From NCBI GenBank assembly GCA_964400655.1, contig CAYNVN010000121.1:2770-66769 (forward strand): a stretch of DNA of 64,000 nucleotides, written 5' to 3'. The position numbers and the translations under genes were made by a program. A model generated the notes under the pieces. The model searched no databases, had not been told where the DNA came from, and saw only the letters and a program-made list of their open reading frames with translations. The number at the start of each line of letters is the position of its first letter. Position 1 is the first letter of the stretch. Of the stretch, positions 1-64,000 are shown one piece after another. Origin of the DNA: an uncultured Lentimicrobiaceae bacterium (GTDB lineage: Bacteria; Bacteroidota; Bacteroidia; Bacteroidales; F082).

Positions 1-1170
1 GGGGAAGTCAAGTTTAAAAGTAATAAACAACTCGTTACACCCTGTTGTACTTCCTTGTGTCGGTTCAATTAATTTTCCTTCAAAATCGGGATAAGAGCTC
101 GTCCATTTTTTTTCAATTATTTTCCAGCCCGGTTTTGAGCGACCACCTCTTAAAGCACCTTTTTTTAAAAATATTGTGGAATTAACATAAAATCCCGGTT
201 CCTGGCCTGCAGGCACATTTGAAAAAAGGAAATCTTCAATTGCAATTTTAATTTTCTTTTTACCACATCGGCTAACCTTTTTCCGAATTTTAAGTGTACG
301 CAAATCACGTGACGGGCCGTTAGGCGTTACCGAAGTAAAACCATCCCACTCATGGGCGAGCATAGTTCCTGTTTTGGTAGGGTTAGCATGAAAAAAGGCA
401 TTGGTTTGAGGGTTATCGTTATTTACGGTAGCGGCACAAACGGGCAAATCATGTTCTCCTCCCTGCGGGTCGGTCCATGGCACCTGATTTAATGGGTTAA
501 AACTACCTGGTGGAACTTGCGAACCTTCGATAAAAACACCACAGAAATCGGACATATTGGTACTCGACCAGCTCATGGGGTCGGTAATACTTACATCGTT
601 TGGTGCACCGGGATAAGGGTATTCGTCCGATGCAAAAATATAATCGATGGTAATAATAGTATCGAAAGGCTGATAAGTAAATTCTATATAGGCTGCGTCT
701 CCGGTATGTTTGTTCATCTTTACCGTTGTATCGTAAAAGGGGGTGCCGGGCGTATAAAACAAATCTTTATACATCCGCCACAAAGAGGTATCGCCCGGAC
801 GGCCGAAATCAACATCATCGGCATAGCCAACAGTATTATAATTTGATGAGAGTACCGACAAATCACCCGTTGACAGTCCCAAACCGGTTTCCCATCCCAA
901 CTCCGACCAGTTGGGTTTATCGCCATTCCAGTAATAACAAAATGCCCGCGGATCGCCAACATATCTTATACTATTTGTATCAATTAATCCGCCACCAAAG
1001 TGCAACACATTAAAAATCCAGTTTCGCACACTATCGATATCGGCTTCGCTTGGATTTTCGGGATTAGAAGCTACAGCTCTGTACTTAATCCGATCAGTTC
1101 CCTGAGCATAAATTAAAGTAGAAAAGGAAAACAAAAAAACTATTAAAAAGAGAGGTCTTTTAAATTGCAT
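1..1170 (-). CDS. N-terminal part of a large secreted surface protein (choice-of-anchor-L-like); the 3' end lies outside the window
   Basis: My own minus-strand translation from the ATG at 1170-1168 gives MQFKRPLFLIVFLFSFSTLIYAQGTDRIKY... (signal peptide). The frame stays open to position 1. It contains ...TIDYIFASDEYPYPG..., resembling the FASEEY-type motif of choice-of-anchor L domains. It is absent from the ORF track because it runs off the window edge. Confidence 0.55.
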   Translation of the reverse strand, partial: MQFKRPLFLIVFLFSFSTLIYAQGTDRIKYRAVASNPENPSEADIDSVRNWIFNVLHFGGGLIDTNSIRYVGDPRAFCYYWNGDKPNWSELGWETGLGLSTGDLSVLSSNYNTVGYADDVDFGRPGDTSLWRMYKDLFYTPGTPFYDTTVKMNKHTGDAAYIEFTYQPFDTIITIDYIFASDEYPYPGAPNDVSITDPMSWSSTNMSDFCGVFIEGSQVPPGSFNPLNQVPWTDPQGGEHDLPVCAATVNNDNPQTNAFFHANPTKTGTMLAHEWDGFTSVTPNGPSRDLRTLKIRKKVSRCGKKKIKIAIEDFLFSNVPAGQEPGFYVNSTIFLKKGALRGGRSKPGWKIIEKKWTSSYPDFEGKLIEPTQGSTTGCNELFITFKLDFP

Positions 1171-1276
1171 GTTTTTAACCTGTTTGTCACTGTCGCTAAA
1201 ATAAACAAATAAACTTTGGAAATAACAATCACAAAAAAATAGACATCAGATAATGGATTATCGTTGCCTTTGGGCA

Positions 1277-1312
1277 TAAAAAAACCCCATTTGAAAATCA
1301 AACGGGGTTTGC
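1277..1312 (-). terminator. Rho-independent terminator of the RRM-protein gene
   Basis: The minus-strand RNA forms AAACCCCGUUUGA-UUU-UCAAAUGGGGUUU, a long stem with one G-U pair, followed by a U-run. It lies just downstream of the stop at 1329. Confidence 0.8.
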
Positions 1313-1328
1313 AAAATGTTTTCGTTGT

Positions 1329-1583
1329 TTAGTAACGATTTTCTCTTGGACGGGCTTCGTTAACACGTAGATTTCTACCATTAACTTCTCTGCCTTCCAG
1401 AGCTTCAACAGCCTGACGGCCTTCGTCGTCGTTTGGCATTTCAACAAAACCAAAACCTTTTGAGCGGTTGGTAGCTCTGTCGATAATAATTCTTGCGCTT
1501 GATACTTCGCCAAATTCGCTAAAGATTTGCTCTAAATCGTGGTCATCCATCGAGTAGGCAATGTTTCCAATGTAAATGTTCAT
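1329..1583 (-). CDS. RRM-domain RNA-binding protein (84 aa)
   Basis: RNP-2-like IYIGNI and RNP-1 KGFGFVEM motifs. The length and layout are typical of single-RRM bacterial Rbp proteins. Confidence 0.95.
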   Translation of the reverse strand: MNIYIGNIAYSMDDHDLEQIFSEFGEVSSARIIIDRATNRSKGFGFVEMPNDDEGRQAVEALEGREVNGRNLRVNEARPRENRY

Positions 1584-1789
1584 TTTAAAAAAATTAAATA
1601 ACTAAAAAAATCCGGGAAAAAGTAAAATGAACCAGTCTTAAAAAAACGAAGGAAAGATAATACTTATTACAACCGGTGTTATTTACCCTCATAGCAGGCT
1701 GGAAATTCCTGCAACAATTTGAATAACTGTGCAAATGAAGTCATTTTTTGGTTACAAAATACAAAGAATGAAAATAAATAACCTTTTTT

Positions 1790-1837
1790 ACAAAATAAAT
1801 TCCTCAAAGTTTTAATATTTATCAAGTTTGAGGAATT
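1790..1837 (-). terminator. Putative terminator at the end of the inositol-lipid operon
   Basis: An 11-bp inverted repeat, AATTCCTCAAA (1798-1808) / TTTGAGGAATT (1827-1837). On the minus strand it is followed by TTTATTTTGT. It lies about 50 nt after the stop at 1889. Confidence 0.6.
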
Positions 1838-1888
1838 GTTTTCTCTAATTTGACGTTCCGTTTGATGCCGCCTAACTTCCGGATATAA

Positions 1889-2818
1889 TTAAATTAGTTT
1901 TATAAAGCGTTGTATTTTATTGTTTACAAACGGGTTTAACGATAGTTTTTCAAAAACAACAATTACAACAAGAGCTACTGTTACTCCCAAACCGATATCT
2001 ACAAGGTAGTGGTGTCCTGAATAAACTGCCGAAAACCAAATACCAAGCATAAAGACCGCAAAAAACCAATTCATAATTTTTAAACCTTTTTTTATGCCAT
2101 AATAAAGTACAATAACCGGATAAGCGGCATGTAATGAGGGTATGGCAGCAAGCACATTGGCATTTTTGTTGTAAATGGATTGAAAAACCGGAATACCGGT
2201 AATGGCATCAAAACGGGCAAGTCCGGCACTGTTTCCAGGAACGCCCAAATGCAAATCAAAACCATAAAGTTTAACATACCACGGCGGTGCTGCAGGATAG
2301 ATATAATAAATAACAAACCCGACAAGATTAACCAAAAGAAAAACCAGCGAGAACTTTGTAAACAGATATTTATCTTTAAAATACAGATAAACGGCAAAGG
2401 CCAGCGGTATGGGCACCCAGTTAATATAAAACAATCCGGCCAGTATATCTAAAAACGGTTTACTATGGATATTAAAATACTCGTTGGGCGTGAGTATATG
2501 GCCGGTTTCGTTAATTCCGAACAGCAATTTTTCCAGTTCATAGGGTTGTTTTATATGCACCTGCGACACCTGGTAATTGGGTATTACCCGCATTGAATCA
2601 TATACAATCCAATAGATGATAAATATTGAAAATGCCAAAATAAACCTGCGTGTTTTTTCGGTAAAATAATATCCCGTAAGCCAAATTAAAACAAGATAAT
2701 AGTATTCGGCTCTTATTCCTCCGGTAAAATAACTCCACAACAAACAGGCAAACACAACAATGGCGTTAAGTGTAATGTTTTTATTTGTAAACCTTATGAA
2801 CTCTGTATTTTCAGCCAT
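1889..2818 (-). CDS. PAP2-superfamily membrane protein, Aur1/inositol-phosphorylceramide-synthase-like
   Basis: Polytopic membrane protein carrying IPSLHAAYP and YSGHHYLVDIGLG. These match the PSxH and HYxxD motifs of the Aur1/sphingomyelin-synthase-like PAP2 branch. It is the last gene of the inositol-lipid operon, and its ATG overlaps the upstream stop (TAATG). Confidence 0.7.
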   Translation of the reverse strand: MAENTEFIRFTNKNITLNAIVVFACLLWSYFTGGIRAEYYYLVLIWLTGYYFTEKTRRFILAFSIFIIYWIVYDSMRVIPNYQVSQVHIKQPYELEKLLFGINETGHILTPNEYFNIHSKPFLDILAGLFYINWVPIPLAFAVYLYFKDKYLFTKFSLVFLLVNLVGFVIYYIYPAAPPWYVKLYGFDLHLGVPGNSAGLARFDAITGIPVFQSIYNKNANVLAAIPSLHAAYPVIVLYYGIKKGLKIMNWFFAVFMLGIWFSAVYSGHHYLVDIGLGVTVALVVIVVFEKLSLNPFVNNKIQRFIKLI

Positions 2819-3354
2819 TACTTAAAATATAATTTTTCGTACACCTTATTATTGGTTTTTATGTCGTTACCAAACAATTCCACATATAAAACTTTTGGCC
2901 AGAAACCCGATTCGTCGGCATAAATATACAGATGATCAAGTTTTGAAAGACTATTGTTAATATTGGCATAAACCACCGCTTTAAATGGTGCTTCCTGACT
3001 AAGCCAAAAGGAGTGTTCTTCATCAGCCACAAGTTTTACCCTGTAATATTTTTCTTTATCTTTTACCTTTTCGCATTTAACCCCGTATGCATACCATTTT
3101 TCGATGGTACGTAATTCCATTTTTTGTCCCTGTTCTTCGTATCGTATCCAGTAAACATTGATGGGGTTCTCTTTGTTCAAATTTCCGTTATCATCAAAAT
3201 TTGCATCGTAAACAATGGTATTTTTGTTATGATTACGCTGGATATAAAAAAGCAATTTATCATTTTTTAACGGCACGGGATAACGGTCGTCATCCACACT
3301 CTTAAACGACATCGTAACAAACAGCAGCAATATTATGGGAGCAACTCTCTTCAT
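2818..3354 (-). CDS. Small secreted protein of unknown function (DUF4833-like, from memory)
   Basis: Signal peptide MKRVAPIILLLFVTMSF. About 178 aa, with no catalytic motif recognised. The DUF4833 assignment is recollection only. Confidence 0.5.
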   Translation of the reverse strand: MKRVAPIILLLFVTMSFKSVDDDRYPVPLKNDKLLFYIQRNHNKNTIVYDANFDDNGNLNKENPINVYWIRYEEQGQKMELRTIEKWYAYGVKCEKVKDKEKYYRVKLVADEEHSFWLSQEAPFKAVVYANINNSLSKLDHLYIYADESGFWPKVLYVELFGNDIKTNNKVYEKLYFK

Positions 3355-3355
3355 A

Positions 3356-4363
3356 TTACAACATGTTTTTATTTTTATACCATGTTAAAGTTTCGGTAAG
3401 CCCTTTTATTAAATCATATTCGGGATAAAAACCAAAATCGTTTACCAGCGGAGTGCTGTCGCACAACCAGTTTTTACAACTTATCTCTTTATATTTTTCG
3501 GTATTTAGCGTAGGCGGCACTTTGGTAATACAGGCAATTTTTTCGGTTAAAAAGGCTACAATTTTAACAATGGTGCGGGGAAAAATAATACGAATGGTTT
3601 TTTTTCTTAAAACTTTTTTAATGATAGTATTAAACTCCGTAGCCGTATAGTAATTAAGGTCGGAAACAAAGTACGACTTTCCGGCAACCGGGGATTCCAG
3701 CGCATCAAAAATCAATCTAACCAAATCTTTAACATAAATAAATGTTAGATGCTGCCGGGTTGTACCAATATAGGTTTCAACACCCTGTTTGATGTTTTTA
3801 TAAACGAGATAAAAATCTTTTTCGCGATATCCGTAAGCGCCCGTAGGTCTGAAGATTAGAAAAGGAAAACCGGACAATGATTTAATATACCGTTCGGCCT
3901 TTAGTTTGCTTTCGCCATACAAGGTAACCGGATGAGGGGTATCGGAATCCGATACCGGTTTTAAGGTTTCTTCGTCTCCCGGGCCATAAGCCGCCAAACT
4001 GCTCATAAAAACAAATTTTCCCGACAGCGAAGCTGTTTCCGTTAAAGCTTCTATCAGGTTTTTGGTGTATTGAAAATTTACTTTGTCAAAATCGCTTTTT
4101 ACACACGATTTTGTAATTCCGGCATTATGAATAACAAAGTCGAACTTTCCGAATGTTTTTTGATGTGTTGTAAACTTCTCAGCCAAAAGGGCTTTATCGG
4201 AAAGTTCCGTTTCGATAAAGTTAATACGGGGATCGGATAAATAGGTTCTGTTGCTGGAACTTCTCACCGCAGCAAAAACACGATAGTTTCGTTTCAAAGC
4301 CTCCTCCACAAGAAAGCTGCCGATAAAACCGCTGGCACCTGTTATTAAAATATTTTTCATCAT
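3356..4363 (-). CDS. NAD(P)-dependent epimerase/dehydratase-family (extended SDR) protein
   Basis: N-terminal Rossmann motif ITGASGFIGS and catalytic YGESK (YxxxK). Confidence 0.85.
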   Translation of the reverse strand: MMKNILITGASGFIGSFLVEEALKRNYRVFAAVRSSSNRTYLSDPRINFIETELSDKALLAEKFTTHQKTFGKFDFVIHNAGITKSCVKSDFDKVNFQYTKNLIEALTETASLSGKFVFMSSLAAYGPGDEETLKPVSDSDTPHPVTLYGESKLKAERYIKSLSGFPFLIFRPTGAYGYREKDFYLVYKNIKQGVETYIGTTRQHLTFIYVKDLVRLIFDALESPVAGKSYFVSDLNYYTATEFNTIIKKVLRKKTIRIIFPRTIVKIVAFLTEKIACITKVPPTLNTEKYKEISCKNWLCDSTPLVNDFGFYPEYDLIKGLTETLTWYKNKNML

Positions 4364-4365
4364 TC

Positions 4366-6915
4366 TTAAAAATCCATTTTAAACCTGGCTCTTATTCCGT
4401 ATTCAGCAACATTAGGATTATCTAAATAGGTAACCCGTTTAACAACATCGACCCTGAAAAATTTAAGAATATTGCCAATACCTGCACTAACTTCAATATA
4501 GGGTTTGTCTTTTAAGGTAAATGTAGTCGGGTTGCCGTAACTATCAGTCGGAAATTTCATTACTCCGGGTGTAACATCGGGGTTGTTTTGGTCGCTTACG
4601 CTGCCGTAAAGTCCTTTAAACGACACAATGGCTCTCCACTTTAACCTTTTAAACAACGGAATTTTATTAAAAATAAAGCCGTTAAAATGATGTTCGATAA
4701 AAAGGCTTGCATACTGATCACTTACAAATTCCAGAAAGTTCATCATATTGTAAGAGCGAATTTGGTACGAATAGGTTTGGTTGGCACGAGGTATTGCAAG
4801 TAACGGGAAGGGTACCTGTCCGAAAACTTTTCCGGCTTCAATTTCCGTATTGGTAAATCCTATTGGTGAAAGATAAAAACGTTTAAAGGCATTAAAAGTA
4901 AGTTTACTATAGGTATAATCTGAATTAAACACCCCTTCAAAACCCTGTGTATAGGATATTTGAAAGATGGGATATTTTGTAATAATGGGAACTCTGAAAT
5001 CCATTCCCTGATAAAACTTTTCGTTGGGTGCAAAACGTAAACGGGTAATAATTTCGCTGGTAACAATCTGGTTAATCGAATAATCATCGTAGTTAAAATA
5101 TAACGTTCCTCCGGGTTCCTGTTTCATATTTTTAAAGATGAGTGTGGTAGAAAACCCGTTTTTCCAATCTTTATAATGTTTAAGTTCAAACATTTCGTAG
5201 TAAAGTATTTTATCTGAAACTCCCCTTTTAAACGAAAGTAAAAAATTATCTTCATTTATAAACTGCATCTCCATACCGGGGAAATTGGTTTCAACCTGAT
5301 ACATGGCAGAAAAATAGTGTTTCGGATTTTCTTTTAACGGTTTTTTATTAAGCGACCATGTGCCTTTTAATGAATATTTAAATCTTTCATCTTTAAACCC
5401 GTACATCAGATAGCCCTCAAGTCTTAATCGTTTACTGAATTTCTCGCTGGTTCGTCCTCCAGCTCTTAAGCGAAATCCTTCCACATCATTAAAACTATAA
5501 AAAGTATTAACCGGTCCAACATCAACTTTTCCGAAATTCCAATAGCCTGCAACCAGCAGCATAACAATATCCATTGTTCGTTTAAATGCCGGCACATGTT
5601 GAACGCTGTCAACCATCGAGTAAATATTTTTTTCTTTATCCGAAAGGTCAACCAACCGGTTTTTACCCCAGAAAGCGGTATCACGTTCATTATATCCGGG
5701 TTCGCGAATTATATTTTCAACACCTCTGTAAACGGTATCGGGTCGTTTTTTATTAAACAGATAATTATCGTAATAAACCGTTTTTCTTCCGAACATTCCG
5801 ATACCTTTTTTACCAAGATTAAAATCAACCACAAGATTATCTCTGGTAAGCATCCAGCATTGGTTATTGATGTAAGAATACTCCTGAACGATTTTAAGGT
5901 CGTTAACAAAATTCAAATTAATGTCATCGGTTATTCTCATATCGGCTTTAATAACCGCATATCTTTTATCATTGGTAATGTATAAGTTACCAACAAAGGC
6001 AAAGTCCTGCCTGTTTCGAGGCTGAAAAGCAAGATTAATACAGCTATAGCCGTTAACATCAACCGTATCTAGAATAAAAAATTTGTAAATAACCGGAGAA
6101 ATAGTTGACAAAGGGCTGACAAACGGATTGGTTAACAGCGTAATATTATTATCGTAAATATCGATATCCTGATACATATTGTCAATCATAAAGCTGATTC
6201 CCTCATTATCAAGATAGTCGTGAAAGCCGATCATTTTAGTTCCGGAAACGTATTCTTTTTCACTTTTCGGGTTTTTACGATAATACTTTTTTGAGACTGT
6301 TTCTTTTAAGAATACCGGAAGGTACGGTTTGCCGTTTATTTTGGAAGTATCTACATAATTAAAAACAAATTGTAGTTTTTTAAATACCTTTTTACTTTTA
6401 AATTTTTCGGTAATATTATTCAGGTCAAACTCAACCTTTTCATACTTATTGTATTCGTAATAATCCAGACTTTCTTTACGGTTTAGGTTTTTGTTTTTAA
6501 TAACTTTTTTAATAAGGTCAACCGCAGGGTTTCCTTTGTTTCTATATCGTTTCTTTTTAGTTGATATAACCACTTCATTTAAATCGATACTTTTTGATTT
6601 CAGTTCAAAATTTACAACCTGATTTTTTTCCGGTATTATTTTTTTAGTCTGACTATTGTAACCCAAAAATGATGCCTGCAGCGAATCGGATGCCCATAAT
6701 GTTTCAATACTGTATTTTCCGTTATAGTCGGTTGTAGTGCCTATATTTTTTCCCACAAAAACAATATTTACAAAAGGTAAAGGCTCTTTGGTTCCTGCAT
6801 CAATCACCGTACCTCTTACACGGGTCATTTTTTGGGCACGGCTCTCTTTTGCCGGTATAACCGCCAATAAAGAAGCAATTAAAACGATATATATTATTTG
6901 TTTAATCCTCACCAC
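4366..6915 (-). CDS. Outer-membrane protein with an N-terminal carboxypeptidase-regulatory-like domain and a large DUF5686-like beta-rich region
   Basis: GTG start and signal peptide ...LIASLLAVIPAKESRAQ. VRGTVIDAGTKEPLPFVNIVFVGKNIGTTTDYNGKYSI is a typical CarboxypepD_reg fold signature. The C-terminal end, ...GIRARFKMDF, looks like a beta-barrel terminus. The DUF5686 name is from memory. Confidence 0.65.
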   Translation of the reverse strand: MVRIKQIIYIVLIASLLAVIPAKESRAQKMTRVRGTVIDAGTKEPLPFVNIVFVGKNIGTTTDYNGKYSIETLWASDSLQASFLGYNSQTKKIIPEKNQVVNFELKSKSIDLNEVVISTKKKRYRNKGNPAVDLIKKVIKNKNLNRKESLDYYEYNKYEKVEFDLNNITEKFKSKKVFKKLQFVFNYVDTSKINGKPYLPVFLKETVSKKYYRKNPKSEKEYVSGTKMIGFHDYLDNEGISFMIDNMYQDIDIYDNNITLLTNPFVSPLSTISPVIYKFFILDTVDVNGYSCINLAFQPRNRQDFAFVGNLYITNDKRYAVIKADMRITDDINLNFVNDLKIVQEYSYINNQCWMLTRDNLVVDFNLGKKGIGMFGRKTVYYDNYLFNKKRPDTVYRGVENIIREPGYNERDTAFWGKNRLVDLSDKEKNIYSMVDSVQHVPAFKRTMDIVMLLVAGYWNFGKVDVGPVNTFYSFNDVEGFRLRAGGRTSEKFSKRLRLEGYLMYGFKDERFKYSLKGTWSLNKKPLKENPKHYFSAMYQVETNFPGMEMQFINEDNFLLSFKRGVSDKILYYEMFELKHYKDWKNGFSTTLIFKNMKQEPGGTLYFNYDDYSINQIVTSEIITRLRFAPNEKFYQGMDFRVPIITKYPIFQISYTQGFEGVFNSDYTYSKLTFNAFKRFYLSPIGFTNTEIEAGKVFGQVPFPLLAIPRANQTYSYQIRSYNMMNFLEFVSDQYASLFIEHHFNGFIFNKIPLFKRLKWRAIVSFKGLYGSVSDQNNPDVTPGVMKFPTDSYGNPTTFTLKDKPYIEVSAGIGNILKFFRVDVVKRVTYLDNPNVAEYGIRARFKMDF

Positions 6916-6921
6916 TAATCC

Positions 6922-7317
6922 TTATTTAAAAACAAAATATTTATGTGTTAAAAAGTTAAACCCGATACCCACAATAATTGCAACTATTATTTTAGAGATA
7001 ATATACCGGCAGTTAAAAAATTCAACCAGCAAATAAAGGCCTGCGGTATTTAAAAAAATACTGACAGACCAAACCAATATGTATTTAAATGACTGGGCGG
7101 AAACCTTCCCGCCGGTTTTCATAAAAGTCCAGTTTCGTTCCATAACAAACGCGGTTATTCCTCCTGAAACCGCACCGATAACGGCCGAAAGGAGATACCA
7201 GATTTCCAGGGCCTCCGTAAAAAGAATAAATACGGCAAAATCAACCGATGTAGCAACAATAGCCACAACATTGTATCTGAAAAATGAAGTTAGTGTTTTC
7301 GGTTTTGTATTCACCAC
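6922..7317 (-). CDS. GtrA-family small membrane protein
   Basis: 131 aa with four predicted TM segments. FFRYNVVAIVATSVDFAVF and the C-terminal FNFLTHKYFVFK are typical of GtrA-like proteins. The GTG start directly follows the pgpA stop. Confidence 0.75.
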   Translation of the reverse strand: MVNTKPKTLTSFFRYNVVAIVATSVDFAVFILFTEALEIWYLLSAVIGAVSGGITAFVMERNWTFMKTGGKVSAQSFKYILVWSVSIFLNTAGLYLLVEFFNCRYIISKIIVAIIVGIGFNFLTHKYFVFK

Positions 7318-7794
7318 TTATAAAATTTCAAGATACATTACCAATTGCAAAACAGCAGCTGCATAAACTCCCGCCAACACATCATCCAGCATAACACTCC
7401 AGTCGGATTTAAGGTTATCGAGTTTTTTAATGCCAAAGGGTTTTACAATATCAAATATTCTAAACAAAATAAGGGCGTAGAGGTAGTACTGCCATTTAAG
7501 CGGAATGGCAACGGCCGCAATGCCCACTCCCACAATTTCATCAATAACAATTTTAGGCGAATCGTGTTCCCATATCCGGTGAACCTTTTTAATGGCATAA
7601 ACACCCCACAGCAACAAAATAATAACAGCAAAAAGATTAAGAACCGAAACACCTGTTTTTCCTACTCCCAAATGGTTCAGCAAAAGGTTTAACCCGTAAA
7701 AAAAGGTTATTCCAAGTACCGAACCTGCCGTACCCGGTGCAACAGGTGCATATCCTGTTCCTAATCCCGATGCTATTATTTTTGCTGTTTTCAT
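7318..7794 (-). CDS. pgpA: PgpA-type phosphatidylglycerophosphatase A family protein (probable phosphatidylinositol-phosphate phosphatase in this context)
   Basis: GLGTGYAPVAPGTAGSVLG, DEIVGV and RIFDIVKPFGIKKLD motifs of PgpA. Its start abuts the MIPS stop (7794/7795). Confidence 0.85.
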   Translation of the reverse strand: MKTAKIIASGLGTGYAPVAPGTAGSVLGITFFYGLNLLLNHLGVGKTGVSVLNLFAVIILLLWGVYAIKKVHRIWEHDSPKIVIDEIVGVGIAAVAIPLKWQYYLYALILFRIFDIVKPFGIKKLDNLKSDWSVMLDDVLAGVYAAAVLQLVMYLEIL

Positions 7795-9114
7795 TTACTC
7801 CTCTTCGTAATAATCAAGACCAAGGTGGTTAATCAGGGTTTCTCCCATCATATAGCGCAAAGTATTTTCAAATTTTATTTTTTGAAGGAAAATATCATGG
7901 ATGGGTTCCAGCCCTTTTTTGGTTTGCGGCGATTTAAAATAAAACGACAACCACTCCTGAATGCCTTTATATCCTGCTCGTTGAGCAAGGTCCATAAATA
8001 AAACCAAATCCAAAACTACCGGAGCGGCAAGAATGGAATCTTTACATAAGAAATTAACTTTGATTTGCATTTTATAATTGAGCCAGCCGAAAATATCGAT
8101 GTTATCCCAGCTCTCCTTATCGTCTCCCTTGGGAGGATAGTAATTAATCCTTACTTTATGATACATATCTTTATAAAGTTCAGGATACTTATCGGGCTCC
8201 AAAATACTGTCTAAAACACTTAATTTGGAAACCTCTTTGGTTTTAAACGAATCAACATCGTCAAGCACCTCGCCATCTCTGTTGCCCAGAATATTTGTTG
8301 AGAACCAGCCGTCAATACCAATTAAACGCGATTTTAACCCCGGTCCCAAAATGGTTTTCATCAGCGTTTGGCCTGTTTTAAAGTCCTTACCAGCAATGGG
8401 AATATTAAGTTTATTAGCCATATCAATTAAAGCGGGAATATCAACTGTAAGGTTAGGTGCACCGTTAACAAACGGAACCCCGCTTTTTAATGCGGCATAA
8501 GCATAAATCATGCTGGGTGAAATGGAAGGATGATTTTCTTTTAAACCTTTTTCAAAATTTTCTATTGTTTGATGAACTTCGGTTTCCCGGGTATAAACTT
8601 CGGTGGAAGCACACCAAATCATAACCATCCTGCTACAATTATTGGCCGATTTAAAATATTCGATATCCTCCATTACTTCCAGGGCCAATTCCATTTTGGT
8701 ATTTTCTATTTTCACATTCTCGCCATGTATGTTTTTAACATATGCCGAATCGAAAACTGCCGGCATCGGTTCAATGGCACTCAGCTCATCTTTTACAGAG
8801 TCAAGCAAATCTTTATCTAAAACTCCTGCGTTTAAAGCAGCCTCATAAGCATTTTCTTTAAAAATATCCCAACCTCCGAAAACCAGATTCTCAACAGGTG
8901 CAAGAGGAACAAAGTCGTTTATTGCAGGATTTCTGTTTTCGGTCCGTTTTCCAAGTCTGATTTTTCCCATCTGCGAAATAGACCCAACAGGTTTGCCAAT
9001 TCCTTTTTTGGTGGCAAAAACTCCTGCCATAAAAGTGGTGGATACCGCACCGATACCCGGAATAAGAACACCCAGCTTACCGTCGGGGGCTTTAATGCTG
9101 TTTTGTGATTTCAT
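7795..9114 (-). CDS. ino1: myo-inositol-1-phosphate synthase
   Basis: 439 aa with an N-terminal NAD-binding GVLIPGIGAVSTTFMAG. The central SPSMIYAYAALKSGVPFVNGAPN block is characteristic of the MIPS family. Confidence 0.9.
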   Translation of the reverse strand: MKSQNSIKAPDGKLGVLIPGIGAVSTTFMAGVFATKKGIGKPVGSISQMGKIRLGKRTENRNPAINDFVPLAPVENLVFGGWDIFKENAYEAALNAGVLDKDLLDSVKDELSAIEPMPAVFDSAYVKNIHGENVKIENTKMELALEVMEDIEYFKSANNCSRMVMIWCASTEVYTRETEVHQTIENFEKGLKENHPSISPSMIYAYAALKSGVPFVNGAPNLTVDIPALIDMANKLNIPIAGKDFKTGQTLMKTILGPGLKSRLIGIDGWFSTNILGNRDGEVLDDVDSFKTKEVSKLSVLDSILEPDKYPELYKDMYHKVRINYYPPKGDDKESWDNIDIFGWLNYKMQIKVNFLCKDSILAAPVVLDLVLFMDLAQRAGYKGIQEWLSFYFKSPQTKKGLEPIHDIFLQKIKFENTLRYMMGETLINHLGLDYYEEE

Positions 9115-9151
9115 TTTTATTAAATTTAATAATTACTATATATCTTAACCT

Positions 9152-9838
9152 CTACATTTTATCGTAACAATGATGCAATCGCTGAAAAGCGGTATAGTTT
9201 GTTAATACAGCCATAATAAATATGGGAAATGTAAAAACCGATATGTTTTCAAAAAGCGGAAAAGGCAAAAAATCAACCGAAAACTTAAAATTGCCAAAAA
9301 CCATCGACACAATACCATACAATATTGCGGTAATACCAATGGTAAGCACTCTTTCAGGCCGCTGCATCATACCTACTTTACACTCCACACCCAATCCTTC
9401 AGCCCGGGCTCTTACATAACTTACCATAATGGAACCTATCATGGCAATAAAAGCGAATACGGAACTTAAAAGATAATCGTAACTAACAAGGTAATAAGCA
9501 ATACCAAAAAACATAACCATTTCGCTGTACCGGTCTAATACCGAATCGTATAAAGCACCGAATTTGGTTGTTTTTCCGGTTCGGCGGGCAAGCTGACCGT
9601 CAAGCATATCAAATAGTCCTGCAAATAAAGTAACAGCCCCAAACCACATTATATAATGGTAATTTCCTCTCTCACCCGCTTCGGCACCGTAAACAAGAAC
9701 GGCAGCCGAAATCATAGTAATAAATAAACCAATTGTTGTAATCCCGTTGGGTGTTACACCGGTTTTAATTAACACACCGATAAACGGATCAAGTAATTTA
9801 TATGCCCTTATTTTGATTTTTTCCCAGTTAAATTCCAT
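9152..9838 (-). CDS. CDP-alcohol phosphatidyltransferase (probable phosphatidylinositol-phosphate synthase)
   Basis: Complete DGx2ARx8Gx3Dx3D motif in DMLDGQLARRTGKTTKFGALYDSVLD. Polytopic membrane protein and first gene of the operon. Confidence 0.9.
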   Translation of the reverse strand: MEFNWEKIKIRAYKLLDPFIGVLIKTGVTPNGITTIGLFITMISAAVLVYGAEAGERGNYHYIMWFGAVTLFAGLFDMLDGQLARRTGKTTKFGALYDSVLDRYSEMVMFFGIAYYLVSYDYLLSSVFAFIAMIGSIMVSYVRARAEGLGVECKVGMMQRPERVLTIGITAILYGIVSMVFGNFKFSVDFLPFPLFENISVFTFPIFIMAVLTNYTAFQRLHHCYDKM

Positions 9839-9859
9839 TTTTAATATATAATTATATAT

Positions 9860-9879
9860 GTTAGTTTATATTTACTAAC
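9860..9879. promoter_or_regulatory. Operator-like palindrome, copy 3 (GTTAGTTTATATTTACTAAC), in the 5' leader of the inositol-lipid operon
   Basis: Shares the GTTAGT...ACTAAC arms with the other two copies. Lies 21 nt upstream of the ATG at 9838. Confidence 0.55.
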
Positions 9880-9960
9880 CTGTACTATAAAAAAACATTT
9901 ATCACAAACCTTCATTAGCCATTTTACCAATAATAAAGATAAATTGAAAAAATGATTTTG

Positions 9961-9984
9961 CAAAGTTAGTTAATATAAACTAAC
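9961..9984. promoter_or_regulatory. Operator-like palindrome, copy 2 (GTTAGTTAATATAAACTAAC, 9965-9984), overlapping a minus-strand TAACTTTG -7 box (9961-9968)
   Basis: The reverse complement of 9961-9968 is TAACTTTG, which fits the Bacteroidota TAnnTTTG -7 consensus. It is oriented toward the operon starting at 9838. Confidence 0.6.
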
Positions 9985-10286
9985 TTCCTAATTATTTTTA
10001 TTGTTTTTTTGCATTATTAAAACCCTGGATTTTGAAATAACTTTTTTTATAACCTGTAATACTTTGATTTAACCGGCTTTATTTAATGTCAAACATCTAA
10101 TACTGCTACATATTGTATAAATATTCCTTAAATCATCCCTTTTAATAAATCGTATTTTTTTACCAACCGGTCAGCTTTAAAAAAAACATTTAATAAAACA
10201 ATCGACATTATTTTTAAAATAATATTTGGTTATAAAGGCACCAACCCGTTTATTAAAATAAAAAAAAATTAAGAAAATGCTTGGAT

Positions 10287-10310
10287 GTTAGTTAATATTA
10301 ACTAACTTTG
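10287..10310. promoter_or_regulatory. Operator palindrome, copy 1 (perfect 20-mer GTTAGTTAATATTAACTAAC, 10287-10306), overlapping a plus-strand TAACTTTG -7 box (10303-10310)
   Basis: Perfect self-complementary 20-mer. The -7 box lies about 40 nt upstream of the TetR ATG (10351). Confidence 0.65.
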
Positions 10311-10350
10311 TCGCGGATTTCGATCGTAAAAGTAAAATAAATTTATTGTA

Positions 10351-10929
10351 ATGCAAACAGAAAGACAAACACAAATAATGGAGTCGGCACTTGAGCTTAT
10401 TGCCGAAAAAGGTATTCAGGGATTAACCATTAAAAATTTATCGAAAAAAATTGGCATTTCGGAACCGGCCATATATCGCCACTTTGAAAACAAAAGCAGC
10501 ATCTTACTTACCATTCTGGATAACTTTAAACAGATGGCTGCCATGTTATCGGCCATAATACCCACTGTTGGAGAAACCGCATTTGATAAAATTTCATTTA
10601 TCTTTTCAAAGATTACCCAACTTTTTATTGAGTCGCCATCTTATGTATCGGTAATTTTTTCGGAAGAGATTTTTAAAAACGATTTACAACTAAAAAATAA
10701 AATTACCGAAGTTCTTGACCAAAACGAGCAAACCATCGAGAACATCATTATTACCGGCCAGGAAAACGGCGATATACGAACAGACATCAGCAGCAAAAAT
10801 TTAGCACTTATTGTTATGGGTTCGTTACGATTTCTTGTTAAACAATGGGATATCAAGGAACGCCGGAAAAACCTTAAACAAGAAGGCGATCAACTGTTAA
10901 ACAGTTTAAAACTCATTATTAAAAAATAA
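10351..10929 (+). CDS. TetR/AcrR-family transcriptional regulator
   Basis: N-terminal HTH: IMESALELIAEKGIQGLTIKNLSKKIGISEPAIYRHFENK. 192 aa. Confidence 0.9.
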   Translation: MQTERQTQIMESALELIAEKGIQGLTIKNLSKKIGISEPAIYRHFENKSSILLTILDNFKQMAAMLSAIIPTVGETAFDKISFIFSKITQLFIESPSYVSVIFSEEIFKNDLQLKNKITEVLDQNEQTIENIIITGQENGDIRTDISSKNLALIVMGSLRFLVKQWDIKERRKNLKQEGDQLLNSLKLIIKK

Positions 10930-11101
10930 AATACCGAAAGAACAAAAGTTTACATGAACAAAAGCGGTGTAGTGATGAAATAAACGGATTAAACATTAAG
11001 CACAACAGAAAGATTTGAAGCATTACAATCCCAAAAATGTGCGATATAATTGATGTTATTATTGGGATGCAGGAAGATTTCCGGATCATAAAATAACTGT
11101 T

Positions 11102-11917
11102 ATGAAAATAAAAATCAATATATTGTTATTATTCGGCTTACTGCTTTTCACTTCTTGCAACGAAGTATTTGACTACTCACCTTATGTTATTGATTTTGAC
11201 GACGAAAACAGAGATGTTAACAAAACCAATATAGCCAAATTATTATTAAAAAAAGCACCTGACACCATACACATTGCATTTACGGGAGACTCGCACAGGT
11301 TTTATGACGAACTGGAAGATTTTGTTGACAAAGTAAACGAAGTAAACCAAACAAGCCCTTTTGATTTTGTAATTCATGTTGGAGATATTGCCGACTTCGG
11401 TTTACCAAAACAGTATTTGTGGGGCAACTCCTCTTTACTAAACCTTGACATACCCTATTTTGTTCTTTTGGGAAATCACGATATGGTTGGAAATGGCGGA
11501 CAGGCTTACACCGAAATGTTTGGCGACTACAACTTCAGCTTTATTTACGGCAAAATAAAGTTTGTTTTTTTAAACACAAACAGCCGCGAATTTAAATTCA
11601 ACGGTAAAGTACCCGATTTAAACTGGCTTGATAATGAGCTAAAACCCGCCGATGATTTCAGTTATGCCGTAGTTATTTTCCATGTGCCTCCCACGGATGC
11701 TGATTTTGACCCTGATTTAACAGAAGCTTTCCATCAAACGCTGGCAAAGTATAACAATGTGCTGTTTGGAGTGCACGGCCATTTACACCATTTCAATGTT
11801 TACAAACCTTTTCCCGACAGCATTACCTATGTTAATGTTTACGGTGTAGAACACCGGAAATTCACAGTCATTGACATTAGCGGCCATCACTTTAATATTA
11901 AGGAGTATGCGTTTTAA
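11102..11917 (+). CDS. Calcineurin-like metallophosphoesterase lipoprotein
   Basis: Lipobox LLFTSC. Phosphoesterase motif series GDSH, GDIADFG, GNHD, FHVPP and GHLHH. Confidence 0.85.
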   Translation: MKIKINILLLFGLLLFTSCNEVFDYSPYVIDFDDENRDVNKTNIAKLLLKKAPDTIHIAFTGDSHRFYDELEDFVDKVNEVNQTSPFDFVIHVGDIADFGLPKQYLWGNSSLLNLDIPYFVLLGNHDMVGNGGQAYTEMFGDYNFSFIYGKIKFVFLNTNSREFKFNGKVPDLNWLDNELKPADDFSYAVVIFHVPPTDADFDPDLTEAFHQTLAKYNNVLFGVHGHLHHFNVYKPFPDSITYVNVYGVEHRKFTVIDISGHHFNIKEYAF

Positions 11918-12518
11918 AATACTAATTATATTAATTTTTATGGCGGGAACCCCATCAGTGGCGCAACACGCTGAAGCTTCTCCAAAAGCCGATACTTCGG
12001 TTTGGGTTAAGTTTATCCCCGATTATGTTAAACTGCAATATGCCGGAGGAATAGGCTTTTTATCGGCAGGAGTTGGCTACACCTTTTTCAAACAAAACCT
12101 CGATATCTCACTGTTTTACGGTTATGTTCCAAAGTGGTTTACCACCGACGACCTGCACAGCATCAGTTTGCAGTTTACGGCAAAACTGTTCAGAATTAAA
12201 GCATCCGATAACATTGAAATTCTTCCTTTAAACATAGGATGGTATTTACATCATACTTTTGGTAACGAATATTGGGTAAAACTACCTAACAACTATCCTA
12301 AAGGTTACTATTGGTGGTCGCCCGGAAGAAATGCAGGAGTATTTTTGGGTGGTGAAATAAAAACAAAACTGCTGGCCAATAAATCGCCGGCATCGGGGCT
12401 GGCTTTTTATGTAAGGGCAGGTACCCGGGGGCTTTACTTAGCCAGTAAAGCGGGAAACAAATCGTTACCGATTACCGACATTATAGAGCTTGGATTTGGC
12501 GTTGCCTTGTACCGATAA
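11907..12518 (+). CDS. Secreted hypothetical protein, probably a small outer-membrane beta-barrel
   Basis: I chose the ATG at 11907 because it gives signal peptide MRFKILIILIFMAGTPSVAQ. Alternating aromatic/Gly-rich strands and a C-terminal ...GFGVALYR. Overlaps the upstream stop by 11 nt. Confidence 0.5.
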   Translation: MRFKILIILIFMAGTPSVAQHAEASPKADTSVWVKFIPDYVKLQYAGGIGFLSAGVGYTFFKQNLDISLFYGYVPKWFTTDDLHSISLQFTAKLFRIKASDNIEILPLNIGWYLHHTFGNEYWVKLPNNYPKGYYWWSPGRNAGVFLGGEIKTKLLANKSPASGLAFYVRAGTRGLYLASKAGNKSLPITDIIELGFGVALYR

Positions 12519-12528
12519 TATTTTAAAA

Positions 12529-13422
12529 ATGAAAAACATACTTATAATACTTCTTACGGGGATTTTGATTTTGGCAAAATGTCAGGCTCAAAACAAAAAG
12601 GTTCCCGAAATACGCTTAACTACCATAGCACAGGTTAACCAGGGAAACAGTTACATAACGGCACCCATAGATATTGGCAATATAGAGCCATTATGGTTTG
12701 AAGCAAATATTATTCCCGGATTTCATATACGTCAAAATAAAGATTCGAGATTAATGGGCGTTTTAACACCCCAAATCATCATCAGAATGTATCAGGAAAA
12801 GTCGGCTCCGGTACGTACCCCCAGTTATATCCCACAAATTACGGTATATTATAAACTCAAATCAAAAACCGAAGCAAACAGTCTTAGTGTTTTCGGTAAA
12901 ATAGCACACCACTCAAACGGCCAGGACGGAGAATATTTGTTGGAAAACGGAGAGGTTAATCTAAAAACCGGCGACTTTTCAACCAATTACATTGAGATGG
13001 GCATTATTGTAACCAACTTCAACAAAAAACTTAATGCGGTACAGTTTTTCGGAACCTCTTTTGAACTTCATCCCGAAAGCCTGACAAATAATACCATGAT
13101 CGGCTCATACGGGCTGTATCGCTGGAACTCCATCTTTTCAATATTTAAGTTGCCTGACGGTGCCGGCAACAAACAAAAAAAACGGGCTAAAATATCGCTG
13201 AAAGGCGAAACAACCTGGATGTTCGGCAAACTTTACGACTGGAACTGGTACTCATTGAACCGGTTAAATTTAAGTTTTACATTTTACTATCATCCGCGTT
13301 TTTTAGAAGAGATAGGCCTGTTTGTAAATATTTACCACGGAATGGATTATTACAACATCTATTTCAACCATCAGATCAGCGTTATTCGTTTTGGAATAAT
13401 GACTGAAATATTGCAGTTCTAA
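12529..13422 (+). CDS. Outer-membrane phospholipase A (OMPLA/PldA)-like protein
   Basis: Start chosen at MKNILIILLTGILILAKCQAQ. IAHHSNGQDG matches the HxSNG catalytic motif of OMPLA, and a downstream DFSTNY is a possible catalytic Asn region. Size is about right for PldA. Confidence 0.6.
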   Translation: MKNILIILLTGILILAKCQAQNKKVPEIRLTTIAQVNQGNSYITAPIDIGNIEPLWFEANIIPGFHIRQNKDSRLMGVLTPQIIIRMYQEKSAPVRTPSYIPQITVYYKLKSKTEANSLSVFGKIAHHSNGQDGEYLLENGEVNLKTGDFSTNYIEMGIIVTNFNKKLNAVQFFGTSFELHPESLTNNTMIGSYGLYRWNSIFSIFKLPDGAGNKQKKRAKISLKGETTWMFGKLYDWNWYSLNRLNLSFTFYYHPRFLEEIGLFVNIYHGMDYYNIYFNHQISVIRFGIMTEILQF

Positions 13423-13573
13423 ACAAAATTTTTAAAGCAACGCCACTATTTATTACCAACAAATTATGTAAATATACCATAACAACAATTTACAGCAATA
13501 TCAAATAATATTTGCTTTAACACGTTATCGTAATTCATATTTACACAAATTAAAAATCAAAACCTTTAAATAA

Positions 13574-13996
13574 ATGATTAAAAACGTTTTATTAATTGTG
13601 CTTTTCCTTACCACAACTACAGGATTTTCACAACAAGCCAACGACATTATTGGAAAGTACAGGCTGCCAAACAAACTGGACATTGAAATATTTAAAGTTA
13701 ACAATGAATATTTCGGGAAAATTATCGCATTAAACGGTTATGAAAACGGTCAAACGGTTGACCTGAAAAACCCTGACAAGTCGAAACGGAATAATCCGTT
13801 GGTGGGTATGGTCATTATTAAAAACCTAAAATACGATGAAAAAGAAGGCAAATGGATTGACGGTGAAATGTACGGCCCTGAAAAAGGTATGGTTTTTAAC
13901 CTGAAAATAACAGAAATAAAAAACAACAAAGCTACTGCCGTCGGGTCGAAATACTTTTTCCGGCACACCCTGCAATGGGAAAAATTAGATTCTTAA
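13574..13996 (+). CDS. DUF2147-like small secreted protein
   Basis: Signal peptide followed by IIGKY...GKII...NPDKSKRNNPLVGMVIIKNLKYDEKEGKWIDGEMYGPEKG, a pattern typical of DUF2147. Confidence 0.65.
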   Translation: MIKNVLLIVLFLTTTTGFSQQANDIIGKYRLPNKLDIEIFKVNNEYFGKIIALNGYENGQTVDLKNPDKSKRNNPLVGMVIIKNLKYDEKEGKWIDGEMYGPEKGMVFNLKITEIKNNKATAVGSKYFFRHTLQWEKLDS

Positions 13997-14040
13997 GATT
14001 TGCAAACCAATATCCATGCGCTTTAAATATTGGTTTCTTA

Positions 14041-14067
14041 ATCCCTGCTTATGCAGGGATTTTTTTA
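14041..14067 (+). terminator. Rho-independent terminator
   Basis: Perfect 8-bp stem ATCCCTGC/GCAGGGAT with loop TTAT, followed by T7. Confidence 0.8.
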
Positions 14068-15357
14068 TTGCTTAACAAAAACTCCCGTGGAAACAGGTCT
14101 GTTTTTTTCCGACAGTTTTAAAAGATAAACACCTGCCGGTATCCGGCTTATGTTTATAGGGTTTGAACCAACATCTCCGCTGTTTACCAAACGCCCTTGG
14201 GATGTGTAAATGGCAAACCGGTCATAATCCTGAATATCTTTTACAACAATATAATCTGTTGCAGGGTTGGGATAAACAACAAGTTGCAACATGTTTTTTC
14301 CGGTAACCGACTGCGGTTTAAAAGCCGAATAGTAATAATCGGTAGTGGTTTTAACTTCCCAGTTGCCGTTATCGGTTTCGTAATAAACAGCTTCGGCAAC
14401 CTTCCCTTTGGGATCAGGAACTTCGTACAAGGTGGTATAGGGGGAAAAACCGGCATCTGGACGAATGATTAATTCCGGTGCAATATCGTATTCAAGGGCA
14501 AACTCATTTTTTGAAATTCCTTCCCATGCCTCCGTTTCTTCATTCCAGCCAAAGTTTTCATAATAAGCCACATCTCCCTGATCATTATAATGATAAACAG
14601 CCTTGTGGTAATTCACAAATGCTCCAATTTCATACACCCAGTTTTCTTCCGTAATGGTTTTGGTAAGCGTTTCATAAGCATATTCAAATCTTTTTGAGAT
14701 AACCCACGATTCGGCACTGGCCACCCAGTTATACGTCAACCGCGTTAACAACAAAGTATCCGCATCGTAAATCAACGTTGATTTGCTGAAGTTAACCAGT
14801 TGCGAACCCGATAACTGTTTAACCAAAATGGTAACGGGCATATTCATTTCGTTGTATTCGATGGTATCGGTACGGTATAGCTTCATCTGTCCGCTTTCAT
14901 CAACCACTCGATAAACAGAACCGCTGATTCGCAACCCTGCGTTATTGTATGTATAAACCGATCTTTCCAACTGTTCCCATTCTTCCGAAACCGTATTCCA
15001 TTTATACTGTTGCTCTTCAACAAGCGCACCCGCATCGTTTAAAAACATCTCCCTCTTTTCATCGTTCAATAACGCTTTTGAATCGCTTGCACTCTGTTTG
15101 GTAATTTGAACAATATGCCTATCGCTGTACTCACGGGTACATTCTGTTTCGTGAAGCACATTGTTATTGTACGAAAAGTTATAACGGTAAACCAGCCTGC
15201 CGTAAAAATCGTATTGATATTTTTCATGAAAGGTATCGGTTCCCTCACCGTTTTTTACAATACTATCAAGCTGTATCCTGTCACCCGACAAAAGGGTTTG
15301 ACCAAATGACGAAACCCCAATCACCAGGGCCATCGTCAATAAAACATATTTTTTCAT
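14065..15357 (-). CDS. T9SS-secreted protein (type A C-terminal sorting domain)
   Basis: Signal peptide, plus a C-terminus LVVYPNPATDYIVVK...IYTSQGRLV...IPAGVYLLKL...TGVFVKQ typical of the Por/T9SS CTD. Confidence 0.8.
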   Translation of the reverse strand: MKKYVLLTMALVIGVSSFGQTLLSGDRIQLDSIVKNGEGTDTFHEKYQYDFYGRLVYRYNFSYNNNVLHETECTREYSDRHIVQITKQSASDSKALLNDEKREMFLNDAGALVEEQQYKWNTVSEEWEQLERSVYTYNNAGLRISGSVYRVVDESGQMKLYRTDTIEYNEMNMPVTILVKQLSGSQLVNFSKSTLIYDADTLLLTRLTYNWVASAESWVISKRFEYAYETLTKTITEENWVYEIGAFVNYHKAVYHYNDQGDVAYYENFGWNEETEAWEGISKNEFALEYDIAPELIIRPDAGFSPYTTLYEVPDPKGKVAEAVYYETDNGNWEVKTTTDYYYSAFKPQSVTGKNMLQLVVYPNPATDYIVVKDIQDYDRFAIYTSQGRLVNSGDVGSNPINISRIPAGVYLLKLSEKNRPVSTGVFVKQ

Positions 15358-15593
15358 ATTTTAATATTTTTTACAAAAATAGCAGCTATTTCATCCATTC
15401 ACTATTTTTTTATCTGTATTTTTTCAACCATCCGAAATCCAGGCCTTTATCCGAAAAACAATGTATCCTTTGTAAAAGCCTTAAAACAAAACCGCTGAAG
15501 CAAAACCGTAAGTTGGCCACTCAACTTTTATATGTTTTGATTTAAGTTTTCAAATAAATTATCATCTTTGTAAAATAAATTGTTAACAGGTTG

Positions 15594-17414
15594 ATGGCAT
15601 TAAAACAGCTGATTAAGATTATTTTACCTGCAGTGCTTGCTGCCGTGATTTTTTCGTGTGCCCGCGAAATGATGCCCACTGGCGGAAAAAAGGATGTAAA
15701 ACCTCCGCAGATTGTTCAATCGGTACCGCCCAACGGCTCGGCAAACTTTACCGGCAATAAGTTTGAATTAAAGTTCAATGAATTTGTGGTGCTGGATAAA
15801 ATTAACGAACAGCTGCTCATTTCGCCGCCCGTTAAAGAAAATCCCGACTTCCGCCTAAAAGGAAAATCGCTGATTGTTAAATTTAAAAACGAGCTGAAAC
15901 CCAACACAACCTATTCGGTTTATTTTGGCGATGCCATTGTTGACCTTACGGAAGGAAACCCGATACACAGTTTTACCTACCTCTTTTCAACCGGCGACCA
16001 TGTTGACTCGTTAAGCATGGCCGGCAAAGTTATCAACGCATTTGATTTAAAACCTGCCGACGGTGTGATGGTTATGCTCTACCGCAACGATAACGACACC
16101 ATACCGTTTGACTCGCTGCCCATGAGGGTACCGCCTTACTATTTAAGCAAAACGGACAAACAGGGGAATTTTCAATTTTCGGGACTGGCCGGCGACAACT
16201 ACCTTGTTTTTGCATTAAAGGACCTGAACAACAACTATATTTTCGACCAGCCCTCCGAAGAGATTGCCTTTTCCGACACACTTGTTTATCCCGAATACAT
16301 AACCCCTGCAAAAGTGGACACCACAATTGCAACCGATTCGGTTGCCATTGAAATAGATTCGGCCGCACAAATTATTTCCGACAGTTTGCTGCTCGACACC
16401 CTTCAAAAAACGGGAAAAATAACTCCGTTAAAACTATTATTGTTTAAGCAATACGATACCGTTCAACGGCTAATGGAAGCCAAACTCATCAGGCTTAACA
16501 CCATCCGGTTTATTTTTTCCAATCCTGCAGATAATGTAAGCATCAACGCGGTAAATTATCCTCAACGTAATGTTTGGCATTTAACCAAATGGTCGGCCGA
16601 ACACGACACCTTATGGTGGTTTTTACAAGAACCCGAAATAACGGTTGATACCCTAAACATCCTTTTGACGAACCGTGGCGACACCCTCGACAATCTGTTT
16701 ATCCCCGTTAAACTGCGCGAAAAAAAGCCGAACGTACGATTACGGAAAAACGAAAAAGAAAAAAGGAAAAGAAAAGACCTGCTTACCTGGCAAACAAACA
16801 TGACGGGAGGCATATCACCGGTTACAACGTTACATATAACCTTCGACCAGCCCATAGAAACAATCCTTACCGACTCGATACTTTTTGTAGCCGGTGAAGA
16901 TTCGGTTTACGCACCCACGTTTATCCCGCAGGATTCGTTACATATGGATTTTGTATTACCGGTCAAACTTAAAGAAGATACCAAATACAGGCTGTTTCTG
17001 CCCGACTCCTGCTTTATCGACCTGAACGGATATTTCAATAAAGAGAAATCGTTGAATTTTGGTGTAAAACCAATTAAAGAGTACGGCACTTTAACCATTA
17101 ACCTTAAACCCGGCGAAAAGGGAAGTTACCTGTTTCAGTTAATTAACGGTAAAGAAGAGGTTTTCAGACAAACATCTTTTACCGCCGACACCGCAGTGTA
17201 TATGGAGTATTTAAAACCGGGAAATTACCTGTTCAAAATTATAGTGGATAAAAACAACAACGGCAAATGGGATCCGGGCAATTATATCAAAAAGCTGGAG
17301 CCCGAACCGGTAACCTATTTTCAAAAAGTCATAAATGTACGTGCCAACTGGGAAATTGAAGAAACCTGGCAGTTCAAACCCGACGAAATGATTCCTGCCC
17401 CCGGAAAAAAATAA
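15594..17414 (+). CDS. Ig-like domain lipoprotein (SbsA/Big_5-like N-terminus)
   Basis: Lipobox VIFSCA followed by DVKPPQIVQSVPPNGSANF. ATG at 15594; the track's M at 15591 is a TTG. Confidence 0.6.
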   Translation: MALKQLIKIILPAVLAAVIFSCAREMMPTGGKKDVKPPQIVQSVPPNGSANFTGNKFELKFNEFVVLDKINEQLLISPPVKENPDFRLKGKSLIVKFKNELKPNTTYSVYFGDAIVDLTEGNPIHSFTYLFSTGDHVDSLSMAGKVINAFDLKPADGVMVMLYRNDNDTIPFDSLPMRVPPYYLSKTDKQGNFQFSGLAGDNYLVFALKDLNNNYIFDQPSEEIAFSDTLVYPEYITPAKVDTTIATDSVAIEIDSAAQIISDSLLLDTLQKTGKITPLKLLLFKQYDTVQRLMEAKLIRLNTIRFIFSNPADNVSINAVNYPQRNVWHLTKWSAEHDTLWWFLQEPEITVDTLNILLTNRGDTLDNLFIPVKLREKKPNVRLRKNEKEKRKRKDLLTWQTNMTGGISPVTTLHITFDQPIETILTDSILFVAGEDSVYAPTFIPQDSLHMDFVLPVKLKEDTKYRLFLPDSCFIDLNGYFNKEKSLNFGVKPIKEYGTLTINLKPGEKGSYLFQLINGKEEVFRQTSFTADTAVYMEYLKPGNYLFKIIVDKNNNGKWDPGNYIKKLEPEPVTYFQKVINVRANWEIEETWQFKPDEMIPAPGKK

Positions 17415-17671
17415 CCACCGGCTTCCGGCAGCTTGTATTCGTAATAAAGCAAGCACAGACCGTTTAATGCCACCATTCAAATTCACATTTTCTTAATAAG
17501 CCTGCGAATAATAAAAATTCATATACGCTTATCCTTTTTATTATGAACGGAGGAGGTACCATACTATTTTTGATCATGAAAACCGGTGATCGATTTCATC
17601 TTTTACACAAAATATTTGTTATCAATATTACGGTTTTGGAAATAAACAATTAACAAACAAAATTTATTATT

Positions 17672-18385
17672 ATGAAAATCATTTTATCCACCTTAACAGT
17701 GTCAGTGATGATGATCCTGGTTTTATCAACATCCTGCAAAAAAGAAGATGAGAACAGCAATCCTGTTATCAGCGCAGTAACCGTTACTCCGGGCAGCGTG
17801 GCGGCAAACGGAACAGTAACCGTTGCAGTAACCGCCAGCGACCCTGACGGCGATGCCTTAACCTATACCTACACCGCCACCGGCGGAGCTATTCAGGGAA
17901 ACGGAGCCACTGCCACATGGACAGCACCGGCTCAGGCAGGCAGCTACTCGGTAACCGTAACCGTTAACGACGGCAAAGGAGGGTCGGCCAGCAGCAACGG
18001 AGCACTAAGCGTTACCGCTCCTGTTACGCAAATTACCGGTACCGCCAGTTTTCCTGCCGGCACCTCGGGCGACCTTTCCAATGCAAAGGTTAGTATTTAC
18101 ACCACACTTGATAACTGGAACAATAACTCACCGGTAAAATTCGGTACCGTTTCGGGTTCGGGAGCCAGTGTATCCTTTACTTTAACCAACATCAATCCGG
18201 GTAATTATTACCTTGATGTTTGGAAAGATATGGACAACAACGGAATTTGGTCAACCGGAGATTATGTTGGCTGGTATGGCTCGGGCGGGCTTGGAAGTCC
18301 TGCACTCACCGAAATCCAAATTACGGAAGGACAAACTTTTAGCTGTACAGTAGAAATGTATATCGCTAAAAAAAGCGGCAAGTAG
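17672..18385 (+). CDS. Lipoprotein with a PKD/Ig-like domain
   Basis: Lipobox LSTSCK, then ...VTASDPDGDALTYTYTATGG...ATWTAPAQAGSYSVTVTVNDGKGG.... Locally GC-rich. Confidence 0.6.
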   Translation: MKIILSTLTVSVMMILVLSTSCKKEDENSNPVISAVTVTPGSVAANGTVTVAVTASDPDGDALTYTYTATGGAIQGNGATATWTAPAQAGSYSVTVTVNDGKGGSASSNGALSVTAPVTQITGTASFPAGTSGDLSNAKVSIYTTLDNWNNNSPVKFGTVSGSGASVSFTLTNINPGNYYLDVWKDMDNNGIWSTGDYVGWYGSGGLGSPALTEIQITEGQTFSCTVEMYIAKKSGK

Positions 18386-18412
18386 TGATTCCCTGGTTTT
18401 TGAATGATAAAA

Positions 18413-18443
18413 AGCTGCCGGAGAAATCCGGTGGCTTTTTTTT
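18413..18443 (+). terminator. Rho-independent terminator (GNRA loop)
   Basis: 10-bp stem AGCTGCCGGA/TCCGGTGGCT (two G-U pairs in the plus-strand RNA), loop GAAA, followed by T7. Confidence 0.75.
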
Positions 18444-20907
18444 ATGAATTTTTTGTTTTCTCTCCATTCAAAAAAGCCCTTACAAAATGTAATTCCGACC
18501 ATGTAACCCTGTCGCCAAAAAATTCCTTTACCGCGCCCAGCCCCTCATCGGGATGCTCTTTCATATAATCGCTTATCAGGGTTACTTTTTCGGGGGCAAC
18601 CATTTTTTCGACGGGAAGTTTACCCGATTCAACATAAAAGGCAAGGTGCCGTTCGATGGTACCCTCGGTATAGCCCCTCTCTTCGGCAATTTTTTGTACC
18701 GACATTCCCTCCTGCCACATTTCAAAACTGATTTGTTTGGTGGGCTTTTTGGGAGTTATTTCAGGTTCGATGTAAGGTTCGGGCTGAAAATCATTTTCGT
18801 CGCAATAATCGGTTACAATCTCCAGCAGCTCACTACCGTAAAGTTCCAGTTTCTTTTTACCCATTCCTTTTACCGCTTTTAAAGCCGGAAGTGTAACCGG
18901 GAGCTTGTTGCTTATTTCGCGCATGGTTTTTAAGGGTAAAATCATGTAATAAGGCAGGCCCGTCTCTTCCACCCTGGCATCACGCCAATGTTTTAGCCGC
19001 ATATAAAGTTCGGGGTGTTCCAGGGTAGCGTCGGTTTTTGACACGGCCTTTTTCCCGGGCTTCGTTTTTACAGGCTCATCAATGGAAGCAAGTGCCTTTG
19101 CCTGTAAATAATCTTGTACCACAAATCCGTTTTCGCAGGCTTTCAAACAGGCAAACTTATATGCCGCGTCCTCCGACAATTTATTAAGCGCATCATAAAT
19201 GGATTTGCGCACGGCTTTATTGTCGGTTTCAATATCCGTTTCGTCAATTTTGTCAATAATTAACGTCTGCAACTTTTCCGAAAAATAGCCCGATGCCTTT
19301 TTAACACGCTCCTGCAGTTTTTCATTCTTTTCAACCTGCGGTTCCTCACTCAGCAGCGCCGTTAGTTGCCGGTTGAATTTTTCGGAAACAATCACCACCT
19401 CGTTTTTTAGTTTATCGCTCATGGATAAAAAAGGTGTTTTCAAATCAACCTGCAGCGATGCGGCATGTTCGTCAGCCAGTTTTAACAGATAAAATACTCT
19501 ACGGCGCAATGCTTCAAAATCAAACAAATCGGTTAAAAGCTGACGCTGAAAATCCTGCTTTGATTTTTCCAGTTCATTGCTGTCGGGCTGCTTCTCTTCA
19601 AAGTTTTTTGTAAATCGTTCAACGGTAGCATCGTGTTTGATGCTTGTGTTGGTAATCCGGCTGCTCAGTATCATACCTTCCAGCGATTTACAACGGCTGA
19701 GCGCCACATATACCTGACCGTGGGCAAAAGCGGCCTGAGCATCAATAACCGCTTTTTCAAAAGTAAGTCCCTGACTTTTATGAATGGTAATGGCCCATGC
19801 AGGTTTCAGGGGCAACTGGGTAAAGGTACCCTCAATATCTTCCTTAATCTCTTTGGTTTTATCGTTAATGGTATATTTCACTTTCTCCCATTCCAGCGGC
19901 GACACCTCAATAGGCTCATCATCGCCTTCGCAAAGCACCGTTACCCTGTTTTTCCCAATTTCGGTTATCACACCTATTTTACCATTATAAAACCGCTTAT
20001 CAGGGTCGGGATCGTTTTTAACAAACATAACCTGTGCGCCCTCTTTAAGTCGCAAATCAGGCTCGGTCGGGTAGATAAGTTCCGGGAAATTACCCTTTAT
20101 TACGGCTTTAAATTTTTTTTCTTTGCCTTTAAGTGCCAGCATCTTTTCATCGTTGATGGCCTTGGCTTTGGCATTGTGGGTGGTTAAAATAATGTACCCC
20201 GGCGTATCGAAATTAAAATCAGGCCTGTACCTTTTGTTTAACAGGGTTACCACCTCATCATCCATTTTATTGTCGCGAACCTTGTTAAGCAATTTGATAA
20301 AACTTTCATCTTTTTGGCGATAAACAAAAGTCAGTTCAACCGTTACATAATGTGTTTTTTTAAGGGCGTTACTGCTAAAAAAGAAAGGGGTGTCGTAATG
20401 ATTTCGCAACAGGCTCCACTCATCCTCCTTCACCACCGGAGCCAGTTGCTGCAAATCACCAATCATCAGCAGTTGCACACCGCCAAAGGGGCGGCTGTGG
20501 TCGCGAAATTTTCGTAATACTGCATCAATGCCGTCCAGCAAATCGGCCCGCACCATACTTATCTCATCAATCACCAGCAAATCCATGCTTTTGATGATGT
20601 TGATTTTGTTACGGTTAAACCGCTTAACCCCCTTACCGTTTTCGTCTTTCTGACGGGCATGCAGATATTCGGGAATTTGAGGGCCAAAGGATATTTGAAA
20701 AAAAGAATGAATGGTTACCCCGCCTGCATTGATGGCCGCCACTCCCGTGGGTGCCACTACCACCATCCGTTTTGAGGAATGCTTTTTTAAATAATGTAAA
20801 AAGGTGGTCTTCCCTGTTCCTGCTTTTCCGGTTAAAAAAACATTTCTTCCGGTAAACTGAACAAAGTCGTGAGCCAGCTGCAGTTGGGAATTGTTTTGAA
20901 AATTCAT
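18442..20907 (-). CDS. Pif1/RecD-like SF1 DNA helicase with C-terminal HRDC and HTH regions
   Basis: Walker A FLTGKAGTGKTT and Walker B LLVIDEISM. HRDC-like ...LKHWRDARVEETGLPYYMILPLKTMREI.... ATG chosen at 20907; the track's M at 20949 is a TTG. Confidence 0.85.
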   Translation of the reverse strand: MNFQNNSQLQLAHDFVQFTGRNVFLTGKAGTGKTTFLHYLKKHSSKRMVVVAPTGVAAINAGGVTIHSFFQISFGPQIPEYLHARQKDENGKGVKRFNRNKINIIKSMDLLVIDEISMVRADLLDGIDAVLRKFRDHSRPFGGVQLLMIGDLQQLAPVVKEDEWSLLRNHYDTPFFFSSNALKKTHYVTVELTFVYRQKDESFIKLLNKVRDNKMDDEVVTLLNKRYRPDFNFDTPGYIILTTHNAKAKAINDEKMLALKGKEKKFKAVIKGNFPELIYPTEPDLRLKEGAQVMFVKNDPDPDKRFYNGKIGVITEIGKNRVTVLCEGDDEPIEVSPLEWEKVKYTINDKTKEIKEDIEGTFTQLPLKPAWAITIHKSQGLTFEKAVIDAQAAFAHGQVYVALSRCKSLEGMILSSRITNTSIKHDATVERFTKNFEEKQPDSNELEKSKQDFQRQLLTDLFDFEALRRRVFYLLKLADEHAASLQVDLKTPFLSMSDKLKNEVVIVSEKFNRQLTALLSEEPQVEKNEKLQERVKKASGYFSEKLQTLIIDKIDETDIETDNKAVRKSIYDALNKLSEDAAYKFACLKACENGFVVQDYLQAKALASIDEPVKTKPGKKAVSKTDATLEHPELYMRLKHWRDARVEETGLPYYMILPLKTMREISNKLPVTLPALKAVKGMGKKKLELYGSELLEIVTDYCDENDFQPEPYIEPEITPKKPTKQISFEMWQEGMSVQKIAEERGYTEGTIERHLAFYVESGKLPVEKMVAPEKVTLISDYMKEHPDEGLGAVKEFFGDRVTWSELHFVRAFLNGEKTKNS

Positions 20908-20986
20908 TGACACAAAATGTAAAACACAAATATCCGAATTATTTAGCAATTAGACACTGTCCGTTTTGAAAATGAGCACACTAATC

Positions 20987-22486
20987 TTATTGTTTTTTTA
21001 CCGGCTTGTTCAATCGTTTTTTAATGATGGGCAGAAGGAACGAAACTGCCGCCAGCACCAAAATAATCAAACTCCAGGGGCGGGTAAAAAAATCGGAAAC
21101 ATCACCTTTTACCAGCGAAAGACGCAGGTTTTCTTCTATCATCCTGCCCAGTATCAATCCTAAAATTACGGGTGCCGTGGGAAATCCTCCTCTTTTCAGC
21201 ATCCAGCCCAGAAGGCCGAAAGCCAGACAGGTTCCCACATCAAAAAGAGAATTTTGAATAAAGTAACTGCCGATAAAAGAAAGGGCAATAATCAGCGGAT
21301 AGAGCAGCTTTTTAGGAGCTTCAATTATACGTACCCAAAGCCTGTTTCCCATCAATCCCAGCCCCATCATCACCAGATTGGCCAGAAACAAACTGATAAA
21401 CAGACCGTACACCAGCCCCGGTTCATTTTCAAACAGCTGAGGGCCGGGATTCAGTTTATGAACCATCAGGGCACCAATCAGCACGGCTGTTGAAGCGCTT
21501 CCCGGAATACCGAGGGTTAACAAAGGCACCAAAGCGCCCCCCACCGATCCGTTGTTGGCAGCTTCGGGAGCGGCAACCCCTTCCAGCGAACCTTTGCCAA
21601 ACCGTTTGGGATGTTTGCTGGTGCTTTTGGCATTGTTGTATGCAATAAAGGTGGCAATGGTTCCTCCTGCGCCGGGAATAACCCCAATAAGCGTACCCAC
21701 CACCGATGAACGGAGCATCAAACCTTTCAGCTTCCACAATTTTCTAAAGGGTAGTTTTTTATTTTTATGAATGGCTTTTTTTGCCGAAACCTCTTTTTTA
21801 AGCACCTTAAAATGCTCAATACTAAAAAATATTTCACCTAAGGCAAACAACCCGATCAGTGCCGGAATAAACTCTATTCCGTCGGCAAGTTGCGGAATAC
21901 CCATATTAAAACGCGAAAACGGCAACTGCGTATCAAAGCCAACGGTAACCAAAAGCAAACCCAGCAGCGATGCAATGTATCCCTTTACCGGATTGTCTCC
22001 TGCCAGCGACGAAATAATGGTCATACCGAAAACACCCAAAGCAAAATATTCGTATGATTCAAACGACAGAGCCAGTTGTGCCAACGGAATGGAAAACAGG
22101 ATAAGAATTACCGTTCCTACCAAACCGCCAACCGTGGAAGCCGTTAACGATGTAATTAAAGCATACATGGGTTTTCCCTGTTTGGTTAACTCATAGCCGT
22201 CGAAAGTGGTGGCAACCGCTCCGGGTGTTCCCGGTGTATTAATGGCGATGGCAGTGATGGAGCCTCCGTAATTGGCCGAAAGATAAACCGCCGTTAGCAG
22301 TACCAGCGCGCTCATGGGGTCCATTCCAAAGGTAGCCGGCAACATCAGGGCAACCCCTATTGAGGGGGAAAGCCCGGGCAAAACACCCACCATAATGCCC
22401 ACAACCACGCCAATCAAAATCATCAGCAACGGTGTAAGGTGCATTAACGACGAAAAACCCAGACTCAAATTATGTATAATATCCAT
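20987..22486 (-). CDS. tctA: Tripartite tricarboxylate transporter large permease TctA
   Basis: 499-aa polytopic protein. The N-terminal ...GVLPGLSPSIGVALMLPATFGMDP...YGGSITAIAINTPGTPGAVATTFDGY is typical of TctA/DUF112. Confidence 0.9.
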   Translation of the reverse strand: MDIIHNLSLGFSSLMHLTPLLMILIGVVVGIMVGVLPGLSPSIGVALMLPATFGMDPMSALVLLTAVYLSANYGGSITAIAINTPGTPGAVATTFDGYELTKQGKPMYALITSLTASTVGGLVGTVILILFSIPLAQLALSFESYEYFALGVFGMTIISSLAGDNPVKGYIASLLGLLLVTVGFDTQLPFSRFNMGIPQLADGIEFIPALIGLFALGEIFFSIEHFKVLKKEVSAKKAIHKNKKLPFRKLWKLKGLMLRSSVVGTLIGVIPGAGGTIATFIAYNNAKSTSKHPKRFGKGSLEGVAAPEAANNGSVGGALVPLLTLGIPGSASTAVLIGALMVHKLNPGPQLFENEPGLVYGLFISLFLANLVMMGLGLMGNRLWVRIIEAPKKLLYPLIIALSFIGSYFIQNSLFDVGTCLAFGLLGWMLKRGGFPTAPVILGLILGRMIEENLRLSLVKGDVSDFFTRPWSLIILVLAAVSFLLPIIKKRLNKPVKKQ

Positions 22487-22498
22487 ATCCGTTATTCT

Positions 22499-24004
22499 TT
22501 ACATAAACAGGCTCCCAAGCGGCAGGTCAATTTTTAACAACAGCTGAAACACCACAAACGAAAACACCACAAATCCAAAACCGTAAGCAATCATTACCGG
22601 CCATTTACGATATTTGAGAATATAAAATCCGGCCAGTAAAAAAAAGGGCGTTGATAAATAATATCCGGCATACGGAATGGCAATAAAATACAATACCAAC
22701 ACCAACAATATTTTGCCTGTAAGTTTTATCCTTCCGCTTTTAACCGGTTTGTATTTTCCTTTTAATTCGTTTACCAGATTCCATATTGCCGTAACAAACA
22801 ATAAAACCGACCATAACCTCGGAATAAGTGCCGGGCTGGTGATGTTCAACCCTTCGGGGATTTTAAAAAGAAAAGTTTGATAGAAAAAGAAAACCGAAAT
22901 CCACACAAACACTCCCGACAAAATCAGATTGTAGGTAAGCCGTTTTACTTTAAATCCGGTAATCAGCATCAAAACAAAAAAGATAAAAAGCGCAAAAATA
23001 ACGGCCATCATCAAAAGAGGAACCGGGCCTTTGTTAACATAACTGTTTAGCAAACCGGCTTTTTTCAAATAGGCAATGGTTTCGGCCGTTTCGTCATCAA
23101 TTCTTTTTGAAAAGGTTTTGGAATCGAGATAATCCGGAAAAGAATAAACCTCTCTGCAATAAGCAATCCACTCCTCATCCTGCGAAACCTTTTTCAATAC
23201 CTCCGACAAATAAGCTGTTGCTATTTCGGAGGTTCCTTTTTTAACGGCAAAGCCGCGCCACATGGATTCATTAATATCATATCCCGACTCTTTAAAAGTG
23301 GGCACATCCGGCAAACTTTCCAGCCGGTTTTCGGCGGCTATTGCCAATATTTTCAAATCATCTTTTCCCAAAATATCCGAAGGGTTTCCCACATAAACCG
23401 GTGCTTCGTTACGCAACATGGCCAACACCGACTGCGGCCCGCTTTTATAATCAACCCATTGCCCGTTTATACCGAGTATTTCCCAGCACTTTAAAGCCAT
23501 TAAATGGTCACGGCTTCCGGTTCCGGGGCCAATCCACACCTGTCTGCCTTCTTCCTTCGCCTTATCCACAACATCCTGTAACGATTTGTATCCGCTTGCC
23601 TTATTGGTAATAACCGCTTCGGGGTCCGATATCATATTGGAAAGAAAAAGAAAGTCGGAAATGGCCACATTGCTTTTGTTAACCACAAGGGTGCTTAAAA
23701 ACGACTTGGTAACGCCCAGCATGGTATAACCGTCGGCCTTTTTATCCATCACATATTGCATGGCCACAATACCCTGAGTACCCGGATGATTTTCGATAAC
23801 AAAAGGCTGCGGGCAATATTTACGTGCCAAACCGGCAACCTTACGCGACATAAGGTCGATGGAAGAACCGGGTTTGGAATGCACCACAATGGTTATGGGT
23901 TTGTTCGGGTAGGCTTTGCTGCTGTCGGCTCCTCCGTACAAATAAAAAAGAAGCCCGAGATAAATCAGAAATAAAAGGGTGGCAATAACTTTATATATTC
24001 TCAT
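22499..24004 (-). CDS. Fusion of a TctC (Bug-type) solute-binding domain and a TctB small membrane subunit
   Basis: N-terminal TM anchor. A roughly 300-aa Bug/TctC-like region follows (PITIVVHSKPGSSIDLMSRKVA...PGTQGIVAMQYV...). The C-terminal ~165 aa has four TM helices, as in TctB. ATG at 24004 preferred over the TTG at 24031. Confidence 0.7.
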   Translation of the reverse strand: MRIYKVIATLLFLIYLGLLFYLYGGADSSKAYPNKPITIVVHSKPGSSIDLMSRKVAGLARKYCPQPFVIENHPGTQGIVAMQYVMDKKADGYTMLGVTKSFLSTLVVNKSNVAISDFLFLSNMISDPEAVITNKASGYKSLQDVVDKAKEEGRQVWIGPGTGSRDHLMALKCWEILGINGQWVDYKSGPQSVLAMLRNEAPVYVGNPSDILGKDDLKILAIAAENRLESLPDVPTFKESGYDINESMWRGFAVKKGTSEIATAYLSEVLKKVSQDEEWIAYCREVYSFPDYLDSKTFSKRIDDETAETIAYLKKAGLLNSYVNKGPVPLLMMAVIFALFIFFVLMLITGFKVKRLTYNLILSGVFVWISVFFFYQTFLFKIPEGLNITSPALIPRLWSVLLFVTAIWNLVNELKGKYKPVKSGRIKLTGKILLVLVLYFIAIPYAGYYLSTPFFLLAGFYILKYRKWPVMIAYGFGFVVFSFVVFQLLLKIDLPLGSLFM

Positions 24005-24231
24005 GGAGCCTTTTGGTAAATAAGGATACAATAATAAATCATTTTTTTTATTTCCACACCCACCAATGTTTGAATTGCAATCAGGCTGACAAAATGATAA
24101 AAACTAAAGAAACGGAAACTTATGTAAAAGCAAAACCGTTTTTGATATACTGCTTTATAAAGTACGTTTTGAAACCAACGGTTTACACCGGAAAGGCTTG
24201 ATGATACAGGGGGCTTTAGTTCGCTAATATT

Positions 24232-26649
24232 TTATCGTTCATTTAATTGTTTGTCAGTTAAGATAAAAGAACCCGTTAGCCTTATATCCGTTGAAGAACT
24301 TCCGATGAGAATATTAAATTTACCCGGCTCCACAACAAAGTTCATATTTCTGTCGTACAAAGCAATATCTTCAGGGGTAATAACAAAATCAACTGTTTTC
24401 TCTTCGCCTGTTTTTAACGAAACCCTGTCAAATCCGCGCAACTGTTTTTCGTATTGTGTAACTGAGCTTACAGCATCGTTTACATACAGCTGAACCACTT
24501 CGCTACCATCATATTCTCCTGTATTTTTAACCTTAAAAGATACATTTATTGATGATGCTATTCCTCCTTTACCGGGTGTTATTTTTAAGTCTGAATATTC
24601 AAAAGTTGTATAACTTAAGCCGTAGCCAAAAGGATAAAGTTCTTTGAAAACACGTGAGCCTCCTCTCTTTTCCCTGTCCGCCTGCGAACCCGGTTTAAAT
24701 GGAAAGTTATAAGGTATTTGCCCCACTGTTTTGGGTGTAGTAACACTCATCTTTCCTCCGGGATTATATTTTCCGAAAAGTACATCTGCAATGGCGGTGC
24801 CGCCATACATTCCGGGGAACCATGCCTCAATAATAGCCGGTATATTTTTATTTGCCCAATTTATTGATAGTGGCCGTCCGTTTAATAATACAAGCACTAT
24901 TGGTTTACCTGTTTTTTTAAGCTCCATTAAAAATTTTCGTTGATTCCCAGGCAAATCCAAACTTGTACGCGAACATGACTCTCCAACTATTTTGCTGTTT
25001 TCACCTAAAAAAGCTATAATTAAATCCGACGCTTTTGCTTTGTTAACGGCTTCGTTCATAAGTTGTTGTTCCTTATCGCCTACGGCAACGGGATACAGCT
25101 CTTGTTCAGGCCAGGTATCGGGATTGTACAGCAGGCAACCTTTTGCGTATTGAACATCAGCTTTGTCGCCAACAAAAGCCTCAATACCTTCAAAGCCTGA
25201 AATCACATCAATATGATTTGGGCCGTAACGACTTTCCGAAGAGGCCTCCTCTTTTGCATTCGGGCCACATATTAAAATATTTTTATAATCTGAAATATTT
25301 AACGGTAACAGCTTGTTTTCATTTTTCAATAAAACAATGGCTTCACGCGATGCCTGAAGCGCCACTTTTTTACTCTTTTCGGTATTTACAATGTCATTTA
25401 CCGCCTTTTCGTCATGATACGGATTATCAAAAAGCCCTTCCCAAAACTTCACTCTTAAAACATCTCTGACTCTGTCGTCTATTATTTTGGTGGAAATGGA
25501 ACCTTCATTTATTAATTCACGTAAGGGCAACACAAAATTTTCGGGAATTTCAAAAGAGGTACGTACATTAAGCCCGGCCTGCACCGATTGACGAACAGCC
25601 TCTTTATATGTGGCAGCAGTATGGTGTTTTTCCGAAATAAACTTAACAGCCCACGAGTCGGAAACAACATATCCTTTAAAATGATACGTGTTTCGTAATA
25701 GTTTTGTAAGAAAATATTCACTTCCTGTAACCGGAACGCCATTATAATCGTTATAGGAACTCATTACTCCCAAAGCGCCGCCCTCCTGAATACCTCTGCG
25801 GAAAGGATATAGATATATACTGTGTGCTTCTCTGTTTGTAATATGAGGGTCGGTACGTACTTTCCCGTCTCTGCCACCTTTTGGAGCAGAGTAAATTGCA
25901 AAATGTTTTAAAGTGCTTGTTACCCTGTTTGCCTGTATCCCCTTAATTTGCTGTATGCCTAATTCTGCAACAAGAAAAGGGTCTTCCCCGTATGTTTCTA
26001 CAATTCTGCCCCAACGCTGGTCGCGCGAAACATCCATAATCGGCGAATAGACATTATTGTAACCTAATGCACGGGCTTCCGTGCCTGTTATTTTACCTAT
26101 CTCATTCACAAGTTTTTTATCCCAGGTACAGCCAACAGCAATTTGAGCCGGAAAACATGTTGCTTTTGTATGATTTAACCCTCTGATACCTTCGTTTGTA
26201 AATTCAACCGGAATGCCAAGTCTTGTCTCTTCAACAAAAAACTTTTGAACCTGATTTAAAGCCCAAACATGTTTTGAGTATGGATACATATAATCGGATT
26301 CAACCACACCGTTACAGTGTTCATCAATATTGGCAAGTCCGTCTTTCCATATTGCCGTTTTCCATTCGGGTGTTGGCAGCTGGTCTTTTGCAACCCGTTT
26401 GTAACCGTACAAAGTAACCATCTGCATTGTTTTCTCCTCAATACTCATTTGCGACAGCAAATCTTCAACACGTGCATCAATATCCTGACCGGGGTCTTCG
26501 TAAATATCTTTTTTACCATTTTTGTTGAAGTCAATCCATCCTTTGTGATAAATTGATGTTGAATTATTTTTCCGATTCTTTTGTGCTTCCAAAGTGTTAA
26601 TTTGAAACACTAAAAGTGTTATAAAAACTACAAACAGTTGTTGTCTCAT
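24232..26649 (-). CDS. Glycoside hydrolase family 3 (beta-glucosidase/BglX-like)
   Basis: Signal peptide, a GH3 catalytic region KGYVVSDSWAV, and a C-terminal FnIII-like domain. 805 aa. Confidence 0.9.
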   Translation of the reverse strand: MRQQLFVVFITLLVFQINTLEAQKNRKNNSTSIYHKGWIDFNKNGKKDIYEDPGQDIDARVEDLLSQMSIEEKTMQMVTLYGYKRVAKDQLPTPEWKTAIWKDGLANIDEHCNGVVESDYMYPYSKHVWALNQVQKFFVEETRLGIPVEFTNEGIRGLNHTKATCFPAQIAVGCTWDKKLVNEIGKITGTEARALGYNNVYSPIMDVSRDQRWGRIVETYGEDPFLVAELGIQQIKGIQANRVTSTLKHFAIYSAPKGGRDGKVRTDPHITNREAHSIYLYPFRRGIQEGGALGVMSSYNDYNGVPVTGSEYFLTKLLRNTYHFKGYVVSDSWAVKFISEKHHTAATYKEAVRQSVQAGLNVRTSFEIPENFVLPLRELINEGSISTKIIDDRVRDVLRVKFWEGLFDNPYHDEKAVNDIVNTEKSKKVALQASREAIVLLKNENKLLPLNISDYKNILICGPNAKEEASSESRYGPNHIDVISGFEGIEAFVGDKADVQYAKGCLLYNPDTWPEQELYPVAVGDKEQQLMNEAVNKAKASDLIIAFLGENSKIVGESCSRTSLDLPGNQRKFLMELKKTGKPIVLVLLNGRPLSINWANKNIPAIIEAWFPGMYGGTAIADVLFGKYNPGGKMSVTTPKTVGQIPYNFPFKPGSQADREKRGGSRVFKELYPFGYGLSYTTFEYSDLKITPGKGGIASSINVSFKVKNTGEYDGSEVVQLYVNDAVSSVTQYEKQLRGFDRVSLKTGEEKTVDFVITPEDIALYDRNMNFVVEPGKFNILIGSSSTDIRLTGSFILTDKQLNER

Positions 26650-27353
26650 TTCTAAATCAATATTTTATCTCAAAACAAAATCAAAACAGGTTATTTTATA
26701 TAATTCTTTTTGCTTTTGCGGCGGTGTAACCCCCCCCCTGTTTTAGGAAGGCACTAAATTAGACTTTTTTCGTGTTATAATCTTTCATCCATTCTTCATG
26801 CAATCGGATTACCTGACGGGGAAAATCAAACATATAAATATCTGACACACCAGGCAGAGAGAAAATGCTTTTCAAAAAAAAGCAAAGGCAAATTTACAAT
26901 AGTAAAAAGGCAGACTTTTGATTTACCCCGAAACCGCTATTTTGTTGAGCTTCCCTATACAATAGGATTTGAACGGTTTGAGCATTTGGTTGAAAGCATT
27001 AAAAACAACTGCAATATTAATATGTTCAATGCCGCCCCGGTAACCCTTGCCCGTTACGACAGGGTAATGAACTTTATTGCTGTCTGTTCAAAAGATTGCG
27101 ATGAATAAAAGCTTCCTGAATTTAAATACTATCCCGACAAACATATTTAGAGAGATTTCTAAATTAAATATCTCAAATTTTCAGGTTATATCCTTTATAA
27201 ATAGTGCTGTAAAAAACAGTACTACAACTTATTCTGCATGCATAATATTTTTAGGTATCGAATATATTTAAATATAATATAAATAACTGACATCTTTTAT
27301 TTTATAAGGCATGAGATATAATTTTGCCCTCATCAACATAAAAGATTTTTCAC

Positions 27354-29018
27354 ATGAAAAAAATACTTGAAATCATTTTTATCATCATTATTCCCTGGGT
27401 TATTATCCTATGGATAGTATTCAATTACAATAGCGACAGGGACAGCGATTATTACCCCTCATCGGAGATTAGTCTGAAACACGACTCCATTCCGGTTGAC
27501 CACTCAAAATTTGAGATTTTACAGCAGGATTTCAAAACCGGCCCCGAAGTTACCGAAGCCTGTTTAAGCTGCCATAACGGACGGGGTAAAGAGTTTATGA
27601 AAACACAACACTGGAAATGGTTAAAAACCGACTCCATTCCCGGAAGAGGGACTTTTGAACTGGGAAAGAAAAACCTGCTGAACAACTTCTGTATCGGTGT
27701 TAACTCCAACGAAAAACTCTGTTCAAAATGTCATGCCGGATATGGCTACGGCGATAAAAACTTTGATTTCAACAATCAAAACAACATCGACTGTTTGATA
27801 TGCCACGACGGTACCAAAACCTATAAAAAATCCAAACCCGGCAAAGGCCCCGGTTCGGGTTCCGGATATCCGGCAGCCGGTGTTAACCTCAGCTTTGTTG
27901 CGCAACATGTTAATTTGCCAAAACGGAACAACTGCGGCAGCTGCCACTTTACCGGCGGAGGCGGAAACAATGTAAAACACGGTGATTTGGAAATAGGATT
28001 ACTGAGTGCACACACCGGACTTCACGGCGATGTGGATGTTCATATGGGAATGGGTAAAGACGGCAAAAACATGCAGTGTATCGATTGCCACAAAACACAC
28101 CAACATCAAATATCGGGTCAGCTTTACTCCGTTTCGTCATCCAACAGCAATCGTGCTACCTGCGAAGAGTGCCACACATCAAAACCGCACAAAAGCAAAC
28201 TGTTAAACGACCACTTTAAAACCATTGCCTGTCAAACCTGCCACATAACAGGCTATGCCAAATTACACGAAACCAAAATTATTTGGGACTGGTCAACCGC
28301 AGCCATGCACGACAAAAACGGCAAATTAATAACCAAAATAAACACAAAAGACAGCACCTATACATTCGACGGAAAAGTTTACAAAAATGTTAAAATACAT
28401 TTTGATGCCAAGCATGGTACCGCCGTATTTAAAAAAGATGTACGTCCCGAATACATCTGGTTTAACGGTACTGCCGACCACTACATGATTACCGATAAAA
28501 TCAAAGACCCCTCAAAACCTTTAGTAATGAACCCGCTGCTTGGTTCTTACGAAGATCATTACAACCCTGCCGACCCTAAATCACCTTCTAAAATATGGCC
28601 TGTTAAAATCATGCGCGGCAAACAACCTTATGATGCGGTTAATAAAACGCTGGTTCAACCCAAACTGGTAGGAAAAAAAGGCAGTGGTGCTTTATGGGCC
28701 GATTATAACTGGAACATCTCCATTAAAAAAGGCATGGAATATATCGGTCAACCTTACAGCGGTAAATACGGCTTTATCGAAACCCAAACACTGTGGCCGC
28801 TTAACCATGAAGTTTCGCAAAAGGATAAAGCCCTGCAATGTGCCGACTGCCACAACGCTACCGACAGCAGGCTGAAAAACCTCACCGGTTTTTATCTGCC
28901 GGGCAGAGACAAAAGCGCATTACTCGATAATGCCGGCCTCATCTTCCTCGTTTTGGTTTTACTGGGAGTCAGTATTCACGGATTCCTAAGAATTGTCAGC
29001 AGTAAAAAAGAACATTAA
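27354..29018 (+). CDS. Octaheme c-type cytochrome, tetrathionate-reductase (OTR)-family-like
   Basis: Eight CxxCH motifs: CLSCH, CSKCH, CLICH, CGSCH, CIDCH, CEECH, CQTCH, CADCH. There is a gap of about 200 aa before heme 8. N-terminal TM/signal anchor and a C-terminal TM helix LIFLVLVLLGVSIHGFL. The heme count is certain; the subfamily call is from memory. Confidence 0.8.
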   Translation: MKKILEIIFIIIIPWVIILWIVFNYNSDRDSDYYPSSEISLKHDSIPVDHSKFEILQQDFKTGPEVTEACLSCHNGRGKEFMKTQHWKWLKTDSIPGRGTFELGKKNLLNNFCIGVNSNEKLCSKCHAGYGYGDKNFDFNNQNNIDCLICHDGTKTYKKSKPGKGPGSGSGYPAAGVNLSFVAQHVNLPKRNNCGSCHFTGGGGNNVKHGDLEIGLLSAHTGLHGDVDVHMGMGKDGKNMQCIDCHKTHQHQISGQLYSVSSSNSNRATCEECHTSKPHKSKLLNDHFKTIACQTCHITGYAKLHETKIIWDWSTAAMHDKNGKLITKINTKDSTYTFDGKVYKNVKIHFDAKHGTAVFKKDVRPEYIWFNGTADHYMITDKIKDPSKPLVMNPLLGSYEDHYNPADPKSPSKIWPVKIMRGKQPYDAVNKTLVQPKLVGKKGSGALWADYNWNISIKKGMEYIGQPYSGKYGFIETQTLWPLNHEVSQKDKALQCADCHNATDSRLKNLTGFYLPGRDKSALLDNAGLIFLVLVLLGVSIHGFLRIVSSKKEH

Positions 29019-29036
29019 TATTATAAACAAAGAAAA

Positions 29037-30566
29037 ATGAAAAAGGTATTAATATATAAAGGTTACGAACGTTTTTGGCACTGGACACAGGCATTGCTTA
29101 TCCTGCTGCTGGCGGTCACCGGTTTTGAAGTTCACGGAACTTTTCACTTAATGGGATACGAAGAGGCCGTATTAATTCACCGCAACCTGGCATGGGCATT
29201 TATCATTCTTATTGTTTTTACTCAATTTTGGAATATGACCACCGGCGAATGGCGACAATATGTTCCCTCAACCCAGTTGTTAAAAGACCAAATTGAATAC
29301 TACATAACAGGCATTTTCAGAAATGCCCCCCACCCCACACGTAAAACGGTTTACAACAAATTTAATCCGTTGCAACGCTTAACCTATCTCGGTCTCCGAA
29401 TATTAATCATTCCTGTGGTGGTATTAAGCGGATTGGTTTACATGTATTATGTATCGCTGGTTGATCAAAGCGCCGTGGGAAGTCTGGCACCTGTTGCCCT
29501 GATACACACCCTCGGAGCCTTTTTACTGCTCGGGTTTGTTATCGGCCATGTTTATTTAACAACTACCGGACACCGTCCGCTCTCGGCCATTAAAGCCATG
29601 CTCACCGGATGGGAGGACATGTCGGATGAAGATGCCGAAATGGCACTGGAAGAAAACTTAAAAGTGGCACTCATCGAAAGCAGAAAAGGCATTAGCGGAC
29701 GGGGAAGCATCGAAAAAGAGGGTATGTTTGAAACCGCCTTTGAAGATGTGGTGGAAAAACTGGGTATCAGCACCGAATCAACAAGATTGCGCGAAAAGCT
29801 ACTCTCCTCCAACGTTGGATATTTCCGTATCGGAAAAGACGGCAAATATCAGGAGGTGAACGAAGTTTGGCTCAAACTCTATAAATGCACCAATAAAAAA
29901 GAGGTGATAGGTTCGGATGTAACCCTCGACAGAACACCCGAAGGCAAAAAACAAATTATGACGCTCGTTAACAAAATCCTTTCGGGCGAAATAATTACCG
30001 GCGAACGTGTTGAACGGGTTTGTAAAGACGGCAGCATAGGTTATCATACCGTTTCGGCAGCACCGCTAAAAGACAAAGACGGTAACATTGTCGGACTGGA
30101 AGGCTTTATCATCGACATCACCCCGCAGGTAGAAGCCGAAAAAGCCCTTGAAAAGAAAATAGCCGCCCAACACCGGTCGAATATTTTTTATGAGCAGATT
30201 GCCAAATCAAAAGATGTGGGTTATTTCCGCATTGGCGATCAGGGATTTTATCAGGAGGTAAACGATGCCTGGCTTAAACTTTACAAATACGAATCAAAAG
30301 ACGAAATCATCGGCAAACACTACTCGTTAAGCCGTACCAAAGAAGACTTTATTAAACTGAAACAATCATTTGAAAAAGTTTTAAAAGGTGAAACCATCCC
30401 GCTGGGTATTACACGCCGTTATTGTAAAGACGGATCGGTAGGTTATCACACCATAACCATGACCCCTGTTTACGAAAACGGTAAAATTACCGCCGTTGAA
30501 GGATTTATTGTTGACAAAACCGACCGCAAGCTGGCCGAAGAAGAGTTGAAAAAAGGACAGGTTTAA
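29037..30566 (+). CDS. Cytochrome b (Ni/Fe-hydrogenase/PhsC b-type family) membrane domain fused to two PAS domains
   Basis: N-terminal ERFWHWTQALLILLLAVTGF, four TM helices with conserved His residues, and ...GHVYLTTTGH. Two paralogous PAS-like repeats follow, starting VGYFRIGKDGKYQEVNEVWLKLYK and VGYFRIGDQGFYQEVNDAWLKLYK. No kinase or other output domain. Confidence 0.8.
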   Translation: MKKVLIYKGYERFWHWTQALLILLLAVTGFEVHGTFHLMGYEEAVLIHRNLAWAFIILIVFTQFWNMTTGEWRQYVPSTQLLKDQIEYYITGIFRNAPHPTRKTVYNKFNPLQRLTYLGLRILIIPVVVLSGLVYMYYVSLVDQSAVGSLAPVALIHTLGAFLLLGFVIGHVYLTTTGHRPLSAIKAMLTGWEDMSDEDAEMALEENLKVALIESRKGISGRGSIEKEGMFETAFEDVVEKLGISTESTRLREKLLSSNVGYFRIGKDGKYQEVNEVWLKLYKCTNKKEVIGSDVTLDRTPEGKKQIMTLVNKILSGEIITGERVERVCKDGSIGYHTVSAAPLKDKDGNIVGLEGFIIDITPQVEAEKALEKKIAAQHRSNIFYEQIAKSKDVGYFRIGDQGFYQEVNDAWLKLYKYESKDEIIGKHYSLSRTKEDFIKLKQSFEKVLKGETIPLGITRRYCKDGSVGYHTITMTPVYENGKITAVEGFIVDKTDRKLAEEELKKGQV

Positions 30567-30613
30567 AACAAAAACAACTCAAAAACAAGTTTTCCCGGGG
30601 AGATGCCCCACAT

Positions 30614-30648
30614 AAAAACCCGCAGTCATGGGCAACTGCGGGTTTTTT
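30614..30648. terminator. Bidirectional Rho-independent terminator
   Basis: 10-bp stem AACCCGCAGT/ACTGCGGGTT, flanked by an A-run and a T-run. It sits between convergent genes. Confidence 0.85.
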
Positions 30649-30677
30649 AATATATAAGCACTAAATATGCCGTATAA

Positions 30678-31283
30678 CTACTTTCCGGCATTATCTCTCG
30701 ATTTTTGGCCGAGGTAACCGCCATGATGGCGTAATGAATACTCTTTGCTGGTGAATCCTATTTTTTTCATCATCTGCACCACCAAAATATCGCCTATCAC
30801 GGTCATAATGGTGGTGGAAGTGGTGGGCGACAAACCCAGAGGGCATACCTCCCGGGGATTACCCGTACAAAGCACCACATCGGCTTCGCCGGCAACCACA
30901 CTTTCGTTGTTGGAGGTTACGGCAATAATGGGAATATCGGGATGGAGTCGCCGGGTAAGTGTTATCAATTCAATTATTTCGCGGGTTTTACCCGAATTGG
31001 AAATAAGCAACAGCGCATCGTTCCGCTGAATAACACCCAAATCGCCGTGTTGTGCATCGCTCGGGTGCAAAAATACCGACGGAGTTCCCGTAGAGCTGAA
31101 AGTGGTGGCAATGTTAATGGCAATTTGTCCCGCCTTACCCATACCGCTGGTAATTAGTTTACCCTCCTTTTGGTGCACATGACGGTAAATAATTTCGATG
31201 GCCTTTTCGTAAGCATCCGTAACCGGAATATTTAAAATGGCTTCTGCTTCCTGCTGCCTTATCTTTAATATATCGTCTATCAT
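30678..31283 (-). CDS. Single-domain SIS protein, KpsF/KdsD (arabinose-5-phosphate isomerase)-like, without CBS domains
   Basis: GKLITSGMGKAGQIAINIATTFSSTGTPSVFLHPSDAQHGDLGVIQRNDALLLISNSGKT closely follows the KdsD/GutQ SIS core. Start chosen at MIDDILK. Confidence 0.8.
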   Translation of the reverse strand: MIDDILKIRQQEAEAILNIPVTDAYEKAIEIIYRHVHQKEGKLITSGMGKAGQIAINIATTFSSTGTPSVFLHPSDAQHGDLGVIQRNDALLLISNSGKTREIIELITLTRRLHPDIPIIAVTSNNESVVAGEADVVLCTGNPREVCPLGLSPTTSTTIMTVIGDILVVQMMKKIGFTSKEYSLRHHGGYLGQKSRDNAGK

Positions 31284-31434
31284 TGTAATTTGCTTTGGAA
31301 AGCACAAAAGTAGTCAAAATAAAATCTACGTTTTCAAACTTAGGTTGTCAATTATTAAAGTTATCCTATTTTAGCAGGCTTACAAAAAGCCTGTAAATAT
31401 ATTTTGTAAAAAAACCAACAAAAATCGTAAACAA

Positions 31435-32805
31435 ATGAAACAAAACTTTATCCTTTTAATGCTGTCAATGGTTTTGCTAATGCCAACGGTTTATGCCGAA
31501 TCTCCCAAAGAAAAACCCCAACAAAAAAAAGAGCGCATGGCATGGTGGACTCACGATCGTTTCGGCATGTTTATCCACTGGGGGTTGTATTCAATGGCTT
31601 CGCGCCATGAATGGGTTAAAAAATATGAACGGATGACCGATGAAGAATATCAAAAATATTTTGAATTGTTCGATCCCGATATGTTTAATCCTCGCGAATG
31701 GGCTAAAATGGCCAAAGCGGCCGGCATGAAATACGCGGTTATCACCACTAAGCATCACGAAGGTTTTTGCATGTTCGATTCAAAATACACCGATTATAAA
31801 GTTACCAACACTCCGGCAGGTCGCGATTTAATTAAAGAGTGGACGGAAGCTTTTAGAGCCGAAGGTTTAAAAGTGGGTTTTTACTATTCGTTGCTCGACT
31901 GGCATCACCCCGATTATACAATAGACCGCAATCATCCGCAAAGTGCTTCAACAGATGAGGAGTACGAAAAACTCAATCGCGGACGGGATATGAATGTATA
32001 TCGTCAATATATTAAAGATCAGGTAAGAGAATTATTAACCAACTATGGTAAAATCGATATTATCTGGCTTGACTACTCATTTCCTTCAGGAAAACACGGA
32101 AAAGGCAAAAACGACTGGGATTCGCAAAACCTTTTAAAGATGGTGCGCCGGTTACAACCCGGAATTATTGTTAACGACAGGCTTGATTTACTTGACAGTG
32201 AAGACGGATGGGACTTCACAACTCCCGAACAATACAACGTATCCAGATGGCCCGAGCGTAACGGCAAACGCATCCCCTGGGAAACCTGTCAGACTTTTTC
32301 GGGATCGTGGGGATACTACCGTGACGAGATGACCTGGAAAAGCAACAGGCAACTATTAACCCTTTTAATAGAAACCGTAAGCAAAGGCGGCAACCTGTTA
32401 TTAAATGTTGGCCCCACCTCCCGCGGCATCATCGATTATCGTGCCCAAAACCGTTTGGCAGCCATGGGTAAGTGGATGAAATTTAATTCACGTTCCATTT
32501 ACGGTTGCACACAAGCCCCTCCTGAATTTACCACACCGCCCAACACTCTTTTAACCTACAATCCCGAAACCAACCGCCTTTACATTCATCTGTTAAACTA
32601 TCCCATTAAACGACTCATCCTTAAAGGATATGCCGACAGAATAAAATATGCACAGTTTCTCCACGACGGTTCCGAAATAAAGTTCGGCAAACCACGCCAC
32701 AATGTTACCTACATGGAAAAACAGGATAAAAATGACATTATATTAATGTTACCCGTTGTAAAACCCAATGTTGAAATTCCGGTAATCGAACTGTTTTTAA
32801 AATAG
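31435..32805 (+). CDS. alpha-L-fucosidase (GH29)
   Basis: Signal peptide, then WWTHDRFGMFIHWGLYS and AVITTKHHEGFCMFDS, which are typical GH29 blocks. Confidence 0.9.
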   Translation: MKQNFILLMLSMVLLMPTVYAESPKEKPQQKKERMAWWTHDRFGMFIHWGLYSMASRHEWVKKYERMTDEEYQKYFELFDPDMFNPREWAKMAKAAGMKYAVITTKHHEGFCMFDSKYTDYKVTNTPAGRDLIKEWTEAFRAEGLKVGFYYSLLDWHHPDYTIDRNHPQSASTDEEYEKLNRGRDMNVYRQYIKDQVRELLTNYGKIDIIWLDYSFPSGKHGKGKNDWDSQNLLKMVRRLQPGIIVNDRLDLLDSEDGWDFTTPEQYNVSRWPERNGKRIPWETCQTFSGSWGYYRDEMTWKSNRQLLTLLIETVSKGGNLLLNVGPTSRGIIDYRAQNRLAAMGKWMKFNSRSIYGCTQAPPEFTTPPNTLLTYNPETNRLYIHLLNYPIKRLILKGYADRIKYAQFLHDGSEIKFGKPRHNVTYMEKQDKNDIILMLPVVKPNVEIPVIELFLK

Positions 32806-32869
32806 CAACTGCATTTTTTGCAACTTTGAAAAATGTTTGATTATAAAAACCATCAATAAAAATTTTCCT

Positions 32870-33688
32870 ATGAACATTATTAATTCTGAAACCGGTTTGG
32901 AGAAAATAATTTTTGAAGTGGCCGAAATTGCCGGTTACCTTTGGCAACGGGGATGGGCCGAACGAAATGCCGGAAACATATCGGTAAACATCAGCGAATT
33001 ACTAACCCAAGAACCCGGAAATTTTGAACAATATTCCTTTTTTGAGCTAAACAAACCTTATCCCGCACTTTCGGAAAAATATTTTTTTATTAGCGGTACA
33101 GGCCGCCGTATGCGCGATTTAGCACGTGAACCGTTATCAAATGCCCTGTTTATTAAACTGAACAAACAGGGAAACGGTTATCATATTATCACTATTGGCG
33201 ATAATAAACCCACGGATAATTTTTTACCCACTTCTGAACTGCCTACCCACCTTGCCATACATCAAATGATTTTAAATCGGGGCAGCAACGAAAAAGTTGT
33301 GATGCACACCCATGCCAACGAACTGGTAGCACTTACCCAAATTGGCGAATTTTGCAACGAAGAAAAATTAAACCGTCTGCTTTGGGGTATGCACCCCGAA
33401 ACCATCATATTTGTCCCAAACGGCGTAGGCTTTGTACCTTACACAACACCCGGAACGCAGGAAATAGCTGAAAAAACCCTGAAAGCACTTCAAAATCATC
33501 AGGTGGCGCTATGGGAAAAACATGGTATTTTTTCCATTGGCAAATCGGTTTTCGACACCTTTGACACCATCGACATTCTGGCAAAATCGGCAAAAATATT
33601 TTTCCTTACCAAATCTGCCGGTTACCGGCCTCAGGGGTTAAACAACAACGAACTTGAAAAATTAAAACAGATAGCAAACAATTATTAA
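32870..33688 (+). CDS. Class II aldolase of the long RhaD (rhamnulose-1-phosphate aldolase) type; probably acts as the fuculose-1-P aldolase here
   Basis: YLWQRGWAERNAGNISV aligns with E. coli RhaD ...AWLKGWDERNGGNLTL. 272 aa from the ATG at 32870; the track's start at 32837 is a TTG. Confidence 0.75.
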   Translation: MNIINSETGLEKIIFEVAEIAGYLWQRGWAERNAGNISVNISELLTQEPGNFEQYSFFELNKPYPALSEKYFFISGTGRRMRDLAREPLSNALFIKLNKQGNGYHIITIGDNKPTDNFLPTSELPTHLAIHQMILNRGSNEKVVMHTHANELVALTQIGEFCNEEKLNRLLWGMHPETIIFVPNGVGFVPYTTPGTQEIAEKTLKALQNHQVALWEKHGIFSIGKSVFDTFDTIDILAKSAKIFFLTKSAGYRPQGLNNNELEKLKQIANNY

Positions 33689-33710
33689 AATGCAGATAAA
33701 AACATGAACC

Positions 33711-35003
33711 ATGCAAGCATGTAACAAACCGGTAGTTCCGAAAAAAGTAATTCTTCCTTTTGTTTTAATCACCTCTTTATTCGCCCTCTGGGGATTTGCC
33801 AACGACATTACCAACCCCCTGGTAGCGGCATTTAAAACGGTAATGGAAATTTCAAATGCAAAAGCAGCCTTAATACAATTTGCTTTTTACGGCGGTTATG
33901 CCACCATGGCCATACCGGCAGCACTTTTTATTAATAAGTTCAGTTATAAAAAGGGCATTTTACTGGGGCTTGCACTTTATGCCGTGGGCGCATTACTTTT
34001 TTATCCTGCCGCCAAATACCAAATGTTCGGATTTTTTCTCGGTTCACTTTATATTTTAACATTCGGACTTGCTTTCCTCGAAACCACCGCCAACCCCTAT
34101 ATTCTTTCCATGGGCGAACGCGAAACAGCAACACGCAGGTTAAACCTCGCCCAGTCATTCAACCCCGTTGGTTCGCTGCTCGGTATGTTTGTAGCATCAA
34201 ATTTTATACTTACCCAACTCCAATCCGACAAAAGAGATGCCGCCGGCAAATTAATTTTTTCAACACTCAACACTGCACAAAAAGCAGCTGTCAGGTCGCA
34301 CGACCTTGCCGTAATACGAAACCCGTACGTTATACTCGGCTTTGTGGTTATAGCAATGTTTGTTATAATAGCAATTATTAAAATGCCCGAAAGCAACAAA
34401 CAAAATAAAAACGTAAAAGCTTCCGAATCGTTTAAACGTCTTATTAAAAACGTAAACTATCGCGAAGGAGTTATTGCCCAGGTTTTTTACGTTGGTGCGC
34501 AAATTATGAACTGGACATTTATTATTCAATATGCCGACAGGCTGGGCATTACAAAAGCACAGGCCCAATATTACAATATAGTGGCAATGATTATCTTTTT
34601 ATCAAGCCGGTTTATCAGCACACTGTTAATGAAATATCTTAATTCCAAACTGCTATTAACCGTTTTTGCCGTGGGGGGGATAATAACCATGGCTGGAACC
34701 ATATTAATTCAGGGGATGTTCGGACTTTACTGCCTTATCGCCACATCGGCCTTTATGTCACTCATGTTTCCCACTATTTACGGAATAGCACTTACGGGGC
34801 TTGGTAAAGACACAACCCTGGGTGCTGCCGGTTTGGTTATGGCCATTGTGGGAGGTGCACTAATGCCTCCGCTACAGGGAGCCATTATTGATTTGGGAAC
34901 CGTTGCAGGCATGCCGGCAGTAAACTTTTCGTTTATACTGCCACTGTTCAGTTTTGTAGTAATCACTATTTACGGTTACAGAACCATGAAAAATAAAATA
35001 TAA
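33711..35003 (+). CDS. fucP: L-fucose:H+ symporter permease
   Basis: MFS protein with ...LFALWGFANDITNPLV..., FLETTANPY and RLNLAQSFNPVGS, closely paralleling E. coli FucP. Confidence 0.9.
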   Translation: MQACNKPVVPKKVILPFVLITSLFALWGFANDITNPLVAAFKTVMEISNAKAALIQFAFYGGYATMAIPAALFINKFSYKKGILLGLALYAVGALLFYPAAKYQMFGFFLGSLYILTFGLAFLETTANPYILSMGERETATRRLNLAQSFNPVGSLLGMFVASNFILTQLQSDKRDAAGKLIFSTLNTAQKAAVRSHDLAVIRNPYVILGFVVIAMFVIIAIIKMPESNKQNKNVKASESFKRLIKNVNYREGVIAQVFYVGAQIMNWTFIIQYADRLGITKAQAQYYNIVAMIIFLSSRFISTLLMKYLNSKLLLTVFAVGGIITMAGTILIQGMFGLYCLIATSAFMSLMFPTIYGIALTGLGKDTTLGAAGLVMAIVGGALMPPLQGAIIDLGTVAGMPAVNFSFILPLFSFVVITIYGYRTMKNKI

Positions 35004-35036
35004 ATTTGTTGTTAACATTTAAAAAGTTTTTTACCC

Positions 35037-36797
35037 ATGAATAACCATCCGAAAATCGGCATTCGTCCTACAATTGACGGCCGTGAAGGAGGCGTAAGAG
35101 AATCGCTGGAAGAACAAGTAATGACGATGGCCAAAACAGCCGCAAAATTTTTATCGGAAAATCTAAAATATCCCGACGGCAAACCGGTGGAATGTGTAAT
35201 TGCCGATAACTGCATCGGAGGAGTGGCTGAAGCGGCGGCAACAGCTGAAAAATTTGAAAAAGAAGGTGTAGGCGTGTCGTTAACCGTTACTCCCGCCTGG
35301 TGTTACGGAACCGAAACCATCGACATGAACCCATTAATACCTAAAGCGGTGTGGGGATTCAACGGTACCGAACGCCCCGGGGCCGTTTATCTTGCAGCAG
35401 CACTTGCCGGGCATAATCAAAAAGGTTTACCTGCATTTGGTATTTACGGTAAAGATGTACAGGATGCAGGCGAAACCCTTATTCCGGAAGACGTAAAACA
35501 AAAACTGTTGCGCTTTGCAAAAGCAGGACTTGCCGTTGCCTTGATGAAAGGTAAATCTTACCTTTCCATGGGTTCCGTCTCAATGGGTATTGCAGGCTCT
35601 ATTGTCGATTCGGATTTCTTTCAAAGCTATCTCGGTATTCGCAACGAATATGTGGATATGACAGAATTCTTACGCCGTATGGACAATAAAATTTATGATG
35701 AAGACGAATATGAAAAAGCTCTGATATGGGTAAAAAACAACTGTAAAGAAGGAAAAGACTATAACACCGTTCCCAAATCAGACGAACAAAAAAATACCGA
35801 GTGGGAAAAAGTAATAAAAATGACACTGATTGCCCGTGATATGATGAGCGGCAATCAGAAACTTATCGAAAAAGGGTTTCGTGAAGAAGGACTTGGACAT
35901 AATGCTATTTTAGCCGGATTTCAGGGGCAGCGTCAATGGACCGATTATCAACCCAACGGCGATTTTATGGAAGCCATACTAAATTCGTCATTCGACTGGA
36001 ACGGTAAAAGAGCACCATTTTTGGTGGCTACCGAAAACGATTCGCTTAACGGGGTGGCCATGTTGTTTGGTTACCTGCTAACCAACAGCGCCCAAATGTT
36101 CTCCGATATCCGTACCTACTGGAGCCCCCGGGCCATTGAACGCGTTACCGGACAAAAACCCGAAAAAGAGATATCAGGTGGTATTATTCACCTAATCAAT
36201 TCGGGCGCATCTGCCCTTGATTTTACCGGACAACAATCAATCGAAGGCAAGCCCGGCATTAAACCTTTTTGGGAAATTACCGACGAAGAGGCCGACAAGT
36301 GCCTTAAAGCCACCTCGTGGTGCCCCGCCATATCCGAATATTTCAGAGGCGGAGGTTTTTCATCGGAATTTTTAACCAAAGGGGGCATGCCCATTACCAT
36401 TTCAAGAATCAATATTGTAAAAGGGATGGGGCCCGTTTTACAAATTGCCGAAGGATATACCGTTGAACTACCCCCTGAAATGAACCGCATATTAACCCAA
36501 CGTACAAACCCGTCGTGGCCCACCACCTGGTTTGTTCCGCGCCTTAACAACAAAGGTGCCTTTAAAGATGTTTATTCGGTTATGGCTAACTGGGGGGCCA
36601 ACCATTGCGCCTCCTCTTACGGACATATTGGTGCCGATTTAATAACACTGGCATCCATGTTACGCATACCGGTTAATATGCACAATGTTGACGAAGACAA
36701 AATATTCAGACCAAACGCATGGAGCCTGCACGGTACGGAAAATAAAGAAAGTGCCGATTACCGTGCCTGTTATACTTACGGGCCTCTTTATAAATAA
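35037..36797 (+). CDS. fucI: L-fucose isomerase
   Basis: Near-colinear with E. coli FucI: [74 protein letters not shown]. Confidence 0.95.
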
Positions 36798-36808
36798 AAC
36801 AGGGCAAA

Positions 36809-38203
36809 ATGAAAAAAGCCGTTCTTATTTTAGATGTAGGAGCTACCAATTTACGGGCCGTCGCCGTTAGCGAAACCGGTAACATTATTGCTCAAAAATT
36901 TTTTCCTAATCAAACTTCACCCGACCCCTTTTACAAAGACGGATTAATTTGGGATGTGGACAATATTTGGAAAAAACTAAGCAAAGCCACCCGTTTTGTT
37001 ATCAACCAAATAAACAATACCGAAATCATCGGAATTACCGTTACCACATTTGGCGTTGACGGAGCCCCTTTCGATAACAAAGGCCGTCAGCTTTATCCGG
37101 TTATTTCGTGGGCATGTCCACGAACACAAACGGTTACGGAAGATGTACACAAAATACTTCCTCTTAATTATCTTTATAAAACAACCGGTGTTTACCCTTT
37201 TGCATTCAATACCATTTACAAACTCTTTTGGCTTAACAAACATCATAAAAATTTGATGAGCAAAATGGCCCATTGGTTATTTATGCCTTCAATATTGTCT
37301 AACCGGCTGACGGGAACCAAACATACCGATATTTCCATGGCAGGAACTTCCATGCTTACTCAATTAAACAGCCGTGGTTTTTCAGAACACATTATACACG
37401 AAACGGGCTTAAAACCTCAAATATTTCCACCACTAAAAGAGGCGGGACAACAGGTTGGTTTTGTTACCAAAGCGGCAGCAGTTCAAACAGGGATCAATGA
37501 AGGAACTCCGGTTTTTGCGACCGGGCACGATACTCAGTTTGCAGTGTTCGGTTCCGGAGCAGGTATTAACGAACCGGTATTAAGTTCAGGCACCTGGGAA
37601 ATATTAATGGTGCGAACGCCTAATATTAAAGTAAATAAACAAGCCTTTAACGCTGGTATCACAACTGAGTGGGACAGTCTTCCGGGGTATTTCAATCCCG
37701 GTTTACAATGGCAGGGATCGGCAATACTGGAATGGATAAAAAAGAATTTTTACACCGATATAATAAACAACCCTTCCGTTTATGATATAATGATTAACGA
37801 AGCTGAATCTGTTAAAAACACTGCTGTTTATTTTAATACAAACTTTTTAAATAACAACGGGCAAATATTAAACCTGAATACTCACACCAAAAGAGGAGAA
37901 ATTTATAGAGCAGCATTAACGGCCCTTGCAATACACACAAAAAAAAGTTTACAACTAATTGAAGAAGCAGCCGGTTTTAAAGCCAAATCGCTTACCATTG
38001 TGGGAGGAGGTTCAAAAAACAAACTTTGGAACCGGATACGTTCCGAAACACTCGGCATTCCGGTAAAAACCGTATTGCAAACCGAAACAACAGTATTAGG
38101 AGCGGCCATGTTTGTTTTCGGAAACACCTTATACCGGTCGCCGGAAGAAGCAAAACAGATATTTCAAAAAACTACTTCTTCCAAAAAGCAGGCGAAAAGA
38201 TAA
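36809..38203 (+). CDS. fucK: FGGY-family carbohydrate kinase, L-fuculokinase-like
   Basis: N-terminal ILDVGATNLRAVAV, like FucK's LDCGATNVRAIAV. It sits immediately after fucI. Confidence 0.8.
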   Translation: MKKAVLILDVGATNLRAVAVSETGNIIAQKFFPNQTSPDPFYKDGLIWDVDNIWKKLSKATRFVINQINNTEIIGITVTTFGVDGAPFDNKGRQLYPVISWACPRTQTVTEDVHKILPLNYLYKTTGVYPFAFNTIYKLFWLNKHHKNLMSKMAHWLFMPSILSNRLTGTKHTDISMAGTSMLTQLNSRGFSEHIIHETGLKPQIFPPLKEAGQQVGFVTKAAAVQTGINEGTPVFATGHDTQFAVFGSGAGINEPVLSSGTWEILMVRTPNIKVNKQAFNAGITTEWDSLPGYFNPGLQWQGSAILEWIKKNFYTDIINNPSVYDIMINEAESVKNTAVYFNTNFLNNNGQILNLNTHTKRGEIYRAALTALAIHTKKSLQLIEEAAGFKAKSLTIVGGGSKNKLWNRIRSETLGIPVKTVLQTETTVLGAAMFVFGNTLYRSPEEAKQIFQKTTSSKKQAKR

Positions 38204-39644
38204 TTAATACCGTAAAGAGTTCGAGTCGTCCCAGCAACATTAAAAACGACAATATCCATTTTCCAAGAGGCGGAATAAAAGCATAATTTTCCACCGGACC
38301 AACCCCGCCTATTCCGGGGCCAATATTTCCAAGGCTTGCAATGGATGCTCCTACCGATGTTTCAAAATCGAGGCCAAGCAGCGCCATAATGATTACCCCG
38401 AAGGAAAATATCAGAATATAGATAAGGAAAAAGGCCATCACATTGAAAATAACCTGCTGACCAATGGATTTACCCCCGTATTTTACCGGAATTATGGCCG
38501 CGGGATGGATGGTACGTTTCAGCTCAATCCACGAATTTTTTAACAACAACAAATGCCTGATGATTTTTACACCGCCGCCCGTTGAGCCCGCACTTCCCCC
38601 AATAAACATTAAAGCGGCTATCAGTATCCACAAAAATACCGGCCACAATATGTAATCAGCCGTTACAAAACCGGTGGTGGTTAAAATGGAAACCACCGTA
38701 AAAAGCGAATCGCGAAATGCCGATTCGATGCCCGAATGCCTGATGGTTATCAATCCAAAGGTAAGTGCCAGGGTTATTACAAGAATTATTACAAGATAGG
38801 TTCGGAATTCTTCGTTTTTAATCACCTTTTTAAACTGGCCGTGAAGCGTAAAATAGTGCAGGGTAAAGTTTGTTCCCGCCAATATCATAAAAACAATAAT
38901 TACATACTGCGAATAAGGCATAAAACCCGCAATGCTGTCGTTTTTGGTTGAAAAACCTCCGGTAGCCATGGTGGCAAAGGCATGGCAAACAGAATCGAAC
39001 AGATTCATCTCGCCGGCCCAAAGCAGCAAAATTTCAACAAGTGTTAAAATTAAGTAAATACCCCAAAACCGTTTTGCGGTAGCAGTTATCCGCGGATGTA
39101 ATTTATCGGGTGCAATGCCCGGCATTTCGGCAATTAGCAACTGCATTCCTCCAATCCCCAAAAAGGGCAACACGGCTACCGTTAACACAATGATTCCCAT
39201 ACCGCCTATCCAGTGTGTCATGGCACGCCAGTACAAAATATTTTTTGCCACCGATTCAATATCGGTTAAAACGGATGACCCGGTGGTGGTAAACCCCGAC
39301 ATGGTTTCAAAAAAAGCATTGGTAAACCCGGGTATGGCTCCGCTGAACATAAAAGGCAGCGAACCGAAAACCGAAATAATAACCCATGTAAGCGTTACAA
39401 TTGTATAACCTTCGCGCTTACCTATGTTTTTATTATTATGCCTGTTACCTATAAAGGCAAGCACACCGCCCGTTATGGCCGTAATAATTGCCGAATAAAC
39501 AATGGGTAATGCAGATTCGTGGTAATAAAACGCAACAATCAGGGAAGTAAGCATAAAGCCCGACAAAATCACCAGCAGGATACCCATAACCTTCATAAGT
39601 ATCCACACATTGAGTAGTTTAGTAATGCCCTGTTTTTTCATCAA
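38172..39644 (-). CDS. trkH: TrkH-family potassium uptake protein
   Basis: Polytopic protein with repeated MSGFTTTGSS / ATGGFST / LTTTGF / GSTGGG selectivity-filter-like motifs. Confidence 0.9.
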   Translation of the reverse strand: MMKKQGITKLLNVWILMKVMGILLVILSGFMLTSLIVAFYYHESALPIVYSAIITAITGGVLAFIGNRHNNKNIGKREGYTIVTLTWVIISVFGSLPFMFSGAIPGFTNAFFETMSGFTTTGSSVLTDIESVAKNILYWRAMTHWIGGMGIIVLTVAVLPFLGIGGMQLLIAEMPGIAPDKLHPRITATAKRFWGIYLILTLVEILLLWAGEMNLFDSVCHAFATMATGGFSTKNDSIAGFMPYSQYVIIVFMILAGTNFTLHYFTLHGQFKKVIKNEEFRTYLVIILVITLALTFGLITIRHSGIESAFRDSLFTVVSILTTTGFVTADYILWPVFLWILIAALMFIGGSAGSTGGGVKIIRHLLLLKNSWIELKRTIHPAAIIPVKYGGKSIGQQVIFNVMAFFLIYILIFSFGVIIMALLGLDFETSVGASIASLGNIGPGIGGVGPVENYAFIPPLGKWILSFLMLLGRLELFTVLIIFSPAFWKK

Positions 39645-39650
39645 AAAAAA

Positions 39651-41015
39651 TTAAAGTCCGAACATCGACTTATTAAAAAACTTCTCCACCCTTGCAGTGG
39701 TTCCCGGCAGGGCAAACACCACCACATTATCGCCGGGTTCAATTTGAAAATCGCCCACGGCAATATACGACTCGTCACCGCGTAAAATACCACCCACAAT
39801 AACACCATCCGGTAACTTAACATCTTTAATGGGATGCTTGGTAACGGGAGAACCTGGCTTTGCCTCAATTTCAATAATTTCGGCATTTATTCCGCTAACA
39901 ATTTTCAGCGAAGCCACCTCGTCGCCCATGGAGTGTTTAACAATATAACTGGCGGCAATCAGTTTTTTATTTAAAATGGTATCGATACCAATATTTTGCG
40001 AAATATCAATGTAATCAAGATTTTCAACCAGAGCAATGGTTTTTTTAACTCCGTACTTTTTTGCATGTAAACAGGTAAGTATATTGGTTTCGGTATTGTT
40101 CGACACGGCAATAAAAGCATCTGCATTTTCGATACCTTCATCCTCAAGCAGGGTAATATCGCGGGCATCGCCGTTTATAATCAACGTATCGTCAAGCATT
40201 TCGGTAAGAAACATACAGCGATCCCTGTCCATCTCAATCAGTTTAATGTTAACATCTTTTTCAAGACGTTTACAAATTACCCTGCCCACACGGCCACCGC
40301 CTACCACAATAATATTATTAATCTCCACCTCCTCTTTTCCGCTTAATCCCAACATGGTTCCAAGCGCATCAGGCTTCGAGATAACATAAACCAGGTCGTC
40401 GGCATGAAATATAGTTTTTCCCGAAGGCAAAAAAGTATCGTTTCCGCGATGAATGGCCACTGCCCTGAAGTCGAGATGCTTATAATTAAACGAAGAGGCA
40501 ACCTCATCCAGTGTTTTACCCACAACGGGGGCATTTTTTTCAATTCTGATAAGATAGATGGAAAGCTTACCGTTTGAGAGGTCATAAATTTCGGTGGCTG
40601 TGGGGTTGTTCAACAAATCAATCACCTCATGCCCTGCAATATCTTCCGGTGAAATCAAAAAATCAATCCCCAGCTCTTCATATATTTTTCTGTTTTCGGG
40701 ACTCAGGCTTTCCAGCGTATTAACACGGGCAATCACCTGTTTAGCCCCCAGCTTTTTAGCCAGTATTGCCGTTAAAATATTGATACTCTCCTCATGCAAC
40801 ACCGAAATCACCAAATCGGCTTTATTTACCTGCGCCTGTTTTAAAATGCCCACCGAATTCGATTCGCCCACAATGGTCATCAAATCGGCATGTGCCTCAA
40901 TCATTTCCAGCAATTCCTCATGCGGATCAACAATTGTTATATTGTGATTGGAGTTTACCAGTGCCTCGGCAAGATGAAATCCAACCTCTCCGTCTCCTGC
41001 AATAATTATGTTCAT
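39651..41015 (-). CDS. trkA: Trk system NAD-binding protein TrkA
   Basis: Two RCK/TrkA-N Rossmann repeats (IIIAGDGEVG and IIVVGGGRVG), each with a TrkA-C region. Confidence 0.9.
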   Translation of the reverse strand: MNIIIAGDGEVGFHLAEALVNSNHNITIVDPHEELLEMIEAHADLMTIVGESNSVGILKQAQVNKADLVISVLHEESINILTAILAKKLGAKQVIARVNTLESLSPENRKIYEELGIDFLISPEDIAGHEVIDLLNNPTATEIYDLSNGKLSIYLIRIEKNAPVVGKTLDEVASSFNYKHLDFRAVAIHRGNDTFLPSGKTIFHADDLVYVISKPDALGTMLGLSGKEEVEINNIIVVGGGRVGRVICKRLEKDVNIKLIEMDRDRCMFLTEMLDDTLIINGDARDITLLEDEGIENADAFIAVSNNTETNILTCLHAKKYGVKKTIALVENLDYIDISQNIGIDTILNKKLIAASYIVKHSMGDEVASLKIVSGINAEIIEIEAKPGSPVTKHPIKDVKLPDGVIVGGILRGDESYIAVGDFQIEPGDNVVVFALPGTTARVEKFFNKSMFGL

Positions 41016-41110
41016 TTTATAGGTAATTAGATGAGGTAAAAGTAAAAATTCTTACATAAACAGCTTAAATAATTTTTTCACCTTTTTAAACAGAGCCAAA
41101 CAACTAAAAA

Positions 41111-41908
41111 TTATACGTTTATTAAAAAGTCGTCCCAATCGTTTCCAACGTTAAATTTAGCACGAAAATTTGTTAGCTCCTTTTTAGATATGATTACACT
41201 GCCGGCGGTTTCTTTACCGGGTTCGGCCCTCGACACAACATTTCCTTTGGGATCGACAAGCGCCGAGTTTCCCGAATAATAATTACCCGGACCGTCATAT
41301 CCAATCCTGTTTACCCCCAGCACATATGCCTGATTTTCGATGGCGCGGGCAATCAGCAACATCTCCCACGGGTAACTGCGTTGCGAAGGCCAGTTGGCAA
41401 CATAAACGGCAAGGTCATATTCAAAATTTCCATTTTCATCCAACCGGTTTTTACTCCACACCGGAAATCGTAAATCGTAACAAATCATCGGTCTGATACG
41501 CCACCCGTTCAGCTCCGTAATCAGTTGTTTATCTCCTTTTGTAATTTTTTTATCCTCTCCTCCCATCGAAAAAACATGCCGTTTATCGTATCTGTCAAAA
41601 GTACCGTCGGGTTTCATCCAAATCAACGAATTGTAAAAACTGTTTTTTTCTTTCAGTAAAAAACTTCCGGTAATAACGGCATTCGTGTCTTTTGCCAACG
41701 CACGCATCCATGCAACGGTTTCACCTTTTTCCGTTTCGGCAAACGGAGCAGGGTCAACCGGAAACCCCGTTGTAAACGTTTCGGGTAAAACAATCAAATG
41801 ATGGTTCTCAAAAGCCTGATGGATTTTTCGCGAGAAATGCTCACGATTTAAAGCCGGATTTTCCCAAACCAAATCCGATTGCAAATATAAAACCTTTAAA
41901 TCCTGCAT
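41111..41908 (-). CDS. Carbon-nitrogen hydrolase (omega-amidase YafV-like)
   Basis: E-K-C triad context: VLPETF, KRHVF, ICYDLRFP. Paired with an upstream YbdL-like aminotransferase, as in E. coli ybdL/yafV biology. Confidence 0.85.
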   Translation of the reverse strand: MQDLKVLYLQSDLVWENPALNREHFSRKIHQAFENHHLIVLPETFTTGFPVDPAPFAETEKGETVAWMRALAKDTNAVITGSFLLKEKNSFYNSLIWMKPDGTFDRYDKRHVFSMGGEDKKITKGDKQLITELNGWRIRPMICYDLRFPVWSKNRLDENGNFEYDLAVYVANWPSQRSYPWEMLLIARAIENQAYVLGVNRIGYDGPGNYYSGNSALVDPKGNVVSRAEPGKETAGSVIISKKELTNFRAKFNVGNDWDDFLINV

Positions 41909-43053
41909 AAAATTTCTGCTGCTTTATCCAGTGTCGATTCCTGTTTGGCAAAACAAAACCTCAGCACCTGTTGATTTTTTTCATCGTGATAAAACGGAGA
42001 TAGCGGAATGGCTGCTATTCCGAATTCGGTTACCAGTCTTTTTGCAAAATCATACTCCGGTTCATCCGAAATATTGCTGTAATCCAACAGTTGAAAATAA
42101 GTGCCTTTTGCCGGCACCGCTTTAAACCTCGATTTTTCCAGTGCTTTTAAAAAATAATCGCGCTTTTGCTGATAAAAAGTTCCCAGGCTTTCGTAATTTA
42201 CAGGATCTTTCACAAAATCGGCAATGGCGTGTTGTATGGGGGTGTTGGAAGCAAATACAACAAACTGATGAAACTTTCTGAACTCTGCGGTAATATTTTC
42301 AGGAGCCAGTACAAAACCTGTTTTCCACCCCGTAGCATGAAAAGTTTTGCCGAACGAACCAATTACCATTGTTCGCGAAGCAAGATCGGGAAACAGACAG
42401 GCACTGTAATGCGTTTCATCATCAAAAATAAGATGTTCATATACCTCATCGCTGATAAGCATAATATCCCTTCCGCGTAAAAAACGCTCCAAAATTTCAA
42501 AATCCTGCTTTTTCAAAACGGTTCCGGTAGGATTATGCGGTGTGTTCAATATAATAAGTTTTGTCCGCGAGGTTACATTGCGTTTTACTTCGTCCCAGTT
42601 TATCGAAAAGTCGGGGAATTTTAACGACACAAACTTTACCATTCCGCCGTTTGCCAATACGGCAGGAGCATAACTGTCGTATGCCGGTTCAAAAATAATG
42701 GCTTCATCACCCTCATCAATAAAAGCCGAAATGGCGGTATAAAGCGCCTGTGTTGCACCGGCTGTAATGGTTATCTCTTTTTCCGGGTCATAAACGGCAT
42801 CGTAATTACGTTTAAACATTTGCGAAATAGCCTTACGCAGTTCAGGCACACCCGGCATGGGTGCATACTGATTAAAACCTTTCTTCATATAATAATGAAC
42901 CCGTTCGATCAACCCTTTATCAATGGGGAAATCAGGAAACCCCTGCGACAGATTAACAGCGTTAAAATCAAGGGCAAGCTTAGTCATTACAGCAAAAACC
43001 GATGTTTTGGCTCCGGGGAGCTTACTATTAAAATGACCGTCAAATAATTTCAT
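41896..43053 (-). CDS. PLP-dependent aminotransferase (methionine aminotransferase YbdL-like)
   Basis: VNLSQGFPDFP, the SFGKTFHATGWKTG Lys motif, 385 aa. Overlaps the downstream gene by 13 nt. Confidence 0.85.
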   Translation of the reverse strand: MKLFDGHFNSKLPGAKTSVFAVMTKLALDFNAVNLSQGFPDFPIDKGLIERVHYYMKKGFNQYAPMPGVPELRKAISQMFKRNYDAVYDPEKEITITAGATQALYTAISAFIDEGDEAIIFEPAYDSYAPAVLANGGMVKFVSLKFPDFSINWDEVKRNVTSRTKLIILNTPHNPTGTVLKKQDFEILERFLRGRDIMLISDEVYEHLIFDDETHYSACLFPDLASRTMVIGSFGKTFHATGWKTGFVLAPENITAEFRKFHQFVVFASNTPIQHAIADFVKDPVNYESLGTFYQQKRDYFLKALEKSRFKAVPAKGTYFQLLDYSNISDEPEYDFAKRLVTEFGIAAIPLSPFYHDEKNQQVLRFCFAKQESTLDKAAEILCRI

Positions 43054-43335
43054 AAATTGGATTTTTTCAGCACAAATTTAATCTTTTACAAATCTTAGCT
43101 GATTTTTTCCTGCAGATATTTTACAATAAAAATAACGGATATTTTAAACTTTTTTCATAACAACCCGTTACGATTTTGAATAAAACTATAAAAACAACTA
43201 TCCGAAACTGTAAATAACACCGTTTACAGAAACCCCATACAACACATACAACACTGTTAATCTTTATATTATAAACTTTGGTCTGTATATTGCAAGTACA
43301 TTGAAACGATAACGCAACCACAAAATTTAAAAGAT

Positions 43336-43656
43336 ATGCTTATTTACGGCATTGTATTATACTTAGTAATTACATTTGTTTTAACCCTGTTTGGAATTGA
43401 CAGGCAAAGTGAAGCAATAAAATTATTTACAATCAGTTTAATGCTCACTCCGTTGGCAGGCATTATCTGGTTAATTAAAAACCGACCCCAATCACAAAAA
43501 ATAAACTACTATTACTGCGAAGAGTGCAACTACGTTTACCCTGTAAAGATGGGGCACTGCCCAATTTGTGCTGAAAAAGGCAAAAGTGTCAGGCTCAAAA
43601 AGTACAAATCGCCCTATGACCTCACCAAAAACCTGCAAAAACTGACTTTAGCCTAG
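43336..43656 (+). CDS. Small membrane protein with a C-terminal zinc ribbon
   Basis: Two N-terminal TM helices, then CEECNYVYPVKMGHCPICAEKG (CxxC...CxxC). Followed by a strong terminator. Confidence 0.5.
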   Translation: MLIYGIVLYLVITFVLTLFGIDRQSEAIKLFTISLMLTPLAGIIWLIKNRPQSQKINYYYCEECNYVYPVKMGHCPICAEKGKSVRLKKYKSPYDLTKNLQKLTLA

Positions 43657-43665
43657 AGCCTGGCG

Positions 43666-43695
43666 AAACCCTCAAGAAATTGAGGGTTTTTTTTT
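43666..43695 (+). terminator. Rho-independent terminator
   Basis: 9-bp stem AAACCCTCA/TGAGGGTTT followed by a long T-run. Confidence 0.85.
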
Positions 43696-43775
43696 GCCTG
43701 TTTTGCAGATAATTTCCTGAAAACTTTTAAACGAAAAATCATTTTTGTACGTTTGAAGATTAAAACAATAAATAC

Positions 43776-45293
43776 GTGGATATTTACACCAAAAAAAAAC
43801 GATGGAAGATATTTCTGTTTATCGCAGGAATGATACTTATTGCCGTTTCAATTTTTTATACCAACCGGCTGGTGGGTAAATTTGCGTCTGCCGAGCGTAA
43901 AAACGTGCGCCTGTGGGCCGATGCCGTACACCGCAAAGCCGAGTTAATGCAATATACCGAAAAGTTTTTCGGCCAGCTTCAGGAACAAGAACAAAAAAAG
44001 GCAGCATTGCTTGCCAAAGTGTATAACCGCCTGCTTAACGATACGGTTTCGCCCGACCTTACCTTTTACCTCGACATTATCCATGACAACAAAACCATAC
44101 CGATTATTTTAACCGACGAAACCGGATTAATTTTAAACACCAAAAACCTGCAGGAAGGACAAGACACAATAAAATATCTTACCGGAAAACTTAAAGAGGA
44201 GTTTTCGGTTTACGAACCCATTGAAGTGGAATATATTAAAGGAAAAAAGAATTTTCTTTACTATAAAAACTCTACCCTGTTCACCGAATTAAAAAATGTA
44301 CTGAATGATTACATCACCATTTTCATTGAGGAGGTAGCTCTTAACTCATCAAGTGTTCCGGTAATTATTACCGACAGCACGCAATCCAATATTTTGCTTT
44401 ACGGCAACCTGAACGAAATTAAAATGAGTGATTCCTCTTTTGCCGTTAAGAAACTGATGGAAATGAAAGGCGAAAACAAACCCATTGTATTGGATTTTCT
44501 TGATGTTGGAAAGGTTTACATTTTTTACAAAGACTCGGAACTGTTAAATAAGATGAGACTTTTTCCGCTGGCACAACTGTTAATCATCATTGCGTTTATC
44601 GGGATAGCTTACCTGTTATTCAGCATATCGCGCAATGCCGAACAAAACCGGGTTTGGGCAGGAATGGCACGCGAAACAGCCCATCAGATTGGCACCCCCC
44701 TCTCTTCGATTTTAGCATGGATAGAGCTTTTAAAAATGGACGGAGCCGATCACAAGCAAGCCGCCGATGAAATTGAAAAAGATGTTACCCGGCTCCAAAT
44801 GATTTCGGAAAGGTTCTCTAAAATAGGGTCAACCCCGTCTCTCGAACAAACAAACATTTCGGAAACAATAAGAAAAACCATTGACTATTTAAAGCCGCGA
44901 ACTCCGCGAAAAACAGAATACCATATCAAATTGCCAAAACATGATGTTATTGCTTTGGCCAACGGCCCGCTTTTTAGCTGGGTGCTGGAAAATCTTTTTA
45001 AAAATGCCATTGATGCCATGAGCGGAAAAGGAATAATAACCGTTGAAATGAAAGAGGAAAACGGCAGCGTTATTATTGATGTTAAAGATACCGGCAAAGG
45101 CATTTCGCGAACGGAACAACGTGATGTTTTCAATCCCGGGTACACTACCAAAAAACGCGGCTGGGGCCTCGGCCTTTCATTGGCAAAACGTATTATCAAA
45201 GAGTATCATAAAGGAAAAATCTATGTAAAACACTCCTCACCGGGAAAAGGCACCACCTTTCGTATTGTTTTAAAAAAGGAGGCTAAAATATAA
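43776..45293 (+). CDS. Sensor histidine kinase (orphan)
   Basis: GTG start, two TM segments flanking a periplasmic region of about 230 aa. H-box ARETAHQIGTPLSSI, N-box NLFKNAIDAM, G-boxes DTGKGI and GWGLGLSL. No adjacent response regulator. Confidence 0.85.
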   Translation: MDIYTKKKRWKIFLFIAGMILIAVSIFYTNRLVGKFASAERKNVRLWADAVHRKAELMQYTEKFFGQLQEQEQKKAALLAKVYNRLLNDTVSPDLTFYLDIIHDNKTIPIILTDETGLILNTKNLQEGQDTIKYLTGKLKEEFSVYEPIEVEYIKGKKNFLYYKNSTLFTELKNVLNDYITIFIEEVALNSSSVPVIITDSTQSNILLYGNLNEIKMSDSSFAVKKLMEMKGENKPIVLDFLDVGKVYIFYKDSELLNKMRLFPLAQLLIIIAFIGIAYLLFSISRNAEQNRVWAGMARETAHQIGTPLSSILAWIELLKMDGADHKQAADEIEKDVTRLQMISERFSKIGSTPSLEQTNISETIRKTIDYLKPRTPRKTEYHIKLPKHDVIALANGPLFSWVLENLFKNAIDAMSGKGIITVEMKEENGSVIIDVKDTGKGISRTEQRDVFNPGYTTKKRGWGLGLSLAKRIIKEYHKGKIYVKHSSPGKGTTFRIVLKKEAKI

Positions 45294-45341
45294 TTTGACA
45301 CAAACCAATCCGGTATATCGGCCAAACCCTCACTCAAAACT

Positions 45342-47291
45342 TTAATACACTCTTGCGGCCCAGCCGCCGCCGGGTGCCAGATGTATTTTTAAACTGTCCG
45401 AACCGGTTACCTTTCGTGAAACTTTTTTAAAATCGTTGCCGTATCGGTGGGCATTAACACCATCCTGCCAAATATCAATGGTATATTCATCATTTCCCAA
45501 AAAGGAAAGATCGATTTCCAAATCACGGGCCGTCCAATTTGTCATGGCACCAATATACCATTCATTACCGCTTTTACGGGCAAGTAAAACATACTCTCCC
45601 ACTTCGGCATCCAACACTTTTGTTTCATCCCAAACCGTGGGAACTTTTGAAAGGAACTCCATGGTTTCGGGCTCGTCATAGTAATGTGAAGGGCTGTCGG
45701 CAAGCATTTGTAACGGACTTTCGTAAACTACGTACATGGCCAGCTGGTGACAGCGCGTACCCTGACTCATGGGCCTGTTCCATACCGCCCTGAAATTATC
45801 TTTTTGGGCATTTATCATGGCACCTGGTGTATAATCCATTGGACCGGCAAGCATACGAATAAAGGGCAGGGTTACATCCAAATCGGGAGTTTCTTCATCG
45901 CCCCATTTATTATGCTCCAAACCATGTACCCCTTCGCGTGTTATTACATTGGGATATGCACGCCGGAGGCCCGAAGGTTTATAACTACCGTGAAAATCAA
46001 CCAGCATATGGCGTTTGGCAGCTTCTTTGGCCACCCGCCAATAGTAGTCAACCATCCATTGATCGTCGCGCTGCATAAAATCTACCTTTATACCCTTAAT
46101 GCCCCATTTTTCAAACCGGTCAAAAGCTGCATCCCATTGGTCATCCAGGGTTTTCCAAACCACCCACAAAATAATTCCCACATTTTTTTCTTTCCCGTAA
46201 CCAACAATTTCCTCCATATCAATATCGGGTACCACATTCATTAAATCGCCCAAAACATACCAGCCTTCGTCCAAAATAATATAATCAATACCATATTTTG
46301 AAGCAAAGTCGATGTAATATTTATAAGTTTGGGTATTCACTCCCGATTTAAAATCCACCCCGTAAATATTAAGTGCATTCCACCAGTCCCATGCAACTTT
46401 ACCCGGTTTAACCCAGCTAAAATCACCTTCTGCTTTGGCACGTGCCAGTTTAAAAACCATTTGATTAGTTATCAGGCCTGCATCGTTTTCGGCAATGGCA
46501 ATTATTCTCCACGGGAAAGTTCTGTTACCGGATGTTTTGGCAATATAACCGGCCTTTAAGGTTACCGGAATATTCCGGTCACCTCCGTGTTCCGAAAGAT
46601 CAACCTCCTTATCTTTTAAAGCAAAAGCAGGGTGGATACCGGTTAAATTATTGCCACCTCCAACTTGCAAATACATGCCCGGAAAGTCATATAAATCCGA
46701 TTCGGTTATTGCAAGTTTGGCTACTCCGGCATCAACTAATACAGGCATGCTGCAAAATTGCCCCTTGTCAAGTTCATCAAAAGAGGTATGAAGATACAAT
46801 CGTTCCATATGGGTCATCATACTGGTTTCTTCGGGAAACCAAAGCCCGTAATTACCTGCAAAATTAAATGCGACCTGTTCTTTCTTTACAACAACTTCCC
46901 CTTTATCATGTAAAATAAACCTGTAGGCAACTCCGTCGTCGTATGCTCTGAATTCAATATCGTATCCTTTAAAAACAAGTTTTAACCGATTATATTTATC
47001 TGCTATTTCAGCAGATTTTTGTTGAACAACAGGATGGATAAAACCGGAAACGGTATTGGTTACAGATTTTTTAAACTTCCCGTCAACTCCCAAAACCCGG
47101 TTATTTAATGACAGTGAAATAAACGAGGTATCGATTACCATTTGTCCGTTAACCCTAAGCTGATAGCCAACCTTCTTACCGATTATAACGGTTACTGTGT
47201 TTTTGCCGTTGGGCGAAGATAAAGTAAACGATTTGGCAGATGCCTGAGAAACAACAACCGTAAACAGTAATGCGATGAGATACTTTTTCAT
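45342..47291 (-). CDS. Glycoside hydrolase family 97 (SusB-like alpha-glucosidase)
   Basis: Signal peptide and an N-terminal beta-sandwich region beginning LSSPNGKN. YIILDEGW and IKGIKVDFMQRDDQWMV are typical GH97 blocks. Confidence 0.9.
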   Translation of the reverse strand: MKKYLIALLFTVVVSQASAKSFTLSSPNGKNTVTVIIGKKVGYQLRVNGQMVIDTSFISLSLNNRVLGVDGKFKKSVTNTVSGFIHPVVQQKSAEIADKYNRLKLVFKGYDIEFRAYDDGVAYRFILHDKGEVVVKKEQVAFNFAGNYGLWFPEETSMMTHMERLYLHTSFDELDKGQFCSMPVLVDAGVAKLAITESDLYDFPGMYLQVGGGNNLTGIHPAFALKDKEVDLSEHGGDRNIPVTLKAGYIAKTSGNRTFPWRIIAIAENDAGLITNQMVFKLARAKAEGDFSWVKPGKVAWDWWNALNIYGVDFKSGVNTQTYKYYIDFASKYGIDYIILDEGWYVLGDLMNVVPDIDMEEIVGYGKEKNVGIILWVVWKTLDDQWDAAFDRFEKWGIKGIKVDFMQRDDQWMVDYYWRVAKEAAKRHMLVDFHGSYKPSGLRRAYPNVITREGVHGLEHNKWGDEETPDLDVTLPFIRMLAGPMDYTPGAMINAQKDNFRAVWNRPMSQGTRCHQLAMYVVYESPLQMLADSPSHYYDEPETMEFLSKVPTVWDETKVLDAEVGEYVLLARKSGNEWYIGAMTNWTARDLEIDLSFLGNDEYTIDIWQDGVNAHRYGNDFKKVSRKVTGSDSLKIHLAPGGGWAARVY

Positions 47292-47372
47292 AACTTTGGA
47301 ATTTACCTTTTGATTTTGAAAAAGTAAAACTACACTAATTACCGTTAATTATATTAAGCCTGTTTAACTTTT

Positions 47373-48173
47373 CTATCCGATTGTTAAAGTAAGTGCCACA
47401 GAAAAACCAAATGTTTTATTAACATTCCGGCCATATACATCGAATGGTGCAGCCACCACGATAATGTACCTTTTACCCGTTTCGATGGTAACGCCCGGAT
47501 AAATCATCAGGCGTGTTTGGTTCAATCCGTTTTCCAGATGACTGTGTTCAAATCCAACCGAACCGATCAACTGCAACTGATGCTTAAAAACATAATAACC
47601 GGCATCAAGACTTGTATAAACGGAACCTGTTTTCGTGCTGGCAGGCTCTTTTAAAAACCTGTCGTACTCCAGATTAAAGTCCAGCGAAAAATTTTCTCCC
47701 TTTTGATAGGAAAAAACGCCGCCAATACCTGCCTGTATGGTATTATCTTCGGTACGATACCCCCTGTTAAAAGTTCCATCTCCCATGGGAATATTTACAC
47801 CACCAATTAAAGCCAGTCCAAAACGCTTTTTTTGCATCAAAACATATCTTGCACCAAACAAACCGGTTTTCATATCCATGGGAACAAAAACCCCGATTTC
47901 AAGTTTATCGAACAACCCGTAAGTAATACGCATACCAACGCCCGAAAAACGGTTAATGCTGTCGGAAGTCGAAAAAGTATCTTCCAATTCCGATTCATTA
48001 TTCCAGTGCTTTCGACTTTGACCATAATAAAAGGCCGGCTCAAACTCAATTTTATGATGATCAACCACATCAACACAATACGAACGGAGTTTAGAACCTG
48101 AGATGCCCCCAATCTGAGCAATAATACCGCTACTAAACAATAGTGACAAAATCAATACTAAAAAATGTTTCAT
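47373..48173 (-). CDS. Outer-membrane beta-barrel protein of unknown function
   Basis: Start chosen at MKHFLVLILSLLFSSGIIAQ. Alternating-strand composition and a C-terminal ...FGFSVALTLTIG. Family uncertain. Confidence 0.5.
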   Translation of the reverse strand: MKHFLVLILSLLFSSGIIAQIGGISGSKLRSYCVDVVDHHKIEFEPAFYYGQSRKHWNNESELEDTFSTSDSINRFSGVGMRITYGLFDKLEIGVFVPMDMKTGLFGARYVLMQKKRFGLALIGGVNIPMGDGTFNRGYRTEDNTIQAGIGGVFSYQKGENFSLDFNLEYDRFLKEPASTKTGSVYTSLDAGYYVFKHQLQLIGSVGFEHSHLENGLNQTRLMIYPGVTIETGKRYIIVVAAPFDVYGRNVNKTFGFSVALTLTIG

Positions 48174-48286
48174 ATACTTTTTTTTGGACAAATAAAAACA
48201 AAGAAACAACATTATTCACTAACTATTGTTAGGTATTTACCAATAAGCCAAAAAAAGTACTTTTGTAAAAATAAAAATCTTGTCAA

Positions 48287-49933
48287 ATGAATATAACCAA
48301 CACCTTTACCCTCTCCGGAAACATTGTTGATATCCACACCGAAACGGTAATTAAAGGAACCGTTTATGTTGAAAACGGATACATTAAAGATATTGTAAAA
48401 GACGAATCGGTTACCGGAGAACAGCACATTCTTCCGGGCCTTATTGATTCGCACATCCATATCGAAAGCTCCATGCTAATCCCTTCGGAATTTGCGCGAC
48501 TTGCCGTTACCCACGGAACCGTGGCCACCGTTTCCGACCCGCATGAAATTGCCAACGTTTTGGGCATCAACGGAATCAAATATATGATCGAAAACGGCAA
48601 GCAGGTTCCTTTCAAATTTTATTTCGGCGCATCCTCGTGTGTGCCCGCCACCCCTTTTGAAACAGCAGGAGCCGAACTCGGCCCCAAAGAGCTGGATGAA
48701 CTGATGGCCATGGACGAAATCAAATACATGGCTGAAATGATGAATTTTCCGGGGGTTATAAACCGCGACCCTTTTGTGATGGAAAAACTATCCATTGCCA
48801 AAAAATACAACAAACCGGTTGACGGCCACGCTCCGGGTGTAAAAGGTGAAGCTGCCGAAAAATATATTGAAGCAGGTATCAGCACCGACCACGAGTGCTT
48901 TACCATGGAAGAGGCTCTGGAAAAAATAAAATACGGAATGAAAATACAAATCCGCGAAGGTAGTGCCGCCAAAAACTTTGATGCCCTTGTGGACCTGCTT
49001 AATGATCATGCCGATGATGTTCTGTTTTGCTCGGACGACAAACATCCCGACGATTTGGAGGCCGGCCACATTAACCAACTTGTAAAACGTGCCGCCGCAA
49101 AGGGTTACGATATCATAAAGGTTTTAAAAAATGTAATCTTAAACCCCATAAATCATTACAACCTGGAGGTGGGTTCGCTTAAAACCGGCGACCCGGCCGA
49201 TATGATTGTTGTGGACAATCTTAAATCCTTTAATGTTTTACAAACCTATGTCAACGGAATAAAAGTTGCCGAAAACGGTAAAACACTTATTAAATCGGTA
49301 ACAGCAGAAAAACCCAACCAGTTTAATGCCGATCCCGTTTCTGTTAACGACATAAAGGTGCCGGCAGGTAACAACAATAAAATTAAAGTAATAGAAGCAT
49401 ACGACGGGGAACTGATTACCGGTGTTTTAAAAGAAAACGCCAAAATTGAAAACGATACGATTATAAGCGACGTAGATAACGATGTTTTAAAAATTGTGGT
49501 GCTAAACCGCTATCAAAAAGGGGCAAAACCCGCTGTTGCCTTTATCAAAGGTTTCGGGCTAAAAACAGGAGCATTGGCATCCAGCGTGGCTCACGACAGC
49601 CATAATGTGGTTGCCACAGGCACTTCGGATGAAGAGATTGTTAAAGCCATGAATCTGGTCATCAACTCAAAAGGTGGCGTTTCTGTTTCAAACGGCGAAT
49701 ATTCGGATGTTTTACCGTTACCGGTGGCCGGACTTATGAGTACCGATGATGCTTACGAAGTTTCAAAAAAATATCACCGGCTGGATAAAAAAGCCCACGA
49801 ACTCGGCTCAAAATTAAGAGCTCCGTTTATGACCATGTCGTTTATGGCCCTGCTGGTAATACCCGATTTAAAACTGAGCGACAAAGGACTGTTTGACGGA
49901 ACAACTTTCAGTTTTACCGATATTTATGAATAA
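48287..49933 (+). CDS. ade: Adenine deaminase
   Basis: Amidohydrolase metal motif LPGLIDSHIHIESSM. 548 aa, with the typical two-domain Ade layout. A TACTTTTG -7-like box at 48258-48265 precedes it. Confidence 0.9.
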   Translation: MNITNTFTLSGNIVDIHTETVIKGTVYVENGYIKDIVKDESVTGEQHILPGLIDSHIHIESSMLIPSEFARLAVTHGTVATVSDPHEIANVLGINGIKYMIENGKQVPFKFYFGASSCVPATPFETAGAELGPKELDELMAMDEIKYMAEMMNFPGVINRDPFVMEKLSIAKKYNKPVDGHAPGVKGEAAEKYIEAGISTDHECFTMEEALEKIKYGMKIQIREGSAAKNFDALVDLLNDHADDVLFCSDDKHPDDLEAGHINQLVKRAAAKGYDIIKVLKNVILNPINHYNLEVGSLKTGDPADMIVVDNLKSFNVLQTYVNGIKVAENGKTLIKSVTAEKPNQFNADPVSVNDIKVPAGNNNKIKVIEAYDGELITGVLKENAKIENDTIISDVDNDVLKIVVLNRYQKGAKPAVAFIKGFGLKTGALASSVAHDSHNVVATGTSDEEIVKAMNLVINSKGGVSVSNGEYSDVLPLPVAGLMSTDDAYEVSKKYHRLDKKAHELGSKLRAPFMTMSFMALLVIPDLKLSDKGLFDGTTFSFTDIYE

Positions 49934-50081
49934 GATAGCCGGGCTATAAAACAGATATTATCCGGTTTTAGGGCTACATGCTTATTTAGATTTGTTAAAA
50001 ATATATATAGGTAAGTAATATATATAGATACATTATTATTATTACAACTATCTTTTTTTATTTTTGCTAAAAAATAGTGTC

Positions 50082-50381
50082 ATGGGAAATTTTAATATTG
50101 ATATTGATAAACTGGAATTGGCTGCAAGCAAACTGAGAGCCATATCGCACCCTATGAGAATTGCCATAATCGAACTGCTATCCGGCGATAAACACCTGAG
50201 TGTAACCGAAATTTACAAAGCCCTCGATATTGAACAGGCAACCGCTTCGCATCATTTGAATATTTTGAAAAACAAAAACGTGCTGGTTTCAAAACGCGAC
50301 GGAAAAAAAATATTTTATGCCCTGCGCAGTTCAACCCTAACAGAAATTATTGAGTGTATTAACCGTTGTAACGACGATTAA
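50082..50381 (+). CDS. ArsR/SmtB-family transcriptional regulator
   Basis: LRAISHPMRIAIIELLSGDKHLSVTEIYKALDIEQATASHHLNILKNKNVLVSKRDGKKIFYAL. ATG at 50082; the track's start at 50064 is a TTG. Confidence 0.85.
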   Translation: MGNFNIDIDKLELAASKLRAISHPMRIAIIELLSGDKHLSVTEIYKALDIEQATASHHLNILKNKNVLVSKRDGKKIFYALRSSTLTEIIECINRCNDD

Positions 50382-50399
50382 CCAACATAAAGCCGTTGA

Positions 50400-50957
50400 T
50401 TACGCTTCAATGGCTTTAACCAGTTTTTGATACCACGTTTTACCGAACTTTCTTTCAAGAGGCGTTTTCAGATACTTATAAAGAGGCACACCGTTTTCAC
50501 GGCCGGCCTTTAATGCAGGGGCACAAATAGACCACCTGTGATAATTCACCGCAATCTTATCTCCCACTTTATCCAGTCTAACAGGGTACAAATGACAGGA
50601 AACCGGTTTCCGGAAATTAATTTTCCCATCAAGCCAGGCTTTTTCGATGGCACACAGTGCAATTCCGTTTTCATAATAAACAAATGCACATTCGCGGTTA
50701 TTAACCAATGTGGTAACATATTCGGCATCCATATCATAATCAAAAACACCGGTTAACTTAACCGCTTCAATCCCCTCTTTTGTCATGTAAGGAGTTATCT
50801 CGTCCAAATAGTCCTCCAAAACGGAAATTTCCTCTTCTTCCAGCGGGGCACCGGCATCGCCCTCCACACAACAATCACCGCGACAAGCTTTAAGATTACA
50901 GGAAAAATAGATATCTTTTATTTCGTCGCTTACCAGAACATCATCAATAATTATCAT
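50400..50957 (-). CDS. DUF3109-like Cys-rich protein
   Basis: N-terminal CNLKACRGDCCVEGDAGAP cluster, 185 aa. The family name is from memory. Confidence 0.55.
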   Translation of the reverse strand: MIIIDDVLVSDEIKDIYFSCNLKACRGDCCVEGDAGAPLEEEEISVLEDYLDEITPYMTKEGIEAVKLTGVFDYDMDAEYVTTLVNNRECAFVYYENGIALCAIEKAWLDGKINFRKPVSCHLYPVRLDKVGDKIAVNYHRWSICAPALKAGRENGVPLYKYLKTPLERKFGKTWYQKLVKAIEA

Positions 50958-51014
50958 GGGGCAAAGGTAGAATTTTAGAAACTATTTTACAGCATAAACA
51001 AAAGAAACGGCAAA

Positions 51015-52112
51015 CTACCTCAGTTTGTATCGCTTTCCGGGCAAACTAATTACCAGACCACGGAACTCAAGGTTCAAAAGCAGGGAAGAGACCTGCGAAA
51101 CGGGAATTTTACTTTTTGCCATCAGCTCATCAATTCCGGTTTCTCCATCTTCTGTAAGAATATCCATCAATATTTTTTCATCATCCGACAGATTTACAAA
51201 AAGCTCAGGTTGGGATACCGGTTTTTCATCATCATCTTCCCAGCCTGTTAAGCGAATAATGTCATCCGCCGATTCAACCAAAGCCGCCCTATTGGTTTTT
51301 ATTAAAAAATTGGTTCCTTTTGAATAGACATCTTCTGTTCTACCCGGAACTGCAAACACATCGCGGCTGTACGAAAAAGCAATGTCGGCCGTAATAATCG
51401 CACCTCCTTTTATCCTCGATTCAACAACCAGTGTCGCATCGGTCATTCCCGCAACAATTCTGTTTCTTTTGGGAAAATTCTCCCGATCGGGAGTGGTGCC
51501 CGAAAGGAATTCGGTAAGCAGCCCTCCGTTTTCCATCATCGAGGCGGCAAGGTTACGGTTTTCGGCCGGATACAGCCTGTCGAGCCCGTGGCCCAATACA
51601 CCAACCGTAGGCAAATGGTAACTAAGGGCGTTTTTATGGGCACAACTGTCGATACCATAGGCAAGGCCGCTTACAATCATCACCCCTTTATTTTTTAACC
51701 CTTCAATAATTTTTTCGCATTGGGTTCTTCCGTAAGGAGTTGAGCGGCGAGTACCCACCACGGCAAGCATCCGTTTATAATTTAAACTTTGGTTGCCCTG
51801 ATAGTATAGCATCACAGGACCGTCGTCGCAATGAAACAACCGCCGGGGATACTCTTCATCGGTATAAAACAGCGGTTTAATATTATATTTTTTAATAAAC
51901 GATATCTCCTTTTCCGCCCTGCTCAACACCGAATGGTTAACAATGTTGTTGACCGTACTTTCGCCAATGCCCGGTATTTTCAGCAATGCCTTCCTGCTTT
52001 CGCGAAATACGGCTTCCGCCCCGCCGCAATAGGATACCAGCTTTTTACCATTTACCGAGCCGATGGAAGGAATCAGTGTTATTCCTATTTTATATAACAG
52101 ATCGTCGGGCAT
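51015..52112 (-). CDS. dprA: DNA-processing protein DprA (Smf)
   Basis: VVGTRRSTPYG, SGLAYGIDSCAHKNAL and the Rossmann-like core, plus a C-terminal winged-helix region. ATG at 52112. Confidence 0.9.
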   Translation of the reverse strand: MPDDLLYKIGITLIPSIGSVNGKKLVSYCGGAEAVFRESRKALLKIPGIGESTVNNIVNHSVLSRAEKEISFIKKYNIKPLFYTDEEYPRRLFHCDDGPVMLYYQGNQSLNYKRMLAVVGTRRSTPYGRTQCEKIIEGLKNKGVMIVSGLAYGIDSCAHKNALSYHLPTVGVLGHGLDRLYPAENRNLAASMMENGGLLTEFLSGTTPDRENFPKRNRIVAGMTDATLVVESRIKGGAIITADIAFSYSRDVFAVPGRTEDVYSKGTNFLIKTNRAALVESADDIIRLTGWEDDDEKPVSQPELFVNLSDDEKILMDILTEDGETGIDELMAKSKIPVSQVSSLLLNLEFRGLVISLPGKRYKLR

Positions 52113-52121
52113 AACAAACAA

Positions 52122-52592
52122 TCACAAAATATCTTTATTATTTGAACCGGTTTCTTTTCTTAAAATGCTATAAGCACAACGGGCTACCGCCACAGGCTCA
52201 TCCTGGTGTTTTTGAAACAGTTTTACATCGGCTACAATGATACGCTTACCCGATTTCACCAGTTTACTTACTGCAAAAATATCTTTTTCAATGGCTCCGT
52301 GAAGGTAGTCGATACGCATATCGATGGTATTTACCTTATCGCCGGGAACGGCAAGGCTAAGTGCCACCAATCCGCCCGTACTGTCGGCAATTGCCGCCAA
52401 TATACCTCCGTGCCACAATCCGCGCGAAAAATCGCCGGTAAATTCATCTTTAAACGGAATGCAAACTTCGGCAAAGCCCTCTTCCAGCTTTTGTATTTCC
52501 ATTCCCAATATTTTATTGGCAGGCATGATATTTTCAATAATATCTTTTAAAGCCGACAAGCGTTCTTCGGTTGTTAAAAAATTATCTTTCAT
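52122..52592 (-). CDS. PaaI-type hotdog-fold thioesterase
   Basis: ...NKILGMEI...EGFAEV...NPRGxxHGG-like LWHGGILAAIADSTGG block. ATG at 52592 preferred over the TTG at 52616. Confidence 0.75.
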   Translation of the reverse strand: MKDNFLTTEERLSALKDIIENIMPANKILGMEIQKLEEGFAEVCIPFKDEFTGDFSRGLWHGGILAAIADSTGGLVALSLAVPGDKVNTIDMRIDYLHGAIEKDIFAVSKLVKSGKRIIVADVKLFQKHQDEPVAVARCAYSILRKETGSNNKDIL

Positions 52593-52635
52593 TCCTATAA
52601 TTTGATTTTCATACAAAAGTAATGGTATAAACCAT

Positions 52636-55314
52636 TTAGTAATCTCTGAAATCTTTCTTTTTATTAAGTTTCAGATCCTGAAGAATAGCAGCCTTCACAT
52701 TTATGGAAAAATTCCAACTTTTGCGTGGCCCGAAAGGAATAACATTGAAGCTCATTTCCCAGCAATGCAGATCGCGATGTATGTTAAAAGAAGTAAGAGA
52801 AATCTCATTATCGGTAAAATCCCAACCCGTTCGAAAAGTAACTTTCCATTTTGGTGTAATATTAACCTGGCCGGAAAGCCCAAGCGTTTGAACAATCCTG
52901 TTTGTTGGTATTTTTTCGTAATTGATATACGCTATATTGGTGGTATAACTAAAATTATAGCTCAGATTAATGGACCAGGGAATGTTCCAATCGATATATT
53001 CGCTATGGTCGTTTAACGTTCCCACATCTTCACGGACATATTTCTCCTCTGTAATTATTTCACTTTTTTCCTCCTCATTTTTCCCCTTATCCTTTTTCTT
53101 TTTAAAATCTTTATCGCTTAGCCGCAGGCTGAGACTAAGTGCCCATGCAGTATTGGATTTTCTGAACAGCCTTTTGTTTTTTGTCCACTCAAGAGTATTG
53201 GTACGCCTGCCGGCCGAGTCTAACGCATACGGGTCCCACAGCGAGCTGTATTTCAAATCAATATTTTTCCAAAGGGTTGTTCTTCCACTCATACTAAGGT
53301 ACGACATATTTACCGAATCCTTGGCAAGATCATAATTACCATTAATGGTAAAGCTCTTTATCAGGGTAATTTTTTTCATACCTGTGACAGTATCTTTGCG
53401 TGATCTCACCTTAATTTCCAGGTTATTTCCAAAATTAAAACCTATTTGTCCCGACTTATACTGAGGCGGCGAACCATATAAAAACCCCTGATACTTTGAA
53501 TAGGAATGCTCTTCGCCTTCGCCATCAATATAAGAGTCGTAATATCCCCATGTTGAGTTTCCGAAATCCGGCACATAATTAAATGTTATGGAGGGCGTAA
53601 AAACATGACGAACAGCCTTTAACGGCCCTTTTTTAAATCGCAGCATTCCGTAAACCTTGGTGGAAAGGCTGCTGCTTACGTTAAAATCGAACGTATTGTT
53701 AAACCCCGCTATGGTATCTTTGGCAACATATCCCACGATGGTATCGTTTCCGTTAATAATGGTATCGTTAACCCAATATTGATCAACCTGTTGCGAATAC
53801 ATTCTGTCGGTAACGGTTAGCGAGTTACTCCATGTAAAATATTTAAACAGTTTTACGGGGAGTCTGACAGGTAACTTATGTATTACTCCGTTTTGCATAT
53901 TGCGTTGATAAGCCTGCTCGGTAAAAACCAGCGAATCGTAGGTATTAACCACATTTTTCCCGTTAACCGAATAGGTGATACTCAAATCTTCGTAGAATCG
54001 TTTTTTACCGGTTCTGTTCTTTTTCCGCAAAGGATAAAAAGTATTTACATTAAAAGTAAGCTCCGGCAAAGTAATCTGCACCACATGAGTTTTGGTGTTT
54101 TGCCGGTGACTTCCGTTGGCGGTTAAATAATATTTACCTGCCCAGCTGGTTTGGTATGAAACGCTCGACTGGAACTCGTTGGAAAGATAGTCGTTAAGAT
54201 CAACAGAATTATACTTAATAAAATTGGAGGTTACAATGTTAACATTGGCATTGAACCTGCTGTTAGGGCGGGCCTTTGCATCTTGTGAGTGCGTCCACCG
54301 TATTCTGAAGTCATTGCTTTTTTGATAGTCGGGCGAATACTTATCGCTTATAATATTAACCGCATATTGCACTGCAAACGAGCCACTGAATTTATACCGT
54401 TTTTTATAACGAAAAGTCGGTTTTATGGCCCAGCTTCCTCTTGAATAGATATCGCCAATCATTTTCAGGTCCATATAATCGTTTATGTGCCAATAGTACC
54501 CGCCTCCTTCGAGGTAAAACCCGCGATTGGCCGATTCACCATAACTTGGAATCACAATTCCCGACCGCTGGCGACTGTTGTTTGGAAACATCCCGAAAGG
54601 TATGGCCAGCGGTGTTGGCACACCTTCTATTTCCATGTAGGCAGGCCCCGTTACAATTTTGTTATCGGGAATAACCCTCGCTTTTTTAAACTTAAACCTG
54701 AAATGGGGATGATCTTCAAGGTTACAGGTTGTATATGAACCATGCAGAAGGTTGATTGAATTATCAGGTAATTTTTTAACCCGTCCTCCGGCCAAAAACC
54801 CCTGTGCATCCTCGGTAAAGATGCTGTAAATATAGCCTTTGCCCGAATCAAAATTATACTCAATGGTATCGGCTTTAAAGGTTTGCCCGCCCTGTGTAAA
54901 TACAGGCCTGCCCTGCTGCTTTCCCGTTGAATCGATAACCCCGTATGCCACAACGGTATTATTGTTAAAGTTAACCTCAATGCGGGCTGCTTTCAAATCA
55001 ATATCTTCATATTTAATTTCTGCATTACCATACAAAAAAACCTTTTTACTTAAAATATCCTGCACAATGGAGTCGGTGGCCGTTCGTTCAACCTTTGCAT
55101 CAATTTTGGAGTGAGTTTGCGTAAAATTAGTACTGTCAATTAAAACGGAATCCTTTTTTATGATTGCCGTATCTCCGGCAGGATTAAGGGTATCGGCAAC
55201 AATTTCCGGAAATCCATACACCATTTTTGCCGAAACACCGTTACCATACCAGGTTATCGTTAGTAATAACCAAAGCCATGTTAATAATTTACCTGAAGAT
55301 GACCTTTTCGTCAA
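52636..55314 (-). CDS. LptD/OstA-like outer-membrane LPS-assembly protein (Bacteroidota type)
   Basis: About 890-920 aa and beta-rich, with an OstA-like N-terminal region. The 5' end is uncertain. I prefer the TTG at 55314, which gives signal peptide TKRSSSGKLLTWLWLLLTITWYGNGVSA. The maximal ORF (55404) would overlap the divergent amidase start. Confidence 0.65.
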   Translation of the reverse strand: MTKRSSSGKLLTWLWLLLTITWYGNGVSAKMVYGFPEIVADTLNPAGDTAIIKKDSVLIDSTNFTQTHSKIDAKVERTATDSIVQDILSKKVFLYGNAEIKYEDIDLKAARIEVNFNNNTVVAYGVIDSTGKQQGRPVFTQGGQTFKADTIEYNFDSGKGYIYSIFTEDAQGFLAGGRVKKLPDNSINLLHGSYTTCNLEDHPHFRFKFKKARVIPDNKIVTGPAYMEIEGVPTPLAIPFGMFPNNSRQRSGIVIPSYGESANRGFYLEGGGYYWHINDYMDLKMIGDIYSRGSWAIKPTFRYKKRYKFSGSFAVQYAVNIISDKYSPDYQKSNDFRIRWTHSQDAKARPNSRFNANVNIVTSNFIKYNSVDLNDYLSNEFQSSVSYQTSWAGKYYLTANGSHRQNTKTHVVQITLPELTFNVNTFYPLRKKNRTGKKRFYEDLSITYSVNGKNVVNTYDSLVFTEQAYQRNMQNGVIHKLPVRLPVKLFKYFTWSNSLTVTDRMYSQQVDQYWVNDTIINGNDTIVGYVAKDTIAGFNNTFDFNVSSSLSTKVYGMLRFKKGPLKAVRHVFTPSITFNYVPDFGNSTWGYYDSYIDGEGEEHSYSKYQGFLYGSPPQYKSGQIGFNFGNNLEIKVRSRKDTVTGMKKITLIKSFTINGNYDLAKDSVNMSYLSMSGRTTLWKNIDLKYSSLWDPYALDSAGRRTNTLEWTKNKRLFRKSNTAWALSLSLRLSDKDFKKKKDKGKNEEEKSEIITEEKYVREDVGTLNDHSEYIDWNIPWSINLSYNFSYTTNIAYINYEKIPTNRIVQTLGLSGQVNITPKWKVTFRTGWDFTDNEISLTSFNIHRDLHCWEMSFNVIPFGPRKSWNFSINVKAAILQDLKLNKKKDFRDY

Positions 55315-55389
55315 TTGGATTGATTTACTTTTGTTAATGGCAAATACCTTTATTTGTGCAAATATAATTTCTAATTTGATACCATTAAT

Positions 55390-56802
55390 TTGAAACGGCT
55401 GCAATATATTGTTATTATCTTTTTGGTGACTTTTTCTTTGGAGTTGTTATGGGGTCAAACAACGGATAACAAAGGGAAAAAGATTACCACCATTGTTATT
55501 GATGCCGGACACGGGGGAAGAGACCCGGGCGCTTTGGGCAAACACTCGCGTGAAAAAGATATTACCCTTGCCGTGGCCCTGAAAACAGGGAGGTATATCA
55601 AAGCCAATCTTCCGGATGTTAAGGTAATTTACACCCGTAACCGGGACAGGTTTGTGGAACTAAAAACCCGCGGACAGATAGCCAATAAAAACAATGCCGA
55701 CCTGTTTATTTCAATACATTGCAATTCCAACAATTCACACGCTCCTTATGGTGCCGAAACATACGTACTGGGAAGCGACGACAAACGAAGCAACCGCAAC
55801 ATGAAAGTAGCCATGCTCGAAAATGCCGCCATCCTGCTTGAAGACAACGCTAAAGACAACTACAACGGGTTTGATCCCAATTCACCCGAATCATACATCA
55901 TCTTTTCGTTAAAACAAAACGATTACAAACAGGAGCAAAGCCTTGTGCTGGCACAAAAAATTCAAAGCCAGTTTAAAAACCGGGCAGGAAGAAAAGACAG
56001 GGGTGTTCATCAGGCGGGATTTTTGGTACTGGCAGGCACCTACATGCCTTCGGTACTGGTTGAGCTGGGATACCTTAGTAACTATACCGAAGAAAAATTC
56101 CTGTTGTCGGACAAAGGTCAATCCTATCTTGCTTCGGCCATTTACCGTGCGGTAAAATCGTACAAACACGATTACGAACTGGAAAACAATGCCGGCAGCA
56201 GTGCTGCAAATAGAACAACGGCTAAAAAAGATAAACCGGCTAAAACGTCACCATCCCCCAAACCAAAACCTGCCACCTCCGGCATTGAATACAGGGTGCA
56301 ATTTTTTACTTCGGCAAAAAAGATTCCGCTTTCCGATAAACGTTTTGGCTCCATTCCCGAAAAGTCGGTTTATTATCATAATGGTTTGTACAAGTACACA
56401 TCCGGTCATTTTAGCAATCAACAGGATGCCGAGACGCGGCGAAAAACCTTAAAAAACAAAGGCTACAACTCTTCATGGATAGTGCTGATGAAAAACGGTA
56501 AACGATATACCGGAAACCCGCCGCCACCACCCGAAACATCCGGAACAAAAAACAAACTTACCACCCATACCGTTGAATACAGGGTTCAGTTTTACACTTC
56601 ACCGAGTAAAATTCCGATAACAAGTTCAAAGTTCAAAGGAGTTGAGCAGGTTGACGTATATTATCATAACGGACTTTACAAATATACTTCGGGGCATTAC
56701 CCCTCGTTAAACCGGGCGGCAGCGCAGCAGTCAAAACTCCGTAAAAAAGGATTTACAGGAGCATTTGTTATAAAAATGAAAAACGGCAAAAGGTTGAATT
56801 AA
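55390..56802 (+). CDS. N-acetylmuramoyl-L-alanine amidase (Amidase_3) with two C-terminal SPOR domains
   Basis: IVIDAGHGGRDPGA and ISIHCNS motifs. Two SPOR-like repeats each begin EYRVQF(F/Y)TS...YYHNGLYKYTSGH. TTG start, the only start codon in the frame. Confidence 0.9.
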   Translation: MKRLQYIVIIFLVTFSLELLWGQTTDNKGKKITTIVIDAGHGGRDPGALGKHSREKDITLAVALKTGRYIKANLPDVKVIYTRNRDRFVELKTRGQIANKNNADLFISIHCNSNNSHAPYGAETYVLGSDDKRSNRNMKVAMLENAAILLEDNAKDNYNGFDPNSPESYIIFSLKQNDYKQEQSLVLAQKIQSQFKNRAGRKDRGVHQAGFLVLAGTYMPSVLVELGYLSNYTEEKFLLSDKGQSYLASAIYRAVKSYKHDYELENNAGSSAANRTTAKKDKPAKTSPSPKPKPATSGIEYRVQFFTSAKKIPLSDKRFGSIPEKSVYYHNGLYKYTSGHFSNQQDAETRRKTLKNKGYNSSWIVLMKNGKRYTGNPPPPPETSGTKNKLTTHTVEYRVQFYTSPSKIPITSSKFKGVEQVDVYYHNGLYKYTSGHYPSLNRAAAQQSKLRKKGFTGAFVIKMKNGKRLN

Positions 56803-56979
56803 CACTCTCTATAATAAACTGACAAACCTTATAAATATAGATTTATCAAAGGTAAAAAGAAGATACAAACCCTGCTTGTTGTAAAACCGGCTTTGATTAT
56901 TACTATTTTTGTTTTTTGATTTTTTAATAAAGTCCACTTAAACAAATTATCTAACTTTACACTTTAAAATAACGGCATC

Positions 56980-57927
56980 GTGAAAAGATCGAAACCATAT
57001 TTAATAGGATTTACTTTTATTTTGGCCATCGTAATATTTGTTTGGGGGTTCAACTTTCTTAAAGGACGCGACCTGTTTAAAAAACAGGAATTTTTGTTTG
57101 CCCGATACAAAATGGTAAACGGCCTGGTTGCAGCCAAGCCGGTTTATATAAACGGATTACAGGTGGGACAGGTAAGCAGGCTCTATTTTGCCCCCGATAT
57201 GTCGGGCGACATTATCGTGGAAATGGTTATTCAAAGCAAATTCCCCATCCCCAAAAACAGTGTTGCACATATTTTTAGTGCCGACCTGATGGGCTCCAAA
57301 TCCATTGAATTACATTTGGGCGACTCAAAAGAGATTGCCCAAAGCGGCGATACTTTATTAACCAGCGTAGAAGGCTCCATAATGGAGTCGGTCAACAAAC
57401 AGGTGGCACCGCTTAAAGCCAAAGCCGAAGTATTGATGAGCTCGGTTGATACCCTGATTGCAGCATTTAACACCGTATTAAACAAAAACACAACCGAAAA
57501 CCTGAAAGCAAGCATCAAAGATATTACCACTACTTTCAGGAACCTTTCAAACACTACCAGCAACATTGACACCCTTGTGGAGGTAGAATCAAACCGACTG
57601 GCCAATATTCTTGCACATGTTGATTCGCTTACCGGTACGCTAAGTGATAACCGCGAAGACCTAAGTAAAATTATTATCAACTTCAGAAGCATTAGCGATT
57701 CGCTGGCAAAAACCGATTTTTTAAGCATTATCCAAAAAGCCGACTCGTCCATAAACAGTTTAAACCAAATTCTTGCTAAAATCAACGAAGGACAAGGAAC
57801 GGCCGGCATGCTGATGAATAACGATTCGCTATACCGCGAACTGGATAAATCAGCCGAAGAATTAAATAAGTTATTAAAAGATATTAGGGAAAACCCTAAA
57901 CGGTATGTAAAATTTTCGCTGTTTTAA
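56980..57927 (+). CDS. MlaD/MCE-family protein
   Basis: GTG start, N-terminal TM helix, MCE domain ...VNGLVAAKPVYINGLQVGQVSRLYF..., and a long helical C-terminus. Confidence 0.85.
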   Translation: MKRSKPYLIGFTFILAIVIFVWGFNFLKGRDLFKKQEFLFARYKMVNGLVAAKPVYINGLQVGQVSRLYFAPDMSGDIIVEMVIQSKFPIPKNSVAHIFSADLMGSKSIELHLGDSKEIAQSGDTLLTSVEGSIMESVNKQVAPLKAKAEVLMSSVDTLIAAFNTVLNKNTTENLKASIKDITTTFRNLSNTTSNIDTLVEVESNRLANILAHVDSLTGTLSDNREDLSKIIINFRSISDSLAKTDFLSIIQKADSSINSLNQILAKINEGQGTAGMLMNNDSLYRELDKSAEELNKLLKDIRENPKRYVKFSLF

Positions 57928-57956
57928 CGCCGTCAGTATCTTTTAAAAATCATCAA

Positions 57957-59081
57957 CTAAAATTTGTACTGATAGATTCTGTACTTTTTGTACATCTCGG
58001 CATTAATATTTTTTAAAGCGCGGTTCATCATGATATTATCTTCCAATATCCAGCTTGCTTCTCCCGTATAGTAGCCTCTTTTGGTTCCGTTATGAAATGT
58101 TTTTGCATACATACAGGCATCGATACCGGTTTTACGATAATTCTCCAAAATACCAAGTGTTAATACTCTTACACTTTTTACTTTTTTCTTAAAATTGATA
58201 AGTTTCAGGAAATTAAACGGAAAAAGTTTACCGTTTCTTATCTTTATAAATATTTCGTTAATATTCGGTATTGTGGCCGAAAAAGCCACGGGTTTTCCGT
58301 TATCCTCAACCATAAATACCAAATCGGGGGTAGTAATCATTTTTAACTCTTTTACCAAAGCATCAAACTCTTCCACGGTCATGGGAATAAATCCCCAATT
58401 ATCTTTCCATGCTTCATTGTATATGTACCGAATTTTAGGAATTTCCTCCTTCATATTATTAAAATCAACCTGCCGGATGATGATCCCCTGCGATTTCAGC
58501 CGTTCCTCAATTTTGGCACTCAAACTCAACATCCGCTCCGGAATCTCCTTATGACGCAGATACCAGGCAAACAAATCCATTCGTTTTTCCAGTCCGTAAT
58601 CAAGGAAAAGGCTATCGTAATACGCTTTGTTGTGGGTCATCATAACAAACGGTGGTGTATCAAAACCTTCTACCAACGTACCACATGGATCGTTGGTTGA
58701 CGGATTCATGGGGCCGTACATACCATCCACCCCTTTATCTTTTAGCCAGGCAACGGCCGTATCAAATAACGCTTTGGCAACCTCTTTATCTTCAACAGAT
58801 TCAAAAAATCCGAAAAAACCATAATTCTCTTTCCAGTGGTCAACATAGGCCTGATTGGTAATGGCCGCTATCCTACCAACAACCTCCCCGTTACCATTAG
58901 TTGCAATAAAATACTCTGCTTCACCATGCTTAAAAAAAGGATTCTTCTTTTTATCCAGTGTCTCTTTGGTCATAAGCCTGAGTTCAGGAACATAATTCTT
59001 ATCATCTTTATAATGATTGTAAGGAAAATCAATAAATTTCTTTATCCCCTTTTTATCATTAACCTTTTGTACTGTTATCAT
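57957..59081 (-). CDS. GNAT-like N-acyltransferase-family protein of unknown specificity (374 aa)
   Basis: The N-terminus MITVQKVNDKKGIKKFIDFPYNHYKDDKNYVPEL resembles a widespread ~370-aa family annotated as GNAT N-acetyltransferase (recollection). Divergent from spt. Confidence 0.45.
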   Translation of the reverse strand: MITVQKVNDKKGIKKFIDFPYNHYKDDKNYVPELRLMTKETLDKKKNPFFKHGEAEYFIATNGNGEVVGRIAAITNQAYVDHWKENYGFFGFFESVEDKEVAKALFDTAVAWLKDKGVDGMYGPMNPSTNDPCGTLVEGFDTPPFVMMTHNKAYYDSLFLDYGLEKRMDLFAWYLRHKEIPERMLSLSAKIEERLKSQGIIIRQVDFNNMKEEIPKIRYIYNEAWKDNWGFIPMTVEEFDALVKELKMITTPDLVFMVEDNGKPVAFSATIPNINEIFIKIRNGKLFPFNFLKLINFKKKVKSVRVLTLGILENYRKTGIDACMYAKTFHNGTKRGYYTGEASWILEDNIMMNRALKNINAEMYKKYRIYQYKF

Positions 59082-59221
59082 GGTAATTATTTTTTATTAC
59101 AACCTCCAAATTTAATATTTTCTCAATACTAATAAAATAATCGCTATTTTTGAACTCGAACAATATCCATGATAGATATTTTTAATTGATTTTCAATTAT
59201 TAAAACAAAATAATTTATTTT

Positions 59222-60409
59222 ATGACCGAACTACAAAAGCGAGCCGCTGCCTATACCGAGCCACAAAAAGTTAAAGAGGCGGGAATTTATCCCTATTTCA
59301 GGGTACTTCAGTCGGGACAGGATAAAGAGGTGGTTATCGACGGAAAAAAGGTGTTGATGTTTGGTTCAAATAACTATCTGGGACTAACCAGTCATCCTCG
59401 CATTAAAGAAGCGGCCATTGCGGCCATAAAAAAATACGGATCGGGAACTGCAGGCTCCCGTTTTCTGAACGGAACACTTGATATCCATCTGGAACTGGAA
59501 GAAAAACTCGCAAAATTTGTGGGTAAAGACGAAGCCATTACCTATTCAACGGGGTTTCAAACCAACCTCGGTGTAATTTCAGGAATTATCGGACGAAACG
59601 ACTGCATCATCATTGATGAACAGGATCATGCTTCACTTATTGACGGCACTCGTTTGTCGTTTGGAAAAGTATATAAATACAAGCACAACGACATGGAGTC
59701 GCTGGAAAAGGTACTGATTCGTCAAAACAACTATGCTCTTAAGCTGATTATTCTGGATGGCATCTTCAGCATGGAAGGCGACATTGCCCGTTTAGATGAG
59801 GTGGTAAGACTTGCCGAAAAATATAATGCTTCTATTTTGGTTGATGATGCACATGGCTTGGGTGTTTTGGGCGAAAGAGGAAAAGGCACCGCTAATCACT
59901 TCGGTGTAACCGATAAAGTAGAGATGATTACCGGAACTTTTAGCAAATCGCTTGCTACGGTGGGGGGATTTGTTGCCGGTTCAAAGGAGATAATCAACGT
60001 ATTGCGCCATGTTTCACGAAGTTTTATTTTTAGTGCCAGTTTGCCACCGGCTTCAACGGCATCGGTAATTGCCGCACTGGAACTAATTGAAGAACAGCCC
60101 GAAATAGTTGACAACCTTTGGAAAAACGCCAACCTTTCCATTAAACTATTTAACCATTACGGCATTGACATCGGTAATTCAGAAACCCCAATCATTCCGG
60201 TTTATATCCGCGATAACGAAAAAACGTTTTACATAACAAAACTGTTACTGGAAGAGGGTATTTTTGTCAATCCGGTTATTTCGCCGGCAGTACCACCCGA
60301 GCACTCGCTGCTTCGTTTCTCGCTGATGGCAACCCACTCAACCGAAGAAATTGAATATACCATAGAAAAAATTTACAAAACGGGTAAAAAAATCGGTTTG
60401 TTTGATTAG
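59222..60409 (+). CDS. spt: alpha-oxoamine synthase family PLP enzyme, most likely serine palmitoyltransferase
   Basis: GIYPYFR, VLMFGSNNYLGLT, KKYGSGTAGSRFLNGTLDIHLELE, YKYKHNDMESLEKVL, DGIFSMEGDIARL and the GTFSKSLATVGGF Lys motif. It closely recalls Bacteroides SPT rather than BioF/Kbl. The family call is certain; the subfamily is inferred. Confidence 0.75.
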   Translation: MTELQKRAAAYTEPQKVKEAGIYPYFRVLQSGQDKEVVIDGKKVLMFGSNNYLGLTSHPRIKEAAIAAIKKYGSGTAGSRFLNGTLDIHLELEEKLAKFVGKDEAITYSTGFQTNLGVISGIIGRNDCIIIDEQDHASLIDGTRLSFGKVYKYKHNDMESLEKVLIRQNNYALKLIILDGIFSMEGDIARLDEVVRLAEKYNASILVDDAHGLGVLGERGKGTANHFGVTDKVEMITGTFSKSLATVGGFVAGSKEIINVLRHVSRSFIFSASLPPASTASVIAALELIEEQPEIVDNLWKNANLSIKLFNHYGIDIGNSETPIIPVYIRDNEKTFYITKLLLEEGIFVNPVISPAVPPEHSLLRFSLMATHSTEEIEYTIEKIYKTGKKIGLFD

Positions 60410-60491
60410 CAGGTAAAAGTGTCTAAAGTGTAATGTCAGTGCCCGTAATACATTGACCACTCTTTTTATGATAAAAACAGGGAAAAGGTAT

Positions 60492-61955
60492 TTAATACCG
60501 ATAACTAAGCGTTAAAACAGCCTGATAATCTTTTTCGTTGATTTTTGAGGGTGCAGTATAAAAGTTTTCGGAGGTATAAAGATAATAATCGCTTTTTTTA
60601 TTCCCGTACACAAAAGCAAAATCAACACTAAAACCGTTATAACTATAACCAATCCCTCCGGTAAAATACTGTTTTTGGCCGTCGTTTAAATTGTTTTGAT
60701 ACGGACTTGCATAAAGTGCATAACCGCCTCTGAAGCTAAAAACACCTGCCCGTATTTCAACACCGCCTCTAAAATTGCTTGTGCCCGTGTAATAATTTTG
60801 GATATCGGCATTGGTTCCCGAGGCATAGTCAACCCCGTTGGCTTTAAATTTGGCTGTCGAATAATCAACATACTCATATTCAAAAGTAAAAAATCCGTAT
60901 TTCTTAAAAACAAGGGCAACATCACCGATAAAACGCATCGGAGTGTGCAGTTTATAATCAAACAAACCGTCGGGAGAGGAATGGCTGAAACTGTTCCATT
61001 CCAAATCGGAGTTAAAAATGGTGTACCACCTGTCGGTTAACGAATACCATGTGGGAGAGTGATAGGCCCCTCCAATGCGCAGCCAGTCGGTTGGCCGGTA
61101 GATCAAACCTACTTTAACATTGAATCCTATTCCCGTAGTCTCCAGATATTCATACATCGACCATGAAGAAAAATAGGGAATAGTATCCATTACATCCGAT
61201 TCGCTGTAAGTTGTTTGTCTGAAATACCTTGTGTAAGGCATGCCAAGGGTTAATCCGAAATAGAGTTTATCATCAAAATTAGCTCCAAAGGAAAAGTCGT
61301 ACTCATTGGTTGAGCCTCTGCTTGCCACAATTTCCTTTTGAAGAGTACCGGCAAAAGGAACCGGTGTATAATACAAATCCGTATATCCCGGAATGGTATC
61401 AAGAAGCACCGTCCACCATGCAGGCGTTAAATCGTAAGAGTACCATCCGTTTTTATCATTTTCAATATCGCCGTAATACGTACCGTCGGCTTGCTCCAAA
61501 AAGACATCAAGTTTGGAGTTATCACCGTTTTTACCGATAATTGTCCGGTTGGTATTGAAATTATTCAGCCTGTTAAAACCAAAGGCAAATTGCATATATT
61601 TTAATCCTGCAGCATTATGTCCCGGTCTTGCCGTTGAAACAACGCCAAAGTTGCTCAGGTCAAAAACGGTTCTTGTATCTTCGGCACTACTTCCGTAATA
61701 AAGGGCCGATGTGTTTCGTGTAAAAACTTCGGGTGTAATGCTGTATTCGTCTTTGCGATAGAGGCCCAGTCCGGCCGGATTGGTTGTTAGTGTGGAAAGG
61801 TCGGACCCCAAAGCACCGAAAGCACTTCCCACTGCCATATTTCTTGCCGTTCCCTGATAGTATTGTTGTGAAATCCTTAGTGCATCGCTGGCATATTGTG
61901 AATATGCAGACGTTGCTAACACAATTATTACAGATATGAGGATAACTCGTTTCAT
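60492..61955 (-). CDS. FadL/OmpP1-like outer-membrane beta-barrel protein
   Basis: Signal peptide and N-terminal ...GSAFGALGSDLSTLTTNPAGLG, typical of the FadL/TodX family. The C-terminus ...AVLTLSYRY is a beta-barrel end. Confidence 0.55.
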   Translation of the reverse strand: MKRVILISVIIVLATSAYSQYASDALRISQQYYQGTARNMAVGSAFGALGSDLSTLTTNPAGLGLYRKDEYSITPEVFTRNTSALYYGSSAEDTRTVFDLSNFGVVSTARPGHNAAGLKYMQFAFGFNRLNNFNTNRTIIGKNGDNSKLDVFLEQADGTYYGDIENDKNGWYSYDLTPAWWTVLLDTIPGYTDLYYTPVPFAGTLQKEIVASRGSTNEYDFSFGANFDDKLYFGLTLGMPYTRYFRQTTYSESDVMDTIPYFSSWSMYEYLETTGIGFNVKVGLIYRPTDWLRIGGAYHSPTWYSLTDRWYTIFNSDLEWNSFSHSSPDGLFDYKLHTPMRFIGDVALVFKKYGFFTFEYEYVDYSTAKFKANGVDYASGTNADIQNYYTGTSNFRGGVEIRAGVFSFRGGYALYASPYQNNLNDGQKQYFTGGIGYSYNGFSVDFAFVYGNKKSDYYLYTSENFYTAPSKINEKDYQAVLTLSYRY

Positions 61956-62009
61956 GCTGTTTTGTATGAAAGTTAAAAATTAGATTAATTAAGAAAAGGT
62001 GGTGCCGTT

Positions 62010-64000
<1,991 letters not shown>

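Follow-up and report, generated by a model that had tools for sequence, protein, structure and literature searches.

Respiratory cytochromes b and membrane-associated PAS sensors

Di-haem cytochromes b of the HyaC, FdnI and PhsC type (PF01292) have four transmembrane (TM) helices and four conserved histidines, and their genes adjoin the gene of a periplasmic redox enzyme with its own TM anchor. The partner is a molybdoenzyme or a hydrogenase, and the membrane-anchor helix of FdnH, like that of the hydrogenase small subunit, packs onto the FdnI- or HyaC-type cytochrome. To our knowledge, no characterised member of this group carries a PAS extension on its cytoplasmic side. Cytoplasmic PAS domains that sit at the membrane and monitor the respiratory chain or the quinone pool are found in Aer (E. 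coli energy taxis), ArcB, BvgS and EvgS, which have HAMP/MCP or kinase outputs and a non-cytochrome membrane part. The short LOV proteins PpSB1-LOV, PpSB2-LOV and W619_1-LOV, in turn, consist of a PAS core, an N-cap and a C-terminal helix, and have no effector; such effector-less PAS proteins are thought to signal via partners.

The window analysed here, a 64-kb stretch of DNA, encodes a protein whose N-terminal 190 residues resemble the HyaC/FdnI/PhsC type in their four TM helices and four conserved histidines, and whose gene likewise adjoins that of a redox enzyme with a TM anchor. Here, however, the partner is an octahaem cytochrome c. Unlike Aer, ArcB, BvgS and EvgS, the protein is a respiratory subunit and has no output domain. 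On its best reading, it is a predicted quinol-oxidising subunit with a built-in cytoplasmic sensor, which would act without a phosphorelay, in cis or via a partner. The features of the locus, all on the + strand, are as follows.

27354-29018, +: OTR-family octahaem cytochrome c of 554 aa; N-terminal anchor, C-terminal TM helix (TIGR04315, PF11783)
29037-30566, +: cytochrome b-linker-PAS-PAS gene, 509 aa plus stop (ORF list)
29055-29609, +: di-haem cytochrome b membrane domain, aa 7-191 (PF01292; four TM helices)
29619-29801, +: helical, cytoplasmic linker, aa 195-255 (AlphaFold (AF2) helices; no family match)
29805-30131, +: PAS domain 1 (PAS1), aa 257-365 (PAS_4, PAS_9, AF2)
30189-30515, +: PAS domain 2 (PAS2), aa 385-493 (PF00989, TIGR00229, AF2)
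30519-30563, +: C-terminal helix behind PAS2, aa 495-509, followed by the stop codon (AF2)

Gene architecture and integrity

Profile searches and AlphaFold agree on the architecture that a preliminary description of the locus had proposed, namely a transmitter-less protein in which a cytochrome b precedes two paralogous PAS domains. The motifs quoted there for the two modules occur in the sequence exactly as given, and the coordinates 29799-30566 hold for the PAS half, although the whole gene starts at 29037. A domain search, suggested in the same description, returned two PAS stretches above the cut-off and no cryptic output domain. HisKA, HATPase, GGDEF, HTH and other families in Pfam and NCBIfam gave no score in the 509-aa protein; no histidine kinase core (HisKA/DHp plus HATPase_c) was recovered, since kinase models matched the PAS region only, and partially. 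The protein ends 16 residues beyond the DxT motif of PAS2. The downstream gene (SIS, 30678-31307) lies on the opposite strand, so PAS2 is not followed by a split-off output domain.

It had also been considered that two genes might have been joined by mis-assembly or a frameshift. Nothing was found in favour of this explanation, whose probability is negligible. An identical 509-aa protein is encoded on eight independent contigs from separate ENA and JGI assemblies, and full-length homologues with the same architecture, 64-95% identical, form more than 100 clusters and occur in 38 species genomes. The reading frame is unbroken, and the linker is conserved in the alignment; the ORF is genuine.

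The cytochrome b membrane domain

The Ni_hydr_CYTB profile (PF01292) matches aa 7-191 with 85.4 bits (cut-off 30.1), over profile positions 2-179 of 179. The AF2 model places TM helices at residues 9-32, 41-69, 111-141 and 151-176. The presumed haem ligands, assigned from conservation and the HyaC alignment, are:

29079-29081, +: H15
29178-29180, +: H48
29505-29507, +: H157
29547-29549, +: H171

One histidine lies on TM1, one on TM2 and two on TM4, the arrangement of a PF01292 di-haem cytochrome b. All four are invariant, both in 90 fused sequences and in a mixed set of 16. Over its whole length, the family profile can be aligned with E. coli HyaC (PDB 4gd3; E 7e-4), and the histidines of the two are then in register. 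TM4 holds both H157 and H171, 14 residues apart as in FdnI, where the corresponding histidines are H155 and H169, and it ends about 20 residues ahead of the linker.

Lysine and arginine residues number four in the N-terminus, none in loop 1, seven in loop 2 and none in loop 3. This positive-inside distribution agrees with the cytoplasmic location previously given to the PAS domains, and fits the topology of HyaC and FdnI.

Scores against equivalog models were below the cut-offs for PhsC (NF011582; 95.8 bits vs 204), the HyaC type (50.9 vs 121.5 bits) and FdnI (35.9 vs 115.85 bits). Judged by sequence, the domain is related to PhsC, and is not its orthologue.

Residues Y106, N107 and F109 of fused proteins, which are Leu, Ser and Leu in plain ones, were considered as a PAS docking signature and rejected, as these positions follow phylogeny. 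Fused proteins from Calditrichia carry LSKL, and the plain proteins of loci L043, L044 and L068 carry YNKF or YTKF. Positions 106, 107 and 109 are the only discriminating ones and are clade markers; no cytochrome b residue co-varies with the presence of PAS.

The octahaem partner and the gene neighbourhood

The gene that ends 18 nt before the start of the cytochrome b gene encodes an octahaem cytochrome c of the OTR subfamily, with 524.7 bits for TIGR04315 (cut-off 375), 188 bits for Cytochrome_cB (PF11783) and eight CxxCH motifs in its translation. The previously proposed link to the octahaem enzyme is borne out by comparative data: in 78 of 80 related loci, the gene immediately 5′ of cytochrome b is an OTR gene, and a contig edge truncates the remaining two. 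A hydrophobic C-terminal helix is present in 67 of 72 OTRs, and an H-x3-R motif occurs in the six OTR tails inspected, as well as in that of the window. By analogy, this TM helix may resemble the anchors of FdnH and the hydrogenase small subunit that pack on FdnI/HyaC-type cytochromes. Apparent single-ORF fusions of OTR and cytochrome b in loci L060, L064 and L073 proved to be artefacts of naive ORF calling in high-GC DNA.

Plain OTR cytochromes b of about 215 aa, from Bacteroidota, Ignavibacteria, Acidobacteriota and others, are 53-63% identical to the membrane domain and are likewise encoded directly 3′ of OTR. They end approximately 20-30 residues past TM4, whereas the protein of the window continues with a 60-aa linker and two PAS domains. 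The plain operons often continue with YeeE-type sulfur-transport and rhodanese genes; the window locus, in contrast, has no sulfur-handling neighbours, and no homologue of the rhodanese, YeeE, Psr, Rieske or Crp neighbours found at other loci occurs within the 64-kb window.

An alternative to action in cis is a relay in trans, in which the PAS domains, or the redox state of haem b or the quinone read through them, would signal by protein contact to an unlinked or neighbouring soluble partner, for example a transcription factor sequestered or released at the membrane in the style of a 'trigger enzyme'. This reading, which is rather unlikely, draws on the short LOV proteins, effector-less themselves and the best fold matches, and on two neighbouring genes. 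At 12 fused loci out of 38, in the class with one PAS, a Crp/Fnr-family regulator is encoded divergently beside the operon. It was rejected as a PAS-specific partner: it also adjoins the plain operons L051, L059 and L067, and thus tracks the type of operon, not the PAS domain. The second gene, a conserved hypothetical of 236 aa, immediately precedes OTR in several fused loci and in no plain locus of the sample, but the copy in the window is a remnant with an internal stop, and no regulator gene adjoins the operon there. Nor does any kinase, STAS, anti-sigma or other signalling gene recur as a conserved neighbour in the 80 loci. The orphan kinase at 43776-45293, once put forward as a candidate partner, is an ordinary HisKA plus HATPase protein 13 kb away; no conserved linkage was seen in these loci, and nothing supports that pairing.

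The PAS domains and their pocket

The PAS_4, PAS_9, PAS and PAS_3 profiles each match two stretches, approximately aa 257-365 and 385-490, with 40-53 bits (cut-offs 23-27), and the NCBIfam model TIGR00229 ('PAS S-box') matches two stretches with 102 bits (cut-off 22.9). PAS1 is covered by PAS_4 at 257-365 and PAS_9 at 261-362, and PAS2 by PF00989 at 385-487 and TIGR00229 at 382-504. The two modules are 48% identical to one another (E 1e-36). The full-length AlphaFold model contains the four TM helices, helices over residues 197-256 and two canonical PAS folds, with a five-stranded sheet in PAS1; PAS2 modelled alone has a pLDDT of 92, and in both models strands and helices succeed one another as in other PAS domains. 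In Foldseek comparisons, the nearest solved folds to PAS2 are the short LOV proteins (TM ~0.8), and lower-ranked matches include the Aer FAD-PAS (8dik; TM ~0.7).

Conservation within PAS2, mapped through the alignment to the YtvA LOV domain, points to the following residues at LOV pocket positions:

30318-30320, +: H428
30333-30335, +: R433
30417-30419, +: R461
30423-30425, +: C463
30447-30449, +: H471

Across 44 PAS units, R433, R461 and H471 never vary, and at least 90% of the units retain H428. The alignment with YtvA LOV sets the conserved PAS2 residues opposite the NCRFLQ motif and the two Asn that contact the flavin; it is from this sequence alignment to LOV that the pocket-facing orientation of H428, R433, R461 and H471 is taken. 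In PAS1 of the window protein, the near-invariant His is lost and the position equivalent to 428 is Asp.

The pocket differs from those of known cofactor-binding PAS domains. Short LOV proteins are soluble and bind FMN via the Cys of GxNCRFLQ in response to blue light, whereas PAS2 is membrane-tethered and has GKHYSLSR at this motif, with R461 and H471 replacing the two Asn; PAS1 has GSDVTLDR. The proximal His of FixL and EcDOS is absent from F-alpha (aa ~301-315 and 435-449) in both the window protein and the family consensus, a result that concerns the FixL/EcDOS mode of haem binding only. The family PAS profile found no match among PDB sequences at E<0.001, and weak generic PAS/LOV alignments at E<=10 served residue mapping solely. 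The lack of a PDB match at this threshold, of the LOV Cys motif and of the FixL/DOS F-alpha His counts against in-cis gating.

These observations bear on two further explanations. In the first, the PAS domains would carry haem or flavin and extend the redox chain, as a cytoplasmic entry or exit point for electrons; as a transmembrane wire, the protein would link a cytoplasmic donor to the periplasmic octahaem enzyme, instead of or besides being a quinol dehydrogenase. The fold matches include solved PAS domains that bind flavin (LOV, Aer, NifL) as well as one that binds haem (EcDOS), the conserved His and Arg could ligate haem iron or bind a propionate or phosphate, and the PAS domains are tethered just under the cytoplasmic-side haem ligand H171. 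Even so, NCRFLQ, the two Asn and the haem-PAS F-alpha His are all missing, and a long flexible linker would not keep a cofactor within electron-transfer range of haem b. PAS-less orthologues are, moreover, linked to OTR equally, which makes quinol the likely donor. A redox extension is improbable.

In the second, the PAS domains would be structural only, as a scaffold for dimerisation or oligomerisation or as a stabilising cap, and would sense no ligand. PAS domains often dimerise, the best fold matches of the tandem-PAS model are dimeric sensors, no cofactor motif is recognisable, and free variation between one and three copies would be tolerable for a spacer or scaffold. Against this stand the polar or charged nature of the invariant residues, which lie at positions aligned with a ligand pocket and not on the sheet surface alone, the retention of the PAS subtype by sensor kinases, where it is a single specific unit out of many, and the fact that about half of the related operons work without PAS. 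A purely structural role is judged unlikely.

A PAS subtype shared with histidine kinases

In a library search, the PAS pair ranked proteins by summed score, which placed giant multi-PAS proteins on top; domains were then rescored singly against the family profile. Single PAS domains of proteins of 600-2000 aa reached 110-141 bits. Among 31 such proteins, HATPase_c was found in 19, REC in 18 and HisKA in 13. With one PAS domain of protein P0211 (aa 143-266), PAS2 of the window shares 46% identity (E 6e-38), but with the other PAS domains of P0211 only 22-28%. The comparison sets the PAS unit apart, at the level of sequence, as a subtype of its own, which multi-PAS histidine kinases likewise use as one of their input domains. 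Looking up the clusters of these kinases yielded no informative names or taxonomy.

The PAS unit of the multi-PAS hybrid kinases shares Y396, N409, W412, H428, R461, C463, H471 and E488 with PAS2. Position 433, in contrast, is mostly Gln in the kinases ('TQ') and Arg in the cytochrome-fused domains ('SR'). In the kinases, the unit lies amid other PAS, GAF and REC domains before the kinase, whereas the cytochrome b-PAS protein has no kinase.

The linker and the C-terminal helix

The linker (aa 195-255) is acidic, matches no Pfam or NCBIfam family, and is modelled as helices at 197-217, 226-241 and 247-256 with a pLDDT of 46-64. Relatives of ~441 aa form a short-linker class, with about 20 residues in this region (alignment A1). 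The full-length model shows no confident docking of PAS on the membrane domain (pTM 0.41, linker pLDDT ~50). A low-confidence linker of 60 residues is a poor rigid transmission element, which is an argument against in-cis gating, as are the unconfident docking, the absence of cytochrome b residues that co-vary with PAS, and the lost PAS1 His.

Behind PAS2, AF2 predicts a helix at 495-508. Its 'D(I/K)T(D/E)RKxAEEEL' motif is common to the inter-PAS linkers of multi-PAS kinases; the helix is the usual connector from a PAS to the next domain, here leading to nothing.

Distribution and the accessory PAS tail

At least 38 species-level genomes, most of them from Bacteroidota, encode relatives with one, two or three copies of PAS; outlying fusions come from Calditrichia and from bins labelled Chlorobiota. 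Relatives from Draconibacterium, Labilibaculum and Lutibacter have one or two PAS copies. The family is abundant in anaerobic Bacteroidota of sediments and digesters. The fusion is common in Bacteroidota, not rare, and public databases already list it, though only under generic names such as 'PAS domain S-box protein' and 'cytochrome b/b6 domain-containing protein'. The earlier remark that no characterised example was known is borne out, in that no literature on the cytochrome b-PAS fusion was found; the published accounts retrieved concern Otr homologues and rhodanese clusters only.

About half of the 80 related loci encode the plain ~215-aa cytochrome b without PAS, which makes the PAS tail accessory. 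The number of PAS domains in orthologous operons is 0, 1, 2 or 3, and plain forms are nested inside the fused clade. PAS2 and PAS3 of one three-PAS protein are 71% identical, which points to recent tandem duplication.

Proposed function

It is proposed that, in an OTR-type octahaem cytochrome c reductase encoded by two genes, the protein would be the membrane di-haem, quinol-oxidising subunit, whose cytoplasmic C-terminus may have gained a sensor module made up of two tandemly duplicated PAS domains of the kinase-input subtype. The match of this subtype to input domains of multi-PAS kinases favours a sensor role. The ligand of the module, a small molecule of the cytoplasm or a redox-active compound, would occupy a conserved polar pocket formed by H428, R433, R461, H471 and usually C463. 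As there is no kinase or DNA-binding output, the PAS domains would act directly on the complex to which they are tethered. The signal may pass from the helical linker to TM4, a region that in FdnI adjoins the quinone site on the cytoplasmic side. The passage of electrons out of the quinol pool and into the octahaem enzyme of the periplasm could thereby be tuned or gated.

The analysis establishes the architecture, the cytoplasmic position of the PAS domains, the pairing with OTR in the operon, the accessory status of the tail, the PAS subtype and the conservation of the pocket. From these we infer both ligand binding and an in-cis action on electron transfer, and that a ligand-binding PAS pair tunes or gates this flow in cis is a tentative but credible proposal. 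The evidence makes a sensing role more likely, and does not choose between gating and relay to a partner.

Significance

Control of respiratory branches is usually ascribed to transcription, through Fnr, Arc, Nar and similar regulators, or to the supply of substrate. PAS domains on a quinol-oxidising subunit would, if the proposal is true, show allosteric control acting directly on electron flow; in the other case, a respiratory enzyme could double as a signal source. FdnI/PhsC-type cytochromes carry electrons across the membrane and thus couple to proton-motive force, and gating of such a subunit could spare the cell energy dissipation.

In a wider and rather speculative reading, the PAS domains built into a respiratory quinol dehydrogenase would form a post-translational switch, by which a cytoplasmic metabolite or redox ligand turns one electron-transport branch on or off, and neither a kinase nor a second messenger nor transcription would take part. 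In multi-PAS kinases, this ligand-specific PAS subtype would report the signal to gene expression.

In sediment and digester Bacteroidota, OTR operons have rhodanese, YeeE and Psr genes alongside, and the finding thereby bears on the regulation of sulfur-compound respiration. The His/Arg/Arg/His pocket, furthermore, marks a PAS subtype common to many sensor kinases, and identification of one ligand would annotate them all.

Architecture of the cytochrome b–PAS protein

Features of the two-gene module and its downstream neighbour
27354–29018, 18 nt upstream of the cytochrome b–PAS gene: OTR-family octahaem cytochrome c gene (TIGR04315 and CxxCH motifs)
29037–30566, plus strand: cytochrome b–PAS gene, an ORF of 509 residues
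30678–31307, next downstream and convergent to the cytochrome b–PAS gene: SIS domain gene (Pfam)

Pfam places Ni_hydr_CYTB (PF01292) on residues 7–191 of the 509-residue protein (85.4 bits; cut-off 30.1), and two PAS stretches, also above cut-off, at about residues 257–365 and 385–490 (PAS_4, 52.6 bits; PAS_9, 46.5; PAS, 44.3; PAS_3, 40.2). Over the two stretches, the NCBIfam model TIGR00229 ('PAS S-box') scores 102 bits. Neither Pfam nor NCBIfam gave a score for a kinase, a cyclase, an HTH or any other output family, and because the downstream SIS gene is convergent, no output domain has been split off. The full-length AlphaFold model (pLDDT 77) contains four long transmembrane (TM) helices, two canonical PAS folds, a terminal helix (495–508) after PAS2, and linker helices at 197–256 of low confidence (pLDDT 46–64). 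Scores and model thus confirm the cytochrome b with tandem PAS domains and no transmitter proposed in the preliminary description, whose PAS motifs were all found exactly as quoted. The two modules are indeed paralogous (48% identity, E = 1e-36). The interval 29799–30566 assigned earlier covers the PAS half; the gene as a whole spans 29037–30566.

An assembly fusion of two genes is ruled out, as the identical protein is encoded on eight contigs of separate ENA and JGI metagenome assemblies, including a sister strain with an only 87% identical OTR and different downstream genes. Searching 5.8 billion proteins yielded 543 relatives, and all full-length members among the best 120 carry PF01292 and PAS. 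The architecture is not rare; it is common in databases, under generic names only ('PAS domain S-box protein', 'cytochrome b/b6 domain-containing protein'). Length classes are about 383 residues (one PAS, long linker), 441 (two PAS, short linker), 509 (two PAS, long linker) and 636 (three PAS). PAS2 and PAS3 of a three-PAS protein share 71% identity; the module therefore grew by tandem duplication.

The OTR partner and the membrane domain

The OTR protein scores 524.7 bits against TIGR04315 (cut-off 375) and has eight CxxCH motifs. A genome scan with one genome per species kept the best 80 of at least 551 stretches encoding cytochrome b relatives. An OTR gene lies directly upstream in 78 of these 80, and the other two reach a contig end there, which bears out the suggested association of the fusion with octahaem cytochromes. 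The cytochrome b is of quinol-dehydrogenase type and dedicated to the OTR enzyme. It is PAS-fused at 38 of the 80 loci, in bins labelled Lentimicrobiaceae, Bacteroidales, Rikenellaceae, Paludibacteraceae, Flavobacteriaceae/Lutibacter, Draconibacterium, Labilibaculum, Acetofilamentum, 'Chlorobiota' and Calditrichia. The remaining 42 encode a plain cytochrome b of about 215 residues (Bacteroidales, Ignavibacteria, Acidobacteriota and others). Of the genomes kept, a Lentimicrobiaceae MAG is the closest (81% identity). Two loci, L032 and L037, each hold two OTR–cytochrome b(PAS) operon copies a few kb apart, indicating local duplication of the whole module.

A hydrophobic C-terminal helix is present in 67 of 72 related OTRs and at 28900–29015 in the window, and an H-x3-R motif (…GVSIHGFLRIV…) occurs in that of the window and in six further tails inspected. 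This helix could pack against the cytochrome b partner, or help to ligate haem there. The solved Shewanella OTR is a soluble protein.

Residues His15, His48, His157 and His171 are invariant in family alignments of the cytochrome b domain, whose profile aligns end to end with Escherichia coli HyaC (PDB 4gd3; E = 7e-4), the four histidines in register. The protein falls below the NCBIfam equivalog cut-offs of PhsC, HyaC and FdnI, and by these profiles is classed as a family member, not an orthologue of any of the three. Lys/Arg counts (N-terminus, 4; loop 1, 0; loop 2, 7; loop 3, 0) give an N-in, C-in topology, which puts the PAS domains in the cytoplasm. In the FdnI structure, two TM4 histidines 14 residues apart serve as ligands of the periplasmic-side and the cytoplasmic-side haem, with the quinone site next to the cytoplasmic-side one. 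The same spacing is present here, and the linker to PAS1 begins about 20 residues past His171.

The PAS module

Across 44 family PAS units, Gly395, Tyr396, Gly403, Val408, Asn409, Arg433, Gly451, Arg461, His471, Gly489 and Phe490 are invariant; Trp412, Tyr416, His428, Asp465, Pro477, Glu488 and Asp493 are at least 90% conserved; Cys463 is common and replaceable. A weak, motif-anchored alignment to YtvA LOV places His428 and Tyr429 at the N and C of NCRFLQ, Arg433 at its Q, and Arg461 and His471 at two flavin-contacting Asn residues. These five residues are accordingly placed as the predicted lining of a conserved polar pocket. The family PAS lacks the LOV cysteine motif and also an F-α helix histidine, the haem ligand in FixL and DOS; that the module is itself a cofactor-bearing electron-transfer element is considered very improbable. 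A PDB sequence search with the family PAS profile gave no matches at E < 0.001. A PAS2-only model (pLDDT 92) superposes best on short LOV proteins (TM about 0.8), with Aer FAD-PAS, NifL and EcDOS ranked lower, and the complete tandem is similar to sensor modules of LOV-PAS, DosP, FixL and MmoS.

The best 150 representatives of a 1.8-billion-protein search were rescored one domain at a time with the family PAS profile. Individual PAS units of 600–2000-residue proteins scored 110–141 bits, compared with 145–180 for family members, and share the motif AGYFxID..G.F..VN.AWL.MH.Y...EVIGKHFS.TQ ... F.RRCKDGS.GYHTFSA.PV...G...GLEGFLIDITERK. In 31 such proteins, HATPase_c occurs in 19, REC in 18, HisKA in 13 and GAF in several. 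PAS2 of the cytochrome b–PAS protein shares 46% identity (E = 6e-38) with a single PAS of P0211, a multi-PAS hybrid histidine kinase, and only 22–28% with its others. The module is therefore a PAS subtype of its own, which serves canonical sensors as one input; the kinases mostly have Gln at position 433, whereas Arg typifies the cytochrome-linked lineage. Given this usage, sensing is more likely than a purely structural role, which is judged unlikely.

In a neighbour-joining tree of the cytochrome b domain, most fused forms cluster together. The plain forms at loci L043, L044 and L068 fall inside the fused group, and fused Calditrichia proteins inside the plain. Only positions 106, 107 and 109 separate fused from plain forms (YNKF versus LSKL), and these were rejected as a PAS-specific signature because they track those clades, not PAS presence. 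The dispensable tail has therefore undergone repeated loss and, probably, repeated gain or transfer. The cytochrome b positions revealed no adaptation of the membrane domain specific to PAS.

Gene neighbourhoods

Further features of the window
20987–22486: TctA gene
22499–24031, minus strand: 510-residue ORF joining a TctC-type periplasmic receptor (PF03401) to a TctB membrane domain (PF07331)
26929–27150, plus strand: remnant of a conserved 236-residue hypothetical gene with no Pfam family
43776–45293, plus strand: 505-residue HisKA + HATPase_c kinase

Among the related loci L005–L084, plain operons read MerR–OTR–cytochrome b–YeeE-like–(YeeE + rhodanese), and one-PAS operons Crp/Fnr (divergent)–OTR–cytochrome b–rhodanese–rhodanese–porin (Porin_O_P)–rhodanese. 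A Psr/Phs-like molybdoenzyme set (PsrABC-like genes) often adjoins the 441-residue class, and a Rieske protein and large cytochrome b/multihaem protein lie upstream at some loci. These neighbours suggest a role in sulfur-compound respiration. No rhodanese, YeeE, Psr, Rieske or Crp gene lies within the 64-kb window, where the module sits amid sugar-utilisation genes (GH3, SIS, fucosidase, fuc).

The 236-residue gene remnant retains only the C-terminal ~74 codons, with an internal stop, and is 85% identical to the sister strain's intact copy. Intact copies lie just upstream of OTR at PAS-fused loci (L002/L004, L005, L006, L021 and L037) and were absent from the plain loci sampled.

TctA, TctB and TctC are components of the tripartite tricarboxylate transporter. 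The TctC–TctB ORF adjoins the TctA gene, and a fusion of about 501 residues is also one gene in four independently assembled contigs (L001–L004).

Proposed mechanism

It is proposed that the PAS module may bind a cytoplasmic ligand or redox cue and would act in cis on electron flow, via the adjoining TM4/quinone-site region. This reading is preferred, if tentatively; speaking against it are the long linker with its low model confidence, the low inter-domain confidence (pTM 0.41, full-length AlphaFold) and a lack of cytochrome b residues that co-vary with PAS presence. Action in trans on a partner is somewhat unlikely. The Crp/Fnr neighbour also lies beside PAS-less operons, and the kinase at 43776–45293, suggested earlier as a partner, has no conserved linkage across related loci. 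No family matches the ~290-residue N-terminal region of this kinase at E ≤ 1e-5, and the annotated ORFs nearby include no response regulator.

A full-text literature search found no description of the cytochrome b–PAS fusion or of an OTR–cytochrome b–PAS operon. Otr homologues are mentioned in PMC10376724 and PMC5317091; in one instance they cluster with rhodaneses and are implicated in thiosulfate respiration. Each part is familiar; their combination is widespread in databases yet uncharacterised. Were PAS shown to gate a respiratory branch directly, the fusion would gain in interest.
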